Source: a virus | Reading direction: 5' to 3' (one strand) | Length of the DNA stretch: 37,101 bases | IMG/VR virus record: IMGVR_UViG_3300021256_000038 | Shown here: positions 1-37,101 of the stretch, piece after piece | Layout of the letters: each line of letters starts with the position of its first letter | Numbering within the stretch: position 1 is the first letter of the stretch | Program-made: the position numbers and the translations under genes | Notes under the pieces: generated by a model | What the model was told of the DNA's origin: nothing | The model's input: only the letters and a program-made list of their open reading frames with translations | Database searches by the model: none

Positions 1-127
1 ACATCGTCCATGCCACCTGCATTCTTGATTGTCCAATAAATCATTGATGCATCGTCCAAATCATTAGCGAAACCAGAACGAATCAAATCGTAAGCGTCTA
101 TTTCATCACGTCTGCCATGTAGTTCAC
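1..127. repeat. Left copy of an exact 127-bp terminal duplication (identical to 36975-37101). This is a circular-assembly overlap.
   Basis: The string acatcgtccatgccacctgc...ctgccatgtagttcac is read at both window ends. It lies inside the portal reading frame, so it cannot be a physical genome end. Confidence 0.9.
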
Positions 128-842
128 TCAAATGCTTTGTATTTCCCCATAGTGGCACGACAGGGAAAGATGGATAATTCTCATAGTTATAAATAATATC
201 GCCGTCCACATCATGCAATACATCAATCTTATAGGCTCTCTTGTCAGCAACAATACTCCATTCGCCTTTCTTACGCTTGAAATCTGTATAGCCATCTAAT
301 TCAAATAGCGTAACCCTCAACGGCTTATTGTCTGCAACCTGCCAGAACCTTACACCTGCTTTCAATCCTCCGTCTTCTTCGTCCCATAACGGAGCAAACT
401 CCAAGGCACTAAATACTTCTACATGGTCATAATTAAAGAAATTATAAGACACTCCATGCACCAACGCATTCATGCCAGATGATTGTAATTTAATGTCGAA
501 ATCATCTCCACCTAATTTCTCTTTGGTTGTTTCATCATTAAACACAACACCATTGCCTAATAAATACTGATTTTCCTGTGTTACAAACCTATTGAAATAA
601 TTTGATGCACACTTGTAATTTGCACTGTAATTGTCTACAACTGCTTTACCTGTAACTGTATACAACAGCTTTTTATATTCTCTGATTGTAACATTGTCCT
701 GTCTGTTGTAGGAATCAGCAATAACAGCCTCTTTATAGAAAGAGCTTGATTTATACTCTACGATAACGCCATTAATAAACTGTGTAATGTCCTTGAAACT
801 TCTGTTTTCACCCAAAGCTAATAAATCTTGATACGTTTTCAT
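1..842 (-). CDS. Portal protein, N-terminal part (SPP1 gp6-type). The ORF runs off the left edge and continues at 36446-36974.
   Basis: ATG at 842-840 with GGAGG at 852-848. Hand translation MKTYQDLLALGENRSFKDITQF...LHGRRDEIDAYDLIRSGFANDLDDASMIYWTIKNAGGMDDV has no stop down to base 1. It joins the track ORF 36446..37060 in frame through the overlap. Joined length is 1371 nt, 456 aa. Confidence 0.85.
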   Translation of the reverse strand, partial: MKTYQDLLALGENRSFKDITQFINGVIVEYKSSSFYKEAVIADSYNRQDNVTIREYKKLLYTVTGKAVVDNYSANYKCASNYFNRFVTQENQYLLGNGVVFNDETTKEKLGGDDFDIKLQSSGMNALVHGVSYNFFNYDHVEVFSALEFAPLWDEEDGGLKAGVRFWQVADNKPLRVTLFELDGYTDFKRKKGEWSIVADKRAYKIDVLHDVDGDIIYNYENYPSFPVVPLWGNTKHLSELHGRRDEIDAYDLIRSGFANDLDDASMIYWTIKNAGGMDD

Positions 843-851
843 ATTGACCTC

Positions 852-3053
852 CTATTTCTTTTTCTTCATGATTCTTGCCAAGCATGCCGCACTATCACAA
901 TTCGATACTAATACACCATTTGCATAATAACAGCCTGCCTTCTCAACTGTGAGATTGTACACGGGCATAATATCGTTGTTTGCATAATGATGAACAGAAT
1001 TTATGTTTTGCTGACTTTGCTGTAAATGTGTTTCCGCAACATGCACATTGCTTTTCACATGGAGTGAATTTAAGCCCAATTCTTCTACGTCTTGCCTTTT
1101 GTTGGCAATTAACGCAACAAAATCTTTGCGTTTTTGTTGCAAGAAATTCTTTACCGCAAAATTCACAAATCTTAGGTGTTTCGTGTTTGCTCGCTTTGAG
1201 AATTGATTCTGCTGAATGTTTTCTATGCCATTCTCTGCCTTCTTCTGATTTATGCCATTCTTTTGCTTTTTCTCCTGCTTGAAGTAATTGTTCTTTGTTA
1301 CGTTCTCGATAATCTTCATTTTGCATATTTCTTTTAGCGTGCATCGACAGATGTTCCCTAGCTGATATACACTCCAGATTGCTGATGTCGTTATTGTCGA
1401 CATCACCATCAATATGATGTATGTGATAGCCTTTAGGAATTTCTCCATTGTAATATTCCCACACTGCTCTATGAAGCTGTCTGGCATTTTTTCTTTCTGC
1501 GTTTTTGGTTGTGTACTTGAAATAATATCGGCTCTTTGGATTTCTGATATAGGTTTCTCCATTGAATACAATAGTCTTTTTTTCCATGATAGTAACCTCC
1601 TTAATCCTATTGTATCAATTCTATCCGCACTATTCAAGCTATCCGCTGTTTTAAAGCCTTGATTATAAGTAAAAAATTTATGGTCATGCGTTGCATTTAC
1701 GCCATAATAATTACCTACTTTCTTATATCCTGTTATTCCTGCAAACGTCACTTTCCTAATTCCTGCTGGTGTTATTACATATTCTCCTATCTTTATATCT
1801 TTTATGGGTTTATTGCCTGTCAATGTCGCAATCATAGTGTTACCGTCTAAACATGCATCATCATGTTCTGCATTTTCGGTGTAATCTTCTATCTGCTTGA
1901 TATATTCTTCATCAGTTCCCTCAACAAATACAACCTCTTTCCATATTGCCTTAAGACACGTTGTTATCTTTATATGCTTGTTCATATCTTCATGGTACGT
2001 GACAACTTTCATGCCATAGGTCTTTCTCATTGCTTTTGCGACTAGTCCTTTATCAGCATTCTTTTCATTGTACAGCTTTCCTACCAATAAATAATCATAC
2101 CACCTCTTAATATCACTATAACAATCTTCTACATGCTTTCGCCATATTTTTCCAAAAACATAATATTTTCCATCGTGCTTCTGCATGACTGTTAAAGCTG
2201 TATAATCTTCTCCATAAAAGGCACTGTCCACATGAGCCAATCCATTCATGACAGCTGATGTGTCTGCTCTCTCTTTCTTAGGTTCAAAGATAACATCACT
2301 GTCGGCTCTATGCTTTAATTCATAGTTCGCACTAAACAATGACAAATCCATATGGTCTTTCTTGTATTGGATTTCTTCATCAGTAAGTAGCCCTGTTGTA
2401 TAACAATCATACTTTTTTGGTTTAGGCATCTTTGTAAAGGCATCATCTTTATGCCAAGGCGTACCTGTATTGAAAATACGTCCTGTCTCAATCTTGATGT
2501 TCTGCAATTCATCATAGATACGCTTAGTATGTTCTCTTTCTTTCTTTGAATATCTATCAGAGATGTTAACAATATCATCTGTAAATATCCTGTCGTAATG
2601 CTTTCCTGTTATCGAGGTATTCATACCTTTAGCAGTTAATTGGCATGTACCTCGTGGTCCATTAGCCAAATTGGTAGATAATTCATAGGCACTCTCTTTT
2701 GTAAGGTAGAAATCACAGCCGTATAACATTCTAACAAGATAGATGGTAAATGGATTCTTAATCATCTTCTTTACCTGTGCGATGATTTCTTTCACATCAT
2801 CATCGGTCTTACGCATGAACATGGTAGTGTCGTTTGGATAAAGAATAATAATAAGCAAAAAGGCGATAGATACGCATGTAGTCTTATAAGAACCACGATG
2901 TGCCTGTAACGTATCATCACCTTTGCCATATACCATGTCTTGAATCCATTTGTTATGAAGTTTCTTCTTTAGTTTTGTGAAACCTAATTCATGTGCAAGT
3001 GCAACAGGATTATCACGCAACTGTTTTAAAATCTTCTTCTGAATGGCATTCAT
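852..3053 (-). CDS. terL: Terminase large subunit precursor (400-aa N-extein, 318-aa intein, 15-aa C-extein).
   Basis: 733-aa ORF. ATPase motifs are HRGSYKTT (Walker A-like), RIFTDD (Walker B) and NTGTPW. Nuclease aspartates are HVDSAF and EHDDA. The frame is interrupted by CLDGNTM...VLVSN and resumes as CDSAACLARIM. The spliced size of 415 aa is typical for TerL. Confidence 0.9.
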   Translation of the reverse strand: MNAIQKKILKQLRDNPVALAHELGFTKLKKKLHNKWIQDMVYGKGDDTLQAHRGSYKTTCVSIAFLLIIILYPNDTTMFMRKTDDDVKEIIAQVKKMIKNPFTIYLVRMLYGCDFYLTKESAYELSTNLANGPRGTCQLTAKGMNTSITGKHYDRIFTDDIVNISDRYSKKEREHTKRIYDELQNIKIETGRIFNTGTPWHKDDAFTKMPKPKKYDCYTTGLLTDEEIQYKKDHMDLSLFSANYELKHRADSDVIFEPKKERADTSAVMNGLAHVDSAFYGEDYTALTVMQKHDGKYYVFGKIWRKHVEDCYSDIKRWYDYLLVGKLYNEKNADKGLVAKAMRKTYGMKVVTYHEDMNKHIKITTCLKAIWKEVVFVEGTDEEYIKQIEDYTENAEHDDACLDGNTMIATLTGNKPIKDIKIGEYVITPAGIRKVTFAGITGYKKVGNYYGVNATHDHKFFTYNQGFKTADSLNSADRIDTIGLRRLLSWKKRLLYSMEKPISEIQRADIISSTQPKTQKEKMPDSFIEQCGNITMEKFLKAITYIILMVMSTITTSAIWSVYQLGNICRCTLKEICKMKIIENVTKNNYFKQEKKQKNGINQKKAENGIENIQQNQFSKRANTKHLRFVNFAVKNFLQQKRKDFVALIANKRQDVEELGLNSLHVKSNVHVAETHLQQSQQNINSVHHYANNDIMPVYNLTVEKAGCYYANGVLVSNCDSAACLARIMKKKK
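900..1853 (-). mobile_element. Intein (Hint domain) inserted in the C-terminal nuclease motif of TerL.
   Basis: Block A is C-LDGNTMIATLTG (Cys1 codon 1853-1851). Block B is NATHDHKF (TxxH). Blocks F/G are VYNLTVEKAGCYYANGVLVSN (Asn codon 902-900), followed by the +1 Cys. The exteins rejoin to EHDDA-CDSAA, resembling the conserved hDDxxD nuclease motif. Confidence 0.85.
943..1587 (-). CDS. Free-standing HNH homing endonuclease nested inside the intein in a different reading frame.
   Basis: 214 aa with the HNH core HIHHIDGDVDNNDISNLECISAREH plus C-terminal CxxC zinc-ribbon pairs (CEFCG, CVNC, CACCG). It has its own ATG at 1587 and GGAGG at 1600-1596 with an 8-nt spacer. There is an in-frame TGA 9 codons upstream of the ATG. 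Confidence 0.85.
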   Translation of the reverse strand: MEKKTIVFNGETYIRNPKSRYYFKYTTKNAERKNARQLHRAVWEYYNGEIPKGYHIHHIDGDVDNNDISNLECISAREHLSMHAKRNMQNEDYRERNKEQLLQAGEKAKEWHKSEEGREWHRKHSAESILKASKHETPKICEFCGKEFLATKTQRFCCVNCQQKARRRRIGLKFTPCEKQCACCGNTFTAKSAKHKFCSSLCKQRYYARVQSHS

Positions 3054-3055
3054 GA

Positions 3056-3412
3056 TTATTCCTCTAGGAACTTAGTAAATTCTTCTTGTACTTCATCACT
3101 AATATTGACGTTTGTATTTTCTACCTTATCAGTCTGTCCTAAGTACTGTTTGCCTAGCCAAATTAACATAGGAGTATTACCTCCCATTGCAACCTCAAAC
3201 TGCTTACGTCTCAATGAAATTTTTCCTTTGCCAGAGAATCTTTTAAAGCATTCGGAAAAATCCATCTTATACGTTCTTTTGCACCATTTGACTAGCGTTT
3301 TATCTGTTGTGTTAAAGAATGTACATATTTCACTTTGCGTACACATCAACCCACATAGATTTTCAAAATCTTTTTTATCGAAATCCTTTTGGGGTCTGCC
3401 TGCTTTAGCCAT
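3056..3412 (-). CDS. terS: Terminase small subunit (HTH type).
   Basis: 118 aa. The N-terminus is AKAGRPQKDF, with an HTH-like CTQSEICTFFNTTDKTLVKWCK, then GGNTPMLIWLGKQYLGQ, which is typical of small terminases. It sits immediately upstream of terL. Confidence 0.75.
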   Translation of the reverse strand: MAKAGRPQKDFDKKDFENLCGLMCTQSEICTFFNTTDKTLVKWCKRTYKMDFSECFKRFSGKGKISLRRKQFEVAMGGNTPMLIWLGKQYLGQTDKVENTNVNISDEVQEEFTKFLEE

Positions 3413-3464
3413 TTTAAATCACCTCGCTACTTCGTAGATTATCAAAGCAATAGTTTGGATTGAC

Positions 3465-3938
3465 CTATTTTTTTAGTTTTTTCAATACATCAATGGTCTT
3501 TTCTTCTGCCATGATTACATCATCAAACTTTCGCATTAACTCGACAATTTGCAATTGTGTCATTATATCTTCGTGCAATTCAATTTCAAAGAAAGAGAAA
3601 TCTGCCATTTGTATATTGATTGTACTTTGATAATTTGCTAAAAATTTTGGAACCGACCTTTCCAATGCAATTTTAAAATATTCAGGAACAACTTCAATTT
3701 TCGGTAAAATCACTGCATTTTTAGTTTCTATATAATTGTCGGAAGTTAACATATTTATTTGTCCATGCGTTGCGGAGACTTTGATATAACACGTTCCTTT
3801 CTGATATATTTGATTACGCTTAGCTCTCTGTACGTCTGCAATTTCAGTTAATTTATATTCTTTAGTTGTCAAATTCAAACTCCAACACCTCTTGTTTCCA
3901 CTTTCTTTGAGCACCTGTAACTGATTGCTTATACTCAC
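3465..3938 (-). CDS. hsdS: Type I HsdS-like specificity half-subunit (one target-recognition domain plus a conserved helix). The start is uncertain.
   Basis: TRD-like EYKLTEIADVQRAK...AVILPKIEVVPEYFKIAL, followed by a conserved-region helix HEDIMTQLQIVELMRKFDDVIMAEEKTIDVLKKLKK. A GTG start at 3938 overlaps the MTase 3' end by 77 nt. Confidence 0.65.
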   Translation of the reverse strand: MSISNQLQVLKESGNKRCWSLNLTTKEYKLTEIADVQRAKRNQIYQKGTCYIKVSATHGQINMLTSDNYIETKNAVILPKIEVVPEYFKIALERSVPKFLANYQSTINIQMADFSFFEIELHEDIMTQLQIVELMRKFDDVIMAEEKTIDVLKKLKK

Positions 3939-5133
3939 GCACTCCCTTTTTTAGTTTTGAGTCTGATTCAAATGTGGTTCCATGCATTTCTCTAATCATA
4001 TCCAACAATGCTTTTTTTGTCTTAAAACATTCATCTTCTAACATTGCCAGCTCCTGCATAGTTTCAACAAAATCAGGTATCGGCTCTGGAATGTAAGTAT
4101 CTACATATCTTGGAATATTTAAATTGCTTTCGTTTTTTTCAATTTCTTCAAACGTTGCAACATGGGTGAATCGCTTTATATCGGTACGAGATTTATAAGC
4201 ATTAATTATACGTGTTAAATTTTTATCCCGAATTATATTTTTTTGTTTAACCTTTTCGGCTTCATCTTTTGCGTCAATAAAATATACGTCCGAATCAGTT
4301 CGCCCTTTTTCAATTTCAATGACACAAGTAGGTATGTCGGTATTAATAAAAAGTTTATTAGGTAATCCAATTATCGTGCGAATCAAATTTTTTTGCAACA
4401 TCAATTGTCTGAACTTTTTTTCTTTATTGCTTCTAAACAACACGCCGTGTGGCAAAATGAACGCACATTTTCCTTTGTCTTTTAAAATTGATAGTGCAAA
4501 TGCAACAAACACAAAGTCCGCAAAGTTTGTCGGTAGCATATCAGCAAACTGTGGGAATCTGTTATCATTCTTCGGATTATATTTCATTGAATATGGTGGA
4601 TTGCTGATAACAGCGTCCACCTTAATTTGTGGAATTTCAATAACCTGTCTCACATTTGAAAAGTGTTCACTAGGTGTAACTTCATATGTTTCAAATGTTT
4701 CACCTGTCAGCAAATCAGCACGATAAACAATAGCATTTATGTTTCTGATTGACAAATTGAATAGTAACAAAGGTATCGCACGACTGCTCAATTCGTAGCA
4801 TATGAATTTTGATGATTTATTATGATTCCAAACACCAATTGTTAAACCACCTGTGCCAGCACACACATCGGCTATTACACCAGCTTTTTCTATAATTTGT
4901 GATAATAAACCACAAACTTCTGGTGGTGTAAAACACTGTGCCATTTTGCTTTTATTGGCATGTTCTTCTTCAAAATATTCTGTAAACCAATCATGATTTA
5001 GAGATTCGCCTAACTGCATGAATTGGTTGTAAATTGGTGTCATATCTTCGTTGAGTATTTTATGCAACAAGACACCAGGCAATTGAAAACTTTCTTGAAT
5101 CCCAAATATATGATTTATGTCTGCTGATTTCAT
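3862..5133 (-). CDS. hsdM: N6-adenine DNA methyltransferase, type I HsdM-like (gamma class), short form.
   Basis: 423 aa. The SAM motif is DVCAGTGGL, the catalytic motif is NPPYSMKY, and the HsdM-like C-terminal motif is NLNIPRYVD. Confidence 0.85.
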   Translation of the reverse strand: MKSADINHIFGIQESFQLPGVLLHKILNEDMTPIYNQFMQLGESLNHDWFTEYFEEEHANKSKMAQCFTPPEVCGLLSQIIEKAGVIADVCAGTGGLTIGVWNHNKSSKFICYELSSRAIPLLLFNLSIRNINAIVYRADLLTGETFETYEVTPSEHFSNVRQVIEIPQIKVDAVISNPPYSMKYNPKNDNRFPQFADMLPTNFADFVFVAFALSILKDKGKCAFILPHGVLFRSNKEKKFRQLMLQKNLIRTIIGLPNKLFINTDIPTCVIEIEKGRTDSDVYFIDAKDEAEKVKQKNIIRDKNLTRIINAYKSRTDIKRFTHVATFEEIEKNESNLNIPRYVDTYIPEPIPDFVETMQELAMLEDECFKTKKALLDMIREMHGTTFESDSKLKKGVREYKQSVTGAQRKWKQEVLEFEFDN

Positions 5134-5934
5134 TTACCATTTTCCTCCATAGTGTACTTTAGTTAAATTACACGCTTTAGCATTATTTCTGTATTCCTTT
5201 AATGACTGCGTTCCAAGTTCAATTCGACCCATAAGGAACACAACTTTGTCCGCATCCTTTGACGTGGCAATCAACTCCAGCATAGATTTCTTAATATTTT
5301 TCAGCTTTTCCAGCTTACGCTGATGAAGGGTGATAAGGTTGTCGATTCTCTCAAAATACTCGCCCAGCTTAATTTGTTCTTCCATTGATGGATAGGAAAC
5401 TGTAGTACCACCAACAAGCTCTTTGTTGAGGTTATTAACGGTACTTCCTGCTGCCATAGCTTTGTATTGTGAAAGCATATTATCTGTGCCGAGAAGTATG
5501 CATAAAAACTTCAAATCGAAGTTCTTATGAGTATCACGAATAGCAAGCCAACCATCGTGAATGCACCCATTTATCGCCATTATATAAGGTCTACCAAAGC
5601 TCATTGAATTGGATAAAATCAAATCACCCGGGTGTACTTCTCTTGTTTTTGAAAGACCCTCAGGTCTAATTTTTTCTGCTGTCTGCGTTATATAGTTTCC
5701 CTGCTCCGGAGCATCACCAATCTTAACCCAATTTAACCCATTTTCATCTTTAGTAATAAATTTATCTATTGGTCTTGGAGAACCTCCACGCTCTATTGTG
5801 ACAAGTTCAGAAAACTTACGCTGTTCCCAATCGTCAGTAAATCCTTCAAATCTAATTTCAGGAACTTTTGCTCCCTCACGAGGAAACATTTTTTCGAGCA
5901 TGGATAAATTTAAATCTTTGTCTTTATGATACAT
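5134..5934 (-). CDS. hsdS: Type I HsdS-like specificity half-subunit (TRD1, central conserved region and a truncated tail).
   Basis: 266 aa. The TRD reads WEQRKFSELVTIERGGSPRP...GDLILSNSMSFGRPYI...IHDGWL. The conserved region reads SMEEQIKLGEYFERIDNLITLHQRKLEKLKNIKKSML. The stop directly abuts the MTase ATG. Confidence 0.8.
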   Translation of the reverse strand: MYHKDKDLNLSMLEKMFPREGAKVPEIRFEGFTDDWEQRKFSELVTIERGGSPRPIDKFITKDENGLNWVKIGDAPEQGNYITQTAEKIRPEGLSKTREVHPGDLILSNSMSFGRPYIMAINGCIHDGWLAIRDTHKNFDLKFLCILLGTDNMLSQYKAMAAGSTVNNLNKELVGGTTVSYPSMEEQIKLGEYFERIDNLITLHQRKLEKLKNIKKSMLELIATSKDADKVVFLMGRIELGTQSLKEYRNNAKACNLTKVHYGGKW

Positions 5935-5985
5935 AGCTTTCTAAATCTCCTACATCGATTTCATCATAGTTATCTTTAACACTCT

Positions 5986-6543
5986 TTACATCTCCTTTTG
6001 GTCAGTAGAACCAAATCCACCATTTCTAACCTGCTTATCATCTTTTGAATCATCATCTGTTAACAGGTAATTCATAAAGATACCTTGCATGTAGGCATCA
6101 CCACTATTTAAATATAATTCCTTGTGTTCTACACCTTTTGTAAACTTGCACCACATATGTCCCTCATTATCGCTGTAATAATAATCAGAATCAATAACGC
6201 CAATAGTGTTATCCAACTGCAATCTATACTTAAATCCTAGAGAAGAACGTGGGAATAACAACAATACTACATTCTTAGGCATTTCAACTCTGATGCCTGT
6301 TGGAAATTTAAGTGTCTGATAACATTCAGAACTGCTTGATATATGCAACATAAATGGGCTAAAGAAATCATAGCCTGCTGAACCATCAGTTGCCCTTTTA
6401 GGCAACTTAATATTATCATAAATATCTTTTATGTTTTCTTCTGAATCATCAAAACTATCCCAATCCTTTAACGCTTTCAATACATCTTCCTTAAATTGCT
6501 CATAGCTTACTTTTTCAAACTTAATCACTTTTTTACCTCTCAT
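5986..6543 (-). CDS. dut: dUTP diphosphatase (trimeric dUTPase) with an N-terminal extension of about 45 aa.
   Basis: Motifs seen are GSAGYDF, PRSSLGFK, GVIDSDYY and RNGGFGSTD. Confidence 0.9.
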   Translation of the reverse strand: MRGKKVIKFEKVSYEQFKEDVLKALKDWDSFDDSEENIKDIYDNIKLPKRATDGSAGYDFFSPFMLHISSSSECYQTLKFPTGIRVEMPKNVVLLLFPRSSLGFKYRLQLDNTIGVIDSDYYYSDNEGHMWCKFTKGVEHKELYLNSGDAYMQGIFMNYLLTDDDSKDDKQVRNGGFGSTDQKEM

Positions 6544-6573
6544 TCGTTAATTTTTCTATATTAATTATATCAT

Positions 6574-6619
6574 AAATTGCACTAAAATTGCACATTTATT
6601 TCATTCTGTTAAATTTGCA
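6574..6619. promoter_or_regulatory. Three AAATTGCA-type boxes (6574-6582, 6585-6593, 6611-6619) in the divergent control region. Putative operator sites.
   Basis: aaattgcac occurs twice, 11 bp apart, and aaatttgca once. Boxes 2 and 3 coincide with the -35 and -10 of the putative plus-strand promoter. Confidence 0.4.
6588..6615 (+). promoter_or_regulatory. Putative promoter of the plus-strand cassette (TTGCAC, 16-nt spacer, TGtTAAATT extended -10).
   Basis: The -35 ttgcac is at 6588-6593. The extended -10 tgt+taaatt is at 6607-6615. It lies about 25 nt upstream of the GGAGGTG RBS of the first cassette gene. Confidence 0.45.
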
Positions 6620-6652
6620 AAGAATATATAATTATAGTCGGAGGTGATAATA

Positions 6653-6994
6653 ATGTGGAATAACAATTACTTCAATCCATATCAAAATTATATGACACCA
6701 CAGACCAATACGCAAAAGCTAGAAATTGTTAGGGTCAACGGAAGAAATGGAGCAGAGACATTTCAGATGCCACCAAACAGTTCTACGTTGCTTTTAGATG
6801 AAAGCAATCCTGTTGTATGGCTATGTACAACAGATGGTGCTGGGTATAAGACTATTACACCTTATAATGTAACACCCTATAAAGACCCTAAAGAAATCAA
6901 TTTTTCATCATTGGAAGAAAGAATAAAGAAATTGGAGGAAATAGTAAATGATAAATCCCATTCTAAAGACGTTGTCAATGACACAGGGGCATAA
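6653..6994 (+). CDS. Hypothetical protein, cassette gene A (N/Q/Y-rich N-terminus).
   Basis: ATG at 6653, six nt after GGAGGTG. The track starts at GTG 6644. The 113-aa product begins MWNNNYFNPYQNYMTPQ. I recognise no family. Confidence 0.7.
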   Translation: MWNNNYFNPYQNYMTPQTNTQKLEIVRVNGRNGAETFQMPPNSSTLLLDESNPVVWLCTTDGAGYKTITPYNVTPYKDPKEINFSSLEERIKKLEEIVNDKSHSKDVVNDTGA

Positions 6995-7205
6995 TAATTT
7001 GAATCAGATTAAAAGCATGGTAAACATGTTAAAATCTGCAAATGATCCACAAGCAATGTTAAATAACCTAATGAACCAGAACCCACAATTTAAAGGGGTT
7101 ATGGACTATATCAACCAGAATGGTGGGGACCCAAAAAAGGCATTTTATGACCTTGCTGAAAAGAACGGAATTGACCCACAGGAGATATTAAACATGCTTA
7201 AATAA
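6948..7205 (+). CDS. Hypothetical small N/Q-rich helical protein, cassette gene B.
   Basis: 85 aa with RBS GGAGGAA 7 nt upstream of the ATG. It overlaps gene A by 47 nt. I recognise no family. Confidence 0.6.
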   Translation: MINPILKTLSMTQGHNNLNQIKSMVNMLKSANDPQAMLNNLMNQNPQFKGVMDYINQNGGDPKKAFYDLAEKNGIDPQEILNMLK

Positions 7206-7241
7206 TCGATTATTTATATAGATGAAAGGAGAAGATTAATT

Positions 7242-7889
7242 ATGGATAACGGTTCAATTACACCTGTATTGCCTGTTGGAACAGGTACAGACGGCTTTGG
7301 TGGAGGTAACGCATTTATCTGGATTTTCGGATTGCTTATTTTAATGTCTATGTTCAATGGTGGTTTTGGAAATAACGGTGGCTATCACCCACAATATGCT
7401 ACACAGCAGGACGTACAGTACACTTCACAGTTTGCACAGCTATTAGATGGAAATAGAGACATTGTAAACAACATTACAAACGGTACTGCACAGGCAGTAG
7501 CTACAACTAATCAGGCCAAGTATGACACAATCAACGTGGCTAAAGACATTCAATCTAATTTAATGGCTAATCAGTCCGAAATTAAGGTAGGACAGGCTAA
7601 TGCTTTAGCTAAAATGAATGAATGTTGCTGTAACACATTAAGAGCGATTGATAATGTAAATTATACTAATGCCATGAATACAGCTTCAATTAACGAAAAT
7701 ACTACTGCACAGACACAGAAAATTCTTGATGCTATCACATCAAACAGAATGGCTGATATGCAGAACCAGATTAATGCTTTACAATTACAGTCTGCAACTA
7801 GCAATGTATTGAGATTCCCTAATGCGTGGACATTCAACGGTGGTTATTTCCCTCCATTAACTCCACCTACAACAACTACTAACGGATAG
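7242..7889 (+). CDS. Hypothetical membrane-anchored protein, cassette gene C.
   Basis: 215 aa with RBS AAAGGAGAAG. It has a Gly-rich TM segment GGGNAFIWIFGLLILMSMFNGGFGNNGG, a long N/Q/T/A-rich region, a CCC triplet and a Pro/Thr tail PPLTPPTTTTNG. Confidence 0.7.
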   Translation: MDNGSITPVLPVGTGTDGFGGGNAFIWIFGLLILMSMFNGGFGNNGGYHPQYATQQDVQYTSQFAQLLDGNRDIVNNITNGTAQAVATTNQAKYDTINVAKDIQSNLMANQSEIKVGQANALAKMNECCCNTLRAIDNVNYTNAMNTASINENTTAQTQKILDAITSNRMADMQNQINALQLQSATSNVLRFPNAWTFNGGYFPPLTPPTTTTNG

Positions 7890-7895
7890 GAGGAC

Positions 7896-7924
7896 ATAGA
7901 GGTGGCTAATGCCATCTCTATTTT
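7896..7924 (+). terminator. Hairpin plus short T-run between cassette genes C and D. Putative internal terminator or attenuator.
   Basis: atagaggtggc-taat-gccatctctat forms an 11-bp stem with one G-U pair and is followed by tttt. It starts 7 nt after the gene C stop codon. Confidence 0.45.
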
Positions 7925-7929
7925 AGATT

Positions 7930-8157
7930 ATGAATAACAATCTTGATTTTCTGGATATTCTATCAATAATATCTTTTGCCATATCGATTGCCAATTACAA
8001 TCAGAATTTACAACAATCTAGCAATGATGATTTAATGAAAGAGATTGACCAAAAGACAACAGAACTACTTTCAAAACTTGAAAGCGATATTTCACGCCAA
8101 AATGCCGATATAAGCGAAATTAGGCATATGCTTACCAATCTACAAGAAAGGAGATAA
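7930..8157 (+). CDS. Hypothetical protein, cassette gene D (N-terminal hydrophobic helix plus coiled coil).
   Basis: 75 aa with FLDILSIISFAISIA followed by heptad-like sequence. No obvious SD is present. The stop lies 3 nt before gene E. Confidence 0.5.
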   Translation: MNNNLDFLDILSIISFAISIANYNQNLQQSSNDDLMKEIDQKTTELLSKLESDISRQNADISEIRHMLTNLQERR

Positions 8158-8160
8158 ACA

Positions 8161-8715
8161 ATGGACACACAGGAAATTTTTAAGCAAATAAGTGAAAGAT
8201 TAATAGAGGGAATGATGATACACGACTCGATGGCATCATATTATGATTTTCTTGGTTTAAAGGGATATAAAAGGGTGCATGAATATCATTTCTTGAAAGA
8301 ATCTATTGCATATAGAAAAGTTAACAGATATTACATCAATATCTATTCAATGCTTATTCCAAAAGATATGCCGAAAGACCCCAATATTATTCCTGCTTCG
8401 TGGAAAGGTGTCAAAAGAGAAAATGTTGATATATCAACAAAAAGAAATGCTGTGAAAACAGCAATCGAGAAATATGTTGCATGGGAATCAGAAACCAAAA
8501 ACCTGTATAGCCAGCTATACAAGGAACTAGAAAACAATCAAGAAATAGATGCGTGTATTAGATTGGAAAAGCTGATAAAAGAAGTGACTATGGAATTAAA
8601 GACAGCATCAAGAAAGCATATAGAACTTAAATCAATAGATTATGATATTATATACATATCACAGGAACAGCAGAGAATCCATGACTGCTACAAAAGTAAG
8701 ATGGAACGCCTATGA
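8161..8715 (+). CDS. Hypothetical all-helical protein, cassette gene E. A ferritin/Dps-like four-helix bundle is only a guess.
   Basis: 184 aa with RBS AAAGGAGA. The segment SMASYYDFLGLKGYKRVHEYHFLKESIAYRKV resembles ferritin-like helices by eye only. Confidence 0.6.
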   Translation: MDTQEIFKQISERLIEGMMIHDSMASYYDFLGLKGYKRVHEYHFLKESIAYRKVNRYYINIYSMLIPKDMPKDPNIIPASWKGVKRENVDISTKRNAVKTAIEKYVAWESETKNLYSQLYKELENNQEIDACIRLEKLIKEVTMELKTASRKHIELKSIDYDIIYISQEQQRIHDCYKSKMERL

Positions 8716-9002
8716 CAAATCTTGAGATTATCAACGATGAAATCGCAAAGCTAGAGAATCAACAAATAAATTATAATATCCTGCAGAATCTAGCCAATTT
8801 GTACACTGTTAGAGACAACTTGACAAATTCAGAGCCTGTTAAGCTTTCTGATACAAACAGCGAATTTCTAAATGCAGTAAACGGTGTAAATTACAACGCT
8901 CTTTTATCACTTCTTGATGAACACATGGAAATAATCAAAATGCTTTTTCCAACTGAATACAACGCTGTGATAACTAAAATATCGGAAATGAAAAAGGGGT
9001 AA
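8712..9002 (+). CDS. Hypothetical protein, cassette gene F.
   Basis: 96 aa. An ATGA start/stop overlap couples it to gene E. Confidence 0.6.
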   Translation: MTNLEIINDEIAKLENQQINYNILQNLANLYTVRDNLTNSEPVKLSDTNSEFLNAVNGVNYNALLSLLDEHMEIIKMLFPTEYNAVITKISEMKKG

Positions 9003-9020
9003 CTTTGTGTTACTCCTTTT
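8991..9020. terminator. Terminator hairpin at the convergence point of the plus cassette and the minus-strand genes.
   Basis: The sequence is aaaaa-ggggtaac-tttgt-gttactcc-tttt. The 8-bp stem is perfect with one G-U in plus-strand RNA and has one A-C mismatch in minus-strand RNA. It spans both convergent stop codons (9000-9002 and 9010-9012). Confidence 0.6.
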
Positions 9021-9204
9021 CAAATAATCTGTCCCAATACAATGCTATAAATGGAATCATCATAAAGACTCCAATAACAAACTGTACAACAATGCCTGTA
9101 ATTGTGTCTTGATTATCTCCAACACATAATAGCATGCCTGTAATTCCAATTATAACAATAATGGCTCTTAATACTCTTTTCAACATTTTCATCATTCCCA
9201 CCAA
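9010..9204 (-). CDS. Small membrane protein (two predicted TM helices).
   Basis: 64 aa with hydrophobic segments AIIVIIGITGMLLCVG and VVQFVIGVFMMIPFIALYW. Confidence 0.55.
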   Translation of the reverse strand: MVGMMKMLKRVLRAIIVIIGITGMLLCVGDNQDTITGIVVQFVIGVFMMIPFIALYWDRLFEKE

Positions 9205-9392
9205 TTATACTGCTTTAGCAGTGCTTTCTTTATTTTTTTAACATCACTGCAACATTCATCTTTTTTGTTGCAGGTTTCATGAATGGGACAAGATAAACAC
9301 TTGCTCGCATTCTTATTATTCAAAAATATGTAATTTGTCAATTTCCATAACAAATCATGCTTATTCATCTGTCTCATTATTCCATCTCCCAT
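9192..9392 (-). CDS. Hypothetical Cys-rich small protein.
   Basis: 66 aa with CLSCPIHETCNKKDECC. It overlaps both neighbours slightly, which suggests translational coupling. Confidence 0.5.
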   Translation of the reverse strand: MGDGIMRQMNKHDLLWKLTNYIFLNNKNASKCLSCPIHETCNKKDECCSDVKKIKKALLKQYNWWE

Positions 9393-9628
9393 CTGCTAAT
9401 GACATTAATTTGATAATCCTTAATGTCGTCTTCATCAATATTTAAATAATCGATTGCTTTTTGAATGATACTATAATCGTCTGTATCATCATATCTATCA
9501 TCACATTCAATGCAACAATATGATGTATAATCATACGTTTCAATTTTTACTTTGTAGTAATGATGATGATTATTTTCTTCATCTATCCTATCTTGATAGA
9601 TTTCATTTGTCTGCCATAATTCCTCCAT
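9377..9628 (-). CDS. Hypothetical, strongly acidic small protein.
   Basis: 83 aa rich in D/E, for example DRYDDTDDYS and NIDEDDIKDY. RBS GGAGGTATAAGGC precedes the ATG. Confidence 0.6.
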   Translation of the reverse strand: MEELWQTNEIYQDRIDEENNHHHYYKVKIETYDYTSYCCIECDDRYDDTDDYSIIQKAIDYLNIDEDDIKDYQINVISRWEME

Positions 9629-9641
9629 GCCTTATACCTCC

Positions 9642-9854
9642 TTAATCCACTGCAACAATCAATAATGAATCATGCAATCTTTTTACGATTTCTACATTTA
9701 GTTCACCAAGCATAGACTCTGAAAATTTATACATCAATGTTGATGCACTCCCTTTAAATTCATTGTCAATCTCATTATCGCCTAATGTGTAATTAACTCT
9801 TAGTGTTACATTTTCATTTGATACGCACACTGCTAATAAATCTTTTACTTTCAT
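9642..9854 (-). CDS. Hypothetical protein.
   Basis: 70 aa with GGAGGAAATAAC before the ATG. It is the first gene after a promoter-like region. Confidence 0.6.
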   Translation of the reverse strand: MKVKDLLAVCVSNENVTLRVNYTLGDNEIDNEFKGSASTLMYKFSESMLGELNVEIVKRLHDSLLIVAVD

Positions 9855-9887
9855 GTTATTTCCTCCTCTATCTCTCTTTCTGTATAT

Positions 9888-9916
9888 ATATTAACATATA
9901 TAATTACATTTGTATA
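9888..9916 (-). promoter_or_regulatory. Putative early promoter (TATACA, 17-nt spacer, TGtTAATAT extended -10).
   Basis: The minus strand reads tatacaaatgtaattatatatgttaatat. It shares the TATATATGnTAATAT element with four other intergenic sites. Confidence 0.45.
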
Positions 9917-9935
9917 TACTTTTTTCAAAGAAATT

Positions 9936-9957
9936 AAAAAAGCATGGAATACCACAC
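9936..9957 (-). terminator. Weak intrinsic terminator after the 140-aa gene.
   Basis: Minus-strand RNA reads GUGUGG-UAUU-CCAUGC followed by UUUUUU. The 6-bp stem includes two G-U pairs. Confidence 0.4.
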
Positions 9958-9964
9958 CTTTAAA

Positions 9965-10387
9965 TTATCTAACATTTTCTAAGACTAGTTCTTTCACTGC
10001 TTCATCTACTAATTTTTGCATATCTTCTTTGTTAAATTTAACTGTGCCGATGCACGCAACTGGTTTCACAGACGGCATATTGTCTACCACATCAAAAGCC
10101 TTTGAATAAGTGTTGTAGCCTATAAAACCACCTGCATCTTGTATTTGCTCTATCATATTCAATACATCATTTCTATTTACTGCATCTTCACAATAAGGTT
10201 CTTTCTCTTTTAATTTCTTTAGCTCTTTTAACCACTCGGCAATTTGCTTGTGCATTTCTGCACATTTGCCATTTTCATAAGCTACATTTCTTGCATAGGG
10301 ATCATCTAGGTCACGCATATTTGATTGAGATTTACAAGCATCTGCTATTATTTCTTCATGCTTTATTGCTTCGTCAATGTTCATCAT
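9965..10387 (-). CDS. Hypothetical protein.
   Basis: 140-aa ORF on the coding strand of the operon. I recognise no motif. Confidence 0.6.
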   Translation of the reverse strand: MMNIDEAIKHEEIIADACKSQSNMRDLDDPYARNVAYENGKCAEMHKQIAEWLKELKKLKEKEPYCEDAVNRNDVLNMIEQIQDAGGFIGYNTYSKAFDVVDNMPSVKPVACIGTVKFNKEDMQKLVDEAVKELVLENVR

Positions 10388-10398
10388 TTCTCATTTCT

Positions 10399-10680
10399 CT
10401 ACTTTCTATCTTCTTCATTGTATGGCTCTGAAAATAAATCCTTTATATCGAATTTTTTAACAGCATAAACAATAGTTGGGTCTTCGATATATGGTGAATA
10501 TACAATATTTGCTCCTTTTGGTAATACTTGCATTAACCTGTACTTAGTATCTTTTGAACCAACAATGAAATCATATTTTTGAATAATTTTTGCAAATTCT
10601 TTTTCTATGTATTCTTCATGTTCACGGATAATTCTATCAATAGAATCATATATTTCTTCAATAGAAAACGCTTGTTTCAT
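10399..10680 (-). CDS. Hypothetical protein.
   Basis: 93-aa ORF, tightly packed against its neighbours. Confidence 0.6.
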   Translation of the reverse strand: MKQAFSIEEIYDSIDRIIREHEEYIEKEFAKIIQKYDFIVGSKDTKYRLMQVLPKGANIVYSPYIEDPTIVYAVKKFDIKDLFSEPYNEEDRK

Positions 10681-10682
10681 AA

Positions 10683-11000
10683 TTATTCCTCACTTTCTTC
10701 ATCATCAGTCGATGCACCTATATCTTTCATGAATCTTTTTTTGCAACGATTAATCTTATACTGTTCCATGCCGTTCAATTCAAGTTCATTGTAATTGAAT
10801 AGTGTACGTATCTGTGCAATCATAATCGATACGTCAACCATTTCTTCTAATAGGTTAACTCTTGCTGTATGACTATCTGGGTATCTTAGAATCTTGTTAC
10901 TTGCTTGGACGAGTTCGCCACACTCCTCCATCAATAATCTTACCCTATCATTGGTACCATAATGAGTAACCATTTTCTTAATCCATTCTTGTTCCATCAT
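10683..11000 (-). CDS. mazG: MazG-like nucleotide pyrophosphohydrolase (small phage type).
   Basis: 105 aa with LLMEECGELVQA and LLEEMVDVSIMI, which are the paired EExxE and ExxD helices typical of all-alpha NTP pyrophosphatases. Confidence 0.65.
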   Translation of the reverse strand: MMEQEWIKKMVTHYGTNDRVRLLMEECGELVQASNKILRYPDSHTARVNLLEEMVDVSIMIAQIRTLFNYNELELNGMEQYKINRCKKRFMKDIGASTDDEESEE

Positions 11001-11021
11001 TTCTTATTCCTCGCTTTCTTC

Positions 11022-11153
11022 CTATTCAATGCTCTTAATCATCAACAAATGTAACTGTTCTTCTTCCAACTCATATCCACCAACGGACAATCCATAATCA
11101 TTTGCTAAATCATTCAATTTGTTTAAGAACTCTGCTAGTCTATCCTCTATCAT
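11022..11153 (-). CDS. Small hypothetical protein (43 aa), below the track threshold.
   Basis: Hand translation gives MIEDRLAEFLNKLNDLANDYGLSVGGYELEEEQLHLLMIKSIE. A TAATG start/stop overlap couples it to the upstream gene. The length of 132 nt is in frame. Confidence 0.5.
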   Translation of the reverse strand: MIEDRLAEFLNKLNDLANDYGLSVGGYELEEEQLHLLMIKSIE

Positions 11154-11335
11154 TATTTATCCTCACTTTCATCTGTGAGTAATACACATGGTATTTCATG
11201 TCCAAAGAACCAATACGAATTTTGTCTTACGCTAAAAATATTCCCAACGGTTCCGAGGATTTCTGTCTTTTTGGTCATTACTTCAATATCATCATCAAAA
11301 TCTTTTAAAGCTTCTCGTAATTCTCTTACTGTCAT
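11153..11335 (-). CDS. Hypothetical protein.
   Basis: 60 aa with GAGAGG upstream of the ATG. Confidence 0.55.
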   Translation of the reverse strand: MTVRELREALKDFDDDIEVMTKKTEILGTVGNIFSVRQNSYWFFGHEIPCVLLTDESEDK

Positions 11336-11594
11336 ATTTTTTTACCTCTCTCTTATATGGTGCATTCCACCAATCTTTGTTAAAACTCATATTGTCACCC
11401 CACCATAATGTACTTGTAATACTTGTTAATAATTCATTTGGAAACATAGCCTTAATCATATCTCCATTGGTTGGATTGCCTGTTATCTCCACACAAAACC
11501 CTTTGATATTTCCCCTTGGTTGAATTGGTAAATCTTCACCTTTTAATAATTTGGTCAAATCTGATTTATCAATTATATATTTTTCTATTGCCAT
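11295..11594 (-). CDS. Hypothetical protein.
   Basis: 99-aa ORF with RBS GAGGGATAAGGA upstream. Confidence 0.55.
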   Translation of the reverse strand: MAIEKYIIDKSDLTKLLKGEDLPIQPRGNIKGFCVEITGNPTNGDMIKAMFPNELLTSITSTLWWGDNMSFNKDWWNAPYKREVKKYDSKRITRSFKRF

Positions 11595-11597
11595 TCC

Positions 11598-11777
11598 TTA
11601 TCCCTCGACTTTCATCTTATACTTATCAATGATTTCTAATGCTTCAAAAAAAGCATCATTTCTATTTTTTTCTCTATCTGTAAGATTGAACCATGATATT
11701 GTCACTATTTTTCTTTCTATTTCCTTTCTTACATCATCAAGTACATAACACACATTTATTGCTTCTTCCTTTGTCAT
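11598..11777 (-). CDS. Small hypothetical protein (59 aa), below the track threshold.
   Basis: Hand translation gives MTKEEAINVCYVLDDVRKEIERKIVTISWFNLTDREKNRNDAFFEALEIIDKYKMKVEG. GGAGGGATAAAAA precedes the ATG. Confidence 0.55.
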   Translation of the reverse strand: MTKEEAINVCYVLDDVRKEIERKIVTISWFNLTDREKNRNDAFFEALEIIDKYKMKVEG

Positions 11778-11791
11778 TTTTTATCCCTCCT

Positions 11792-12172
11792 CTAATACTC
11801 TGAATTGTAGAACACTCTAGGAAATCTCATTTCCTGTGGTTCATACATCTCTGTCTCTGCGTTGTAGTGCATCAATGTTAAATCGATTCCATCACAGGCA
11901 CACGCTGAAATCAATTCAGCCAATACACAACTTAAGCCTGTGACATACACAATAAGACGCTTATTTGATTTATATTCAAATGTATCTCCATATGAAGTGC
12001 AACCATCGAAAACAGGATTGCATTCCACTTCTATATTTTCCCTTATAAATCTTTTGATATGATTTCTGATTCCTTTGTAATCGAATATATCTCTTACGCC
12101 AGAATCAAAAATGTATTTATCACAGGGCATGTCATGTCTGCCCCTAATCAACCCTACAACTAAATTTTCCAT
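11792..12172 (-). CDS. Hypothetical protein.
   Basis: 126 aa with GGAGGAAAATAAGTT before the ATG. I recognise no family. Confidence 0.6.
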   Translation of the reverse strand: MENLVVGLIRGRHDMPCDKYIFDSGVRDIFDYKGIRNHIKRFIRENIEVECNPVFDGCTSYGDTFEYKSNKRLIVYVTGLSCVLAELISACACDGIDLTLMHYNAETEMYEPQEMRFPRVFYNSEY

Positions 12173-12186
12173 AACTTATTTTCCTC

Positions 12187-12363
12187 CTATGCTAATAATT
12201 CTTTCATTCGTGTTACAAATTCGTTAGAATCAATTTCATTTTTGTAATGTGCTTCCAACAAATCAAGCAATTCCCATTTGGTTCCTTTGCCTTGTCTATA
12301 TGCAAACTCATATGCTTGAATAAATCCACGCATTTCATGGTAATGCTCTTTAAAATCAATCAT
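12187..12363 (-). CDS. Possible small protein (58 aa) preceded by a 17-codon leader ORF (12370-12423).
   Basis: Hand translation gives MIDFKEHYHEMRGFIQAYEFAYRQGKGTKWELLDLLEAHYKNEIDSNEFVTRMKELLA. It has no SD of its own. The strong SD sits before the short MKKLDKKDYMVIDELKK ORF that ends 6 nt upstream (stop 12370-12372, ATG 12363). Confidence 0.35.
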   Translation of the reverse strand: MIDFKEHYHEMRGFIQAYEFAYRQGKGTKWELLDLLEAHYKNEIDSNEFVTRMKELLA

Positions 12364-12452
12364 TCTGTTTTATTTTTTTAATTCATCAATTACCATATAA
12401 TCTTTTTTATCTAATTTTTTCATTTTTATTATCCTCTCTTCTTTCTATATCT

Positions 12453-12481
12453 ATATTATCATATAATTAAGACTATGTACA
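12453..12481 (-). promoter_or_regulatory. Putative early promoter (TGTACA, 17-nt spacer, TGaTAATAT).
   Basis: The minus strand reads tgtacatagtcttaattatatgataatat. Confidence 0.45.
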
Positions 12482-12489
12482 CACTTTTT

Positions 12490-12741
12490 TTATTTAATTT
12501 TTAAAATATCCTTGATGTTATTCATTGTGATTTCTAATATGCTTTTAGCATCATATTTTCTTTCCAATAATTCATTTTTAATTTTAAAATACATATCATC
12601 GGTAATAATTCCACTTAATGAAGCAAACATTAAGACTTTAATCAATCCTCTATAATAGCTTTTATCTTCATAGCCATCATTGATTTTTAATTCAATTTTA
12701 ATGTAATCATATAATCTCAATCTTAATTCTTTTTTTGTCAT
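12490..12741 (-). CDS. Hypothetical protein.
   Basis: 83 aa. It is the first gene downstream of the promoter at 12773-12801. Confidence 0.6.
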   Translation of the reverse strand: MTKKELRLRLYDYIKIELKINDGYEDKSYYRGLIKVLMFASLSGIITDDMYFKIKNELLERKYDAKSILEITMNNIKDILKIK

Positions 12742-12772
12742 TGTTTTTTCCTCTCTTTCTCTATCTACTTAT

Positions 12773-12801
12773 ATATTATCATATATAATAACTACATTCA
12801 A
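12773..12801 (-). promoter_or_regulatory. Early promoter (TTGAAT, 17-nt spacer, TGaTAATAT extended -10).
   Basis: The minus strand reads ttgaatgtagttattatatatgataatat. It sits between a terminator and the next gene. Confidence 0.6.
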
Positions 12802-12830
12802 CAGTTTTTTTAAAAAATTTAAATAAAATT

Positions 12831-12859
12831 AAAAAAGATAAGGATTATCCCTTATCTTT
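12831..12859 (-). terminator. Rho-independent terminator.
   Basis: Minus-strand RNA reads AAAGAUAAGG-GAUAAU-CCUUAUCUUU followed by UUUAAUUUUAUUU. The 10-bp stem is perfect. The upstream stop codon lies in the loop. Confidence 0.65.
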
Positions 12860-13018
12860 CATATGTTCATACAATAATTTTTTAAAGAACTGTGTTTTAT
12901 TTTCCTGCTTATTAATAAATTCAATCAATTCTTTATCTTCTTCTTTATCGAGCCTAACAATATACTGCTTTTTCTTCTGCATGTATTTGTAGATGGCTCT
13001 TTCCTGTGATGCTAACAC
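12845..13018 (-). CDS. Small protein (57 aa), possibly a ribbon-helix-helix DNA binder. GTG start.
   Basis: GGAGGG lies 5 nt before the GTG. Hand translation gives LASQERAIYKYMQKKKQYIVRLDKEEDKELIEFINKQENKTQFFKKLLYEHMKDKG. The pattern is a beta strand (YIVRL) followed by two helices. Confidence 0.5.
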   Translation of the reverse strand: MLASQERAIYKYMQKKKQYIVRLDKEEDKELIEFINKQENKTQFFKKLLYEHMKDKG

Positions 13019-13096
13019 CTAATCCCTCCATTCTCTGATAATCAAACCGACAATAACAGCTACTGTTACTGCAATGTAAAATGCTGTTCTCATAAT

Positions 13097-13477
13097 TTAG
13101 AAACCAATATCATCATCGAACTGTGCATCATAGAAATCAGATTGTTCATTAGATGATTCCTTTTTCTTTGTGTCTAAGAACTGCACTTCATTCGCTACAA
13201 CCTCTGTCACATAAACCTTATTTCCTTGGCTATTGGTGTAATTTCTTGTTTGGATTCTGCCACTAACACCAACCAATGAACCTTTGGAGCAATATTGAGC
13301 AGTGTTTTCAGCTGTCTTTCCAAACACCAGAATGTTAATGAAATCTGCGTCCTGTCCATCATTTGACTTGAACATGCGATTTACAGCCAAATTAAAATTA
13401 GCTACTGCTGTACCACTTGTTGTACGTCTCAAATCTAAATCCTTTGTAATTCTTCCTATTAAATTTACTGTGTTCAT
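13097..13477 (-). CDS. ssb: Single-stranded DNA-binding protein.
   Basis: 126 aa. The OB-fold N-terminus is MNTVNLIGRITKDLDLRRTTSGTAVANFNLAVNR, and the acidic tail is DDDIGF. Confidence 0.9.
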   Translation of the reverse strand: MNTVNLIGRITKDLDLRRTTSGTAVANFNLAVNRMFKSNDGQDADFINILVFGKTAENTAQYCSKGSLVGVSGRIQTRNYTNSQGNKVYVTEVVANEVQFLDTKKKESSNEQSDFYDAQFDDDIGF

Positions 13478-13479
13478 AT

Positions 13480-13833
13480 CTATACCTCCACGATTTCCAT
13501 ATTGTACTTATATTCAAACATTTTCTTTTTTAATCTGTAAACGTCTGTTTTCATTCCCTTTACGTCAACAATTACATATTTCCCTTTTTTAACGTCATAA
13601 TATCTAAAATCAGCGATGTAATTAATAGCCCTTACCATTTTACCATTAAACTTGAAATGTGGCTGTAACTCAAATTTAGGCTGTAATTCAAGGTCGCTGA
13701 TAAGACCATCTTTTTGCAGTTGTTTCAGATACAGGAAATACTCTGCTTCTCTTTTGGAATCAAACTTAATTCCACTTACTGTTATCTTCTGATTTTTGTA
13801 TTTCATCTTGTACTTCATTTTCCATAACCTCAT
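13480..13833 (-). CDS. DUF1064-family phage protein (PD-(D/E)xK-like). The true start is possibly Met10 at 13806.
   Basis: KYKNQKITVSGIKFDSKREAEYFLYL...ADFRYYD...VIVDVKG matches the conserved DUF1064 pattern as I recall it. Confidence 0.65.
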   Translation of the reverse strand: MRLWKMKYKMKYKNQKITVSGIKFDSKREAEYFLYLKQLQKDGLISDLELQPKFELQPHFKFNGKMVRAINYIADFRYYDVKKGKYVIVDVKGMKTDVYRLKKKMFEYKYNMEIVEV

Positions 13834-13924
13834 AATTTTTAAACGCTAGTGCCACAACAAGGACAAATCCAACTAAAGGCACTACAATTAACAAAATTAA
13901 ACAGCCTATAAACAATCCAATCAT
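13766..13924 (-). CDS. Possible small membrane protein (52 aa).
   Basis: Hand translation gives MIGLFIGCLILLIVVPLVGFVLVVALAFKNYEV.... An ATGA overlap couples it to the upstream micro-ORF. It overlaps the DUF1064 5' end by 41-68 nt. Confidence 0.4.
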   Translation of the reverse strand: MIGLFIGCLILLIVVPLVGFVLVVALAFKNYEVMENEVQDEIQKSEDNSKWN

Positions 13925-14052
13925 AAATTCACCCCCAAAAGTGCATCGACTACTTTTTTAATAACATCTGATACGGTACACAACGCCAATTTGCCATTTT
14001 TTAGCCGTTTGTAGCACTTTTTCTCATAAGGGCATGATTTACACCTATTCAC
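13921..14052 (-). CDS. Small Cys-containing protein (43 aa). GTG start.
   Basis: A GTGA overlap couples it to the upstream stop, and GAGGGGGG lies 9 nt upstream. Hand translation gives MNRCKSCPYEKKCYKRLKNGKLALCTVSDVIKKVVDALLGVNL. Confidence 0.45.
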   Translation of the reverse strand: MNRCKSCPYEKKCYKRLKNGKLALCTVSDVIKKVVDALLGVNL

Positions 14053-14282
14053 TTTCTTTGACCCCCCTCAATCGAAATTGCACCGCTTCTGATAGTCAAT
14101 GCTCCAAATCTTGCAACGTAACCATCTTTGTTTAGTTCATCAATGAAATCATCAAGCATCTTTTGTAATTTTTTAGCCTTGATTTCTTTTCGTCTTTGGA
14201 GTTCTTCATTAATCTCATTTCTGATAGCAATCAAATATTCCTTTTCATATCTTTGGATATTATCTGTTAAAATCGTTTTCAT
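14049..14282 (-). CDS. Hypothetical coiled-coil protein.
   Basis: 77-aa ORF following the C5-MTase gene after a 3-nt gap. Confidence 0.6.
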   Translation of the reverse strand: MKTILTDNIQRYEKEYLIAIRNEINEELQRRKEIKAKKLQKMLDDFIDELNKDGYVARFGALTIRSGAISIEGGQRK

Positions 14283-14285
14283 ATC

Positions 14286-15170
14286 TTATTCCTCACTTTC
14301 TAATAGGTTATCTATGTTGCAATTATCATTTGGTATATTTTTTAAAATGTGCGCTATCACATCAACAGTCCAGCCATTTCCAATTCCTTTATACTTTGCT
14401 CCCTTTGTCACAGGTGCATTATCACAATATCCATCTGGAAGAGTCTGCAGTTTTTCCCAATCTCTTATAGTCAAATTGCAATATTGCGTATGATCTTCAT
14501 TCAAATAATACGCCATTGGATGTGTGCCATTTGTTGTAAGAGTATGGCTTTTTTTAGAGTTCACATCATGAAGCATATCGATTTTTCTTTTGTCTCCCCA
14601 TTTTTTATACGCCCAATTACCCACAGGTCTAAATGATTCATTATTAAAATCAACAACATCATAAAGCATAATATTTTTATCTTGTGGTAGACTTACATTT
14701 GGTATGTTGGTCCAATACAATCTTTTTCTATTTTGTGCACTAACAAGTGAACTGTTTATATAAATAGGTTCAACGCCAAGTTCTTTAGTTATTGCATTTT
14801 TTATTTCTTGGCTCATAGAATAATTATTTTCATAAAGAAAATATTTTGGTTTACATTCTTTTAACGCTCTCACATACTGGCTGAACAATTCCCACCCCAA
14901 TCCACTTGATGTTGTTTCTCTATTTTTAGGATTTTGGGCAATACTCCAATAAGTGCAAGGACTCCCACCAATTAACAAATCATATTCTCCTTTTCTATAC
15001 TTTGCATCAAATACATCACCTTTATGATTTATGTTTTGATAGTTATGCTTGCTGATTTTTATTGCATTTTCATCAATTTCATAAGAATCATACTTTTCAA
15101 CAGAAAACCCAGCTCTTTCAAGAGCAATCATTCCACAACTTATACCATCAAATAAACTTAATACTTTCAT
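14286..15170 (-). CDS. DNA (cytosine-5)-methyltransferase, orphan.
   Basis: Motif I is LSLFDGISCG, motif IV is GGSPCTYWS, motif VI is ENN, motif VIII is QNRKRLYW and motif X is GNGWTVDV. I prefer ATG 15170 (GGAGG 6 nt upstream) over the track start at 15218. Confidence 0.9.
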   Translation of the reverse strand: MKVLSLFDGISCGMIALERAGFSVEKYDSYEIDENAIKISKHNYQNINHKGDVFDAKYRKGEYDLLIGGSPCTYWSIAQNPKNRETTSSGLGWELFSQYVRALKECKPKYFLYENNYSMSQEIKNAITKELGVEPIYINSSLVSAQNRKRLYWTNIPNVSLPQDKNIMLYDVVDFNNESFRPVGNWAYKKWGDKRKIDMLHDVNSKKSHTLTTNGTHPMAYYLNEDHTQYCNLTIRDWEKLQTLPDGYCDNAPVTKGAKYKGIGNGWTVDVIAHILKNIPNDNCNIDNLLESEE

Positions 15171-15171
15171 T

Positions 15172-15411
15172 TTAATCCTCCTTGTTATCAATCTCTTTTT
15201 TGTTAAATTTATCAACATCTCTATTTATCTTTTTAGCAATTCGATTGATTTTTAATTTCAACAACATAATTTTTAATTTCAACAACATAATCTGTACTAT
15301 ATCAATGAATGAGCAAATCAAACACGCAACAATGATTAACAAAATCACTAACAAACCAACTGCCAATAAAACACCGATAACCGTTCCTAACCCATTTAAT
15401 ACTGTGTTCAT
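15172..15411 (-). CDS. Small membrane protein containing an in-frame 7-aa duplication.
   Basis: 79 aa with TM segment VIGVLLAVGLLVILLIIVACLICSFI and the duplicated IMLLKLK. Confidence 0.55.
   Translation of the reverse strand: MNTVLNGLGTVIGVLLAVGLLVILLIIVACLICSFIDIVQIMLLKLKIMLLKLKINRIAKKINRDVDKFNKKEIDNKED
15250..15291. repeat. Perfect 21-bp tandem duplication (ttttaatttcaacaacataat, two copies).
   Basis: Read directly from the sequence. It is in frame within the 79-aa ORF. Confidence 0.9.
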
Positions 15412-15689
15412 AAATTTTCCTCCTTATTGTAATCTGCTGTCAAATCAACAGAAAATATAAAAGCATCTCTGAAATGGTCAATGAAATGTACATATTTATC
15501 TTTGCACAATGCCATATAATAGCCATTTGACAATGGTTCAATTCTAGGAGCACAATCTTCTTCTGTAAGAAGAACCATCTTCAAATCAAAATTACTGCAT
15601 AAATTAAGTAATGTTTCCAATTTAACCAATTTTCTTTCTTCCACGGTTCCAGCCCCCTCTTGTCTCTTTCTTGCTTTCTTCTGATTCAC
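15408..15689 (-). CDS. Hypothetical protein. The start is uncertain.
   Basis: 93-aa track ORF that overlaps the upstream gene by 68 nt. An internal GTG preceded by GAGGGGG is an alternative start. Confidence 0.5.
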   Translation of the reverse strand: MNQKKARKRQEGAGTVEERKLVKLETLLNLCSNFDLKMVLLTEEDCAPRIEPLSNGYYMALCKDKYVHFIDHFRDAFIFSVDLTADYNKEENL

Positions 15690-15852
15690 GATATTTGTTT
15701 AAACATTTCCAACTGCATACATAGTGGATTTTGCCCTTAGCATAATACTTGTACACCCAGCCACTCATTGACTTTGGTATTACAAACTTCTCTCCACAGA
15801 TAGGACATTTGCAGTTTTTGATAAACTTCAAAACTTTCTTTTCTTTTTTCAT
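15622..15852 (-). CDS. Small zinc-ribbon protein.
   Basis: 76 aa with CKCPICGEKF...CSWKC and a basic tail. GAGGAGGAAATAAAAA precedes the ATG. Confidence 0.6.
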   Translation of the reverse strand: MKKEKKVLKFIKNCKCPICGEKFVIPKSMSGWVYKYYAKGKIHYVCSWKCLNKYRESEESKKETRGGWNRGRKKIG

Positions 15853-15882
15853 TTTTTATTTCCTCCTCAATTTCTATATATT

Positions 15883-15910
15883 ATTATATACCTTTTTCTA
15901 CCGATTTCAA
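15883..15910 (-). promoter_or_regulatory. Promoter (TTGAAA, 16-nt spacer, TATAAT).
   Basis: The minus strand reads ttgaaatcggtagaaaaaggtatataat, about 30 nt upstream of the ATG at 15852. Confidence 0.55.
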
Positions 15911-16067
15911 CACTTTATTGCATAGGCATATTGAAAACTTTCATTTTTTCGCTAAAATGAGGTTGTAGAGGTTTTTTAGACTACATGTTTTTCCCCTCTA
16001 CGTTCATTTCCTCTCTTATATTATTAATCCCTTAAATGGGAAATAGCACCTTGATTATAATGAGGTG

Positions 16068-16865
16068 CTATTTTCTTTTGTCGTTACCTGTAAAGTAGAC
16101 TTTAGAGAAGTGCTCATATGTACGAGATACAAAACGTTCGCCATATCTCTTTTTGAAATCTCCCTCATTCAGATTCGTTGTAATGATTGTAGGTTTCATC
16201 TGCGACATACGATTTTCCAATAGTTGCGTGATGCGTTCTCTTGAATCATCATTGTTGCTTTCTGTACCTAAATCATCAAGTATAAACAAATCACACAATT
16301 TATAGTCCTGTATTGCCTTGTAGACCTCTTTATCGTTGGTAGTATATGATTGTCTTATCATGTCGTAAAGTTCGCCAGACTGTACAAATTTAACCAGATA
16401 GCCACCATCTAGCACTTCCTTAGCAACCTTGCAGGCACTCATGGTTTTACCTACACCACAATTTCCAAAATAGATAATTCCCTTTCGTGTCTGCTTATTA
16501 AATTTTCTAGCCCAATTCATAGTGAATTGATGTTGCTTGACATTCCCACCGACAAATGTCTTTTCCAACATTTCTAATTGCAATTTTTTCATGCCACATG
16601 CTTGAAAAACTGCTTTTTTTGATTCTTCATCAATCTTTGCAGATACTCTAATATCTTCTATTTCTCGCTCACGCTCGATTTCGCATGAACACTGTGTAAT
16701 ATAATCAATCTTCGTTTCTGGTATTTCTGGTGCAATATAGCCGTAGCAATGATATTTGATGCCACCACAGATAGGACACACATCAAAGATTTCTCTTTTT
16801 ACGTTAGGAAATCTATCCTGCATTGTCTTGTTTAGTGTTTTTTCATTATTTGTACCTACTCGCAT
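16068..16865 (-). CDS. DnaC/IstB-like AAA+ helicase loader with an N-terminal Cys cluster.
   Basis: Walker A is GNCGVGKTMSA and Walker B is LFILDDLGTE. The N-terminus has CPICGG...C...C. It is adjacent to the DnaD-like initiator. Confidence 0.8.
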   Translation of the reverse strand: MRVGTNNEKTLNKTMQDRFPNVKREIFDVCPICGGIKYHCYGYIAPEIPETKIDYITQCSCEIEREREIEDIRVSAKIDEESKKAVFQACGMKKLQLEMLEKTFVGGNVKQHQFTMNWARKFNKQTRKGIIYFGNCGVGKTMSACKVAKEVLDGGYLVKFVQSGELYDMIRQSYTTNDKEVYKAIQDYKLCDLFILDDLGTESNNDDSRERITQLLENRMSQMKPTIITTNLNEGDFKKRYGERFVSRTYEHFSKVYFTGNDKRK

Positions 16866-16866
16866 T

Positions 16867-17667
16867 TTAATCTAATCCCCAACTTGCCATTTCTTTCTCC
16901 AATTCTAGATTGGACTGCTCAACCAATTTTGCATATTCATCTGAATTGTAATAATCGGTATCTACATTCTTTGATGTATCAATAGATACATTCTGGTTAA
17001 GATAGCTTTCAAACTTAGTGCCAAACAATGTCTCTGGTCTTAGATACTGCTCCATCTTTGTGTTTAGCCACTCACTAGACTTGTTATCTATAACTTTTTT
17101 GAAATCATCAACTGTAAATCCCTCATTGATTCTGGCATTGATAAGAGATTTTGTTTTTCTTGTTGATGCTCTATAATTCTTTCTTGTCTTAGAATTAAGA
17201 TAATCAACAATTTCAGCAACAGTCGAGAAAATCGACAATGTATTATTATATTTATTAATATCTTTATATGTATAATTATTATTATTGTGTAAAGTTTCTT
17301 TACACCCCCTGTCAAATTTTTTTACACCCCCTGTAAAGTTTTTTGACACCCCCTGTAAAGTTTTTTGACACCCTGTAAAGTTAGGACGGAGTGCTCTATA
17401 CTCGATAAACTTCTGATTTCCTACATTGACTTCTCTCTTATCAATCAATCCTTTGCTTTGTAATGATTTAAGATTGTTAATTACACTTTGACGTGATAAC
17501 TTAGCCCAATTTCCTAAATATTGCTGTGAGCCATTAAAACAACCTTGATTGCCTTGTGAAAATCCATAAATGATAGCATAAATAATCAATTCATTATGAG
17601 TTAAATCCAACTCATTTATCATAAACGACTGAATAACAATATATGTACCATCTTCTACTTTGTTCAT
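16867..17667 (-). CDS. Replication initiator, DnaD-like or phage replisome-organiser type.
   Basis: 266 aa. It has an N-terminal winged-helix-like region and a C-terminal conserved phage motif EIVDYLNSKTRKNYRASTRKTKSLINARINEGFTVDDFKKVID...LRPETLFGTKFESYLNQ. Iterons lie inside the gene. Confidence 0.75.
   Translation of the reverse strand: MNKVEDGTYIVIQSFMINELDLTHNELIIYAIIYGFSQGNQGCFNGSQQYLGNWAKLSRQSVINNLKSLQSKGLIDKREVNVGNQKFIEYRALRPNFTGCQKTLQGVSKNFTGGVKKFDRGCKETLHNNNNYTYKDINKYNNTLSIFSTVAEIVDYLNSKTRKNYRASTRKTKSLINARINEGFTVDDFKKVIDNKSSEWLNTKMEQYLRPETLFGTKFESYLNQNVSIDTSKNVDTDYYNSDEYAKLVEQSNLELEKEMASWGLD
17288..17382. repeat. Iterons: 4.4 tandem copies of about 22 bp (TGTAAAGTTTTTTGACACCCCC). 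Putative replication origin.
   Basis: Units are at 17288-17309, 17310-17331, 17332-17353 and 17354-17373, with a partial unit at 17374-17382. An extremely AT-rich stretch at 17240-17287 is adjacent. Confidence 0.75.
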
Positions 17668-17683
17668 ATGCCTTTATTTCCTC

Positions 17684-17851
17684 CTATTTTACGCTCTGCG
17701 ACTCGATTCTCTTAACCTCGTCCAACGTTACCCTAAACTTGTTTGCTACCTTAAAAGCCTTTAAATCGCCCCTATCGACCATTTTGTATAGGGTTCTTTT
17801 TCTTAGCCCCCATCTTTCTGCCAATTCTGTAATAGAAAATACTTCTTTCAT
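17684..17851 (-). CDS. Excisionase/MerR-type HTH DNA-binding protein (55 aa), below the track threshold.
   Basis: Hand translation gives MKEVFSITELAERWGLRKRTLYKMVDRGDLKAFKVANKFRVTLDEVKRIESQSVK. RBS GAGGATAAATAAA precedes the ATG. Confidence 0.65.
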   Translation of the reverse strand: MKEVFSITELAERWGLRKRTLYKMVDRGDLKAFKVANKFRVTLDEVKRIESQSVK

Positions 17852-17852
17852 T

Positions 17853-18011
17853 TTATTTATCCTCGCCTTTTATTCTCATATATTGAACAACTTTTTCAAA
17901 ATACCATTTTCTGTCAAGACATAAATCATCAGCTTCATCAGTAATCTGTTCATATATTACTTCTGCTAAATCTTTTGCATTTTGTTTTGCATTTACTATC
18001 CATTGCTCCAT
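17853..18011 (-). CDS. Small hypothetical protein (52 aa).
   Basis: Hand translation gives MEQWIVNAKQNAKDLAEVIYEQITDEADDLCLDRKWYFEKVVQYMRIKGEDK. A TGATG overlap couples it to the upstream stop. Confidence 0.5.
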   Translation of the reverse strand: MEQWIVNAKQNAKDLAEVIYEQITDEADDLCLDRKWYFEKVVQYMRIKGEDK

Positions 18012-18307
18012 CATTCCTTATCCTCGCTTTCACTAATATCATATAAATAAATTACTTTATCAATAAAATAGATGCAATCTTTTCTGCTGATTTTACCACT
18101 ACCATATCTGATGATAACATTAGTTATATCATCAAATTCTTGTATAGTAATTGCATGGATTTTATAGAATATCTTTAATATTTCCATTGCATCTGCACAA
18201 TTCTTAAATTTGTTTACATGTCTTTGGATTGTGCTATATAATTCATCACTCAAAACACTGCGAATATCAGATACAACAATTTTCTTGTTCATTTCTTCTT
18301 TTGTCAT
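18011..18307 (-). CDS. Hypothetical protein.
   Basis: 98-aa ORF. Confidence 0.6.
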   Translation of the reverse strand: MTKEEMNKKIVVSDIRSVLSDELYSTIQRHVNKFKNCADAMEILKIFYKIHAITIQEFDDITNVIIRYGSGKISRKDCIYFIDKVIYLYDISESEDKE

Positions 18308-18325
18308 TGTTATTCCTCACTTTTC

Positions 18326-18499
18326 TTATAGATTATATTTTTTTACTAATACTTTTCTGGTTTCGTCTTTATTTGAACATATAAGATGTATATCTTCTCT
18401 CTCGTCACATTCTTCCCTAATAGGGCAATCATCACACTCTATATTTCCAAAATAATGCGATGCAAGAAATTCAACAAGATCATATTTATTCAGTTCCAT
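18326..18499 (-). CDS. Small Cys-rich hypothetical protein (57 aa).
   Basis: Hand translation gives MELNKYDLVEFLASHYFGNIECDDCPIREECDEREDIHLICSNKDETRKVLVKKYNL. GGAGGATTAAAT precedes the ATG. Confidence 0.5.
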   Translation of the reverse strand: MELNKYDLVEFLASHYFGNIECDDCPIREECDEREDIHLICSNKDETRKVLVKKYNL

Positions 18500-18501
18500 A
18501 T

Positions 18502-18681
18502 TTAATCCTCCTTTTCTACAACATAATCAGAATTTACATAGCCGACTATGTTATCTACATTAAATTCTCCAACTGTGGCTATGCCATTATATAATTTTAA
18601 CATTCTAGTGTCCTCCCAAAAGTCTGTACTTTTTGCATCAACATTAATAACCTTTCCATCTTTCATAAATATGCTATACAT
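18502..18681 (-). CDS. Small hypothetical protein (59 aa).
   Basis: Hand translation gives MYSIFMKDGKVINVDAKSTDFWEDTRMLKLYNGIATVGEFNVDNIVGYVNSDYVVEKED. GGAGGAATAAAAA precedes the ATG. Confidence 0.5.
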   Translation of the reverse strand: MYSIFMKDGKVINVDAKSTDFWEDTRMLKLYNGIATVGEFNVDNIVGYVNSDYVVEKED

Positions 18682-18735
18682 TTTTTATTCCTCCATTTTT
18701 TATAAGCAGTTTTTGGTCATGCTTAGGACTCTTTG

Positions 18736-18951
18736 TTATAATTCATCTTTATCAATGAAATCACAACATAAATTGTTTTTATACTTGTTTTCATTCATTA
18801 GATAAACATCTTTATCAAACGAATGCTTAACATAGATTCCTGTTAACTCCATCATTTCTGGCGATAACTTATCAAAATCTTCAAAACTGCACCATTTAAA
18901 CTTTTTACCTCCCTTTTCTTCCAATAATTCCTTGTCGATATACACTTTCAT
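18736..18951 (-). CDS. Hypothetical protein.
   Basis: 71 aa with AAGGAGGAAACAAAAA before the ATG. It is the first gene after the promoter at 18986-19014. Confidence 0.6.
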   Translation of the reverse strand: MKVYIDKELLEEKGGKKFKWCSFEDFDKLSPEMMELTGIYVKHSFDKDVYLMNENKYKNNLCCDFIDKDEL

Positions 18952-18985
18952 TTTTTGTTTCCTCCTTATATCTCTTACAAATACA

Positions 18986-19014
18986 ATTATATACCTGATG
19001 GATTAAAAAGTAAA
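18986..19014 (-). promoter_or_regulatory. Promoter (TTTACT, 17-nt spacer, TATAAT).
   Basis: The minus strand reads tttactttttaatccatcaggtatataat. Confidence 0.5.
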
Positions 19015-19016
19015 TA

Positions 19017-19049
19017 GAAAAGTACACGAAAAGTACACAAAAGATACAT
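19017..19049. repeat. Three 11-bp direct repeats (gaaaagtacac twice, plus a degenerate aaaagatacat) immediately upstream of the -35.
   Basis: Read directly from the sequence. The period is one helical turn. The repeats sit between a terminator and a promoter. Confidence 0.7.
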
Positions 19050-19056
19050 TTCACAC

Positions 19057-19086
19057 AAAAAGAAAAAGAAGCAGTTTCCTGCTTCT
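19057..19086 (-). terminator. Strong rho-independent terminator.
   Basis: Minus-strand RNA reads AGAAGCAG-GAAA-CUGCUUCU followed by UUUUCUUUUU. The 8-bp stem is perfect and the loop is a GNRA tetraloop. Confidence 0.8.
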
Positions 19087-19126
19087 AATCCGTCCTTGTC
19101 TAACTTTCCCACTGATTATTATAGCA

Positions 19127-19420
19127 CTAATCTAAATAATTTCTATGGAAAATGCTCATAAAATCTTCTCTTGTACGCTTTTTCTCAAATGCCTTTTGGC
19201 CGATTCTTTTTAGTCTTAAATCCATGTCATGATTCAGATGCACACTTTCACTACTCATGTTGTGATGCCTTGCACACAAACTAACATACAATCCATTCTC
19301 GATAGACTTTTTTCTATTTGCAGTACCAAAAAATATCTCATGCACATGCAGATTGAATGGAGTGCCACAGAAAAAGCACTTACTCATGTCTTTTTGCACT
19401 ATTGATTTATCTCTTTTCAT
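19127..19420 (-). CDS. HNH nuclease of the Ref/YbcO (RecA-dependent nuclease) type.
   Basis: 97 aa with CFFCG...HVHEIFFGTANRKKSIENGLYVSLCARHHN. Confidence 0.65.
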   Translation of the reverse strand: MKRDKSIVQKDMSKCFFCGTPFNLHVHEIFFGTANRKKSIENGLYVSLCARHHNMSSESVHLNHDMDLRLKRIGQKAFEKKRTREDFMSIFHRNYLD

Positions 19421-19422
19421 TT

Positions 19423-19929
19423 CTATTCCCCTTTCAAGATTTCAGCCCAACTGATTGTTTCAATGCCACAACTTTCTGCCATATCCAATACACAATCAAT
19501 CAAAATGGACATTTCCTTTGTGTTCATATGGCTAGAACCATAATAGCATCTGTAATAAGCATATTCGCCCTCATATTTCAAAATTTCGACTGCTCTAAAA
19601 ACCTTTTTTAAGTCCTCAGATGCCTTAACAGGTGCCTTAAGGATTTCTGTCTTTGCTCCTGCTTTTCTTAAGGCGATGCAGTAATACTTCCAAGCATCAT
19701 TTGAACGTTCTCCATTGATTTTGTGGTCAATCTTTGTCAACAATTCCCACATCAACGCATTCTGCTCTATGCTCCTTTTTTTCTTGTATGCGACAAATTT
19801 AACGAAGTAGGTATTATCTATCTCTAATTGCGATAATGTCTCTCTATCGACGAAATTTTGAGCAGAAAGGGTAACAGTTAAATTGTTACCCTCTACGCCA
19901 AAACTATTCACTTTTAATTTTACTTCCAT
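19423..19929 (-). CDS. NinB/YbcN-like recombination-associated protein.
   Basis: 168 aa with KKKRSIEQNALMWELLTKI (the RSxxQN..W motif), sitting in a recombination module. Confidence 0.45.
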   Translation of the reverse strand: MEVKLKVNSFGVEGNNLTVTLSAQNFVDRETLSQLEIDNTYFVKFVAYKKKRSIEQNALMWELLTKIDHKINGERSNDAWKYYCIALRKAGAKTEILKAPVKASEDLKKVFRAVEILKYEGEYAYYRCYYGSSHMNTKEMSILIDCVLDMAESCGIETISWAEILKGE

Positions 19930-20480
19930 TATCTAATTACCACACTTTCTTCTTGATAGAACTCAACACCATCAATTTGCTTTTCACCATTGAATGTTTG
20001 AGCGAAATCATTTAATACTTTCATGTCAATTTTCTTGATTCGGATATTACCAATCTTTTCTGGTACCTTATCATCGTCAATCACTCTTGCTTTCCATTTC
20101 TTTCTTACATGTGTACCACCCAATTCTACTTTAGGTTTTGAAGGTTCAATTTCTTCCTTGATTTCAAGCCCGAAAACGTCCTCTAGTTCCTTGTTTTTTT
20201 CTTCTTCTAAGCGTTTTTGTTCTAGTTCGTGCATATACTTACCGATTGCATCTTTAACGACCTTAGAAGCCGAATTATAAGGCTTTAGAGCTTCTTTTTC
20301 TTCTGCCACTACTTTCTTATGGGCTTTATTAGTTTCATCTTTTAAAGGCTTGTAATGAGCTTTAACCTCCTTGATGCCTTTATTGATTTCCTTTGCCAAA
20401 TCATTGGCATTTTTCAATTCTTCATCATTAGTAATGCTTAATTCTTTAATTTCTGATTCAATTCTCTTTAATAGTTCCAT
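19929..20480 (-). CDS. Coiled-coil protein of the recombination module (DUF1351/Gp157-like guess).
   Basis: 183 aa, K/E-rich and helical, located directly downstream of erf. Confidence 0.4.
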   Translation of the reverse strand: MELLKRIESEIKELSITNDEELKNANDLAKEINKGIKEVKAHYKPLKDETNKAHKKVVAEEKEALKPYNSASKVVKDAIGKYMHELEQKRLEEEKNKELEDVFGLEIKEEIEPSKPKVELGGTHVRKKWKARVIDDDKVPEKIGNIRIKKIDMKVLNDFAQTFNGEKQIDGVEFYQEESVVIR

Positions 20481-20504
20481 AATTCTCTCCTATAAAGGGG
20501 CTGA

Positions 20505-21191
20505 TTAAAGCCCCTTGATTCCTTTCTCATTTGATTTTACTGCAGTGTATAAAGTTGTTAACTGTTCATTATTTAAATCACTGACAACCTTTACATTGTT
20601 TGCTTTTAATAATGGCTTGATGTACATAGCTACATTTTCCTTGTATTCCTTGTACATCGCTACCAGATATTCCAACATGTTTTCTCTAGTTGCTTCTTCT
20701 TTCTTTGATTGAACACTTGACTGTTGTGGTTTTGCCTGTGATTGCTGTCTCTTAGCCTTGTGGTTCGTCTGGTTTGCATATGCATCGGTATCGGCATCTT
20801 TTGTATCATCAATGTTAAACAATCCATTAAGAGCATATTTTCGAGCATATGATGATGTTGCTCCTGTTACCTGTGAAGAATCCATACCCTTTTTTGTTTC
20901 TTCTTCTCTTGCATATGCATAATTGGAAATGGAATTGTCGCTATCCCAATCATAAAGTGTTGCAACAGCCTTTACATATACTCTGTCATTATTTGGCAAC
21001 GAACTGATTTCATCTTTGATTACAAGTGTAACCCTGTACTTGTTGCATACAGGCTTTACGCCCTCTAAGATGTCCTCACATGAGCGATATTTGTACTTCC
21101 TAAAAGAATTGTACTGATTCTTTGGTGCTTTCAACTCCATCTGAATGTTGCTTAGTCTTTCATATAAAGACATTTTTTTGATTTCTTCCAT
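20505..21191 (-). CDS. erf: ERF-family single-strand annealing protein.
   Basis: Motifs are SLYERLSNIQMELKAPKNQYNSFRKYKYRSCEDILEGVKP and TGATSSYARKYALNGLFNIDDTKDADTD. I prefer ATG 21191 (GAGGAGGAAAAATCAAG upstream) over the track start at 21257. Confidence 0.8.
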   Translation of the reverse strand: MEEIKKMSLYERLSNIQMELKAPKNQYNSFRKYKYRSCEDILEGVKPVCNKYRVTLVIKDEISSLPNNDRVYVKAVATLYDWDSDNSISNYAYAREEETKKGMDSSQVTGATSSYARKYALNGLFNIDDTKDADTDAYANQTNHKAKRQQSQAKPQQSSVQSKKEEATRENMLEYLVAMYKEYKENVAMYIKPLLKANNVKVVSDLNNEQLTTLYTAVKSNEKGIKGL

Positions 21192-21225
21192 CTTGATTTT
21201 TCCTCCTCTTTTTCTTTCTACATAT

Positions 21226-21254
21226 ATATTATCATATATAAATACACACTTCAA
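21226..21254 (-). promoter_or_regulatory. Early promoter (TTGAAG, 17-nt spacer, TGaTAATAT).
   Basis: The minus strand reads ttgaagtgtgtatttatatatgataatat. It overlaps the 3' end of the sigma-like gene. Confidence 0.55.
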
Positions 21255-21478
21255 CACCTAATTATAATCTTTTTAACTAATTCTTCCTTATTTGTATAGA
21301 TGATGTTTTTAATCTGTCTAACGCTCATATCAAACTGATAAGCCAACTGCTCGTAGGTCAATCCATCAATATATCTTCTCTTTAATATGTCCCTATTTCT
21401 TTTATTATGGATATATTCATTTACTGCATTGGTTATAACGCTATTAGGAAATTCCCTCAAATCAATATTTTTTTCCAT
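21251..21478 (-). CDS. Sigma-70 region-4-like HTH transcriptional regulator. It is the first early gene.
   Basis: 75 aa counted from ATG 21478 (GGAGGTAGTCACAAA upstream). ILKRRYIDGLTYEQLAYQFDMSVRQIKNII is a typical region-4 HTH. Confidence 0.65.
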   Translation of the reverse strand: MEKNIDLREFPNSVITNAVNEYIHNKRNRDILKRRYIDGLTYEQLAYQFDMSVRQIKNIIYTNKEELVKKIIIRC

Positions 21479-21510
21479 TTTGTGACTACCTCCTATTTCA
21501 ATTTTATACC

Positions 21511-21545
21511 AAAAAGAAAAACGCACCAACGAATTGGCACGCTTT
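21511..21545 (-). terminator. Intrinsic terminator or attenuator in the early leader, with a UUCG tetraloop.
   Basis: Minus-strand RNA reads GCGUGCCAA-UUCG-UUGGUGCGU followed by UUUUCUUUUU. The three G-U pairs form only in the minus-strand transcript. Confidence 0.6.
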
Positions 21546-21579
21546 CCTAAAAATTAAGCACAGAGGTATTGAACTAATA

Positions 21580-21593
21580 GTACTGGGCAGTAC
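21580..21593. promoter_or_regulatory. Palindrome GTACTG-GG-CAGTAC at the predicted transcription start. Putative operator.
   Basis: The arms are perfect 6-bp inverted repeats. The palindrome ends 6 bp downstream of the -10 hexamer (seven positions from its last base to the palindrome's first). Confidence 0.4.
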
Positions 21594-21599
21594 ATACAT

Positions 21600-21628
21600 A
21601 TTATAGCATCATCATTTTATATTGTCAA
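21600..21628 (-). promoter_or_regulatory. Consensus sigma-A-type early promoter (TTGACA, 17-nt spacer, TATAAT).
   Basis: The minus strand reads ttgacaatataaaatgatgatgctataat. Both hexamers match the consensus perfectly. Confidence 0.75.
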
Positions 21629-21659
21629 AAACAAAAAACTCCACATTATTCATGCAGAG
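21627..21659 (-). terminator. Terminator of the late (lysis) operon.
   Basis: Minus-strand RNA reads CUCUGCAU-GAAUA-AUGUGGAG (8 bp, two G-U pairs) followed by UUUUUUGUUUUU. Confidence 0.55.
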
Positions 21660-21731
21660 CCTTTTAGGATAGTACAGATATACCAATCACTTTGTGTAAC
21701 TTTGTGTAATCATATTATACATTGCATTTTG

Positions 21732-22625
21732 CTATTTTACCATAGCTGTTAGAGTTTTCTTCTTGACGTGTCCTGTATTTGGTACGCCATGCTTTTTCTG
21801 ATATTCTTTTACTTTCTTTTCAGTATCGCCACCAAAGATGCCATCGGTCTTAGCACCAACCTTTGACTGTACGAACTTTGTAATGGTTTTCTTGTGCTGA
21901 ACACCTTTATACAGATGAACTTTAGAGAAAGTAGCTTTTGTCTTGTCTCCTAATAGTCCATCTTCGCTTAAATTTCCTTTGTAAGACACATTATAGGCGT
22001 GCTGATACTCTTTTACGGTCTTTGAAAAAGATAGCTTAGGAGCCGATTTTTTAACGCTTACAGTGGCATGGGCTACAGGTTCCTTATGCTCTACACTTAC
22101 AGCAACAGCTGTTTTCTGTTCCGTATGAGCAAATACCCATGAGACAAACGCCATGCACCAAGGATAGGCTGAACCACTCACATCTTTACCATAGAACCAT
22201 TTGTTATATTTGACCTTATTAGAGCCAGCAGGACTTTCTTTTGTGCCTACCTGTGATTTTGCAGTATTAACAATCATGCTTGCAGTTACCTTACTGTCAT
22301 AATTAGGACGATAGAAACCACGAATATTTTTTGTAGTTCGTGTACGAAGCATTACCTTTCCACCATTGTCATTAGAAGTAATTGAGGTATTCCCCTCAAC
22401 GACTTTATATCCTAAAATTGTTTTTTCAACAACGATTCCTGTATGTGATGCTCTGCCCTTGCCAAAATCGAAAAGAGCCACATCGCCTTTTTTACCACTT
22501 TTCTTGTCTACAAATCTTTTATGTGCTTTAGCATAAGATTCTACTTCTGGACAGTAAGCACTTTTCTTGCCACCATTAAACAAATAACTTGCATTACTCA
22601 TTATCATCATCTTCCTTTTCATCAA
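21732..22625 (-). CDS. Endolysin: a CHAP-type amidase/peptidase with apparently permuted segment order, plus two C-terminal PG-binding repeats.
   Basis: The His half GDVALFDFGKGRASHTGIVV...VVEGNTS (aa 47-81) precedes the Cys half KYNKWFYGKDVSGSAYPWCMAFVSWVF (aa 139-165). The C-terminus has EDGLLGDKTKATF and TDGIFGGDTEKKVKEYQKKHG. The start could instead be Met9 at 22601. Confidence 0.8.
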   Translation of the reverse strand: MMKRKMMIMSNASYLFNGGKKSAYCPEVESYAKAHKRFVDKKSGKKGDVALFDFGKGRASHTGIVVEKTILGYKVVEGNTSITSNDNGGKVMLRTRTTKNIRGFYRPNYDSKVTASMIVNTAKSQVGTKESPAGSNKVKYNKWFYGKDVSGSAYPWCMAFVSWVFAHTEQKTAVAVSVEHKEPVAHATVSVKKSAPKLSFSKTVKEYQHAYNVSYKGNLSEDGLLGDKTKATFSKVHLYKGVQHKKTITKFVQSKVGAKTDGIFGGDTEKKVKEYQKKHGVPNTGHVKKKTLTAMVK

Positions 22626-23055
22626 ATTCTTTCAATAATTTTCTTAATTCGATAATGTTTTTCTGAATGTCCTCAGCATCACCTTTTGTGATTGTAGTAT
22701 TTACATTATTTAATTTGCTTGATACAAAAGCAGGCAATTCAAAACCTAATTTATCAATATTTTCAACAATAGATAACAATTCACATAACGTAACATACAA
22801 AGGCACAATATAATATACTTCCTGTGGTGCACTAACACAATAACACATAACTGCACATACGAAAATTAATGAGATTTCTCCAATCTTTTTTGCCAATCCA
22901 TCACGCATCTTGGAACTTCTAATATTATGGTTTTTCCATGCCTGCGAAAGACCTGTGATAATATCTGTTCCCATCATCACAAAAGGCACAATGAATACAA
23001 TGTACGAATTAGCAAAGTGGACTTCTCTTAATAAAAATAATAAATCTTTAATCAT
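22594..23055 (-). CDS. Holin (phage_holin_4/toxin-secretion holin type).
   Basis: 153 aa with several TM helices and the motif TDIITGLSQAWKNHNIRSSKMRDGLAKKIGE. It lies immediately upstream of the endolysin. Confidence 0.75.
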   Translation of the reverse strand: MIKDLLFLLREVHFANSYIVFIVPFVMMGTDIITGLSQAWKNHNIRSSKMRDGLAKKIGEISLIFVCAVMCYCVSAPQEVYYIVPLYVTLCELLSIVENIDKLGFELPAFVSSKLNNVNTTITKGDAEDIQKNIIELRKLLKEFDEKEDDDNE

Positions 23056-23114
23056 TGATTTTCTCCTATTCTAAAAAGATATGGTTTTGGTTTCATATTA
23101 ATCTTCATTTCTTT

Positions 23115-23480
23115 TTATCCTATTTTTGCAATCGATAACGTAAAGTTACATATTTTACCAACTGCATTCTGTTCACCACTTCCAATAGTTCCATAAATAT
23201 CAGCATTGGTTTCAACTTTACAGATGCCTGTAAGCGTACCCTGTAAATTATAGTAGCTATTAGCAACTTTTGTTTCTCCTGCTATTTCATCTGGACCACA
23301 ATAAATTCGTGGATAATATGTACATTGACTATAAGGAATTGAATATCTTAATTTAACGATATAAATTCCTTTCTCAACATTTATTTTAGAAGAGTCTGCA
23401 AATTTCCATTGCTGGATTATTGTAGCACTGCTACTTTCTTCAATATAATTTTCAATTTCTGCTCCGTTAAAATCTTTCAT
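23115..23480 (-). CDS. Hypothetical protein of the fibre/lysis junction.
   Basis: 121-aa ORF. A TAATG overlap couples it to the XkdX-like gene. Confidence 0.6.
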   Translation of the reverse strand: MKDFNGAEIENYIEESSSATIIQQWKFADSSKINVEKGIYIVKLRYSIPYSQCTYYPRIYCGPDEIAGETKVANSYYNLQGTLTGICKVETNADIYGTIGSGEQNAVGKICNFTLSIAKIG

Positions 23481-23632
23481 TACTCAACACCTGCCAATCT
23501 GTAATCTTCACCTGTGATTTGTTTAAATTCTTCTTCTGTAATCCATTTCTTAATTACTGCATTGCGGACTCTGACAATATTCCATAAGCCTTCATCATAA
23601 AACTCTTTGACCAGTTTAAACTTCTTGCTCAT
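23480..23632 (-). CDS. xkdX: XkdX-family small protein (50 aa), below the track threshold.
   Basis: Hand translation gives MSKKFKLVKEFYDEGLWNIVRVRNAVIKKWITEEEFKQITGEDYRLAGVE. The W..VRNAV.K.WIT.EEF..ITGE pattern is the XkdX signature as I recall it. Confidence 0.7.
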   Translation of the reverse strand: MSKKFKLVKEFYDEGLWNIVRVRNAVIKKWITEEEFKQITGEDYRLAGVE

Positions 23633-23780
23633 CTTCTTCACCTTCACTTTCAGTGTCAAGTTTGACCTCAGACATCATTGCGATGTATTCAATGTTTGCA
23701 CGGTTTATTTCAGCCTGTGAGATAGCATTCTCTTGCTCTTTTTTGTCTTTTGGCGACATTTTATTTCTAATTAACTTCAT
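23616..23780 (-). CDS. Small hypothetical protein (54 aa) with an acidic tail.
   Basis: Hand translation gives MKLIRNKMSPKDKKEQENAISQAEINRANIEYIAMMSEVKLDTESEGEEDEQEV. GAGGAATCAAC precedes the ATG. Confidence 0.5.
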   Translation of the reverse strand: MKLIRNKMSPKDKKEQENAISQAEINRANIEYIAMMSEVKLDTESEGEEDEQEV

Positions 23781-23831
23781 GTTGATTCCTCTACTTTCTC
23801 CAAATATTCTTTCGTTCTATTAATCAGTTTA

Positions 23832-23864
23832 TATCGGTTCTCCACCGATACGTGGTTCGGTGGA
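23832..23864 (-). other. Two mutually exclusive GC-rich hairpins just 3' of the fibre gene stop.
   Basis: In plus-strand coordinates, hairpin A pairs tccaccga (23841-23848) with tcggtgga (23857-23864). Hairpin B pairs tatcggt (23832-23838) with accgata (23844-23850). Neither is followed by a U-tract. Confidence 0.6.
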
Positions 23865-23874
23865 TTACCTAAGA

Positions 23875-26025
23875 TTACCCGATGACGCAAGCGGGAGTGC
23901 AACGAAACGCAATCGCAGCGGAGCCGTTGCCGACATTGCCAGACGTATTCGCAATCCACACGTAGTAAGCATTGTTGAGACCCGCTGAACGAAGACGCAC
24001 ATATTGTGCAGAGCTATGATTCTCAATCGCATATGTGATGTTCGGAGCATAATTAGTATAGTCAGCCAATGAGCTGTCTAATCCTAACTGTTCTTTCATC
24101 AATGGATAATATGTTCCTTCTCCAGCTTTTTGAGGTGTGTAGTATAATTCTTCTTTTGAAGGCAAGAATACCTTGTCATATGTATATGACTCAACACCAC
24201 CATAAGTTGGATTATTTTTCCATGTTTTGACTTTAACGGTTTGCATTGAATTATATAATTCATCACTGATTCCACATAAGAATCCACTTACTGTGTTTAA
24301 CTGGTCTGGAGCGATATCCCATTCATCTTGTGCAATCCACCATGCTCCCTTTCCTTTACGGGAATTTAGATACTGTCTATACGCTGAAATTTCCCAGTCA
24401 TTGTTACCATATGCAGTTTCTTGCATAGAGTTTAAATTACCATCTCTTTCATTAAGCTTCAATGTTCCTAATGATGTACCTTCTGTACCTTCAGTAACAG
24501 TGATAGCATTTTCTAAAATATCAATACCATTCTCGGCATACACATATACTTTCCAATTTGACGGAGAAACATCAGGCATTGAATAGAATCCTGCTAGTTT
24601 ACCGCCTTCTGGTACGTCATTAGTAATAGTAAACTGATATGATTTATCTTTTTTAGCATTAGTACCCCAATCAGCTCCTAGTGTGATGTAATAAGTTCCA
24701 GCACTTAATCCGTCTCTACAGGCGTAGAAAGCTCTATTGTGAGAGAACTGAATTGGTCTTAGTGTCGCCCAATGTGTCTTTAAGAACATGCCTTTGATAA
24801 TGCCTTCTCTTGTTTCCACATCTTCAAATTTAGCAATATCCCAAGGATTCGAATATTCCTTATTATTGTTATCAACATCAATCCAGTTTTCCTCAATCTG
24901 GTCTCCGTAGTTAAGGAACTGACTAGCTTTACCAGAACGAACCAATTCTGCTAATTCAGTCCACGAATTATCTTTTTTAAGTGTTTTGTATAGTAATTCA
25001 ACGGTAGTATTGATGTCCTCAATAGCGTTTGCATTGTTTGTGACTCTACTGTTAACCCAATTGAATCTATCGTCAAAGCCGTTGAGTCTATCGCCAAAGC
25101 CTTCGAGTTCATAGTGAAAATTCCCCATATTACTCATACATTCAGAGTACTTGTCCATGACATCATCAATATTCTTTTGAAGATTGGTGTCATTCCTCAT
25201 ACGGTCGTTAACTTCAGTAGTCATAAAACTTCGAACATCGCTCTCAAGCTTTTCTCTCGCCGTTCTCTCATCATCAATGAGTTCTTCCAATCTTGTAATT
25301 GCATTCGTATCGGGTGTGACTCCTCCATCGCCATTTTGTGTTGGGGGAAATACATAACTTCCTGCATCATCTAGCCCATTGACTAGGCTTTCATAATCGG
25401 TTCTAGTTTGCACGTCGGCTTCATCTTCATATGATAGCTGTTTAAACACGTCCAGACCCTTTTTTGCTACATTCACAAGTCTATGTGCTATGGCTCCGAT
25501 TGTATTAATTTGTCCACTTGCGAGCTGGAAATCCTGTCCGATGGCATAAGCCTGTTCCACATCAGTGATTGACAATCCATCAATCTTCACATAGTAAAGT
25601 GCCATCTGATTTGTAGATGCACTTCTATCTACTGTGTCACCCTCAACAAGTTCTGGAACGGTAGCTTCTTCCTGCTGTGTCTCCGAACCTTTTACAACAA
25701 CCAAATTGGCTTCTTCAATATTTGTTTCATCATCTTTTGTATACTCGATTGCGATAACATCAATACGTCTATATCCTGTATGACCATTATCGATATTCAA
25801 ATCAACATAATTTCCTTTGTCCATCTTGATATAGCGCCCCTGCATTAATGCTTCACCATCATAAACTCTAATAATGTTGTTAGAAATAACATCACAAGAA
25901 AATGCGTTGTTCCTGTCCAAAACGACCGAATCGCCACCATAAATAGCCTGCATCAATGATGCATCATCTGTTGCCTTGACATGTGGCTCGCCAGCATGAC
26001 CTGTAACCAAATGTAAATTTGCCAT
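23875..26025 (-). CDS. Tail fibre / receptor-binding protein with a GC-rich C-terminal tip.
   Basis: 716 aa, in the position after Dit and the Tal-like gene. It has a central coiled-coil-like segment. The tip ...FLPSKEELYY...YVRLRSAGLNNAYYVWIANTSGNVGNGSAAIAFRCTPACVIG resembles lectin-fold receptor-binding tips. Confidence 0.75.
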   Translation of the reverse strand: MANLHLVTGHAGEPHVKATDDASLMQAIYGGDSVVLDRNNAFSCDVISNNIIRVYDGEALMQGRYIKMDKGNYVDLNIDNGHTGYRRIDVIAIEYTKDDETNIEEANLVVVKGSETQQEEATVPELVEGDTVDRSASTNQMALYYVKIDGLSITDVEQAYAIGQDFQLASGQINTIGAIAHRLVNVAKKGLDVFKQLSYEDEADVQTRTDYESLVNGLDDAGSYVFPPTQNGDGGVTPDTNAITRLEELIDDERTAREKLESDVRSFMTTEVNDRMRNDTNLQKNIDDVMDKYSECMSNMGNFHYELEGFGDRLNGFDDRFNWVNSRVTNNANAIEDINTTVELLYKTLKKDNSWTELAELVRSGKASQFLNYGDQIEENWIDVDNNNKEYSNPWDIAKFEDVETREGIIKGMFLKTHWATLRPIQFSHNRAFYACRDGLSAGTYYITLGADWGTNAKKDKSYQFTITNDVPEGGKLAGFYSMPDVSPSNWKVYVYAENGIDILENAITVTEGTEGTSLGTLKLNERDGNLNSMQETAYGNNDWEISAYRQYLNSRKGKGAWWIAQDEWDIAPDQLNTVSGFLCGISDELYNSMQTVKVKTWKNNPTYGGVESYTYDKVFLPSKEELYYTPQKAGEGTYYPLMKEQLGLDSSLADYTNYAPNITYAIENHSSAQYVRLRSAGLNNAYYVWIANTSGNVGNGSAAIAFRCTPACVIG

Positions 26026-27926
26026 TAATTTGTTCCTCCTACTTCATAATCAATGTTAATCTTTCCGTTAACGATTTTGATTATTTTCTTGGTGATAGGT
26101 TGCCAAACGCTAATGCCTGTAACATTCTCTTTCGCTCCTACAATATCACCAATATCATAATCATAGCTATCATCTAACTTTATATCTATTTTATCACAAT
26201 TATAATATTCCTGCATTTTCTTTAAGCCGTTATCAACCAGAACTGCATAATGGTCCTCACACAGCTCAAAAGAATTGTCAAACTGGTAATTAGGTGGTAC
26301 TTCTACGCTTACATCTTCATAATATGTATTTGATGCCCAATTAGGTGCAGTTTCTCGCTGTCCTGTTCTTGTGTAAAACTGATTTCTAATCCACTTAGGA
26401 GCCCTATAATATGTATATTTAGTGTAGTAATGCTTTGCTTTCCATGATGGTACACTGCCATCAACCTTTTGCCCTTTTGATTTAACTTTCTGCCAAAAAT
26501 AATTGCTTAATTTTGGTACAGGCTTCTTTTTCTTTGGGTGCTTCTTATTGTACGCCTTGATTTTTTCAATCTTTTTCTTATAGCTGTTAATGTTATTTTC
26601 TACCGTGCTTTCAGCATATGTTTTACCTTTGTATTTGTAAATCTGTGGCATCTGGTTCGACTCATACTGTGATTTCTTGTTTTTGTGGTAATAAGAAGTA
26701 AAATTCGTTCCCCAATCAGTAGGCTTCATGGTCTGCACTCTATACACATCATAGGAGATTCCCTCAACATTTCTCCACTGCCAGCTGGTACCATCATTAT
26801 AATGATAAAAATAGTCTCCATAATTGGACCCCCAATTATTGGGCTGTCTCGATTGTATTGTATAAACATCTTCCATCTGTGCCCTTACACTTTGACCATC
26901 TGATGTGAAATACTTTGTATATCCTCTTTCCCAATTTGTAGGCTTGCTGGTCAATAATTGTAGCTGTGTTCCCTTATCGGTCTTATAAGCCGTGTATTTT
27001 TCGCTTTCTTCACCTGTTTCTTCATTGGTTTCTATCTCCATATAATAATAATTGCTGTAATTATATGACCAATCTTTAGGTTGCGATTCCAATTTTACAT
27101 AATTCTTTGTTATCTGTGCATTTGAATTGTCGTAAACCTCCGACACTTCATCAACACCAAACATTATCTTATTACTTTCATCTAAAATATAGTCACTATC
27201 TCTAACAGGTTCATCTGTATGTCTGTATGGCTGTACTCCACCATTTTCATCAGCAAAAAGGTGGATAACGTATCGTTCATTCAAATCACCCTGCCCCAAG
27301 CAAATCAGATGATTTACAGGGCGTGTATTTTTTTCTACGCTAAAACTCAACTGTGAGCTGTCCCATTCTTCATTAAGGGAATAATCAATAACATTCTCAA
27401 TAACAATCTTGACTTTGTACCCATCATACAGAAGTCGCATCTTTTGTGGATTGGAACCACTCAAAAGCATCTTCCTTAAACCTGTATAAACATCTGTATA
27501 ACGTTCAAACTGATAATTGATTTTAACTACATTATCAATATCATTATCTAATACTACTTCAAACAAATCATCAAGTCCAAGGTATTCAATGACTTCTTTA
27601 ACAGCCAAGCGTGAATCATCATTAACGACTGTATAATAATCATATCCAACTTCTGGCTGTATGATTTTATGTGCTAAAATTCCATGCCATGTACGTCCTT
27701 TGTATGTAACCTCTTTGGCATTCAAAGAGACATTTTTCTTGTCAATGATACCTCCATATTCAGTATTGGGGATATATACATACCATTGGTAATCCAATCT
27801 GTAATCATCATTTAATTGTACAGTCAATTCAAAGTCATTTTCATCACGTCCATAAGCCAAATCATAATCATATCTTGTGATTACACCTAATTCTTCACGA
27901 TGTTCATTTGCAAAAATTAAATCCAT
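26025..27926 (-). CDS. Tail-associated/baseplate structural protein (Tal-like, phage minor structural protein N-terminal type).
   Basis: 633 aa. The N-terminus is MDLIFANEHREELGVITRYDYDLAYGRDENDFELTV. It lies downstream of Dit and carries 5 copies of a P-x-(D/N)-W-x-x-N-(Y/F)-x-x-Y-(Y/F) motif. Confidence 0.65.
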   Translation of the reverse strand: MDLIFANEHREELGVITRYDYDLAYGRDENDFELTVQLNDDYRLDYQWYVYIPNTEYGGIIDKKNVSLNAKEVTYKGRTWHGILAHKIIQPEVGYDYYTVVNDDSRLAVKEVIEYLGLDDLFEVVLDNDIDNVVKINYQFERYTDVYTGLRKMLLSGSNPQKMRLLYDGYKVKIVIENVIDYSLNEEWDSSQLSFSVEKNTRPVNHLICLGQGDLNERYVIHLFADENGGVQPYRHTDEPVRDSDYILDESNKIMFGVDEVSEVYDNSNAQITKNYVKLESQPKDWSYNYSNYYYMEIETNEETGEESEKYTAYKTDKGTQLQLLTSKPTNWERGYTKYFTSDGQSVRAQMEDVYTIQSRQPNNWGSNYGDYFYHYNDGTSWQWRNVEGISYDVYRVQTMKPTDWGTNFTSYYHKNKKSQYESNQMPQIYKYKGKTYAESTVENNINSYKKKIEKIKAYNKKHPKKKKPVPKLSNYFWQKVKSKGQKVDGSVPSWKAKHYYTKYTYYRAPKWIRNQFYTRTGQRETAPNWASNTYYEDVSVEVPPNYQFDNSFELCEDHYAVLVDNGLKKMQEYYNCDKIDIKLDDSYDYDIGDIVGAKENVTGISVWQPITKKIIKIVNGKINIDYEVGGTN

Positions 27927-28741
27927 TTTGGTTCACTTCTTTCATCATAGATAATCACATCAAAATCTGTACAATTATCCCAATCGATGGCATTTTTGCC
28001 TTTTGGGATAGGCTCAAAGATATAATGGTCACGGTTTCTGTAATTGAATTTTGTTTCAACTTCACCATTTACCTTATGCAGTAATACTTTCTTATCTTTG
28101 GAATTGATTTCTAAATATTCGTCATACTCAATAGGACAATCTACTTCATAAACATTATTGCCGATTGTTATTCTAGGATTATCACAGATACCATAGATAT
28201 TTATCTTGAAATTTGCACCTCGTGATGTATCAACATTGATTGATGCAGATTCTGACTGCACATAGTCATACTGATAATTATAAGGATAATCCAATCCACT
28301 TAATTCACTCGAACCAGAAGAATTACTGATTGTCAAAAGCTCTTCCTTAATCCATTCGCTTGTATCACTGACAACTCCTACATTTAAAAGCAAAATCTTC
28401 TTGCTTTTGAAATACTTGCTTTTGTCTGACTTGTAGATAAAACAGTCAAGATAATAATCGCCTACATAAATCTTGCCATTATGATTGCTGTATACATCAT
28501 TATCAAAGATTTCATAAATACGGTTCTTTTTTGCATTTGCGATTTCTTCCGTTTCTCCATAAATAAGAATAGAAAACTGCTTCTGCGTAACTTTCTTGTT
28601 AAAACCTGTAATCTTCTCATTTTTGGTGTCATAGTTCCATTCGTAGTCCACCAAATCAGAAGTGGAAAGGTATATGTAGTCCTTTCCTGTTTCAATAGTA
28701 TCACCTGTTGATGAAACATATTTAAAATTGAATTTATTCAT
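27917..28741 (-). CDS. Distal tail protein (Dit, siphovirus tail component).
   Basis: 274 aa, immediately after the tape measure gene. The size and position are typical. Confidence 0.6.
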   Translation of the reverse strand: MNKFNFKYVSSTGDTIETGKDYIYLSTSDLVDYEWNYDTKNEKITGFNKKVTQKQFSILIYGETEEIANAKKNRIYEIFDNDVYSNHNGKIYVGDYYLDCFIYKSDKSKYFKSKKILLLNVGVVSDTSEWIKEELLTISNSSGSSELSGLDYPYNYQYDYVQSESASINVDTSRGANFKINIYGICDNPRITIGNNVYEVDCPIEYDEYLEINSKDKKVLLHKVNGEVETKFNYRNRDHYIFEPIPKGKNAIDWDNCTDFDVIIYDERSEPKWI

Positions 28742-28756
28742 ACATATACCACTCCC

Positions 28757-30787
28757 TTAAACTCGTCTTACGACTCTCGCAAACTCTCTGTTATCAACTT
28801 CAATCTTCAATTCTTTTACAATGCCTAGCACCATATTTCTAACCAAGATAGTAAATCTGTCATAATCAAAATTATTGCCATGATTCTCCACTACATCTCT
28901 AATATCACGCATCAAATTATTTCTACCATACATGATTTCGTCTCCAGCTTCGCCAGCTCCAAACAATGTAGCACCACTGAACATATAAGGGCTGTTCATC
29001 GCCTTTTTATACCATTTTATGCTGAATTTAGGCAATGAACCTTTCCCCAATAATCCGAACGGTGGTTTACCACCAGATACCGAAATATGAGGTAATTTCA
29101 ATGACGGCAATGACCAATGGAAATTAAAGGCACTCTTGATTTTGCCTACAACACCACTGATTACACCCCACGCAGCCTTAAATGGCTTAACGAGAATGTT
29201 ATTCAGTGCTCCAAAAACTGTTGAAGCAACAGTTTTAATAGCATTAAAGCCTGTTTTAATGCCACTAGATAACGCCTTTACAACAGTCAACACAACAGTC
29301 TTGATGCCGTTCCAAACAGGTCCAGCAACAGATTTAATAGCATTGAAAACCGTTGTTACAGTAGTCTTGATTGCATTAAAAACTGTTTTAACCACAGGTG
29401 CAATAGCCTTTACTACGGTTACAATAACAGTCTTGATGCCGTTCCAAACAGGTCCAGCAACAGCCTTGATTGCTTTAAAAATTGTAGTCACAGTTACTTT
29501 GATTCCATTGAAAACGGCTTTGACCACAGGTGCGATAGCATTTACTACAGTTGTAATAGCTGATTTGATGCCATTCCAGATAGAAATAACAGCACTTCTG
29601 AAACCTTTATTGGTATTCCATAGATACATGACAACACCAACTAATGCACCGATAATACCGATAATAACGGTTACAGGACCACCTAAAAGACCAATGACAG
29701 CACCAATACCACCAATAACGGTGCTAACACCAGAAAACGCAGTCATGATAGCTGTACCGATACCCATAATAGTACCGACCACGCCTGTAATGATAGGCAA
29801 TACAACACCAACTGCAACAGCGATACCACCAATAGCACTAGCAATAATGCTAAAAATTGTAGAATGCTGTGAAATAAAATTAAAGATTCCCTCAATAACA
29901 GGCTTTACTGCATTAATAACTCCCATGACGGTAGAGCTTAATGTATTGAACGCACTAGAAATTGTAGGTCCCACAGCTTGGCTTATTTTATCAACAGCAG
30001 GCAATACATTATTGGTAATAAATTCCATCACCTTTGCACCTAACTGATACGCATTGGCGATGGCTGGCTGTAATTTAGCTCCAATCTGTTCCTTTAAATC
30101 ACCGATTGTGTTCTTTGCCTGTTGGATTTTACCAGCATCTGTCTTTGCAAATGCTTCATTCATGTTACCAACATTTTTTGTGATAATCTGGGCTAATGTA
30201 GATGCTCTCTGTTGTTCTGTACCTGTCTTTAAGAGCTTTTCTTCATGCGCATCAAACGTGATACCTACACGTTTTAAGGCACTTGTCTGCCCCTGTAAGA
30301 CTTTTCCGAACATATTGCCATAATTGACCATATCACCTGTTGTGACGTTTACACCTTTCTGCTGTACAGCTAGGTTATTCAATGCTGGCATCAATGTTTT
30401 AACTGATTTCTCGCTTTTTAAGAATGTAGCAACCTGTTGAGCACCTGCCAACTGCACTTCATCACCAACAACACCAATCTTCTGTAATTGACTCGCATAG
30501 TCCTTTACAGACTGAATACCCTTATCAGTGGCACCCATTCTTTGTTTCATGACAACTTCTAATTTCTTTTCCTGTTCTGCCTGTACGCCATAAGCATCTA
30601 GACATTCCTTGCCAAAAGAAACTATTTTAGCAACAGAAAATGCAACTGCAATAACAGAACCGATTTTTTTAAAAGAGTTAGCCATGCCACTGCTTGATGT
30701 TTCAGCATTGCTTTTTGCGGTGCTCAACCCATTATCAAATTCTCTCGTATTTAGCTTTAGAGAAGCCCACACATCAAAAGCATTCAT
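28757..30787 (-). CDS. Tape measure protein.
   Basis: 676 aa. It has a central hydrophobic, Gly-rich TM-like block and 44-aa/11-aa periodic repeats such as AGPVWNGIKTV..TVVKA. It follows the chaperone pair. Confidence 0.9.
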   Translation of the reverse strand: MNAFDVWASLKLNTREFDNGLSTAKSNAETSSSGMANSFKKIGSVIAVAFSVAKIVSFGKECLDAYGVQAEQEKKLEVVMKQRMGATDKGIQSVKDYASQLQKIGVVGDEVQLAGAQQVATFLKSEKSVKTLMPALNNLAVQQKGVNVTTGDMVNYGNMFGKVLQGQTSALKRVGITFDAHEEKLLKTGTEQQRASTLAQIITKNVGNMNEAFAKTDAGKIQQAKNTIGDLKEQIGAKLQPAIANAYQLGAKVMEFITNNVLPAVDKISQAVGPTISSAFNTLSSTVMGVINAVKPVIEGIFNFISQHSTIFSIIASAIGGIAVAVGVVLPIITGVVGTIMGIGTAIMTAFSGVSTVIGGIGAVIGLLGGPVTVIIGIIGALVGVVMYLWNTNKGFRSAVISIWNGIKSAITTVVNAIAPVVKAVFNGIKVTVTTIFKAIKAVAGPVWNGIKTVIVTVVKAIAPVVKTVFNAIKTTVTTVFNAIKSVAGPVWNGIKTVVLTVVKALSSGIKTGFNAIKTVASTVFGALNNILVKPFKAAWGVISGVVGKIKSAFNFHWSLPSLKLPHISVSGGKPPFGLLGKGSLPKFSIKWYKKAMNSPYMFSGATLFGAGEAGDEIMYGRNNLMRDIRDVVENHGNNFDYDRFTILVRNMVLGIVKELKIEVDNREFARVVRRV
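29295..29558. repeat. Tandem 132-bp (44-aa) repeats inside the tape measure gene.
   Basis: acagtcttgatgccgttccaaacaggtccagcaacag occurs at 29295 and again at 29427. accacaggtgc(a/g)atagc recurs 132 bp apart. Confidence 0.8.
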
Positions 30788-31098
30788 TAAATCACCTCAA
30801 TTCCTGTCTTTTTGCTAAATTCTGCTACCAATTCTTCGGCTGTCTTTTCTTCTTTTGGCTCATCATTGATTAAATCATAATATCTCTTTACCTGTTTTAC
30901 GCTATCACCAACTAATGACCCTAAAATAGCCAATAGCATATCGCAAGTGTAAGAACGATATGCTATCTCTTTTTCATGCTCTGATACTTTATACAGAACA
31001 TGTCTTATGAATTGCTTAGGCTTTCCAAGTCGTGCAACGCTGTAATATTCTGCTCGATAGACTGCACAGGAGCGCTTGTCATTAGCGACTGATAAAAA
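30787..31098 (-). CDS. -1 frame extension of the tail assembly chaperone (gpGT-like frameshift product, C-terminal part).
   Basis: The -1 frame is open from about 31110 to TAA 30789-30787, which overlaps the TMP ATG as TAATG. Hand translation gives ...PKQFIRHVLYKVSEHEKEIAYRSYTCDMLLAILGSLVGDSVKQVKRYYDLINDEPKEEKTAEELVAEFSKKTGIEVI. Confidence 0.55.
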   Translation of the reverse strand, partial: FLSVANDKRSCAVYRAEYYSVARLGKPKQFIRHVLYKVSEHEKEIAYRSYTCDMLLAILGSLVGDSVKQVKRYYDLINDEPKEEKTAEELVAEFSKKTGIEVI

Positions 31099-31376
31099 TC
31101 TGTGAAGATTTCATCATTAGAAAGTGCTGTAATATCATCGAGAATTGATTTAAATGTATAATGATAATCTTTGACTTCTACACCATTTAATGTAGCTAAG
31201 ATATACACAATGTTTTCACGATGTTTCTTGATGATAAGACGGATAACACCAAATTTGCCTTTTTCATCATAGGTCTTTGACATTTCTTTATCTGACATGA
31301 TTTCATTGACAGGGTCCAAAATCCTATCTAACAAATCAAAACATTCATCGTCCTTATACTCTGATAATGGTTTCAT
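31005..31376 (-). CDS. Tail assembly chaperone (gpG-like).
   Basis: 123 aa and acidic, located between the major tail and tape measure genes. Confidence 0.7.
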   Translation of the reverse strand: MKPLSEYKDDECFDLLDRILDPVNEIMSDKEMSKTYDEKGKFGVIRLIIKKHRENIVYILATLNGVEVKDYHYTFKSILDDITALSNDEIFTDFYQSLMTSAPVQSIEQNITALHDLESLSNS

Positions 31377-31378
31377 GA

Positions 31379-31966
31379 CTATTCACCACCTGTCTTTAAA
31401 TAAACTTCATATGGTACTTCTTCTGGATTCTCGATTGAATAGTGTGCAGTATATTCATAATCAAATGTTGCTTTCTTCTTATCATCTGTTTTAACTTTAA
31501 AGCCACCTGTCGATAAGGCATTTTTAACCTTGATAGCTAAGAAACCTGCATCTTCTCCTGTATTCTTATCTGAATAATCACCAATCCACCACAGTGTTTT
31601 GAAATTATTGGCTGATAATTCTGTTTTAGGCACAATATGTGTTACACCAGCTTCAACAGTAGATGTTGTACTTACCATCAAACTGTTTAAAAGGTTAGCG
31701 TTAACAGTAACCATAGAGCCACTAATTGTTACTTCTTCATCATCAATTTGTTTTAATTCCATAGTGTTTTTAGGGCAGTTATCAATATCATCTCCTAAAT
31801 CGCTAAAATTAGGCTTTGCTTCAAATGTGTTTCCACCAGATGTTGCACCAACAATATCTTCATTACGGACGCTTCCTGTTGCTGGGTCAAATGCAGTACA
31901 TAGAACACCAGCATTCATGACTAACTCTTTAAATGTATCGGTAGGAATAACTGAATATTTCTTCAT
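31379..31966 (-). CDS. Major tail protein.
   Basis: 195 aa. Position and sequence character fit, for example VGATSGGNTFEAKPNFSDLGDDIDN. Confidence 0.75.
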   Translation of the reverse strand: MKKYSVIPTDTFKELVMNAGVLCTAFDPATGSVRNEDIVGATSGGNTFEAKPNFSDLGDDIDNCPKNTMELKQIDDEEVTISGSMVTVNANLLNSLMVSTTSTVEAGVTHIVPKTELSANNFKTLWWIGDYSDKNTGEDAGFLAIKVKNALSTGGFKVKTDDKKKATFDYEYTAHYSIENPEEVPYEVYLKTGGE

Positions 31967-31979
31967 TTAATTTGCTCCT

Positions 31980-32387
31980 TTAATCTGTAAATTCTACTAC
32001 TATATTTATAATTGCTTTCTTTATGCTGTCGTTTTCTTCTGTCATTAGCTGTACAGCAGGCGATGACAGATTAACAATCATTATCCCATCTTCATATGGT
32101 ACGGTTGTACCACCTCTTTTTAAATCATCAACAATAGACTGTTGTTTTTCAACTAATGGTCCTATGCCTGTAAGCATTACATTGTAATGTATCTGCCCTG
32201 TCATATAACATAATTGGTCAAATAAGCCCAAAACAATATCATAGGTAATATAAGGCACACCTTTCTTTAAAAGGTCGCTACGTGCCTTTTCTGGCACATT
32301 TATTGATGGATATGCACTGATGCCATAAGAACTCCAGAATGTCTGTAAAGCACTTACTTTATCAGCGATAATATCTTCATTATTCAT
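31980..32387 (-). CDS. Tail completion/terminator-like protein.
   Basis: 135 aa, immediately upstream of the major tail gene. Confidence 0.45.
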   Translation of the reverse strand: MNNEDIIADKVSALQTFWSSYGISAYPSINVPEKARSDLLKKGVPYITYDIVLGLFDQLCYMTGQIHYNVMLTGIGPLVEKQQSIVDDLKRGGTTVPYEDGIMIVNLSSPAVQLMTEENDSIKKAIINIVVEFTD

Positions 32388-32736
32388 TAACAGGTATGCT
32401 CCATTCTTCTAATGTGGTGACTCGCATATCCAATTTAGAAATCTTTGGTGGCGTTGTATCATCACTATTTCCTGTGACTCTGAATATCTTGCCATCACGA
32501 TTTCTTTTAATTACATCATGGAAATTAAGATTGTATTTCTTTCTTGTTGTGAAATTATAAGTGACTGATAAGCCACTCGCCTGTGCAACAATGTTGCTGA
32601 TTGCACTTCCTTTTACTGCCACTCCCTCAATCACTGCACCATCGATATATTTGGTAGAAGTACCTCCATATTTATCATTGACAGTGATTCGGTTCATGAT
32701 AGTAAAAGGCTCCATTACTACATCTAACAGACTCAT
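32380..32736 (-). CDS. Head closure / head-tail adaptor protein.
   Basis: 118 aa within the connector gene block. It overlaps both neighbours. Confidence 0.5.
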   Translation of the reverse strand: MSLLDVVMEPFTIMNRITVNDKYGGTSTKYIDGAVIEGVAVKGSAISNIVAQASGLSVTYNFTTRKKYNLNFHDVIKRNRDGKIFRVTGNSDDTTPPKISKLDMRVTTLEEWSIPVNE

Positions 32737-33155
32737 ATTTTCTTGTATGCCTTTAACTCACTTTTAAACGCATCTTTCCATGTGTATTTGCCACCATTTG
32801 CACCTGTTCTTAGTTTATATGTATATCCCTCAAATGATTCTGATTCATAGATATTATCAGTGTTAGAACTATTGGTATCTGTCCAACCTTTAATTTCTTC
32901 TGATAGAGTAATCAGCTGTGGTGGTACATGCATTGTCCACACAGCACCATCAAAGATTTCATCTTTCAAATCATTTGTAGGGAATCTATAAACGCCATCA
33001 TTAAATGTACTTCCTATGATTCTGAAATACTGTCCTTGTTTGATTTCAAAAGAGGGCACAACTGCCCCATTCTCAATTTTAAATGTATCTAAATGAATAT
33101 CGGTTCTATCTTTGATAAACCAATTATGTAGATACTGACAAATCTCGGTAAGCAC
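32733..33155 (-). CDS. Head-tail connector protein (putative).
   Basis: 140 aa, by position only. Confidence 0.4.
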   Translation of the reverse strand: MLTEICQYLHNWFIKDRTDIHLDTFKIENGAVVPSFEIKQGQYFRIIGSTFNDGVYRFPTNDLKDEIFDGAVWTMHVPPQLITLSEEIKGWTDTNSSNTDNIYESESFEGYTYKLRTGANGGKYTWKDAFKSELKAYKKI

Positions 33156-33170
33156 TTTGTACCCTCCTTT

Positions 33171-33473
33171 TTATAGACTATTCAATTTTTCTAAAAGTGT
33201 AGCTTTATTCATGGACTGTTTAACATTCAATCCTTTTTCTTTAGCAATCTCCATCAACTGTACTTTATTCAAATTACTTAAATCTTTCTTAGGTTCTTCT
33301 TTAGGTTCTTCAATTAGCTTAATCAGTGGTTTTCCCTGTCGGTTGTTAGCACTTGATAATTCTTTGATACGGCTTTCGGTGACGTTCAGCCCCTTGCGAG
33401 GATAAACATCACCAACGTTGTAAAGCCAATTATCGTCCTGTAAATCTGTAAATAACTTAACTGTTATGTACAT
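33171..33473 (-). CDS. Head-module protein with a C-terminal HeH/Rho-N-like motif.
   Basis: 100 aa with LNKVQLMEIAKEKGLNVKQSMNKATLLEKL. A TAATG overlap couples it to the capsid gene. Confidence 0.55.
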   Translation of the reverse strand: MYITVKLFTDLQDDNWLYNVGDVYPRKGLNVTESRIKELSSANNRQGKPLIKLIEEPKEEPKKDLSNLNKVQLMEIAKEKGLNVKQSMNKATLLEKLNSL

Positions 33474-34333
33474 TAGGCACCTGTAATAGTACCGACAACG
33501 ATACCACCTAGCTGTTCTGGGAAGAACGCTACACCAGATACGGCTGTAACAAGGTCTGTTAAATTATCATAGTTTGGTTCTTCATGGATTCCGATATACC
33601 CTGTTTCATCTGTTGTAAAGTTGAAAGCATTTCCTGTGTCTGCACCATTAACTGCAACATAATATAAGATGATGTTATCTGATGCAGTACCATAAATTTT
33701 TCCTTTTTCTACAGATGAATTTAATACAACTGTACCTAATCCTAAGAAATTTTCGATATAAGATAACCCAAAAGCTGTCTGAATAGTTACATTAGCAGAA
33801 GCTAAATATTCAGCAATATCAAGAGGGTTCATGAAGTAGATAGTATTAACATCATCATCTTCAAATAATACAGCTAATTTTCCCCAGATACCTGCTAAAA
33901 CGCTCTGGAAAGTAGTACCAGTTACAGCAGTTGAACCTGTCTTTAACAAATCAAAGAAATCTTTTCTGATGCCTTTAGCAATGTCTTTTGACATCTGTGC
34001 ATTGGTATCTAATACAGCCTGATTGAAACCACGTTCTACAATGGTTTCATAAGTTGTACCTTTTCTCCACTTTTTGATAGTGATTTCTCCAACAGGTGTC
34101 TTAACTGTCTGATATTTAGATAGTGGGATAACTTCACCTTCTGCTACTTCACCATCTTCTAAAGTACCATTTACTTTATAAGTGTATAAAGTAGTGCCAG
34201 CCTGTTTTTCAACTTTTCTTGTTAAGGCTAATGCTTCTGTCAATTTCTTTAAAGTTTCTTCAAAAGTTAAAACAAATTCCTGTTCACGGACAACTCGTAA
34301 ATCAGTTTTCTTGATTAAATTTGTGTCTGCCAT
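33473..34333 (-). CDS. Major capsid protein.
   Basis: 286 aa, directly after the scaffold gene and downstream of strong promoters. Confidence 0.85.
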   Translation of the reverse strand: MADTNLIKKTDLRVVREQEFVLTFEETLKKLTEALALTRKVEKQAGTTLYTYKVNGTLEDGEVAEGEVIPLSKYQTVKTPVGEITIKKWRKGTTYETIVERGFNQAVLDTNAQMSKDIAKGIRKDFFDLLKTGSTAVTGTTFQSVLAGIWGKLAVLFEDDDVNTIYFMNPLDIAEYLASANVTIQTAFGLSYIENFLGLGTVVLNSSVEKGKIYGTASDNIILYYVAVNGADTGNAFNFTTDETGYIGIHEEPNYDNLTDLVTAVSGVAFFPEQLGGIVVGTITGA

Positions 34334-34335
34334 AA

Positions 34336-34947
34336 TTATTCTCCTTTGTTAAATAATTCTGGGTGCTCTGCTAACACTTTAACTCTTTCACCTCTGTCTT
34401 TGATTTTGTAAAAATCTTCTAGTGTCATGGTAGAACCACCACCAGCATTTGTTGGAGGTGTAGATGTGTTAGCACCTTTAGTTTCGGTAGCGACAATAAA
34501 ATCGCTCCATTCAGTCTTGATAGACTCTGTGAGTTTATCAGAATCCTTTAGTTTGCCATCATCGGTTAATTCTAGCTTTTCTAAGTCAGTGACTCTTAAC
34601 ACCGAATCAATACGCTTTGCAGAAACGCCAGCATCTTCCAATAATTTCCTGTAAGCATCTGTCTTTGATGCAGTTACCTTAGCATTATTGACCTGCTCTT
34701 TAAAGTCGTTAAATTCTTTTAACGTATCTTCATACTTTGATTTATAAGGGTCTTCACCATTCTTTGCGACAGATTCCTTTAAATCATTTAATTCTTTTTC
34801 AACTTTTTCTAGCTTATCACTATCTTCTTTGTAAATAGCGATTTTATTTTTTAAGCCGTTTACAGTCTCGGCATGAGATTCAATAATTTCATCGATTTTG
34901 TCCTGCTCAATGCCTAGAGCAGATAAAAATTTTCTTGTAAGTGCGAT
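34336..34947 (-). CDS. Scaffolding protein (GP20-like). There is no canonical start codon. The putative ATC start is at 34947.
   Basis: The frame is open from TGA 34953-34951. Hand translation gives (I)ALTRKFLSALGIEQDKIDEIIESHAETVNGLKNKIAIYKEDSDKLEKVEKELNDLKESV..., which continues into the track ORF 34336..34641. AAGGAGA lies 8 nt before the ATC. Confidence 0.7.
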   Translation of the reverse strand: MALTRKFLSALGIEQDKIDEIIESHAETVNGLKNKIAIYKEDSDKLEKVEKELNDLKESVAKNGEDPYKSKYEDTLKEFNDFKEQVNNAKVTASKTDAYRKLLEDAGVSAKRIDSVLRVTDLEKLELTDDGKLKDSDKLTESIKTEWSDFIVATETKGANTSTPPTNAGGGSTMTLEDFYKIKDRGERVKVLAEHPELFNKGE

Positions 34948-35011
34948 AAGTCATCTCTCCTTTTCTTCGGTTGCAGTTTCCTTAGCAAAAAACAACCACA
35001 CTATATAACAA

Positions 35012-35039
35012 ATTATAGCAAAAAAAGGAAAAAGTGCAA
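35012..35039 (-). promoter_or_regulatory. Strong promoter (TTGCAC, 16-nt spacer, TGcTATAAT) ahead of the scaffold and capsid genes.
   Basis: The minus strand reads ttgcactttttcctttttttgctataat. Confidence 0.65.
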
Positions 35040-35146
35040 TATCTGTACCGATATTACACAATTTCCCTTAAAGAGATGTTTGATTGATTGAAACCAAAAG
35101 CCACAAAAGAAAGCACCGTAGTGTCGTACCTTTTAGGTACAATTAC

Positions 35147-35174
35147 ATTATAGCATTTTGATGAAGCAATGCAA
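35147..35174 (-). promoter_or_regulatory. Second strong promoter (TTGCAT, 16-nt spacer, TGcTATAAT), about 135 bp upstream of the first.
   Basis: The minus strand reads ttgcattgcttcatcaaaatgctataat. Confidence 0.6.
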
Positions 35175-35177
35175 CAC

Positions 35178-35516
35178 TTATTTCATAAAAGATTCTAATT
35201 TATCTTTATATTCGACAAGATGTGTAGCCACCGAGTCTCTTAAGAAGTGTGCATGTCCAGATGGGTGGCTCTTACTATCATCAAATTCAACATATTTGCC
35301 ATATTCTACATTGGTTCCTACATACAACACCTTATCGTCTCCCTCGTCTGTTATCTCGGTTGTGATTGAATTTCTTAGGTTTCCTGTATCAACAGGACAT
35401 AGATTTTTAGCGTTGTTTTCAACTTCATTGGCTACTGCATGCATACCTTGATTTAACTTATTAAATATCTCCTGTTTGCAAGCATCGATGTTATCTGTAA
35501 TTTTAAAATCCATCAT
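35178..35516 (-). CDS. HK97 gp10-family protein.
   Basis: 112 aa counted from ATG 35516, which forms an ATGA overlap with the upstream stop and has GGGAGGAAATGGACAG upstream. The motif is AKNLCPVDTGNLRNSI...YVGTNVEYGKYVEF. Confidence 0.75.
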   Translation of the reverse strand: MMDFKITDNIDACKQEIFNKLNQGMHAVANEVENNAKNLCPVDTGNLRNSITTEITDEGDDKVLYVGTNVEYGKYVEFDDSKSHPSGHAHFLRDSVATHLVEYKDKLESFMK

Positions 35517-36439
35517 CTGTCCATTTCCTCCCATTCTTTCTTGGTATAGATATGTCTTAAGATTGTACATCGGCAATTCCAAGTTTCTTCTGGCTCTCCT
35601 GTTGGGTCTGCAGGACACATCAAGCCATTTGAAAAGGGTTCATCTACCAACACTTCTTCGCCATCTAATTCTGCATGGCTTTCTCTCGTTCTGTCGTCTG
35701 CCGTTGCAACCCATACTTTTGTACATACAACATCATTATCTTCATCAATCTTTTGTATTGCATCTAATCGCCCTTTATTTTGAGCATATGTAATCATTGT
35801 ACGAGCATTCCTTACTGCTGATTTCCTATCCATCGTGCTAATAGTTTGTAATCTTTTAGCCAATTCTTTAGGGTGTTCTCCCTTTTTGATTGACTGCAAT
35901 AACTGTGAATTGATAGCCTTGATGTTCCATTTCATGTCTTTATCAATATCCAAATCCTTTACTAAAGGCAGAAAAGATTTATCTGCATTCTTGATAAGAT
36001 TATTGATAACATTTTCATCAATCAAATCAAACTTGATGCCACCTATCTTGAAATCCTTGATTGTATTCTTGCCAATGAAATTGTAGTTCTTGGTATATAT
36101 CTTCCCTACAAAATTATTGACAATATCCAACGCACCTTTATTAACATCTGCTATCTTTCTTGCTACTTTATCGAGCATCTTCTTATATCTGTCGCTTAAT
36201 ATTGTCTTACTGAAAAGATAGCTTTCATATGCCTTTGTTGTCTTTTCAATCAAAACCTTATCTCCAACCTTTTTAGCATCTTCTTTATCTTTTATCAGTG
36301 CTTCTACTTCTGGCTCCATATCATCAATATATTTGCTCCAATCGGTAATACCAAGCCATGCCACTGCATAATACTTCCCAATCTTCTTTTCTAGCTCTTT
36401 TATCTGCTTATCAGTCCACTTGTGGGCTTTATCTGGCAT
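35513..36439 (-). CDS. Head morphogenesis protein (SPP1 gp7 / phage Mu F-like).
   Basis: 308 aa with RNARTMITYAQNKGRLDAI and VWVATADDRTRESHAELDGEEV. It follows the portal gene. Confidence 0.8.
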   Translation of the reverse strand: MPDKAHKWTDKQIKELEKKIGKYYAVAWLGITDWSKYIDDMEPEVEALIKDKEDAKKVGDKVLIEKTTKAYESYLFSKTILSDRYKKMLDKVARKIADVNKGALDIVNNFVGKIYTKNYNFIGKNTIKDFKIGGIKFDLIDENVINNLIKNADKSFLPLVKDLDIDKDMKWNIKAINSQLLQSIKKGEHPKELAKRLQTISTMDRKSAVRNARTMITYAQNKGRLDAIQKIDEDNDVVCTKVWVATADDRTRESHAELDGEEVLVDEPFSNGLMCPADPTGEPEETWNCRCTILRHIYTKKEWEEMDR

Positions 36440-36445
36440 TTATCA

Positions 36446-37101
36446 TCACTCCTTAACAGGTTCTTCTGGCTCATTTGTTTCTGGTTCCTTTGGTGTAACA
36501 AATCTGTCAGACTCGTCTCTTGTCAATGCATCTAAAATAGTCTCGATTTCATCATTAGATAAGAACGGTAAATGAGTCAAGATTGTTTTGGTATCAAGAT
36601 ACTGTGCACACGATAGAACCATCTGAGTTTCTTCCTGCTGGTTAACAATTCTAGAACGTGTAAATTTAGGTGTATCTTCTACACTGATTAAATGCAGAAT
36701 CTGTTTAATGAACGTGCTTACGCAATATTCAAATGAATCAGTTTTATTGTCCAGTGGTCCATATGAAGCCTTGATTGCAGTTGCAGTAACATTGGAAGAA
36801 ATCTGCGACATATTCAAGGCCATAAAATCATTATACAAATCATTCTCCAATCTATCCAAATATGCAACTCTTGATTGATAAGGTACGTCCATTGTATGTG
36901 CTTCTGCCTGTTCATCATCATCAAAAGCATATGCCTTGACGGTTTTCATACGCTGTACAAACTGAGCCAAGTCTACATCGTCCATGCCACCTGCATTCTT
37001 GATTGTCCAATAAATCATTGATGCATCGTCCAAATCATTAGCGAAACCAGAACGAATCAAATCGTAAGCGTCTATTTCATCACGTCTGCCATGTAGTTCA
37101 C
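36446..37101 (-). CDS. Portal protein, C-terminal part. It is continuous with 1-842 through the circular junction, and 36975-37101 duplicates 1-127.
   Basis: The track ORF 36446..37060 starts at an internal TTG. Upstream the frame stays open to the window edge and reads ...YDLIRSGFANDLDD, identical to the left-edge translation. Confidence 0.85.
   Translation of the reverse strand, partial: ELHGRRDEIDAYDLIRSGFANDLDDASMIYWTIKNAGGMDDVDLAQFVQRMKTVKAYAFDDDEQAEAHTMDVPYQSRVAYLDRLENDLYNDFMALNMSQISSNVTATAIKASYGPLDNKTDSFEYCVSTFIKQILHLISVEDTPKFTRSRIVNQQEETQMVLSCAQYLDTKTILTHLPFLSNDEIETILDALTRDESDRFVTPKEPETNEPEEPVKE
36975..37101. repeat. Right copy of the 127-bp terminal duplication.
   Basis: Identical to bases 1-127. 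Confidence 0.9.

Follow-up and report, generated by a model that had tools for sequence, protein, structure and literature searches.

A putative HNH homing endonuclease gene nested out of frame within an intein of a phage terminase gene

Out-of-frame intein endonucleases were first reported by Gosselin et al. (2025 preprint), for phages of PhagesDB only and for another endonuclease family than the one described here. In their case the splicing blocks enclose a same-strand endonuclease ORF that encodes an endonuclease-VII-like protein (IPR004211) and is read in 'frame 3' (equivalent to +2). The intein frame is uninterrupted, its in-frame translation has no recognisable structure, and the host proteins include the terminase large subunit (TerL); Gosselin et al. 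further make a case for ongoing transfer. An earlier survey of mycobacteriophages found TerL inteins in the ATPase domain only (PMC5050341). In the 'fractured' genes of Dassa et al. (2009, PMC2677866), an endonuclease gene with its own start separates an N-extein-IntN part from an IntC-C-extein part; the endonucleases are GIY-YIG and Vsr-like, with a non-coding gap of 27-51 nt and no overlap. The ShiLan domain, a 'hidden' HNH insertion with a homing-like distribution in a phage DNA methylase (Arsenault et al. 2025, PMC11855218), consists of an HNH gene out of frame in an open host ORF, in an insert that lacks detectable splicing domains. Finally, I-HmuI-type enzymes of group I introns and free-standing HNH_3 enzymes combine an HNH_3 core with DNA-binding modules, which are helical or HTH in I-HmuI.

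The locus studied here lies in a stretch of 37,101 nt from a virus (IMG/VR record IMGVR_UViG_3300021256_000038; hereafter the window) and resembles each of these systems in part. It shares with the cases of Gosselin et al. the position, strand and frame of the endonuclease ORF, the uninterrupted intein frame, the structureless in-frame translation and the terminase host, but its endonuclease is an HNH_3 protein with two zinc fingers. The family of this protein is spread over many bacterial phyla, and, unlike in the preprint, +2, +1, fractured and free-standing forms all occur within a single endonuclease family. Two tblastn searches with actinobacterial members (from phage TJE1 and a Mycobacterium prophage) matched no phages of Gosselin et al., and on this basis we treat the two endonuclease families as different. 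The order of parts is that of the fractured genes, whose split inteins gp41-1 and NrdJ-1 are among the best matches of our Hint profile; however, the host ORF of the window is continuous, with the intein frame running through the endonuclease gene, and splicing is predicted to occur in cis. Unlike the ShiLan insert, the HNH gene is flanked by complete Hint halves. It has the HNH_3 core and the nuclease plus DNA-binding layout of I-HmuI-type enzymes, with I-HmuI (1u3e) as its best fold match, but its carrier is an intein rather than an intron, and its DNA-binding part consists of two FCS-like zinc fingers. All in all, the terL gene most probably harbours a composite mobile element, that is, a class-1 mini-intein whose endonuclease slot is filled by a +2-frame HNH gene of the free-standing type.

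The TerL precursor ORF (852..3053, minus strand) comprises 733 codons followed by a TAG stop at 852-854, contains zero internal stops and matches PHROG terminase large subunit profiles with E-values of 6e-59 and 1e-56. Its N-extein (residues 1-400; 1854..3053, minus strand) spans the ATPase domain and the greater part of the RNase-H-like nuclease, ends with ...AEHDDA and is 98.8% identical to an intein-less allele of 415 aa (P0003). The C-extein (855..899, minus strand) consists of 15 codons, CDSAACLARIMKKKK, beginning with the Cys+1 that is the presumed splicing nucleophile. A megablast search of GenBank phages with the terL gene found nothing, and phmmer with the intein-less TerL returned no terminase match from the PDB, so a fold search with the TerL model was needed. 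The extein part of the AlphaFold2 model (residues 1-390; pLDDT about 90) retrieved the solved TerL structures of PhiV-1 (7.8e-17), D6E, T4 gp17, HK97 and Sf6. Since Pfam reported nothing at E<0.01 for the spliced TerL of the window, the placement of the junction in the nuclease rests on its relatives, on invariant residues and on the H-x-x-D motif of SPP1 G2P. In relatives, the Terminase_6C and Terminase_3C profiles cross the splice junction, and H397, D398 and D399 are invariant among 36 aligned homologues. By these sequence comparisons, the insertion interrupts the final invariant acidic/His motif, which is located where the RNase-H-like nuclease domain ends on its C-terminal side.

The intein itself (900..1853, minus strand) has 318 codons, from Cys1 to Ser317-Asn318, and corresponds to precursor residues 401-718; it starts with CLDGNTMIATLTG, includes NATHDHKF and ends with VYNLTVEKAGCYYANGVLVSN, followed by Cys. 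Intein-less homologues of 415-430 aa align colinearly with the exteins and read ...AEHDDA-PDSCSCLARIMKKKK, which defines the insert as exactly 318 codons. The same boundaries follow from an alignment to five intein-less alleles with 89-95% DNA identity, which lack exactly the 954 nt; alleles of about 95% identity read HDDA-PDS. Two separate Hint parts can be recognised. The N-terminal one (intein residues 1-88; 1590..1853, minus strand) carries block A, CLDGNTMIATLTG, and the THDH of block B at intein residues 55-58, with T55 and H58 invariant in 13 family members. The C-terminal one (900..965, minus strand) carries blocks F and G, PVYNLTVEKAGCYYANGVLVSN, and shares 23 nt, its first ones, with the end of the HNH ORF. 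Position 1 of the intein (Cys401 of the ORF) is Cys in 86 of 88 related loci, the two others being contig-edge parsing artefacts. At the C-terminal junction (...VSN/C), the +1 residue is Cys in 76 of these loci and Ser in 12. The penultimate residue is Ser317 instead of the usual His, as in about 24/88 related inteins (about 60/88 have His); phage inteins without the penultimate His still splice (PMC5050341).

Profile searches confirm the 900..1853 segment as a class-1 Hint-domain intein, for which splicing is predicted. The Pfam family Intein_splicing matched the whole ORF with E=3e-8 and 34.0 bits, slightly below the curated cut-off of 35.8, and among 13 family members Hint_2 was detected in 12 and Intein_splicing in nine. 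A Hint profile built from both Hint halves of these 13 proteins, with the middle excised, matched solved mini-inteins over positions 2-127/128 (BIL domain 2lwy, 2.9e-10; gp41-1 6qaz, 5.6e-10), and also NrdJ-1, DnaB and DnaE. In the AlphaFold2 model of the full precursor, the Hint halves have a pLDDT of about 50; this model is thus not counted as evidence for the Hint fold. A group I intron carrying the HNH gene was considered as well and rejected: an Rfam scan of positions 700-2100 gave no match at E ≤ 1, group I introns included, the host frame is open and the Hint motifs are present. An earlier note on this DNA had read the ORF as a 733-aa TerL with a 318-aa intein in its nuclease motif and a penultimate Ser, and had proposed a search with Hint profiles and an alignment to intein-less homologues as checks. 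Its quoted strings and coordinates proved exact, and both checks, together with the junction-spanning terminase profiles and the invariant H-D-D residues of relatives, bear out its reading of the intein, the insertion point, the interrupted motif and the unusual Ser. Its treatment of the 318 residues as one intein polypeptide is incomplete but not mistaken, as about 215 of the codons are a by-product of a nested gene.

This gene (943..1587, minus strand; 214 codons and a TGA stop), which the note overlooked and which is a more unusual feature than the intein, is in frame +2 relative to TerL. It encodes an N-terminal HNH_3 nuclease (HH...NN...N...H) followed by two C-x2-C...C-x3-C zinc fingers. 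HNH_3 (PF13392) is its only Pfam match (E=3.2e-18, 65.5 bits against a cut-off of 24.8), and the PHROG HNH endonuclease profile matches with 7.8e-27. The AlphaFold2 model has a mean pLDDT of 91.1, and its best Foldseek match in the PDB is I-HmuI (1u3e; probability 0.90, with a weak E-value of 0.035); the TM-score of only 0.29-0.35 is due to the extended multi-domain shape of the model. In 40 homologues, the catalytic residues H57, H58, N65, N66, N70 and H79 are invariant, and the catalytic His/Asn set together with the eight Cys residues is invariant or nearly so. The ORF opens at its own ATG (1585-1587), directly after stops in the HNH frame, and its 3' end overlaps block F. A Shine-Dalgarno (SD) sequence, AAGGAGG (1596..1602, minus strand), is located 8 nt upstream of the ATG and reads in the intein frame as part of ...GLRRLL...; purine-rich SD-like motifs occur 3-10 nt upstream of the HNH start in seven of nine lineages examined, with no obvious SD in the other two. 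RNA structure near the start is non-significant (z = -0.65). A 9-bp inverted repeat flanks the SD and the ATG. Judging from these features, the intein is devoid of an in-frame endonuclease domain, and the endonuclease appears to be encoded by a separate, out-of-frame gene inside it.

About 640 nt are thus read in two frames, with markedly different model confidence: the HNH protein has a pLDDT of 91, versus about 30 for the TerL-frame product of the same DNA (precursor residues 479-699). The intein spacer in the TerL frame (intein residues about 89-296; 966..1589, minus strand) is a wrong-frame translation of HNH DNA. It contains no stops in the window, nor does its counterpart in any of the 88 contiguously nested loci, whereas the same relative frame has 8, 11 and 12 stops in three free-standing homologues and a mean of 7.4 stops per 200 codons in 59 loci without detected Hint. 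When the HNH gene was shuffled synonymously, the probability of zero TerL-frame stops was 0.0067 for the window, and it ranged from 1e-4 to 0.02 in AT-rich lineages. Comparison with L008, the closest relative, shows at the codon level where selection is likely to act. TerL codon position 3 accounts for 18 of the 21 differences in the N-terminal Hint part, which indicates purifying selection on the TerL frame there, and for all four in the C-terminal Hint part. Within the overlap, the differences at HNH codon positions 1/2/3 number 7/6/26, and 26 of the 39 fall on TerL codon position 2. By these substitution patterns, the frame under selection is that of HNH within the overlap and that of TerL elsewhere in the intein. 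The TerL-frame spacer is accordingly modelled as unstructured, with no confident fold, and is apparently constrained merely to stay stop-free.

We surveyed related loci using the best 80 matches per collection, with a few near-duplicates included and hosts taken from MAG taxonomy. Among 176 loci with the HNH gene obtained from these best matches, contiguous +2 nesting at the TerL nuclease motif was found in 88, +1 nesting in three and in-frame fusion in none; about 15-18 loci are split ('fractured') and 59 show no intein by the Hint profiles used. The classifier is conservative, as the fractured locus of Vibrio phage 1.238.A (L014) was filed under 'no Hint', and eight 'no Hint' loci with an open overlapping frame may nest in something that the Hint profiles miss. 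Phages with this nested architecture at the TerL motif of the window include phiCDHM19 of Clostridium, TJE1 of Tetrasphaera, Highwayman of Acinetobacter and a Rhodobacteraceae phage; metagenomes and prophages contribute 80+ loci. The loci concerned cover different TerL Pfam families. The fractured layout is found at the same TerL site in Vibrio phage 1.238.A and about 15 other loci. Free-standing homologues adjoin terS, terL or portal genes in Lactobacillus phage CL2, Exiguobacterium phage vB_EauM-23 and Acinetobacter phage BP10. The HNH family as a whole extends over Firmicutes, Bacteroidota, Proteobacteria, Cyanobacteria, Actinobacteria and archaeal MAG contigs. Hence a little-described mobile-element design, an intein with an out-of-frame endonuclease gene, is, by the gene layouts predicted here, widespread.

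The distribution of the element among close relatives points to recent lateral spread, for which homing is the likely route. The 90% identity TerL cluster consists mostly of intein-less members of 415 aa plus two members of 733 aa. Between the window and L178, a near-identical copy from another sample, the exteins are 5.3% diverged and the intein only 0.7%. Compared with P0001 and P0002, extein identity drops to 57% and 49%, respectively, yet intein identity is 95-97%, and the C-terminal Hint part is 100% identical in both. Such low divergence of the intein+HNH unit relative to its exteins, combined with its polymorphism in the 90% cluster, requires recent transfer. The transferred segment seems to include 18 nt directly 3' of the insertion site (882..899, minus strand; TGTGATAGTGCGGCATGC, encoding CDSAAC), where intein-less alleles carry CCAGAYTCWTGCTCATGT (PDSCSC). 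In four of these alleles (L013 and L179-L181), 10-11 of the 18 nt differ from the window and are followed by at least 50 identical nt; the fifth (L177) is more diverged, with differences also further downstream. The patch is common to the intein alleles examined at the DNA level (L008 and L010), and L178 equals the window there.

These observations suggest the following scenario. Ribosomes translating TerL would read the HNH DNA in frame 0 and produce the 733-aa precursor, with roughly 210 unstructured residues between the Hint halves. Splicing by the standard route (N-S shift at Cys1, attack by Cys+1 and cyclisation of Asn318) would join HDDA to CDS... and so complete the last metal-binding nuclease motif of a 415-aa TerL; that packaging depends on splicing, as the earlier note had also held, is a reasonable inference. 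Other ribosomes would initiate internally at AAGGAGG-8 nt-ATG and make the 214-aa HNH/zinc-finger endonuclease, which may nick or cut intein-less terL of co-infecting phages at or near the boundary between GATGATGCA and CCAGATTCATGCTCATGT. During repair, the cut allele would then acquire the intein together with the nested gene and the neighbouring 18-nt patch. A TerL-frame stop would be lethal to packaging unless the Hint halves could trans-splice, so that the frame would be kept open or the gene would become fractured, as in relatives.

Two other accounts of the +2 offset have to be weighed against this scenario. One could suspect a canonical intein with an in-frame HNH domain, displaced by two compensating indels of sequencing or assembly origin, given that in-frame HNH inteins are known from phages (cited in bioRxiv 10.1101/2025.01.02.630785) and that the 2006 sequence of phi CD119 has extra frame breaks. 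But 88 independent loci from isolates, IMG/VR and genomes share the offset with both frames open, against none with an in-frame arrangement, and the near-identical copy L178 comes from a different sample. The HNH ORF, moreover, has its own SD and ATG just past stops, its end overlaps block F, and the codon-position patterns match two real frames, leaving an artefact with a practically negligible probability. A programmed -1 frameshift from the TerL/intein frame, yielding an N-extein-HintN-HNH fusion, would agree with the HNH frame being -1 (=+2) relative to TerL, and in the window the ATG is followed by a seven-A run (ATGGAAAAAAAG) that lies 12 nt downstream of the SD-like AAGGAGG, a layout resembling that of the dnaX frameshift. 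However, the run is present only in the window and L008 and is absent from L010, L012, L001, L002, L003, L015 and L016; conservation concerns a start codon with an SD ahead of it. The other offset (+1) is found in three loci, and the RNA structure around the site is not significant, as stated above. We rejected the frameshift on the A7 run because the run is not conserved, and consider this route to the HNH frame extremely improbable.

The role of the HNH protein is another matter. The intein might have been inherited vertically as a mini-intein with a long spacer, in which the HNH ORF is an inactive relic or is never translated; its translation and cleavage activity are, after all, only inferred, the ORFs of L012 and L015 are shortened with one zinc finger missing, the ORF is never predicted by gene callers, and a collection of 15 billion proteins did not contain the exact protein of the window. 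A relic should have accumulated stops in the HNH frame, yet the frame is intact in 88+ loci with invariant catalytic and zinc ligands, differences cluster at HNH third codon positions, the model reaches a pLDDT of 91, and the recent transfer of the unit does not fit vertical descent, so we regard a relic as very unlikely. Alternatively, the protein could be mainly an accessory packaging nuclease working with the terminase, as in HK97-like phages, and nested for co-expression. The free-standing homologues beside terS, terL or portal genes would suit such a role, and zinc-ribbon HNH nickases adjoining terminase genes have been documented (PMC3592412). Adjacency to terL is, though, equally expected of a homing gene that targets terL, and the close intein-less relatives L177 and L179-L181 have no HNH gene between terS, terL and portal, which would make it dispensable for packaging. 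The protein is also of the HNH_3/I-HmuI-like family and not of the small PF01844 type of packaging HNH proteins, to which HK97 gp74 belongs. Homing signatures are evident in the pattern of presence and absence, in the co-converted patch and in the low divergence of the intein, and a primary function in packaging is quite unlikely in our opinion.

A homing element composed of an intein and an out-of-frame HNH gene, if real, has several implications. We would tentatively suggest that it represents a large, essentially unannotated family that perhaps occupies many phyla, possibly including archaea, and in which the HNH/zinc-finger gene may never be fused in frame to the intein (none in frame versus at least 91 out of frame in the survey of best matches). 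In such a family the gene would be dual-coded with the spacer of the intein, and the target of the element would be the last catalytic motif of the terminase nuclease. Selection would then favour a separately controlled translation of the endonuclease or disfavour its fusion in frame. A 'nonsense' spacer of roughly 210 residues would be tolerated in an essential packaging nuclease and might time its activation, which would depend on splicing. The overlap would provide a clean natural case for the upkeep of overlapping genes, one frame being under selection for the protein that it encodes and the other only for lacking stops. There would also be a living path from a free-standing endonuclease gene to one nested in a mini-intein and further to a fractured gene with a split intein, and the free-standing, nested (+2/+1) and fractured states at one site would make testable the model in which inteins and split inteins originate when an endonuclease invades a mini-intein and the gene later fractures. 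The closest solved relatives of the Hint halves are the fast split inteins gp41-1 and NrdJ-1; taken with the probable tolerance of an unstructured insert of 200+ residues, this kinship suggests that split relatives may supply new trans-splicing inteins, and the HNH/zinc-finger enzymes are candidate site-specific nickases. In gene calls and in the GenBank records of phiCDHM19, TJE1 and Highwayman, the product appears as a plain 'terminase large subunit' of roughly 730-800 aa, with both the intein and the endonuclease gene missed.

The large-terminase (TerL) ORF of the window (852..3053, minus strand, 733 codons) is preceded by a small-terminase gene (3056..3412, minus strand) and followed by an SPP1-type portal gene, and is identified as a large terminase by PHROG profiles (6e-59). 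Its N-terminal 390 residues, the confident part of an AlphaFold2 model, match solved large terminases (PhiV-1 at 7.8e-17, D6E, T4 gp17, HK97 and Sf6). The earlier note had placed an intein at TerL residues 401-718 (nt 1853..900, minus strand), and the strings and coordinates that it quoted agree exactly with the sequence: the insert starts with Cys-LDGNTMIATLTG, carries THDH within NATHDHKF and ends with VYNLTVEKAGCYYANGVLVSN, followed by Cys. Its identity as an intein is borne out by Pfam Intein_splicing (E=3e-8; 34.0 bits, slightly under the curated 35.8) and by a Hint profile built from the two insert ends of 13 family members with the middle taken out, which matches solved mini-inteins along its full length (BIL domain 2lwy, 2.9e-10; gp41-1, 5.6e-10) and also NrdJ-1, DnaB, DnaE and DnaX. 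Among the 13 members themselves, Hint_2 was matched in 12 and Intein_splicing in nine, and a search of the intein region for RNA families, including group I introns, gave no match.

A protein search retrieved thousands of TerL homologues, mostly of 415-430 aa and about twenty of 660-760 aa. The insertion point is fixed by P0003, an intein-less allele of 415 aa whose sequence shares 98.8% identity with the N-extein and continues across the site as ...AEHDDA-PDSCSCLARIMKKKK; this sets the insert at exactly 318 codons, with Cys+1 in place of Pro. The claim that the intein interrupts the nuclease at its last catalytic motif also gains support, as H397, D398 and D399 are invariant among 36 homologues, and in relatives whose TerL matches Pfam Terminase_6C or Terminase_3C the junction comes within a few residues of the model's C-terminal end. 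The H/D...D motif at this site presumably binds metal. The intein is thus real and was correctly delimited. Its penultimate Ser is a family trait, found in about a quarter of the members, and phage inteins without the penultimate His still splice (PMC5050341).

Overlooked in the earlier note was a second gene in another frame: a 214-codon ORF (943..1587, minus strand), taken from the ORF listing, that is offset by +2 from TerL and nested in the intein. Its product matches Pfam HNH_3 (65.5 bits, cut-off 24.8; 3.2e-18) and the PHROG 'HNH endonuclease' (7.8e-27). Its predicted peptides include MEKKTIVFNGETY..., and AAGGAGG stands 8 nt upstream of the ATG; Shine–Dalgarno (SD)-like motifs precede the HNH start in seven of nine lineages. 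Frame +2 contains 63 stops in the 478 codons preceding the gene and none inside it, and the HNH stop codon lies 23 nt into the block-F coding sequence. The AlphaFold2 model (40 homologues, mean pLDDT 91.1) combines a beta/alpha HNH module at the N terminus with three long helices and two small zinc-finger modules, whose fingers resemble the FCS type. Its top fold match in the PDB (probability 0.90, E 0.035) is to I-HmuI, an HNH homing endonuclease. Across the homologues, the catalytic His/Asn residues and eight Cys, in two sets of four, vary little or not at all. Translated in the TerL frame instead, this DNA gives precursor residues 479-699 (hereafter the spacer), for which the modelled pLDDT is only about 30. 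A perfect 9-bp inverted repeat (ATACAATAG ... CTATTGTAT, window 1566..1574 and 1607..1615, minus strand) brackets the HNH SD and start codon and might occlude the ribosome-binding site, as is the case in other homing-endonuclease genes of phages that are regulated; the folding energy around the HNH start is not significant overall (z = -0.65).

The TerL frame corresponds to the +1 frame of the HNH gene. In three free-standing homologues, from Lactobacillus phage CL2, Exiguobacterium phage vB_EauM-23 and Acinetobacter phage BP10, this frame contains 8, 11 and 12 stops, respectively, and 59 loci without a detected Hint domain average 7.4 per 200 codons, whereas the window and every nested relative have none. 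When synonymous codons were shuffled within the HNH gene, the probability of obtaining no stops was 0.0067 for the window, 1.5e-4 for phiCDHM19, 1e-4 for Highwayman and higher in GC-rich lineages; the test is conservative because the HNH protein has itself already been filtered by selection. Compared with L008, the locus of the TerL homologue P0002, the differences fall at TerL codon position 3 in the N-terminal (18 of 21) and C-terminal (4 of 4) Hint parts, but in the overlap 26 of 39 fall at TerL position 2, equivalent to position 3 of HNH codons. The HNH protein of the window is 95% and 69% identical to those of L008 and of another intein-bearing locus, L010, whereas the spacer is only 85% and 48% identical. 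Given this switch in codon position and the higher identity of the HNH protein, the sequence comparisons indicate that selection in the overlap preserves the HNH protein and keeps the TerL frame only for its absence of stops.

The architecture extends well beyond the window. A tblastn search of GenBank phages with the HNH protein matched DNA annotated solely as 'terminase large subunit' in several phages, namely Clostridium phage phiCDHM19, Tetrasphaera phage TJE1, Acinetobacter phage Highwayman, a Rhodobacteraceae phage and an unannotated faecal phage contig. In all five, the TerL ORF is open and contains HNH at +2 between Hint motifs, and the insertion is at the equivalent TerL motif (junctions, marked by a slash, HDDA/CDA, PDHI/CDA, YIDA/CRY, EDH/SYD and DNH/CID). 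We then surveyed 160 further loci with HNH relatives, the best 80 from IMG/VR and the best 80 from GTDB genomes, and classified the resulting 176 with HMMs of the two Hint halves. Within this best-80-per-collection sample, 88 loci are contiguous with HNH at +2 (four to six more at relaxed thresholds), three are contiguous with HNH at +1, none has HNH in frame, about 15-18 have Hint halves in different frames or parted by stops, and 59 show no detectable Hint. Nearly all junctions lie at the same TerL motif, in Terminase_6- and Terminase_3-type proteins. The +1 loci (L050, L075 and L079, all IMG/VR) likewise have a contiguous intein at this motif (EDH/C...HN/SADDCRY, ADHA/C...HN/CDALRY), so both out-of-frame phases exist. 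Record titles name Lachnospiraceae, Bacteroides/Prevotella, Nostoc, Mycobacterium, Corynebacterium, Patescibacteria and some archaeal MAGs, a taxonomy in which viral contigs may be misassigned by MAG binning. Eight no-Hint loci have one stop-free overlapping frame across the HNH gene (HNH+1 in L067, L077, L088, L091, L093 and L174; HNH+2 in L046 and L090); HNH there may sit within inteins of a more divergent type or within intein-free 'ShiLan'-type insertions.

A clear fractured case is Vibrio phage 1.238.A (L014, NC_055735.1, 2100-3420). The ORF of TerL-N plus the N-terminal Hint half (HintN) ends in a stop, more than 15 further stops follow in that frame across an HNH gene unannotated in the record, and the C-terminal half (HintC) and the C-extein come from an ORF annotated 'hint domain protein', which is back in the first frame. 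The two split parts are gp11 and gp12. Nine other loci (L023, L037, L042, L069, L147, L154, L173, L122 and L161) similarly encode TerL-N plus HintN and HintC plus TerL-C as separate ORFs with the HNH gene between them. The fractured loci are candidates for naturally split inteins that reside in an essential packaging gene of cultured phages. In Clostridium phage phi CD119 (L004, NC_007917.1, 201-2595), terL is annotated in three pieces, ter1, ter2 and the 'hypothetical protein' ORF3, which comprises spacer, HintC and C-extein and defines PHROG 35162 'unknown function'; the three stops between its Hint halves could be old sequencing errors or real fracturing.

Several patterns point to mobility. 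Clustered at 90% identity, the window's TerL falls in a group of 18, of which most are 415-aa intein-less proteins and two have 733 aa. In the comparison with L178, the second allele to carry the intein, 63 of 1200 nt (5.3%) differ in the N-extein but 7 of 954 (0.7%) in the intein. The exteins of the homologues P0001 and P0002 are only 57% and 49% identical to the window's, whereas their Hint parts are 95-97% identical (the HNH protein, compared for P0002, about 95%); the nearest exteins, those of P0003 (98.8%) and P0020 (66%), lack an intein. All five intein-less alleles have CCAGAYTCWTGCTCATGT (P-D-S-C-S-C) immediately 3' of the insertion site, which reads ...GAACATGATGATGCA/CCAGAYTCWTGCTCATGT... 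in L013 and L179, whereas the window, L008 and L010 have TGTGATAGTGCGGCATGC or a close variant (C-D-S-A-A-C), and L178 equals the window in this patch. Past the patch, the flanks of L013 and L179-L181 show no difference for 50 nt or more, with a background divergence of 5-6%; L177, a more diverged intein-less allele, also differs from the window further downstream. On these alignments, the patch looks like a co-conversion tract or a target-immunity patch. At L008, the start of terL overlaps with a GIY-YIG endonuclease gene (2436-3047) directly upstream; this adds another homing-type nuclease to terL beside the 95%-identical intein/HNH copy.

From this anatomy and these evolutionary patterns, which are directly observed, we infer the biochemical steps of splicing, internal initiation and homing. 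Ribosomes on the TerL mRNA would read through the HNH DNA to give an 84-kDa precursor, in which the Hint halves, linked by a floppy spacer of about 210 residues, would splice by the class-1 route (Cys1, Cys+1, Asn318) to yield a 415-aa TerL with HDDA-CDS. The internal SD/ATG on the same mRNA would direct synthesis of a 24-kDa HNH/zinc-finger enzyme, which would attack the intein-less terL of co-infecting relatives, repair then copying the whole composite. A stop in the spacer would be lethal unless the Hint halves trans-splice, which would account for both the strict avoidance of stops and the minority of fractured genes.

Other readings fare less well. A sequencing artefact behind the frame offset is excluded by the recurrence of the architecture in at least 88 independent loci and by the codon-position patterns. 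That the HNH ORF is a dead relic is contradicted by its conservation, by the selection visible at its third positions and by its recent spread. Free-standing HNH copies do adjoin terminase genes, as an accessory role in packaging would lead one to expect, but close relatives with an intein-less terL have no HNH gene in the terS-terL-portal block, and we regard such a role as very improbable. Within window 1575..1602 (minus strand), a run of seven A (ATGGAAAAAAAG) directly follows the HNH ATG, with AAGGAGG 12 nt upstream of the run, a layout that we take to resemble a dnaX-type -1 frameshift site, the HNH frame being -1. The run is probably incidental, since only the window and L008 have it, and this lack of conservation makes it unlikely that HNH is reached by frameshifting there rather than by internal initiation.

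TerL inteins are well known, and a survey of mycobacteriophages located them only in the ATPase domain (PMC5050341). The first description of endonuclease genes lying out of frame or antisense within inteins came from a 2025 preprint about actinobacteriophages, the out-of-frame case being an endonuclease-VII-like gene in 'frame 3' (10.1101/2025.01.02.630785). A methylase with a hidden out-of-frame HNH but no intein has been reported (PMC11855218), as have, in 2009, fractured genes with split inteins and free-standing endonucleases, there GIY-YIG and Vsr-like enzymes (PMC2677866). Our literature search found no paper tying an intein to phiCD119, phiCDHM19 or TJE1 and no description of the HNH_3/zinc-finger family nested in inteins, and tblastn with actinobacterial members of the family did not match the phages of the preprint (10.1101/2025.01.02.630785). 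We thus assign the window element to a very recently described kind, from whose published system it differs in endonuclease family, target site and a much wider host range; unlike that system, its HNH family also includes all evolutionary states. Of more interest than the intein itself are the HNH gene, dual-coded and out of frame, and how widely it occurs without annotation.

A different intein occupies the Mu-F-like minor head protein gene of three close relatives (L177, 5135-6248; L179, 5162-6248; L180, 5125-6211), whose products have 587-592 aa and match Pfam Intein_splicing (junction ...GEPEEVYN/CFIPETK...). Their TerL lacks an intein, whereas the window's Mu-F gene (35513..36439, minus strand, 308 aa) is intein-less (...GEPEETWN-CRCTIL...); the two sites are therefore polymorphic in opposite directions in this phage group. 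The SPP1-type portal gene is split across both ends of the window (1..842 and 36446..37060, minus strand; profile positions 22-237 and 218-411), and the window therefore has the appearance of a phage genome of about 37 kb, circular or circularly permuted, that was opened within that gene. Just upstream of the terminase genes, at 3862..5934 (minus strand), the window encodes a 423-aa N6-adenine DNA methylase that has an Eco57I-like region, and then a type I specificity-subunit-like protein (266 aa); L177 has other genes (dUTPase, ParB_N) at that position.

Follow-up and report, generated by a model that had tools for sequence, protein, structure and literature searches.

The 37,101-nucleotide stretch of viral DNA analyzed here (IMG/VR record IMGVR_UViG_3300021256_000038; hereafter the window) contains a terL gene, encoding the terminase large subunit, that is interrupted by an intein. 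This element very probably is a working class-1 intein in which the usual place of the endonuclease is taken by a separately translated gene for an I-HmuI-like HNH_3 homing endonuclease, read in the -1 frame relative to terL (Table 1). The architecture as such is already known from other nuclease families (Gogarten lab, 2025-26), to which the window adds a nuclease of another family.

Table 1. Features of the interrupted terL locus, numbered from the first nucleotide of the window; slashes here and in the text mark insertion or splice junctions
Feature	Positions	Strand	Remarks
terL (terminase large subunit) precursor ORF	852..3053	minus	733 aa with intein; stop codon 852..854
N-extein	1854..3053	minus	400 aa, ending in ...YTENAEHDDA; 94.8% nt identity to intein-less allele L081, alignment reaching exactly 1854
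Class-1 intein	900..1853	minus	318 aa; Cys1 1853..1851; block B T55xxH58 1691..1680; C-terminus ...GVLVSN, then Cys+1
N-terminal splicing lobe (blocks A, B)	1588..1853	minus	88 aa, terL frame only
TGA in HNH frame	1615..1617	minus	9 codons upstream of HNH ATG
Shine-Dalgarno GGAGG of HNH ORF	1596..1600	minus	8 nt before ATG; read as Arg-Arg codons in the intein frame
HNH homing-endonuclease ORF	943..1587	minus	214 aa; -1 frame ("frame 3") relative to terL; ATG 1587..1585
Intein-frame spacer	966..1587	minus	~205 aa, part of translated precursor; 0 stops, no recognizable domain
HNH catalytic core	1339..1425	minus	H55, H57, H58, D60, N65/N66, N70, H79, H83
Two CxxC...CxxxC zinc-ribbon modules of HNH protein	982..1167	minus	putative DNA-binding
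C-terminal splicing lobe (blocks F, G: PVYNLTVEKAGCYYANGVLVSN)	900..965	minus	~22 aa; first codons shared with last HNH codons and stop (943..965)
Probable co-conversion patch	882..899	minus	18 nt, adjoining insertion site; TGTGATAGTGCGGCATGC in window, CCAGATTCATGCTCATGT in intein-less allele
C-extein	855..899	minus	15 aa: CDSAACLARIMKKKK

An intein and a second gene within terL

The terL gene lies between a small-terminase-like gene and a portal gene, and the closest full-length relatives of its product are TerL-intein proteins. No close DNA relatives of positions 700-3200 of the window were found by megablast among GenBank phages. The intein is inserted immediately ahead of the final catalytic Asp motif in the nuclease domain of TerL (...EHDDA/C-D-S...), and AlphaFold models the exteins with a pLDDT of 85-95. 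Within the intein, residues C1, T55, H58, and N318 do not vary among 14 homologues, and the C-terminal lobe retains V298, Y299, N300, and L301 as well as L315, V316, S317, and N318 throughout the homologues. The +1 residue is Cys in the window and Cys, Ser, or Thr in the relatives. In the N-terminal lobe, dN/dS of the intein frame is 0.04-0.09, with differences mostly at codon position 3. The Pfam family Intein_splicing matches with E = 3e-8 and 34.0 bits against a gathering cut-off of 35.8 bits, the match being interrupted by the long spacer between the lobes. The penultimate residue is Ser, not the usual His (VSN/C), and block F has Asn in place of Asp (VYN, not VYD). Because the intein is non-canonical at these two residues, its activity is argued from the essentiality of terL and from cultured phages that carry the same element, and it is on these grounds that we infer protein splicing in the window.

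The initial annotation had placed a second ORF, of 214 aa, at positions 943-1587 in a frame other than that of terL, and the coordinates of both ORFs hold. The signals that it described for the second ORF, namely its own ATG, a GGAGG with an 8-nt spacer, and a stop 9 codons upstream, can all be read in the sequence. The protein contains the HNH motif HIHHIDGDVDNNDISNLECISAREH and matches Pfam HNH_3 (PF13392) with 65.5 bits and E = 3e-18 (cut-off 24.8 bits); HNH_3 is the sole family found at E values up to 0.1, and there is no Pfam match to Endonuclease_7. In a 43-sequence alignment, H57, H58, D60, N65, N66, N70, H79, and H83 are invariant, and so are C141, C144, C157, and C161 of the zinc ribbons; C181, C184, C198, and C202 are nearly so. 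These data bear out the earlier assignment of an HNH motif plus zinc ribbons, the latter resembling YacG-type zinc ribbons weakly in fold (E = 0.4-1.9). The AlphaFold model of the HNH frame has a mean pLDDT of 91.5, and its top match in the PDB (Foldseek) is I-HmuI of Bacillus phage SPO1 (1U3E), with a probability of 0.98, no E-value at or below 0.001, and a low TM-score, which is attributable to the HNH model being an extended multi-module protein. Common to both proteins are a beta-hairpin at the N-terminus, an HNH core, and an elongated tail that binds DNA. However, they share 20% sequence identity with a global TM-score of 0.29-0.35, and I-HmuI resides in a group I intron and carries NUMOD and helix-turn-helix modules, whereas the window protein has two zinc ribbons.

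The intein frame opposite the HNH gene encodes a spacer with an AlphaFold pLDDT of 27-53, in which Pfam recognizes no domain; it had been described as an open linker without a recognizable domain, and this is what was found. The predicted overlap of the HNH 3' end with the block F/G codons is likewise present, the last HNH codons and stop coinciding with the start of block F. Gene callers give only the long terL ORF and thus miss the HNH gene, and the region is labeled "hypothetical protein" or "hint domain protein" in some GenBank records.

Coding and expression of the overlapping frames

At least 191 IMG/VR loci encode a relative of the intein; they were retrieved by intein-frame peptide patterns and tblastn, which brings some bias toward open frames. 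The best 80 of these loci were examined for the two-frame layout; in every one the HNH gene keeps the same frame offset (2), and the intein frame is open. TGA-recoded phages account for two, L051 and L052, whose intein frame is open once TGA is read as Trp. The same layout was found, with the frames read, in Clostridioides difficile phage phiCDHM19, Tetrasphaera phage TJE1, and Acinetobacter phage Highwayman. In two further phages the position of the HNH match alone was considered: it falls under an ORF annotated as "hypothetical protein" in phiCD119 and under a terL or Hint-domain annotation in Vibrio phage 1.238.A. A scan of bacterial genomes with narrower peptide patterns yielded one locus with this layout, in a Lachnospiraceae MAG, which is a host hint and not a census. 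The carriers are mainly phages of Firmicutes and Proteobacteria, plus TGA-recoded phages. Among the tblastn matches listed and the top organism counts for the window and TJE1 HNH queries, there was no actinophage of the SEA-PHAGES type (Mycobacterium, Gordonia, Arthrobacter).

This distribution bears on the scenario, raised in the initial annotation, that two compensating sequencing or assembly indels displaced an ordinary in-frame HNH domain. Such indels would not be excludable from a single metagenomic window alone. The identical offset recurs, however, in all 80 independent loci, which come from many samples, and also in isolate genomes and a MAG. An in-frame HNH_3 version of the intein was found neither in the 80 loci nor among the best 120 HNH homologues listed (167-320 aa), and no homologue has stops in the terL frame; the initial annotation had named an in-frame HNH on resequencing, and such stops, as observations that would overturn its reading. 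An artefact would also leave the stop-free alternative frame and the conserved ATG after an in-frame stop unexplained, and its probability is negligible.

The terL/intein frame contains no stop over 645 nt, and the third frame contains 19. The initial annotation had assumed that an unselected frame would meet a stop every 15-20 codons, a rate too high for a frame that crosses a coding HNH gene: synonymous-codon shuffles of the window HNH ORF lead one to expect 3.35 intein-frame stops (P(0) = 0.004), and codon-order shuffles 5.8, none of 1000 being stop-free. Its conclusion that the open frame is non-random stands nonetheless, with significance already in the window by itself, and becomes overwhelming with the relatives, since 66 distinct related HNH ORFs, like that of the window, have no stop in the intein frame (mean expectation 3.0). 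In contrast, eight free-standing homologues have 2-12 stops in the corresponding frame.

Selection on both frames had also been proposed, and here the two frames part. In the overlap, dN/dS is 0.09-0.16 for the HNH frame and 1.0-2.8 for the intein frame, substitutions falling chiefly on the second codon position of the intein frame, the third of the HNH frame. Judged from these sequence comparisons, the amino acid sequence of the HNH protein is constrained, whereas the overlapping intein frame is only kept free of stops. Suppression of synonymous change, suggested as a check, goes in the expected direction, with a dS of 0.19-0.27 in the HNH frame against 0.27-0.41 in the N-terminal lobe, although the sites are too few for a call. 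True dual coding, in which the ~205-aa spacer would be a functional domain and both frames would encode selected proteins, might be suspected from the frame being open in every relative and from invariant spacer columns (W90, L94, L95, E104, R107, G132, W160, and Y163). These residues, however, overlie the ATG and the most conserved HNH codons, and neither the substitution pattern nor the low pLDDT and lack of a Pfam domain fits a selected protein. The same lack of structure is found in the cases of a 2025 preprint (bioRxiv 10.1101/2025.01.02.630785). Dual coding of this kind is thus very unlikely.

With regard to expression, an ATG is present at the homologous position in 62 of 64 distinct loci, and a stop closes the HNH frame upstream of it at a median distance of 4 codons (10 codons or fewer in 55 of 64 distinct relatives). 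The proximity of this stop favors independent initiation over frameshifting from far upstream. Together with the 80 relatives noted above (the best 80 of at least 191), these counts uphold the proposal of an independently initiated HNH gene overprinted on an open intein frame. The HNH protein might instead be made from the terL frame by -1 ribosomal frameshifting or by termination-reinitiation, as its frame is exactly -1 of terL, an A-rich run (GGAAAAAAAG) stands where the overlap begins in the window, and an obvious Shine-Dalgarno motif is missing in about half of the relatives (SD-like 4-mers precede the start in 31 of 64 distinct relatives). Yet the A-rich run is not conserved in the relatives, the upstream stop intervenes, the window has a strong GGAGG-N8-ATG, and RNA folding around the HNH start is ordinary (z = -1.2, not significant), so that a production route of this type appears highly improbable. 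A search for internal promoters found 12 sigma-70-like sites against 12.2 expected; two weak matches just ahead of the HNH ATG (1637..1609 and 1618..1589) are given no weight.

Mobility and free-standing relatives

A comparison of intein-plus and intein-minus terL alleles, as the initial annotation had advised, turned up the near-identical intein-less allele L081. Its flanks share 94.8% and 98.5% nucleotide identity with the window around the 954-nt insert, and neither an intein nor an HNH gene occurs between terS, terL, and the portal start. The intein is absent exactly end to end from this allele and its protein, P0003. Next to the insertion site, about half of the positions of the 18-nt patch differ from L081, whereas the flanks are 95-98.5% identical, and the window version of the patch equals that of the intein-plus alleles L082 and L083. 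Furthermore, the intein has 93-94% nucleotide identity between terL genes whose N-exteins share ~70% nucleotide and 50-60% protein identity. As far as can be read from sequence, the intein-HNH element has moved horizontally in recent times and is polymorphic for presence and absence.

The intein probably is spread by the HNH enzyme. Ribosomes reading terL would produce the 733-aa precursor, whose intein would comprise the 88-aa N-terminal lobe, a spacer of ~205 aa that is the off-frame translation of the HNH gene, and the C-terminal lobe of ~22 aa; protein splicing would then remove 318 residues and leave a TerL of 415 aa. The 214-aa HNH protein would come from other ribosomes, which initiate at the GGAGG-N8-ATG inside the gene. 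During co-infection, this protein would cut or nick an intein-less terL near the insertion site, and the ensuing repair would copy the intein, the HNH gene, and a short patch of the C-extein. A candidate target is the GATGATGCA/CCAGATTCATGCTCATGT region of L081, with the intein-less site GATGATGCA/CCAGATTCATGC.

Homologues of the HNH gene also occur as free-standing genes, always beside a terS, terL, or portal gene. The close copies (58-67% protein identity) sit at the same terL site, where the terL 3' end is duplicated, and DNA homology between the embedded and free-standing forms starts ~40 nt upstream of the HNH ATG. In Acinetobacter BP10 and a Planococcus prophage, the homologue is found immediately upstream of terS, which is the classic position of packaging HNH genes. 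The HNH protein may therefore not be, or not only be, a homing endonuclease but an accessory packaging nuclease that works with terminases and whose gene has come to lie in the intein; aiding terminases in DNA packaging is among the functions of phage HNH proteins named in the ShiLan paper (PMC11855218). However, a 95-99% identical terL locus exists without intein and HNH gene, the intein-plus-HNH unit is much more conserved than the host genes, the duplicated terL 3' end flanking free-standing copies is a mark of insertion, and the top fold match is the homing endonuclease I-HmuI. In addition, SPP1-type portal and Mu-F head-morphogenesis genes, which were seen in the relatives L082 and L083 and are not annotated in the window, accompany headful packaging, and this does not need an HNH partner. 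A packaging function is therefore unlikely, and homing remains the preferred reading. Both forms might belong to one HNH_3 cassette family with one terL site and two interchangeable ways of sparing the host, either out of frame in a stop-free mini-intein or free-standing with its own replacement terL 3' end. We put this forward tentatively, as a possibility that falls somewhat short of probable.

Known systems and significance

The initial annotation knew of no intein organized in this manner, a statement superseded by out-of-frame homing endonucleases in inteins published in 2025-26. Gosselin, Arsenault & Gogarten (bioRxiv 10.1101/2025.01.02.630785) describe same-strand "frame 3" endonuclease-VII-like homing endonucleases in inteins of actinophages, those of TerL among them. 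As in the window, the splicing blocks enclose a nuclease ORF that is read from the same strand in frame 3, and the host frame stays open without recognizable structure. TerL is also a host of that non-canonical group, together with three other proteins; closely related intein-less alleles exist, and the authors propose that the arrangement arose when a free-standing homing endonuclease invaded an intein. The view taken in the initial annotation, of an intermediate between a classical intein and the fractured-gene arrangement, agrees with their model. The window differs in its HNH_3, I-HmuI-like nuclease with two zinc ribbons, the endonuclease-VII-like enzymes being the only same-strand case of Gosselin et al., and in its relatives' hosts, which are mainly phages of Firmicutes and Proteobacteria. 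The same preprint credits antisense LAGLIDADG ORFs in inteins to Gorbalenya 1998, and the Synechocystis/cyanobacterial dnaX intein to Gorbalenya 1998 and Gogarten 2002; inteins with an antisense or otherwise out-of-frame LAGLIDADG ORF are also treated in bioRxiv 10.64898/2026.09.14.751524. The dnaX-type inteins resemble the window in that the DNA of the intein codes for a homing endonuclease that does not belong to the intein polypeptide, with secondary invasion of a mini-intein as proposed origin. Their ORFs, however, are antisense (according to the 2025 preprint), and they involve another nuclease family and another host gene, in bacteria instead of phages.

The ShiLan domain, a hidden out-of-frame HNH in a mycobacteriophage DNA methylase (Arsenault et al., Genes 2025, PMC11855218), likewise combines an HNH ORF in an alternative frame with a host gene whose own frame is open, and its distribution resembles that of a homing element. 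Unlike the window insert, which is bounded by intein blocks, it has no splicing domains and presumably remains part of the protein; its start is a GTG without an SD motif, as opposed to SD plus ATG in the window. In fractured genes with split inteins (Dassa et al., 2009, PMC2677866), too, the N- and C-terminal portions of the intein are separated by an endonuclease gene of the free-standing type, but the host gene there consists of two ORFs joined by trans-splicing, whereas terL of the window is a single 733-codon ORF and the frame is open in all 80 relatives checked.

The window thus extends out-of-frame-endonuclease inteins, reported in 2025-26 from actinophages and cyanobacteria, to another nuclease family, and the layout to a large and phylogenetically broad set of phages that includes cultured C. 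difficile and Acinetobacter phages. It provides a natural example of selection that holds an overlapping frame open without constraining the encoded sequence, with a built-in control in the free-standing homologues, which contain stops where embedded copies have none. If the intein is spliced as we infer, its lobes tolerate a spacer of ~205 residues without sequence constraint, which is relevant to intein engineering. Finally, should the embedded and free-standing genes prove to be two forms of one cassette, present-day phage populations would document how homing endonucleases of the free-standing type capture inteins or depart from them, a step that corresponds to the "splicing first" origin of intein endonuclease domains. 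They would do so in a large family (at least 191 IMG/VR loci) that is unannotated in GenBank and has carriers among C. difficile, Acinetobacter, and probably Vibrio phages.

Two frames across the terL intein

The TerL of the window is interrupted near its C-terminus by an intein with the N-terminal residues CLDGNTMIA, a block B of T55-H-D-H58 and the C-terminal PVYNLTVEKAGCYYANGVLVSN, which is followed by Cys. The Pfam model Intein_splicing matches the precursor with E = 3e-8 and 34.0 bits, slightly below its cut-off of 35.8 bits, and HNH_3 was absent from the terL/intein frame in the Pfam search. Relative to the codons of terL, those of the HNH ORF are shifted upstream by one base; the ORF thus occupies the -1 frame, or "frame 3", and its own frame contains a TGA 9 codons upstream of the ATG. 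As both ORFs, the GGAGG, ATG and TGA, and the open terL frame were found again on re-reading, everything that the initial annotation stated about ORFs, start signals and frames is correct. Most members of this intein family carry Ser for the usual penultimate His (LVSN before the Cys) and Asn for the block F Asp (VYN; positions 900-965 in the window); the canonical VYD...VHN is kept in few, for example in Acinetobacter phage Highwayman. These replacements may reflect a variant splicing chemistry.

Coordinates of the overlapping terL, intein and HNH features in the window and of the intein in two related loci
Feature	Coordinates	Strand and frame	Basis or source
terL ORF (TerL precursor, 733 codons)	852..3053	minus	ORF read from sequence
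Intein (Cys401 to Asn718 of precursor)	1853..900	minus	Intein motifs, Pfam match
HNH ORF (214 aa)	943..1587	minus, -1 frame of terL ("frame 3")	Pfam HNH_3, 65.5 bits
HNH start codon ATG	1587..1585	minus	Sequence
GGAGG before HNH ATG (8-nt spacer)	1600..1596	minus	Sequence
Intein of L051 and L052	3001-3966		IMG/VR 3300033153_004336 and 3300033144_005679

A search among proteins with the entire precursor as query retrieved many TerL (700-760 aa, 40-70% identity) whose frame continues unbroken across a homologous insert, together with hundreds of intein-less TerL of ~420 aa. When IMG/VR was scanned with an alignment of 14 inteins, 191 loci were found to encode a relative, and the best 80 of these were kept. 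HNH occurs only in the frame offset by 2 from the intein in 80 of 80 (phmmer E 1e-11 to 1e-105); stops number 14-55 in the third frame, and the intein frame runs without a stop over 590-1090 nt in 78. The related loci L051 and L052 (GC 26%) contain ten intein-frame "stops", all of them TGA, a codon also found in frame in their exteins (the TerL parts flanking the intein) and HNH ORFs; read with code 4, neither frame contains a stop. Evidently, these are phages with TGA as Trp that carry the same two-frame element, TAA and TAG still being avoided in the intein frame. Among 64 distinct complete loci, the HNH start is ATG in 62, at a median distance of 263 nt from the intein start and a median of 4 codons behind an in-frame stop, and the HNH stop lies 55 or 43 nt ahead of the intein end in 43. 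Expression of HNH by -1 frameshifting is very unlikely, given this stop just upstream of a conserved ATG.

The layout is also present in one Lachnospiraceae MAG and, with the frames read directly, in C. difficile phage phiCDHM19, Tetrasphaera phage TJE1 and Highwayman, in which terL is annotated as a single long gene. Known from the match position alone, further HNH matches lie under an ORF labelled 'hypothetical protein' in phiCD119 (NC_007917, 1818-2432) and under a terL or Hint-domain annotation in Vibrio phage 1.238.A. The recurrence in 80 loci, isolates and a MAG makes an artefact from compensating indels vanishingly improbable. In GenBank records of cultured phages (NC_007917; MG592603/MG592604, Vibrio phages 1.238.A and 1.238.B) no annotation exists for the embedded HNH gene, the labels over it being "hypothetical protein", "hint domain protein" or a long terL CDS only. 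Two other loci, L007 and L008 (IMG/VR 3300032030_001240, 3300028888_000235), have 846 open codons upstream of the intein, ~2x the usual N-extein, which may represent a fused gene or a further insertion element within that terL.

Chance and selection in the overlap

A stop in the terL frame requires an HNH codon that ends in TA and is followed by A or G, or one that ends in TG and is followed by A. Synonymous-codon shuffles within the HNH ORF of the window predict 3.35 such stops, with P(0) = 0.004, and codon-order shuffles predict 5.8, with P(0) < 0.001. In the overlap, 0 are observed in the terL frame and 19 in the third frame, for which ~21 are expected. By these expectations and P(0) values the open frame is significant in the window by itself, but less extreme than first suggested: the claim that it exceeds chance holds, whereas the null behind it, one stop per 15-20 codons, was too harsh. 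Across 67 distinct sequences, each with 0 stops, the mean expectation is 3.0 and the mean P(0) 0.045. Eight free-standing HNH homologues, that is genes outside any intein, provide a natural control and have 2-12 stops in the corresponding frame. As judged from the sequences, assembly artefact, pseudogene and chance open frame are excluded.

Rates of substitution were obtained by comparing the window with two intein-plus relatives, L082 and L083, at 93-94% nucleotide identity in the intein. In the N-terminal splicing lobe dN/dS is 0.04-0.09 in the intein frame, with differences at intein codon position 3. In the overlap, differences fall on HNH position 3 (24 of 37 in one pair) and dN/dS of the HNH frame is 0.09-0.16; the same sites are position 2 of the intein frame, for which dN/dS is 1.0-2.8. 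The AlphaFold models agree with this pattern. The HNH-frame product is modelled at a mean pLDDT of 91.5 as a beta-hairpin, HNH core, helical stalk and two zinc ribbons, with the homing endonuclease I-HmuI as its best PDB match; in the precursor, pLDDT is 85-95 for the TerL body, 60-70 for the N-lobe and 27-53 for the spacer, the intein-frame reading of the overlapped middle (~205 aa). Thus, purifying selection acts on the sequence of the HNH protein, and the terL-frame spacer is selected only against stops. The initial proposal of selection on both frames therefore applies to the HNH frame and, for the intein frame, does not extend beyond stop avoidance. A spacer that forms a functional domain is highly improbable in view of a dN/dS of at least 1 and the low pLDDT. 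Its invariant residues are explained by the HNH gene: for example, the invariant Trp of "WK" provides the TG of the HNH start codon, and Arg-Arg or Lys-Glu codons directly ahead of "WK" supply the SD motif. We consider it quite likely that the element combines a functional intein with an HNH homing endonuclease that lies in the -1 frame and is initiated independently. Protein splicing of the terL intein, HNH translation by internal initiation and cleavage by HNH would be the steps involved.

Mobility and the terL neighbourhood

The related locus L081 encodes an intein-less allele (protein P0003) of the window's own terL. Its DNA is 94.8% identical to the window up to the last N-extein base (1854) and 98.5% identical from 886 on, and its uninterrupted site reads GATGATGCA directly followed by CCAGATTCATGCTCATGT. 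The 18 nt past the insertion point are strongly diverged, CCAGATTCATGCTCATGT (PDSCSC) in L081 versus TGTGATAGTGCGGCATGC (CDSAAC) in the window, whose version is that of other intein-plus alleles. This patch looks like a co-conversion tract; it would supply the Cys+1 that is required and probably abolishes the target site. Between terL genes whose N-exteins share ~70% nucleotide and 50-60% protein identity, the unit of intein and HNH is 93-94% identical, which implies its recent horizontal transfer. All relatives have the insertion point at one and the same functional site, directly ahead of the Asp that is conserved in the nuclease motif of TerL; the site consensus is ...HDDx before it and C/S/T-D-[AS]... 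after it, with DALRY in many loci.

The closest free-standing HNH genes, encoding P0129 (67% identity) and P0138 (58%), each have their own GGAGG and follow, at a distance of 60-75 nt, an intein-less terL from the same family, which is 52-54% identical to the window extein. In both cases the terL 3' end is repeated, untranslated, just past the HNH stop. The repeat in locus L092 (2841-2931 and 3640-3705) encodes CPDSLASLIRIIGRRKNRAA and a stop, the same 20 aa as the real terL end in different codons, and that in L088 (about 2880-2940 and 3655-3735) follows the same pattern. Given this duplication behind HNH, the free-standing form is a cassette that has inserted at the intein site; the replacement terL 3' end that came with it precedes HNH, and the original end follows. 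When L092 is compared with an embedded copy (L005), DNA homology extends from ~40 nt before the ATG to ~26 nt before the HNH stop codon. The free-standing copies at the terL site with their duplicated 3' ends support a putative homing target in the terL 3' region and a probable exchange between free-standing and intein-embedded states. More distant free-standing homologues always lie beside a terS, terL or portal gene. This terminase neighbourhood would also suit a packaging accessory instead of a homing enzyme; however, the presence or absence of the element, its horizontal transfer, the insertion scars and the I-HmuI fold argue against that role, which is improbable.

Genes that resemble GIY-YIG homing endonucleases, one of them with an I-HmuI NUMOD-like domain, precede terL directly or extend into its start in L083/L084 (2436-3047) and L088-L090 (1116-1682; 1286-1852 in L090), and the terS-terL-portal region resembles a hotspot shared by several families of endonucleases. 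In the window, an N6-adenine DNA methylase (PF02384, 423 aa) and then a 157-aa ORF, which overlaps it by 77 nt and weakly matches a type I specificity (S) domain, occupy 3465-5133 (-) directly upstream of a small-terminase-like gene. Elsewhere in the window, a 303-codon open frame with a TTG start (29136-30047, +) lies antisense inside a 676-aa ORF (28757-30787, -), in DNA with a GC content of 34%; Pfam gives no match for either product, and the inner frame could be chance or another overlapping gene.

Relation to described inteins

The initial annotation knew of no intein organised in this way; such an arrangement has by now been published. Gosselin, Arsenault and Gogarten (bioRxiv 10.1101/2025.01.02.630785) describe 63 non-canonical actinophage inteins, and in some of these the homing endonuclease, which is endonuclease-VII-like, lies "in reading frame 3 relative to the intein". 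In their account, hosts across the non-canonical architectures are TerL, DNA polymerase, minor capsid protein and thymidylate synthase, the in-frame region is without recognisable structure, free-standing homing endonucleases invading inteins are the proposed origin, and antisense LAGLIDADG ORFs in inteins are credited to Gorbalenya (1998) and Gogarten (2002). Arsenault et al. report an out-of-frame HNH in a methylase without splicing domains (PMC11855218), and a 2026 preprint on a dnaX intein (bioRxiv 10.64898/2026.09.14.751524) includes a section on selection in both reading frames. Whereas the actinophage cases use an endonuclease-VII-like enzyme, that of the window is HNH_3/I-HmuI-like and has no Endonuclease_7 match in Pfam; no SEA-PHAGES-type actinophage was among the tblastn matches listed or the top organism counts.

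Inteins with an out-of-frame endonuclease are thus already described, and in the accessible parts of the literature searched no description was found of an HNH_3/I-HmuI-like endonuclease overprinted in a TerL intein, or of a free-standing twin with a terL 3' duplication. The same holds for a family-wide stop-avoidance test of the HNH_3 family, the two-frame section of the dnaX preprint lying outside this scope, and a search for intein papers naming phiCD119, phiCDHM19 or TJE1 returned none that mentions an intein. The interpretation first proposed for the window is supported, with corrections to the kind of selection on the intein frame and to the claim of novelty. The element is of interest mainly because it occurs widely, lends itself to clean quantification and is carried by cultivable phages, in which it can be tested.

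Follow-up and report, generated by a model that had tools for sequence, protein, structure and literature searches.

A conserved gene cassette of gut and rumen tailed phages and its possible role at the host membrane

In phages of Firmicutes, morons and lysogenic-conversion cassettes typically occupy the space that separates the lysis genes from the integrase or attachment site. Phages also encode membrane-anchored superinfection-exclusion (Sie) proteins, such as those of the lactococcal Sie2009 type, P22 SieA, and T4 Imm, and Sie systems are usually single, fast-evolving genes. Organizers of the phi29 p16.7 type tether phage processes to the membrane through an N-terminal transmembrane (TM) helix followed by a coiled coil; p16.7 itself has a DNA-binding domain and belongs to the early replication proteins.

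The locus considered here is a cassette of six genes (A to F) at positions 6653-9002 of a 37,101-nucleotide viral sequence, IMG/VR record IMGVR_UViG_3300021256_000038 (hereafter, the window). It was compared with 136 fetched loci, comprising phage contigs of ~30-184 kb and contigs of MAGs or isolates. No description of the module was found in the literature. In its best reading, to which we assign a probability of roughly 40%, the cassette represents an accessory module that is horizontally mobile and widespread among tailed phages of the gut and rumen, in a form that lacks one common member, gene X, and it encodes a membrane-anchored complex altering the host membrane or envelope. On this reading, it would belong to neither the virion nor the replication machinery.

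Organization and predicted transcription of the cassette

The window contains a complete siphovirus genome of 36,974 bp, in which A to F are the only credible plus-strand genes. As the earlier note had described, these six open reading frames stand apart in a genome otherwise read in one direction: all other annotatable genes, including those for TerL, methylases, dUTPase, SSB, a resolvase, DnaC/DnaD-like proteins, Erf, holin, endolysin, and tail and head proteins, lie on the minus strand. A sign change of both GC skew and AT skew is confined to 7-9 kb. Shine-Dalgarno sites precede most cassette genes, among them GGAGGTG at 6640-6646 (plus strand) ahead of A; the exceptions are F, whose start overlaps the stop of E (ATGA), and D, which has no adjacent site. 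The N/Q-rich character noticed earlier extends to five of the products, with N+Q contents of 24.7% (B), 21.4% (C), 20.0% (D), 18.8% (F), and 15.9% (A) versus 9.8% in the minus-strand proteome. Signal peptides are absent from all cassette proteins.

Two hairpins punctuate the cassette, at the places where a hairpin and a terminator had been noted. The first is a stem-loop with a T-rich tail after C (7896-7931, plus strand); its 11-bp stem (7896-7921) has a dG of -18.7 kcal/mol and a z of -5.0 and is followed by TTTTAGATTAT. This structure is predicted to be a leaky terminator or attenuator. Terminator-like hairpins follow C in 34 of 61 non-redundant loci (56%) versus 79 of 374 control gaps (21%; odds ratio 4.7, p 1.3e-7), and hairpins of the same type occupy 12% of the gaps after B and 3 of 71 after X. 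The only Shine-Dalgarno-like sequence of D, GGAGGA at 7889-7894, is separated by the hairpin from the D start codon (7930), and the hairpin may bridge the two. The second hairpin (8989-9022) marks the convergence with the minus-strand genes. Its dG is -15.7 (z -5.3) on the plus strand, where a T-run follows, and -11.5 (z -3.6) on the minus strand; because it folds on the minus strand too, it is classed as a bidirectional intrinsic terminator.

The cassette had also been credited with its own promoter and operator region, a claim that now has to be put more weakly. A conserved element at 6574-6606 (plus strand) consists of two copies of AAATTGCAC (6574-6582 and 6585-6593) and then ATTTATTTCATTC. 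This arrangement, tandem AAATTGCAC followed by ATTTATTTCATT, is unique in the window and conserved 5' of A in other phages. The motif AA[AT]TTGCAC is enriched ~20-fold 5' of A homologues, and TGCAC-N3-6-TATTTCAT is found only upstream of A, at four loci, with no occurrence elsewhere in 1.46 Mb. The element is a candidate for the promoter of the cassette or for a site at which an activator binds. In contrast, a generic sigma-70 scan returned no plus-strand site in 6544-6652, and the inverted repeats 5' of A are only short and AT-rich. A generic sigma-70 promoter was rejected because matches over the region were at chance level (23 versus 21.7 expected). Of 89 loci, 64 have a gap of more than 60 nt before A, and the upstream regions inspected often start with a terminator-like hairpin, as judged by eye and uncounted.

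Regulation in trans is conceivable. The window encodes a small Sigma70_r4-type regulator (21251-21529, minus strand; Pfam Sigma70_r4, 26 bits against a cut-off of 24.1), homologues of which adjoin A on its 5' side and on the same strand at seven loci. The conserved upstream element is present too in three of these seven, and the window protein could possibly act as a trans-acting regulator of the cassette. Overall, the cassette is predicted to be an autonomous transcription unit in which a tight proximal block, A-B-C, is followed by a conserved leaky terminator, a variable distal block of D, E, and F, and the bidirectional terminator. Partial termination after C would leave A, B, and C abundant and D to F scarce.

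Proteins encoded by the cassette

The earlier note could assign none of the products to a family, and profile searches agree: none of A to F rose above threshold in Pfam, NCBIfam, or PADLOC, and in PHROGs, A, C, and E fall in families of unknown function. Family profiles built for A, B, C, and F found nothing credible among PDB sequences. Nor was a match to ordinary structural or replication proteins, which would have spoken against an accessory role, obtained for any of the six.

Gene A (6653-6994, plus strand) encodes a protein of 113 aa with a disordered N/Q/Y-rich N-terminus (residues 1-21), a small alpha/beta domain (26-72), and a long helix (85-108). Its AlphaFold2 model has a pLDDT of 74.8, with a core above 90, and a Foldseek search of this model against the PDB gave no fold match (best E 0.44). 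Matches in BFVD are essentially all uncharacterized phage proteins; a few bear automatic names, which apparently reflect the C-terminal helix only. None of the 1,362 A homologues has a function-bearing name. A is present in 116 of the 136 loci, always 5' of B and C. Gene B (6948-7205, plus strand; 85 aa) overlaps A by 47 nt and encodes a Q/M/N-rich, all-helical protein with the conserved motifs NPQ, GGDP, and G(I/V)DP. Wherever it occurs, which is in 121 of the 136 loci, it sits between A and C, and it has no Pfam or PDB match. B and D were also considered as WXG100/LXG type VII substrates and rejected, with no match for B and 16 bits for D against an LXG cut-off of 26.5.

Gene C (7242-7889, plus strand; 215 aa) begins with an acidic N-tail and a TM helix at approximately residues 24-42, followed by a Gly-rich linker, a long helical hairpin, and a Pro/Thr tail without Cys. 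The features read from the sequence earlier, namely the TM segment, CCC triplet, N/Q richness, and Pro/Thr tail, were all recovered. Residues 24-42 form the one strongly hydrophobic segment (Kyte-Doolittle 1.86), and the CCC triplet (128-130) is invariant in the homologue alignment. The AlphaFold2 model is helical (55-136 and 141-187) but of low confidence, and its pLDDT of 52 made it too poor for a fold search. C has more than 5,160 homologues, or 1,193 clusters at 50% identity, all stand-alone proteins of ~200 aa, some of them length-variable through tandem repeats. It has no match in Pfam or the PDB, and an exhaustive profile search for domain fusions found none; a single TMP-C chimera was rejected as a true fusion, being a deletion product in a defective prophage.

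The distal genes are less common. Gene D (7930-8157, plus strand; 75 aa) is present in 22 of 136 loci, always 3' of C or X, and has only sub-threshold matches in Pfam, PHROGs, and PADLOC and none in the PDB. Of the TM helix and coiled coil once ascribed to it, the C-terminus is indeed coiled-coil-like, whereas the N-terminal hydrophobic segment is a borderline TM candidate (Kyte-Doolittle 1.52). Gene E (8161-8715, plus strand; 184 aa), found in 64 of 136 loci, encodes a helical protein for which the cautious label of possibly ferritin-like remains apt. The E family profile matches prokaryotic ferritins in the PDB collinearly over both halves, at a marginal E of ~0.004-0.005 (ferritins 0.004-0.02), and 1 of 29 members matches Pfam Ferritin, at 0.042. 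Residues E47, E109, and E145 are invariant and H21 is nearly so; the complete ferroxidase ligand set (Glu17, Glu50, His53, Glu94, Glu/Gln127-130) is not present. Spore_III_AB was rejected for E homologues, its matches being sub-threshold and limited to one subgroup. Gene F (8712-9002, plus strand; 96 aa) encodes a helical protein with a conserved N-terminal LAxLYxVRD motif and no PDB or Pfam match; its 15 occurrences among the 136 loci nearly all follow E.

Distribution of the module and its partner gene X

Across the 136 loci, TAG- and TGA-recoded phages included, A-B-C occur in fixed order on one strand, and D, E, and F are optional additions 3' of this core. The module is found in gut and rumen phages whose putative hosts are mostly Clostridia, spans sipho-, myo-, and podovirus-type genomes, and varies in genomic position. 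When the 65 window ORFs were sought near C homologues in 134 other loci, each of the six cassette genes turned up again, in 7-134 of these loci, and the only other ORFs present in more than four are those for dUTPase (12) and the sigma-r4 regulator (9). The view of the cassette as a self-contained, moron-like accessory unit is thereby strengthened by exchange among otherwise unrelated phages, in addition to its terminator and unique upstream element. In other phages, it often occupies classic moron slots: of the annotated neighbor families, endolysin/amidase is the commonest upstream, and integrase and repressor are the commonest downstream. The notion that all six genes travel together fails, since only A-B-C are constant and the usual fourth gene, X, is missing here. 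GenBank phages contain A or C in only 3-6 unannotated metagenomic records and X in none, and the module is absent from PLSDB plasmids. A remnant consisting of C, E, and F is carried by Ruminococcus flavefaciens FD-1.

X, a BclA/C1q-like gene, follows C in about two thirds of loci and is present in 89 of 136. It matches the BclA C-terminal domain over its full length (E 1.4e-8; Pfam BclA_C). In the window, the C-D gap is 40 nt and is occupied by the hairpin. X lies downstream of 86 of 109 Cys-bearing C tails and of 0 of 10 Cys-free tails (p 9e-7), and the window C tail is of the Cys-free type, never found with X. Most Cys-bearing exceptions without X have another Cys-rich small protein at +1, and the Cys clusters of C, X, and these alternative +1 proteins co-vary. 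Ferritin- or rubrerythrin-like partners recur at module loci.

Possible function, alternatives, and comparison with known systems

If the module builds a membrane-anchored complex, C would insert in the host cytoplasmic membrane via its single TM helix, with the short acidic N-tail outward and the long N/Q/T/A-rich helical hairpin in the cytoplasm, a topology deduced from the fact that no partner has a signal peptide. Oligomers of C would form a membrane-anchored coiled-coil scaffold with the invariant Cys triplet in mid-hairpin. A may dock through its C-terminal helix, and B, being Met/Gln-rich and helical, could serve as an assembly partner or chaperone. D would add another small subunit, of membrane or coiled-coil type; E might supply a metal site like that of ferritins, and F would serve E as an adaptor. 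The C tail, Cys-rich in most relatives, would pair there with the Cys-rich BclA/C1q-like knob X, and the window lineage would have lost both the tail cysteines and X. The complex would alter the membrane or envelope of the infected cell for the benefit of the phage, candidate purposes being exclusion of competitor phages and control of envelope integrity or timing.

Several observations count against this reading. The topology of C is an indirect deduction, the flanks of its TM segment carry no positive charges, and its structural model is poor. Searches of PADLOC-DB for known defense and exclusion systems gave noise matches only (E at least 0.0066), and no similarity to a known exclusion or defense protein was found. 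C is 54-67% identical across unrelated phages, unusually conserved for an arms-race protein. The ferritin assignment of E is marginal, with two canonical ferroxidase ligands absent. Moreover, in recoded lytic relatives, the module lies inside the late, recoded gene block, which speaks against a role in early exclusion or one confined to expression in lysogens, and the in-frame recoded stops that A, B, E, and F bear in recoded phages, as late genes do, suit a late role better than early exclusion. Lysogenic conversion cannot be the role of the cassette in the window, since this complete genome has no integrase.

Such late-gene features also invite a rather unlikely alternative, a late lysis-associated accessory in which C and D, together with A and B, adjust when or how completely the envelope breaks down. 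They would work beside the canonical holin and endolysin, either regulating the holin or disrupting the membrane. As noted, endolysin/amidase families head the annotated upstream neighbors of the module, and in one phage, the module lies between the tail genes and holin-endolysin. Lysis genes in recoded phages bear recoded stops as A, B, E, and F do, and the N-terminal hydrophobic segment and coiled coil of D would match the architecture of small holin-like proteins of the BhlA/UviB type. However, the putative effector C avoids recoded stops (2 TAG in 2,664 codons), as X does, opposite to reported lysis effectors, and several phages have the module after an early-region regulator and before a helicase. 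Neither C and D nor the other cassette proteins matched a holin or spanin family in Pfam or PHROGs, and the window carries its own Phage_holin_4_1 holin and CHAP endolysin on the minus strand at 21.7-23.1 kb, ~13 kb from the cassette. On this last account, C or D as the primary holin was rejected.

A virion-associated accessory is improbable. C would here provide a coiled-coil shaft and X a C1q-like knob of a fiber, decoration, or ejected protein, with A and B as assembly factors. The trimeric BclA/C1q-type fold of X is typical of fiber tips, the tandem-repeat length variation of some C homologues is fiber-like, and the module of large phages runs in the same direction as tail-fiber and other large late genes. 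Attenuators occur after major structural subunit genes, and the terminator after C resembles them. Nevertheless, one and the same module in sipho-, myo-, and podovirus-type genomes of 30-184 kb is unlikely for a fitted virion part. The window cassette has no X and is encoded opposite to, and far from, the tail genes; the hydrophobic helix of C is of a genuine membrane type; and the lone TMP-C fusion is the prophage deletion product mentioned above.

Equally doubtful is a self-assembling Cys-cross-linked or metal-bridged layer of the spore-coat/exosporium type that alters the host cell or spore surface or forms an intracellular lattice. It would fit the homology of X to the exosporium BclA C-terminal domain, the co-varying Cys clusters, the ferritin- or rubrerythrin-like partners, the mostly clostridial hosts, and the absence of signal peptides, as in mother-cell-made coat proteins; the Q/Y/P-rich N-terminus of A is presumably also like that of some coat proteins. 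Yet neither X nor tail cysteines are present in the window variant, virulent and recoded phages also carry the module, and no sporulation-type promoter is evident. The sole isolate host is Ruminococcus flavefaciens, which is not known to sporulate. The Spore_III_AB matches of E are sub-threshold, and a CotJ-like spore-coat operon was rejected for want of family matches. Finally, that the ORFs are chance or decaying remnants without function, for which only the lack of annotation speaks, has a negligible probability and is refuted because of conservation (thousands of homologues, invariant residues, strict synteny), with the Shine-Dalgarno sites, the confident A fold, and the strand-composition switch also against it.

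The membrane-anchored accessory module is thus preferred. More tentatively, and with odds clearly against it, A-B-C(-X) and the ferritin-like partners may represent a previously unrecognized class of phage-built membrane-anchored assembly, built from a coiled-coil stalk, an adaptor of novel fold, and a Cys-linked knob of the C1q/BclA type, spread horizontally among gut and rumen phages in their thousands, across all tail types and three genetic codes, and with a function that has no characterized analogue. Its fixed order, internal attenuator, co-varying partners, and more than 5,000 C homologues, found also in genomes of 100-180 kb, imply that the module has an important task in the phages of anaerobic ecosystems dominated by Firmicutes, and its core proteins match no characterized family or solved fold. 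Once its role is established, thousands of "hypothetical" genes in viromes of the gut and rumen would gain an annotation, and a new phage route to host membrane manipulation could emerge. The uneven use of recoded stops within one operon, by A, B, E, and F and not by C and X, provides a natural entry point for studying how protein production is staged by code switching.

Among described proteins, X resembles the BclA C-terminal domain, a C1q/TNF-like exosporium knob (PDB 1WCK, 2Z5W), but has neither the collagen-like stalk nor the exosporium-targeting N-terminus and bears an extra Cys cluster. The E family is collinear with prokaryotic ferritins (Thermotoga maritima 1VLG/1Z4A) over helices A-B and C-E, its three invariant Glu residues falling on ferroxidase Glu positions; it differs in its marginal score, which leaves Pfam Ferritin unreached, in H21 replacing a conserved Tyr, and in positions aligned with Glu17 and His53 that are not conserved. 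C and D share with p16.7 an N-terminal membrane anchor followed by a coiled coil that would face the cytoplasm, but neither sequence similarity nor a detectable DNA-binding domain. Like Sie proteins, the module includes a small accessory phage membrane protein that would be dispensable for virion and replication functions; it differs in its conserved soluble partners and internal stoichiometry control, and no Sie-type similarity was found in Pfam, PHROGs, or PADLOC. The closest parallel is with phage morons, since the module is discrete, has its own terminator and upstream control region, lies at module junctions, varies in presence among related phages, and is common to unrelated ones. Unlike typical morons, however, it is much larger (4-7 genes), far more conserved, and also at home in virulent, integrase-less, and stop-codon-recoded phages, where it behaves like a set of late genes.

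Organization and spread of the module

The module is real, conserved, horizontally mobile and self-contained. Its core, A-B-C, is constant, the genes distal to it vary, and an attenuator lies within the unit. In the window it is represented by genes A (6653-6994), B (6948-7205), C (7242-7889), D (7930-8157), E (8161-8715) and F (8712-9002), which an earlier note had described as a plus-strand cassette and which proved to be the sole credible plus-strand genes of the window. All annotatable genes lie on the minus strand, and the signs of both GC skew and AT skew are reversed over the cassette stretch only. The cassette lies inverted where the early region meets the late region, ~3.5 kb from TerL.

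Because an exact 127-bp terminal repeat is present (1-127 and 36975-37101), the window is a complete assembly that closes into a circle of 36,974 unique bp; the genome is of siphovirus type. Its minus-strand genes encode an intein-containing TerL (852-3053; Pfam Intein_splicing, with PHROG TerL families matching both flanks of the intein), an orphan type-I-like N6 adenine methylase (3862-5133) with an HsdS-like specificity gene on either side (3465-3938 and 5134-5934), a second DNA methyltransferase (14286-15218), a dUTPase, a MazG-like NTP pyrophosphohydrolase, a resolvase, SSB, DnaC-like and replication-initiator proteins, Erf, a small Sigma70_r4 regulator (21251-21529), a Phage_holin_4_1 holin, a CHAP-type endolysin, tail proteins, a tape measure protein and a major head protein. 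No restriction subunit accompanies the N6 methylase and HsdS-like genes (3465-5934), which probably form an anti-restriction self-methylation system. Neither an integrase nor a repressor was detected anywhere in the window.

Homologues of C number more than 5,160 in a collection of 5.8 billion proteins; those from the exhaustive search form 1,193 clusters at 50% identity and are essentially all stand-alone proteins of ~200 aa. A has 1,362 homologues. The 136 loci fetched for comparison, each encoding a C homologue, include IMG/VR viral contigs of ~30-184 kb, for the most part from rumen and gut, MAG contigs assigned in the majority to Clostridia, and the single isolate genome of Ruminococcus flavefaciens FD-1. 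The rumen contig IMGVR_UViG_3300021400_001517 matches the window and encodes a 100% identical C protein. Iterative HMM searches over all ORFs of these loci recovered A in 116, B in 121 and C in all 136, counts that, like those for the distal genes, are minimum values, since truncation or recoded stop codons affect many loci. A, B and C are invariably adjacent, in this order and on the same strand. That the six genes travel together therefore holds for the core and not for D, E and F, which are found in 22, 64 and 15 of the 136 loci, respectively, and are positioned downstream without exception.

When 65 window ORFs were compared, each cassette gene was found again in 7-134 other loci; outside the cassette, only the dUTPase (12 loci) and the Sigma70_r4 regulator (9 loci) recurred in more than four. 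This distribution indicates that the module has moved among otherwise unrelated phages. In BFVD, the proteins whose folds match A belong to gut-virome phages that carry the labels Siphoviridae, Myoviridae and Podoviridae. GenBank phage records with module genes are few, metagenomic and unannotated, and no examples were found on plasmids. In the R. flavefaciens FD-1 isolate (L009, 5189-9459), a CI-like repressor, a Cro-like gene, a few small genes and C-E-F are directly followed by host genes. This locus looks like a remnant element and is a possible experimental entry point.

Hairpins and upstream elements

The hairpin that the earlier note had placed after C was confirmed (7896-7921, dG -18.7, z -5.0, followed by a T-rich run), as was the terminator at the convergence point (8989-9022, dG -15.7, z -5.3), which is bidirectional because the minus strand folds too. 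A hairpin after C is characteristic of the family. By one crude criterion applied to all gaps, terminator-like hairpins follow C in 34 of 61 non-redundant, non-recoded loci, compared with 79 of 374 control same-strand gaps of 30-200 nt (odds ratio 4.7, p 1.3e-7). They occur in 6 of 51 gaps after B and in 3 of 71 after X, a BclA/C1q-like gene that follows C in related loci. The hairpin after C can be read as an attenuator that would keep A-B-C expression high and that of the distal genes low. In the window, it takes up the 40 nt between C and D. The ATG of D (7930) has no adjoining Shine-Dalgarno sequence, and the sole candidate, GGAGGA (7889-7894), lies beyond the 26-nt hairpin. Folding would bring the two to within ~9 nt, and the folded hairpin may thus be required to start translation of D.

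The claim of a dedicated promoter and operator region is the weakest of the earlier note. A generic sigma-70 scan gave chance-level matches and no plus-strand site upstream of A, whereas a tandem repeat of AAATTGCAC with ATTTATTTCATT after it (6574-6606) occurs once within the window. Across the family, 64 of 89 loci have a gap longer than 60 nt 5' of A, in 15 the gene upstream is divergently oriented, and many of the printed upstream regions begin, by eye, with a GC hairpin and a T-run. The element TGCAC-N3-6-TATTTCAT is found only upstream of A (window/L057, L032, L067 and L068) and nowhere else in ~1.46 Mb. A Sigma70_r4 homologue is encoded immediately upstream of A in L032 (1949-2152), L067 (4003-4263), L068, L103 (135-365), L051 (293-541), L125 (6900-7109) and L014; the window's own gene lies 14 kb away from the cassette. 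The position next to A in those loci suggests that the Sigma70_r4 protein may be linked to regulation of the module.

Protein features and a membrane-scaffold reading

The N/Q-rich composition pointed out earlier is borne out, with B, C, D, F and A ranking top among the real proteins of the genome (15.9-24.7% versus a 9.8% background). C starts with an acidic N-tail, followed by a single strongly hydrophobic helix, a Gly-rich linker and a predicted helical hairpin; an invariant ECCC ends the first long helix, next to the turn. Some homologues (P0334 and P0302, for example) carry extra tandem repeats of ~16 aa, QNRYEAALNTA-like, after the CCC motif, which implies a helical stalk of variable length. 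Inspection revealed no signal peptide in any of A-F, and the large domain of C is on this ground predicted to be cytoplasmic.

The AlphaFold2 model of A, which is confident in its core (pLDDT >90 at approximately residues 30-70), shows a small beta-alpha-beta-beta-beta domain, a C-terminal helix of considerable length and an N/Q/Y-rich, disordered N-terminus. Foldseek found no match to it in the PDB (best E 0.44) and essentially only uncharacterised phage proteins in BFVD; the names "zipper" and "Gal4-like", given automatically to a few of these, appear to reflect the helix only. B is helical and Q/M/N-rich, with conserved NPQ, GGDP and GxDP motifs and no match in the PDB. D combines a hydrophobic, borderline transmembrane N-terminal segment with a coiled-coil-like C-terminus, and its database matches are noise. 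The E family profile aligns with prokaryotic ferritins collinearly in both halves (E ~0.004-0.005), and invariant E47, E109 and E145 fall on ferroxidase Glu positions, with H21 at a conserved Tyr position. Positions aligned to the ferritin ligands Glu17 and His53 are not conserved; E can thus be called ferritin-like at most, and its site would be a modified one. F has a conserved N-terminal motif, LAxLYxVRD, and no known relatives were found.

In the composite reading, given a probability of roughly 0.4, C would be made in abundance and build a coiled-coil scaffold at the cytoplasmic side of the host membrane, A and B would be its partners, and D, E and F low-copy accessories. The assembly would alter the membrane or envelope of the infected cell to the benefit of the phage.

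Genomic context, rival readings and known systems

In non-recoded loci, the commonest annotated upstream neighbours are endolysin/amidase families, and the commonest downstream neighbours are integrases, followed by repressors and replication proteins. The module lies between tail genes and holin-endolysin in L137, and 5' of the connector and terminase in L004. A rival reading, in which the module is a lysis-timing accessory, is less likely than the membrane-scaffold reading. In L137, a defective prophage, a deletion gave rise to the fusion P0388 (6001-7164), in which the N-terminal part of a tape measure protein precedes the C-terminal half of a C homologue; a 139-aa gene, a holin and an endolysin follow.

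Related modules also occur in recoded phages, including at least a dozen TAG-recoded loci (for example L001, L082, L095, L099 and L122) and at least a dozen TGA-recoded loci (for example L076, L085, L043, L131 and L113). Recoded stops are associated with late structural and lysis genes (10.1101/2021.08.26.457843). In L001, the module shares a plus-strand block with a tail-fibre gene, with 1.8-4.4 in-frame TAG per 100 codons, versus ~0-0.7 in the opposite block (dUTPase, NrdG, NrdD, Pol III alpha). Over the TAG-recoded loci, in-frame TAG per 100 codons amounts to 1.9 in A, 4.4 in B, 1.8 in E and 2.0 in F, 1.08 in other genes, 0.65 in X and, despite its Gln-richness, 0.08 in C (2 in 2,664 codons). 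Recoded stops are thus nearly absent from C and X and present in A, B, E and F, so that C and X could be made under the standard code and their partners would need the code switch. This usage speaks against a role that is purely early or confined to lysogens. As another rival reading, a virion fibre or decoration is improbable. None of the six proteins has clear homology to structural or replication proteins, a result in keeping with the accessory role proposed in the earlier note.

X (~136 aa) lies directly 3' of C in 89 of 136 loci and contains a Cys cluster. Along its full length, the X family profile matches the C-terminal domain of BclA (E 1.4e-8; Pfam BclA_C also), and it matches C1q-like cerebellin as well. 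In most C proteins the C-terminal sequence is PFCxxGCxC; in the window type it is a Cys-free FPPL...T/A tail. X follows 86 of 109 Cys tails versus none of 10 Cys-free tails (p 9e-7), a co-variation that argues for a cysteine-mediated interaction between the C tail and X. Most loci with a Cys tail and no X have another Cys-rich small protein at +1 (protein clusters 23 and 40). Cys-free tails are followed by a cluster 5 protein, D or E. Cluster 5, often found after C in X-less modules, is a 102-aa helical protein (L103, 1812-2120, and 25 other loci) with an EMEH (ExxH) sequence and a weak, sub-threshold Rubrerythrin match (E 0.039), and is half-ferritin-like. X is absent from the window cassette, which thus represents a distinct X-less variant with a Cys-less tail. 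An exosporium-like, Cys-linked layer is a further, improbable account of the module.

The module could be assigned to none of the families tested, which were holins, WXG/LXG, PADLOC defence models and canonical ferritins, the last of these being matched marginally by E. No characterised relatives of A, B or C, no solved-fold relative of A and no description of the module in the literature were found, which would place it outside the known kinds of system, unless it proves to be a strongly diverged version of an activity already described. In behaviour the module is similar to a phage moron, and in architecture to membrane-anchored coiled-coil organisers or exclusion proteins.

Follow-up and report, generated by a model that had tools for sequence, protein, structure and literature searches.

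The tail-fibre gene of the phage in IMG/VR record IMGVR_UViG_3300021256_000038 ends in a tip that resembles the variable region (VR) of a DGR, which raises the question of how such a tip came to stand in a genome with neither a template repeat (TR) nor a complete reverse transcriptase (RT) gene. The DNA analysed, hereafter the window, is 37,101 nt long, and all features given below lie on its minus strand unless otherwise stated. The contig ends share an exact 127-nt terminal overlap and the genome is thus circular, with 36,974 unique bp.

As the original prediction had stated, this closed genome yielded no RT, no Avd and no second copy of the tip segment, apart from a remnant of an RT. Searching the contig by tblastn with the RTs of two relatives (L013 and L026) gave a sole match, to a C-terminal remnant at 23857..23777, and a Pfam scan of ORFs of at least 250 amino acids gave no match to RVT_1. 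With the 141 amino acid Avd proteins of the same two relatives the best tblastn E-value against the contig was 0.85, and blastn-short of the contig revealed no repeat of the tip longer than 12 nt. A complete DGR is not present: the RT beyond an 18-codon remnant, the TR and Avd are all missing. We consider it likely that the tip is a genuine DGR variable region whose own cassette has been deleted, leaving a fossil or orphan target that is now static.

The fibre tip, its template repeats and its hairpin

The tail-fibre or receptor-binding protein gene (23875..26025) specifies 716 amino acids. Its end had been described as abruptly GC-rich, poor in adenine and built of NNC/NNT codons, and the measurements bear this out; the tip peptide quoted at that time was also correct. 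The GC content at 23878-24010 is 0.549, and the segment 23836-23965 has the highest value of all 130-nt segments in the genome (0.554, against a mean of 0.343; z 4.4). Adenine makes up 0.167 of the coding strand in the tip versus 0.348 across the remaining fibre gene, while of the 44 codons of the tip 32 have C or T in third position and only three have A.

Alignment with the TRs of relatives places the VR, a stretch of 110 nt homologous to them, at 23892..24001, its variable codons spanning 23982 (GGT) to 23905 (TTT). Against the TR of relative L013, which stands in for a TR of the phage's own genome, the VR has 18 mismatches in 110 nt, 16 of them at the 32 adenines of the TR (hypergeometric P 9e-9). 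The two mismatches at other bases precede the first variable codon, at sites where TRs themselves are polymorphic. In a set of 45 distinct tips, variation affects about 14 positions, and the residues found there are limited to the AAY-to-NNY set; K, E, Q, M and W do not occur at these columns in any of the 45. A TR restricts its adenines to AAY codons at the sites of diversification, which accounts for a tip that is GC-rich, adenine-poor and NNY-coded.

The VR/TR listings of the relatives also define an IMH-like 3' boundary (23878..23904), which consists of a GC-rich 13 nt, CGTTGCACTCCCG, common to VR and TR, and a VR-specific 14 nt, CTTGCGTCATCGGG, in place of which the TR has ATTGTGATGATAGC. 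A conserved hairpin (23841..23864), recognised by folding and by comparison with relatives, begins 10 nt past the fibre stop codon and has an 8-bp stem (TCCACCGA/TCGGTGGA) and an 8-nt loop. It folds with -18.3 kcal/mol as RNA (z -4.0) and -10.1 as DNA (z -2.3), and its stem is 100% paired in nine distinct relatives, with one covarying pair (A-U in four, G-C in four and G-U in one). The cassette-bearing L013 has an identical hairpin and adjoining spacer, and the VR-specific tail differs from its counterpart there by one base; distant cassette-bearing loci have a hairpin at the equivalent place with unrelated stem sequences. Of the two GC-rich hairpins without a U-tract that had been predicted here, both exist and neither has a T-tract, but conservation is limited to the 8-bp one, the relatives giving no support to the second, an overlapping 6-bp hairpin (ATCGGT/ACCGAT). 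By analogy with Bordetella phage BPP-1 (PMC3240598), the boundary and the hairpin may have worked as retrohoming target signals. A pattern scan of metagenome contigs for the hairpin returned two loci only, both in lineages already found. The hairpin was also considered as a rho-independent terminator and rejected as such: it has no T-tract, AGAACCGATATAAACTG comes next, and a terminator scan makes no call.

The fibre protein contains a DUF6273 domain (Pfam PF19789; E-value=3.7e-13, 50.1 bits versus a gathering score of 23.5) at amino acids 528-704 (23914..24444). DUF6273 is a known DGR target (PMC10743442; PMC11792537), and the fibre belongs with these targets, the VR occupying residues ~675-712 at the C-terminal end of the domain. 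A sequence profile match was obtained to the N-terminal DUF6273 domain of PDB 9qa6_A (E-value=1.1e-9). Structure prediction was less informative. A first AF2 model, of the 341-amino-acid module, had a pLDDT below 50 over DUF6273; a second reached a pLDDT of 73.9 and a pTM of 0.73, with the VR loops below 50. Foldseek of this second model found no match in the PDB at E <= 0.001, and its structure matches in BFVD are DUF6273 phage proteins. We use the label C-type-lectin fold on the basis of the published assignment for DUF6273 targets (PMC10743442; bioRxiv 10.1101/2024.10.15.618418).

The N-terminal 170-250 amino acids of the fibre are common to fibres bearing other C-terminal domains, and the C-terminal ~341 amino acids are common to DUF6273 fibres. 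Comparison across backbones identifies amino acids 376-716 (23875..24900) as a mobile C-terminal module, with 82-92% protein identity to its counterparts on other phage backbones, and an independent assembly breaks within the fibre gene near the module boundary. The last 341 amino acids and two small downstream genes form a mosaic module that occurs in unrelated phage backbones; its last part is an XkdX-like small gene (23480..23632; Pfam PF09693 on the identical contig L014). An imported module was among the origins first suggested for the tip, and to that extent the suggestion stands, although it is the fossil DGR target that has direct support.

Could the tip have no DGR history, being an ordinary conserved or imported domain with a coincidental composition and hairpin, or with a hairpin that is a terminator? 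Mosaicism of the module would be compatible with this, as would the existence of DUF6273 fibres without an adjacent cassette (L050-L056). Five such distant fibres without a detectable cassette (L050, L051, L053, L054 and L056) are nevertheless of a different kind: the hairpin is missing in all five, and the tips of four contain K, Q, M, W or E and so break the NNY restriction, that of L054 being the exception. Our phage, by comparison, has a hairpin that matches those of cassette-bearing relatives and is free of a T-tract, adenine-specific differences from a real TR at the P-value given above, and the RT scar described below. We therefore regard this explanation as extremely improbable.

The reverse transcriptase scar and the deletion junction

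In ten sibling fibre lineages the same fibre tip and hairpin are directly followed by Avd, a 110-nt TR and RT. Seven cassette-bearing loci are in IMG/VR (L003, L005, L006, L007, L009, L010 and L013) and further ones in ENA (L026, L029-L031, L078 and L079). After the hairpin come, in this order, a 141 amino acid Avd-like ORF, the TR and an RT of the RVT_1 type that has a YMDD motif, the TR being situated 655-670 nt downstream of the VR. More distant relatives, in Lachnospiraceae, Roseburia, Blautia and Faecalibacterium genomes, likewise have Avd and RT directly downstream. Two checks proposed with the original prediction, for TR-like matches and for between-strain variation, both came out in its favour. 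TR-like matches are found in relatives, adjoining an RT, and nine TR/VR pairs differ over the 110-nt homology by 12-18 mismatches at TR adenines versus 0-2 at other bases. Variation between strains is concentrated in the tip: between fibre proteins of one lineage the median number of differing residues is 11-12 for the last 42 amino acids and 1-2 for the other 358-701. Judged from these sequences, diversification is apparently active in the cassette-bearing lineages.

The window phage possesses the end of such an RT gene, namely its last 18 codons and stop codon (YKLINRTKEYLEKVEEST followed by the stop; 23777..23833), located by tblastn and junction alignment. This scar is identical to the RT end of L003 at 54 of 57 nt; the tblastn E-values with the L013 and L026 RTs as queries (2e-3 and 5.5e-4) are modest by themselves, and the case for the scar is made by the nucleotide alignment in its context. 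The stop codon of the scar overlaps the ATG of the next gene, which codes for 54 amino acids (23616..23780; ORF list and comparison with relatives) and lies 3' of RT in cassette-bearing relatives and 3' of the hairpin here. The cassette-less L001 and L002 lack these 42 nt of scar sequence, and the downstream gene therefore does not need them. Alternate-frame ORFs, two of which had been put down as spurious products of local GC richness, exist in this region at 23777..23959 and 23865..24050 on the minus strand and at 23860..23988 on the plus strand; the one at 23777..23959 ends in the 18 RT-remnant codons and is not entirely spurious.

Junction alignment shows a TATAA microhomology (23829..23833) that joins the post-hairpin spacer to RT codons S-Y-K-L-I. 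To its left the sequence matches a spacer of the L009 type, CCTATATAATG, and to its right it matches RT sequence, TCTTATAAACTTATTAAT. Since the RT scar is fused to the post-hairpin spacer at TATAA, the cassette has been deleted. The scar at this junction directly supports the fossil DGR target that had been listed among the possible origins and, together with the adenine-specific differences from the TR, upholds the initial reading of a DGR variable region with a downstream hairpin in a genome devoid of TR and RT.

The other contigs of the phage's lineage (L014, L015, L034 and L035) are 100% identical, have the same VR and are probably from one sample. Look-ups of three exact window proteins led to assemblies of the same sample and to a 1.1-kb Logan contig that ends short of the VR, and a scan of viral contigs for the window-specific junction gave no matches. 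GenBank phages gave no match in a near-DNA search and only three distant, unannotated records in a protein search.

That the lineage's contigs probably all derive from one read set leaves room for an artefact, in which the cassette, present in the real phage, was passed over in assembly, or the assembled genome is that of a rare variant. Near-repeats such as VR and TR confuse assemblers, and one alternative assembly, as noted above, breaks inside the fibre gene. The junction, however, lies away from the VR/TR repeat, at a 5-nt microhomology that a k-mer assembler could not bridge; the same junction is found in the window, L014 and L015, which are differently built assemblies; and the contig circularises. 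Comparable losses, each through another junction, are seen in three further lineages, of which one has a cassette-bearing sibling at 97% identity. For these reasons we hold an artefactual deletion to be very unlikely.

In these other lineages, the junction of L002 and L004 is at GAGGAA, between two ribosome-binding sites, that of L001 is a third type, distinct from both this one and the window's, and L075 has lost RT and contains a TR/VR chimera. L002 has the same backbone as the cassette-bearing L006 (97.3% over 11 kb), from which a clean indel of 1.75 kb sets it apart, while the cassette-less L002 and L004 have one mismatch in 21 kb and one VR in common. By this comparison RT loss is recurrent, with at least four independent events and four junction types in 4 of about 14 lineages sampled. 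The proteins P0001 and P0060, from siblings of the RT-less L075, agree with its fibre over a body of 779 amino acids and differ from it in the tip.

Present state of the tip

We propose the following history. In the ancestor of the fibre module, an Avd gene, a 110-nt TR and RT would have been located directly 3' of the fibre gene and hairpin. TR RNA would have been reverse-transcribed with errors at adenines and then have entered the VR by retrohoming, giving rise to the present tip. A deletion of ~1.75 kb between two TATAA sequences, one in the post-hairpin spacer and the other inside the RT gene, would then have taken Avd, the TR and all of RT except its last 18 codons. The VR would have been left behind together with its GC-rich 3' boundary, the hairpin for target recognition and the RT scar. 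The genome itself could no longer diversify the tip, and receptor-binding specificity would be inherited as for an ordinary gene. The receptor-binding tip is thus most likely frozen. The identity of the lineage's contigs, probably from one sample, means that we infer this state.

Perhaps the tip is instead still an active target, rewritten in trans by the compatible Avd-TR-RT of a co-infecting or co-resident relative or of a host prophage, with the phage as a free-rider. Its target signals are intact, with the near-identity to L013 given above, and the VR departs cleanly from an L013-type TR, at adenines only and without drift. Sister samples of this dataset also contain relatives with a cassette (L031 from SHIW14-1 S009 and L080 from S008), the window lineage being from S004 (ENA ERZ28612970; SAMN02144230); the phage is also present in Logan run SRR873596. 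L075 resembles a TR x VR recombinant of a cassette-bearing and a cassette-less phage, for which co-infection would be needed. In addition, Avd, TR and RT are known to function when a plasmid supplies them in trans, and DGRs also reach targets that do not adjoin them (PMC5758913). Against this, no variation is seen, the lineage's contigs sharing one VR as do L002 and L004, a weak point in that each pair may come from one sample. The same sample yielded no donor; a VR/TR pattern scan of genome contigs gave no matches and no host genome with a matching TR. Moreover, since remote targets are not inherited together with the DGR, they are not expected where a phage carries the DGR (PMC5758913). On balance we judge continued rewriting in trans unlikely. 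It is equally doubtful that cassette-less phages keep the VR, boundary and hairpin for use with a borrowed Avd-TR-RT, shedding 1.75 kb and the cost of RT; if they do, the repeated and precise removal of nothing but Avd-TR-RT, through four junction types, and the apparent L075 recombinant would be signs of a donor/free-rider polymorphism in the phage community. The intact 3' boundary and hairpin and the lack of VR drift at non-adenine positions fit recent loss and continued use in trans equally.

If the cassette was lost and the tip is static, as we favour, this phage would have "locked in" its receptor-binding specificity by deleting the diversifying machine and keeping its product, a course repeated within one fibre-module family. 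As a rule for annotation, a fibre tip that is rich in GC, poor in adenine and NNY-coded, with a hairpin but no T-tract after it, is to be read as a DGR footprint even where RT is absent, and a short RT scar can prove it. The cassette-bearing and cassette-less siblings at 97% identity offer a natural test bed for DGR action between co-infecting phages.

Comparison with known DGR systems

The DGR of Bordetella phage BPP-1 comprises the Mtd VR, Avd, the TR, Brt, the IMH and a downstream hairpin/cruciform (PMC3240598). As in BPP-1, the VR here lies in the 3'-terminal part of a tail-fibre gene for receptor binding, it departs from the TR specifically at adenines, AAY codons occupy the positions that are diversified, TR and VR part at a GC-rich 3' boundary, and a GC-rich hairpin without a T-tract stands shortly 3' of the VR; the relatives also have the gene order target, Avd, TR, RT. 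Unlike BPP-1, our phage is without Avd and TR and has only 18 RT codons, its target domain is DUF6273 and not Mtd, its hairpin loop is of 8 nt, and the functions of its boundary and hairpin are presumed from those of the Bordetella phage.

DGRs of gut Firmicutes phages that target DUF6273 are known from the Faecalibacterium prophages Lelie, Roos, Pioen and CP11 (PMC11792537), and tentaclin/Mtd-like DGR targets are also DUF6273 proteins (PMC10743442). The phage studied here shares with both the DUF6273 target, the C-terminal position of the VR and the tail or receptor-binding gene context. Those phages have complete cassettes, whereas here the cassette is lost. Non-adjacent or remote DGR targets diversified in trans, in Treponema and others (PMC5758913), are similar in having a VR and target signals far from any RT, but they have a matching TR and RT elsewhere in the genome, and the closed genome here has none.

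A further parallel is in Toutatisvirus, for which bioRxiv 10.1101/2024.10.15.618418 describes phages that have no DGR and keep both DUF6273 target genes. There, as in the lineages described above, the cassette is present or absent among genomes of one phage group while the target gene is kept. The phage group and the module are different, and the loss described here is resolved to the nucleotide, with a microhomology junction, an RT scar and at least four independent losses, detail that the accessible part of the Toutatisvirus account does not give. Phages that keep their targets without a DGR have thus already been reported, and the window phage is a further fossil or orphan DGR target.

The fibre gene and its genomic setting

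The GC-richest 130 nt of the whole sequence (23836-23965; GC 0.554, the genome averaging 0.343; z 4.4) lie at the end of the fibre gene, called as an ORF of 716 amino acids (23875..26025, minus strand), the GC-rich stretch spanning its last ~130 nt and ~40 nt past the stop codon. Coding-strand adenine is 0.167 in this tip versus 0.348 in the remainder of the gene, and C or T occupies the third position in 32 of 44 tip codons. Ten nucleotides past the stop codon is a hairpin (23841-23864) with an 8-bp stem (TCCACCGA / TCGGTGGA) and an 8-nt loop; it has no T-tract, and a terminator scan makes no call there. In close relatives its stem keeps 100% pairing and one of the pairs covaries (A-U, G-C, G-U); a second, overlapping hairpin has no such pairing or covariation support among them.

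The contig ends share an exact overlap of 127 nt (1-127 and 36975-37101), which indicates a closed circular genome of 36,974 bp; they cut through an SPP1-type portal gene, which spans both ends. No second copy of the tip segment occurs in the closed genome, tblastn across the window detected nothing of a reverse transcriptase (RT) or the accessory gene Avd except a short RT remnant, and a Pfam scan of the larger ORFs gave no RT domain. The observations of the original prediction, namely a GC-rich, adenine-poor tip of NNY codons, two hairpins without a T-tract after the stop, and a closed genome lacking RT, Avd and a second copy, are confirmed in every particular, the RT remnant apart.

The fibre is modular. 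Its N-terminal 170-250 residues are also found in fibres with quite different C-terminal domains, so that it has a common anchor with interchangeable tips, and its C-terminal ~341 residues are found in fibres of other phages at 64-92% identity. The N-terminus (25300-26025) is 85-93% identical to that of fibres P0012-P0029, and the other domains on this anchor include a metallophosphatase (PF00149), a GDSL lipase, a glycerophosphodiester phosphodiesterase and a pectate-lyase-like beta-helix. Another assembly of this phage (L035 / L015; ENA ERZ12302812 NODE_4679, NODE_10542) breaks within the fibre gene at about residues 466-479, inside the mobile C-terminal module, which fits a module common to several co-occurring phages. 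Pfam places DUF6273 at residues 528-704, and a sequence-profile search matched a DUF6273 domain of known structure, that at the N-terminus of an IgA protease (PDB 9qa6_A, E 1.1e-9; PMC12402451). Foldseek with a second structure model (pLDDT 73.9) gave nothing in the PDB; its BFVD matches were all further DUF6273 proteins.

Elsewhere in the genome, a 733-amino-acid ORF (852-3053, minus strand) shows weak similarity, over residues 446-718, to an intein splicing domain (PF14890, E 3e-8; 34 bits, just below the 35.8 cut-off) and may be a packaging or replication gene with an intein inside. Two minus-strand regions (3465-5934 and 14286-15218) encode an N6-adenine methylase (PF02384), two ORFs resembling type-I specificity subunits (PF01420) and, separately, a C5-cytosine methylase; the ORFs scanned included no restriction subunit. 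A 676-amino-acid tail gene without a Pfam match (28757..30787, minus strand) has within it a segment of ~216 nt (about 29230-29580) whose repeat copy, shifted by 132 nt, is 79% identical.

The cassette in relatives and its remnant in the window

Seven IMG/VR contigs have an insert of some 1.75 kb downstream of this tip and hairpin. That of L013 comprises an Avd-like ORF (141 aa), a 110-nt copy of the tip that reads AAC or AAT at every varying tip position, and an RT (315-334 aa) with a YMDD motif; Pfam assigned RVT_1 to the RT of the ENA loci. In nine pairs of template repeat (TR) and variable region (VR), 12-18 mismatches fall at TR adenines and 0-2 at other bases. With its order of target, Avd, TR and RT, this locus is a textbook diversity-generating retroelement (DGR), and relatives thus supply the template beside an RT, differing at adenines, that had been proposed as a check.

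Avd and RT occupy the same position in 18 more distant homologues from Lachnospiraceae, Roseburia, Blautia, Faecalibacterium and other gut or rumen genomes. Of these, 14 were folded and all 14 have a GC-rich hairpin within ~15 nt of the stop codon, with stems unrelated to each other in sequence. None of five DUF6273 fibres with no detectable cassette (L050, L051, L053, L054, L056) has a hairpin, and K, Q, M, W or E is present in the tip of four of them. In most distant DGR loci of this clade, found on genome contigs (L036-L049, L058, L064, L072), TAATC...(A)ATC follows the target-gene stop and precedes the GC-rich hairpin, many of whose loops contain CAC; this sequence may be a conserved motif that leads into the target hairpin.

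When fibre tips were compared among relatives, as the original prediction had suggested, variation was concentrated at the very end. Some 300 residues of the C-terminal module are highly conserved, and the last ~40 have an invariant frame, RLRSA.L..A..VW....SG.V....A..A.RCTP.CVIG, broken by about 14 freely changing positions. Among 45 distinct tips the residues at these positions are limited to N, Y, S, G, H, D, F, L, I, V, A, T, C, R and P, exactly what AAY gives when both adenines are randomised; K, E, Q, M and W are never seen. Within a lineage, fibre proteins show almost no differences, or none, over 358-701 residues, and a median of 11-12 in the last 42.

The window VR (23892-24001, minus strand) is homologous to the L013 TR and differs from it at 18 of 110 positions, 16 of them TR adenines (hypergeometric P 9e-9). 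The other two, 5' of the first variable codon, are polymorphic among TRs, so the tip was written by DGR mutagenesis. At the 3' boundary, CGTTGCACTCCCG is shared with the TR and is followed by the VR-specific CTTGCGTCATCGGG where the TR has ATTGTGATGATAGC. Directly past the hairpin and an 8-nt spacer lies an RT scar (23833..23777, minus strand), TAT AAA CTG ATT AAT AGA ACG AAA GAA TAT TTG GAG AAA GTA GAG GAA TCA ACA TGA, encoding YKLINRTKEYLEKVEEST*, the C-terminal end of the RT in relatives. It is identical to L003 at 54 of 57 nt, and its stop overlaps the ATG of a 54-aa gene, exactly as it does in phages with the cassette. Of the alternate-frame ORFs that had been called spurious, all are present, and the RT relic forms the 3' end of one (23777..23959), to which that label does not wholly apply.

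RT, TR and Avd were each looked for in the window and each is lacking, so it is not a DGR; its adenine-specific derivation, the VR-confined hypervariation of its relatives, the boundary and the hairpin identify it as a DGR variable region. The finding is real and the original interpretation right.

Loss of the cassette and the present state of the tip

The junction in the window is TATAA, which is found both in the L009-type post-hairpin spacer (CCTATATAATG) and in RT codons (TCTTATAAACT). A deletion of about 1.75 kb between these 5-nt microhomologies took out Avd, the TR and roughly 95% of the RT. A k-mer assembler could not have produced junctions over so few nucleotides, and that of the window recurs in differently built assemblies, for which reasons the deletion is regarded as biological.

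The RT was lost by different routes in three other lineages, and about 10 lineages have the cassette and four do not. L002/L004 have no cassette and a junction within GAGGAA, the Shine-Dalgarno common to avd and the 54-aa gene; L002 is the same phage as the cassette-bearing L006, to which it is 97.3% identical over 11 kb save for a clean 1.75-kb indel. L001 has a third kind of junction. L075 (ENA ERZ27297859 k141_560384) keeps Avd without an RT, and at 5840-6720 runs fibre VR, hairpin, Avd, a chimeric repeat (TR 5' half, foreign VR 3' half) and a second hairpin copy, with an L002-type junction. The layout resembles the product of TR x VR recombination in which one parent phage carried the cassette and the other lacked it. 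Three contigs encode the fibre protein (P0058), and of these the arrangement was read on L075 alone, L076 ending at the fibre gene. Adenines are intact in the TR-like half of the repeat, and the VR-like half differs from L075's own VR.

Mutagenic retrohoming would have set the tip in an ancestor, loss of the cassette would then have fixed it, and its composition, 3' boundary and hairpin would be left-over target signals. We consider it likely that the tip is such a fossil DGR target, now presumably static, although the contigs located for the window lineage, all 100% identical, probably derive from one sample. Continued diversification in trans by a co-infecting cassette-bearing relative ('free-riding') is rated unlikely; DGR components are known to act in trans (PMC5758913), and relatives with the cassette are present in sister samples within this dataset. 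The target signals are intact and the VR has no drift at non-adenine positions, which fits recent loss and use in trans equally well. Free-riding, if true, would raise the significance of the finding.

The target-site architecture of the window parallels that of the BPP-1 DGR (PMC3240598). Phages without a DGR yet keeping its targets are noted for Toutatisvirus (bioRxiv 10.1101/2024.10.15.618418). To these the present case adds cassette loss at the nucleotide level, an RT scar and evidence that such loss recurs.
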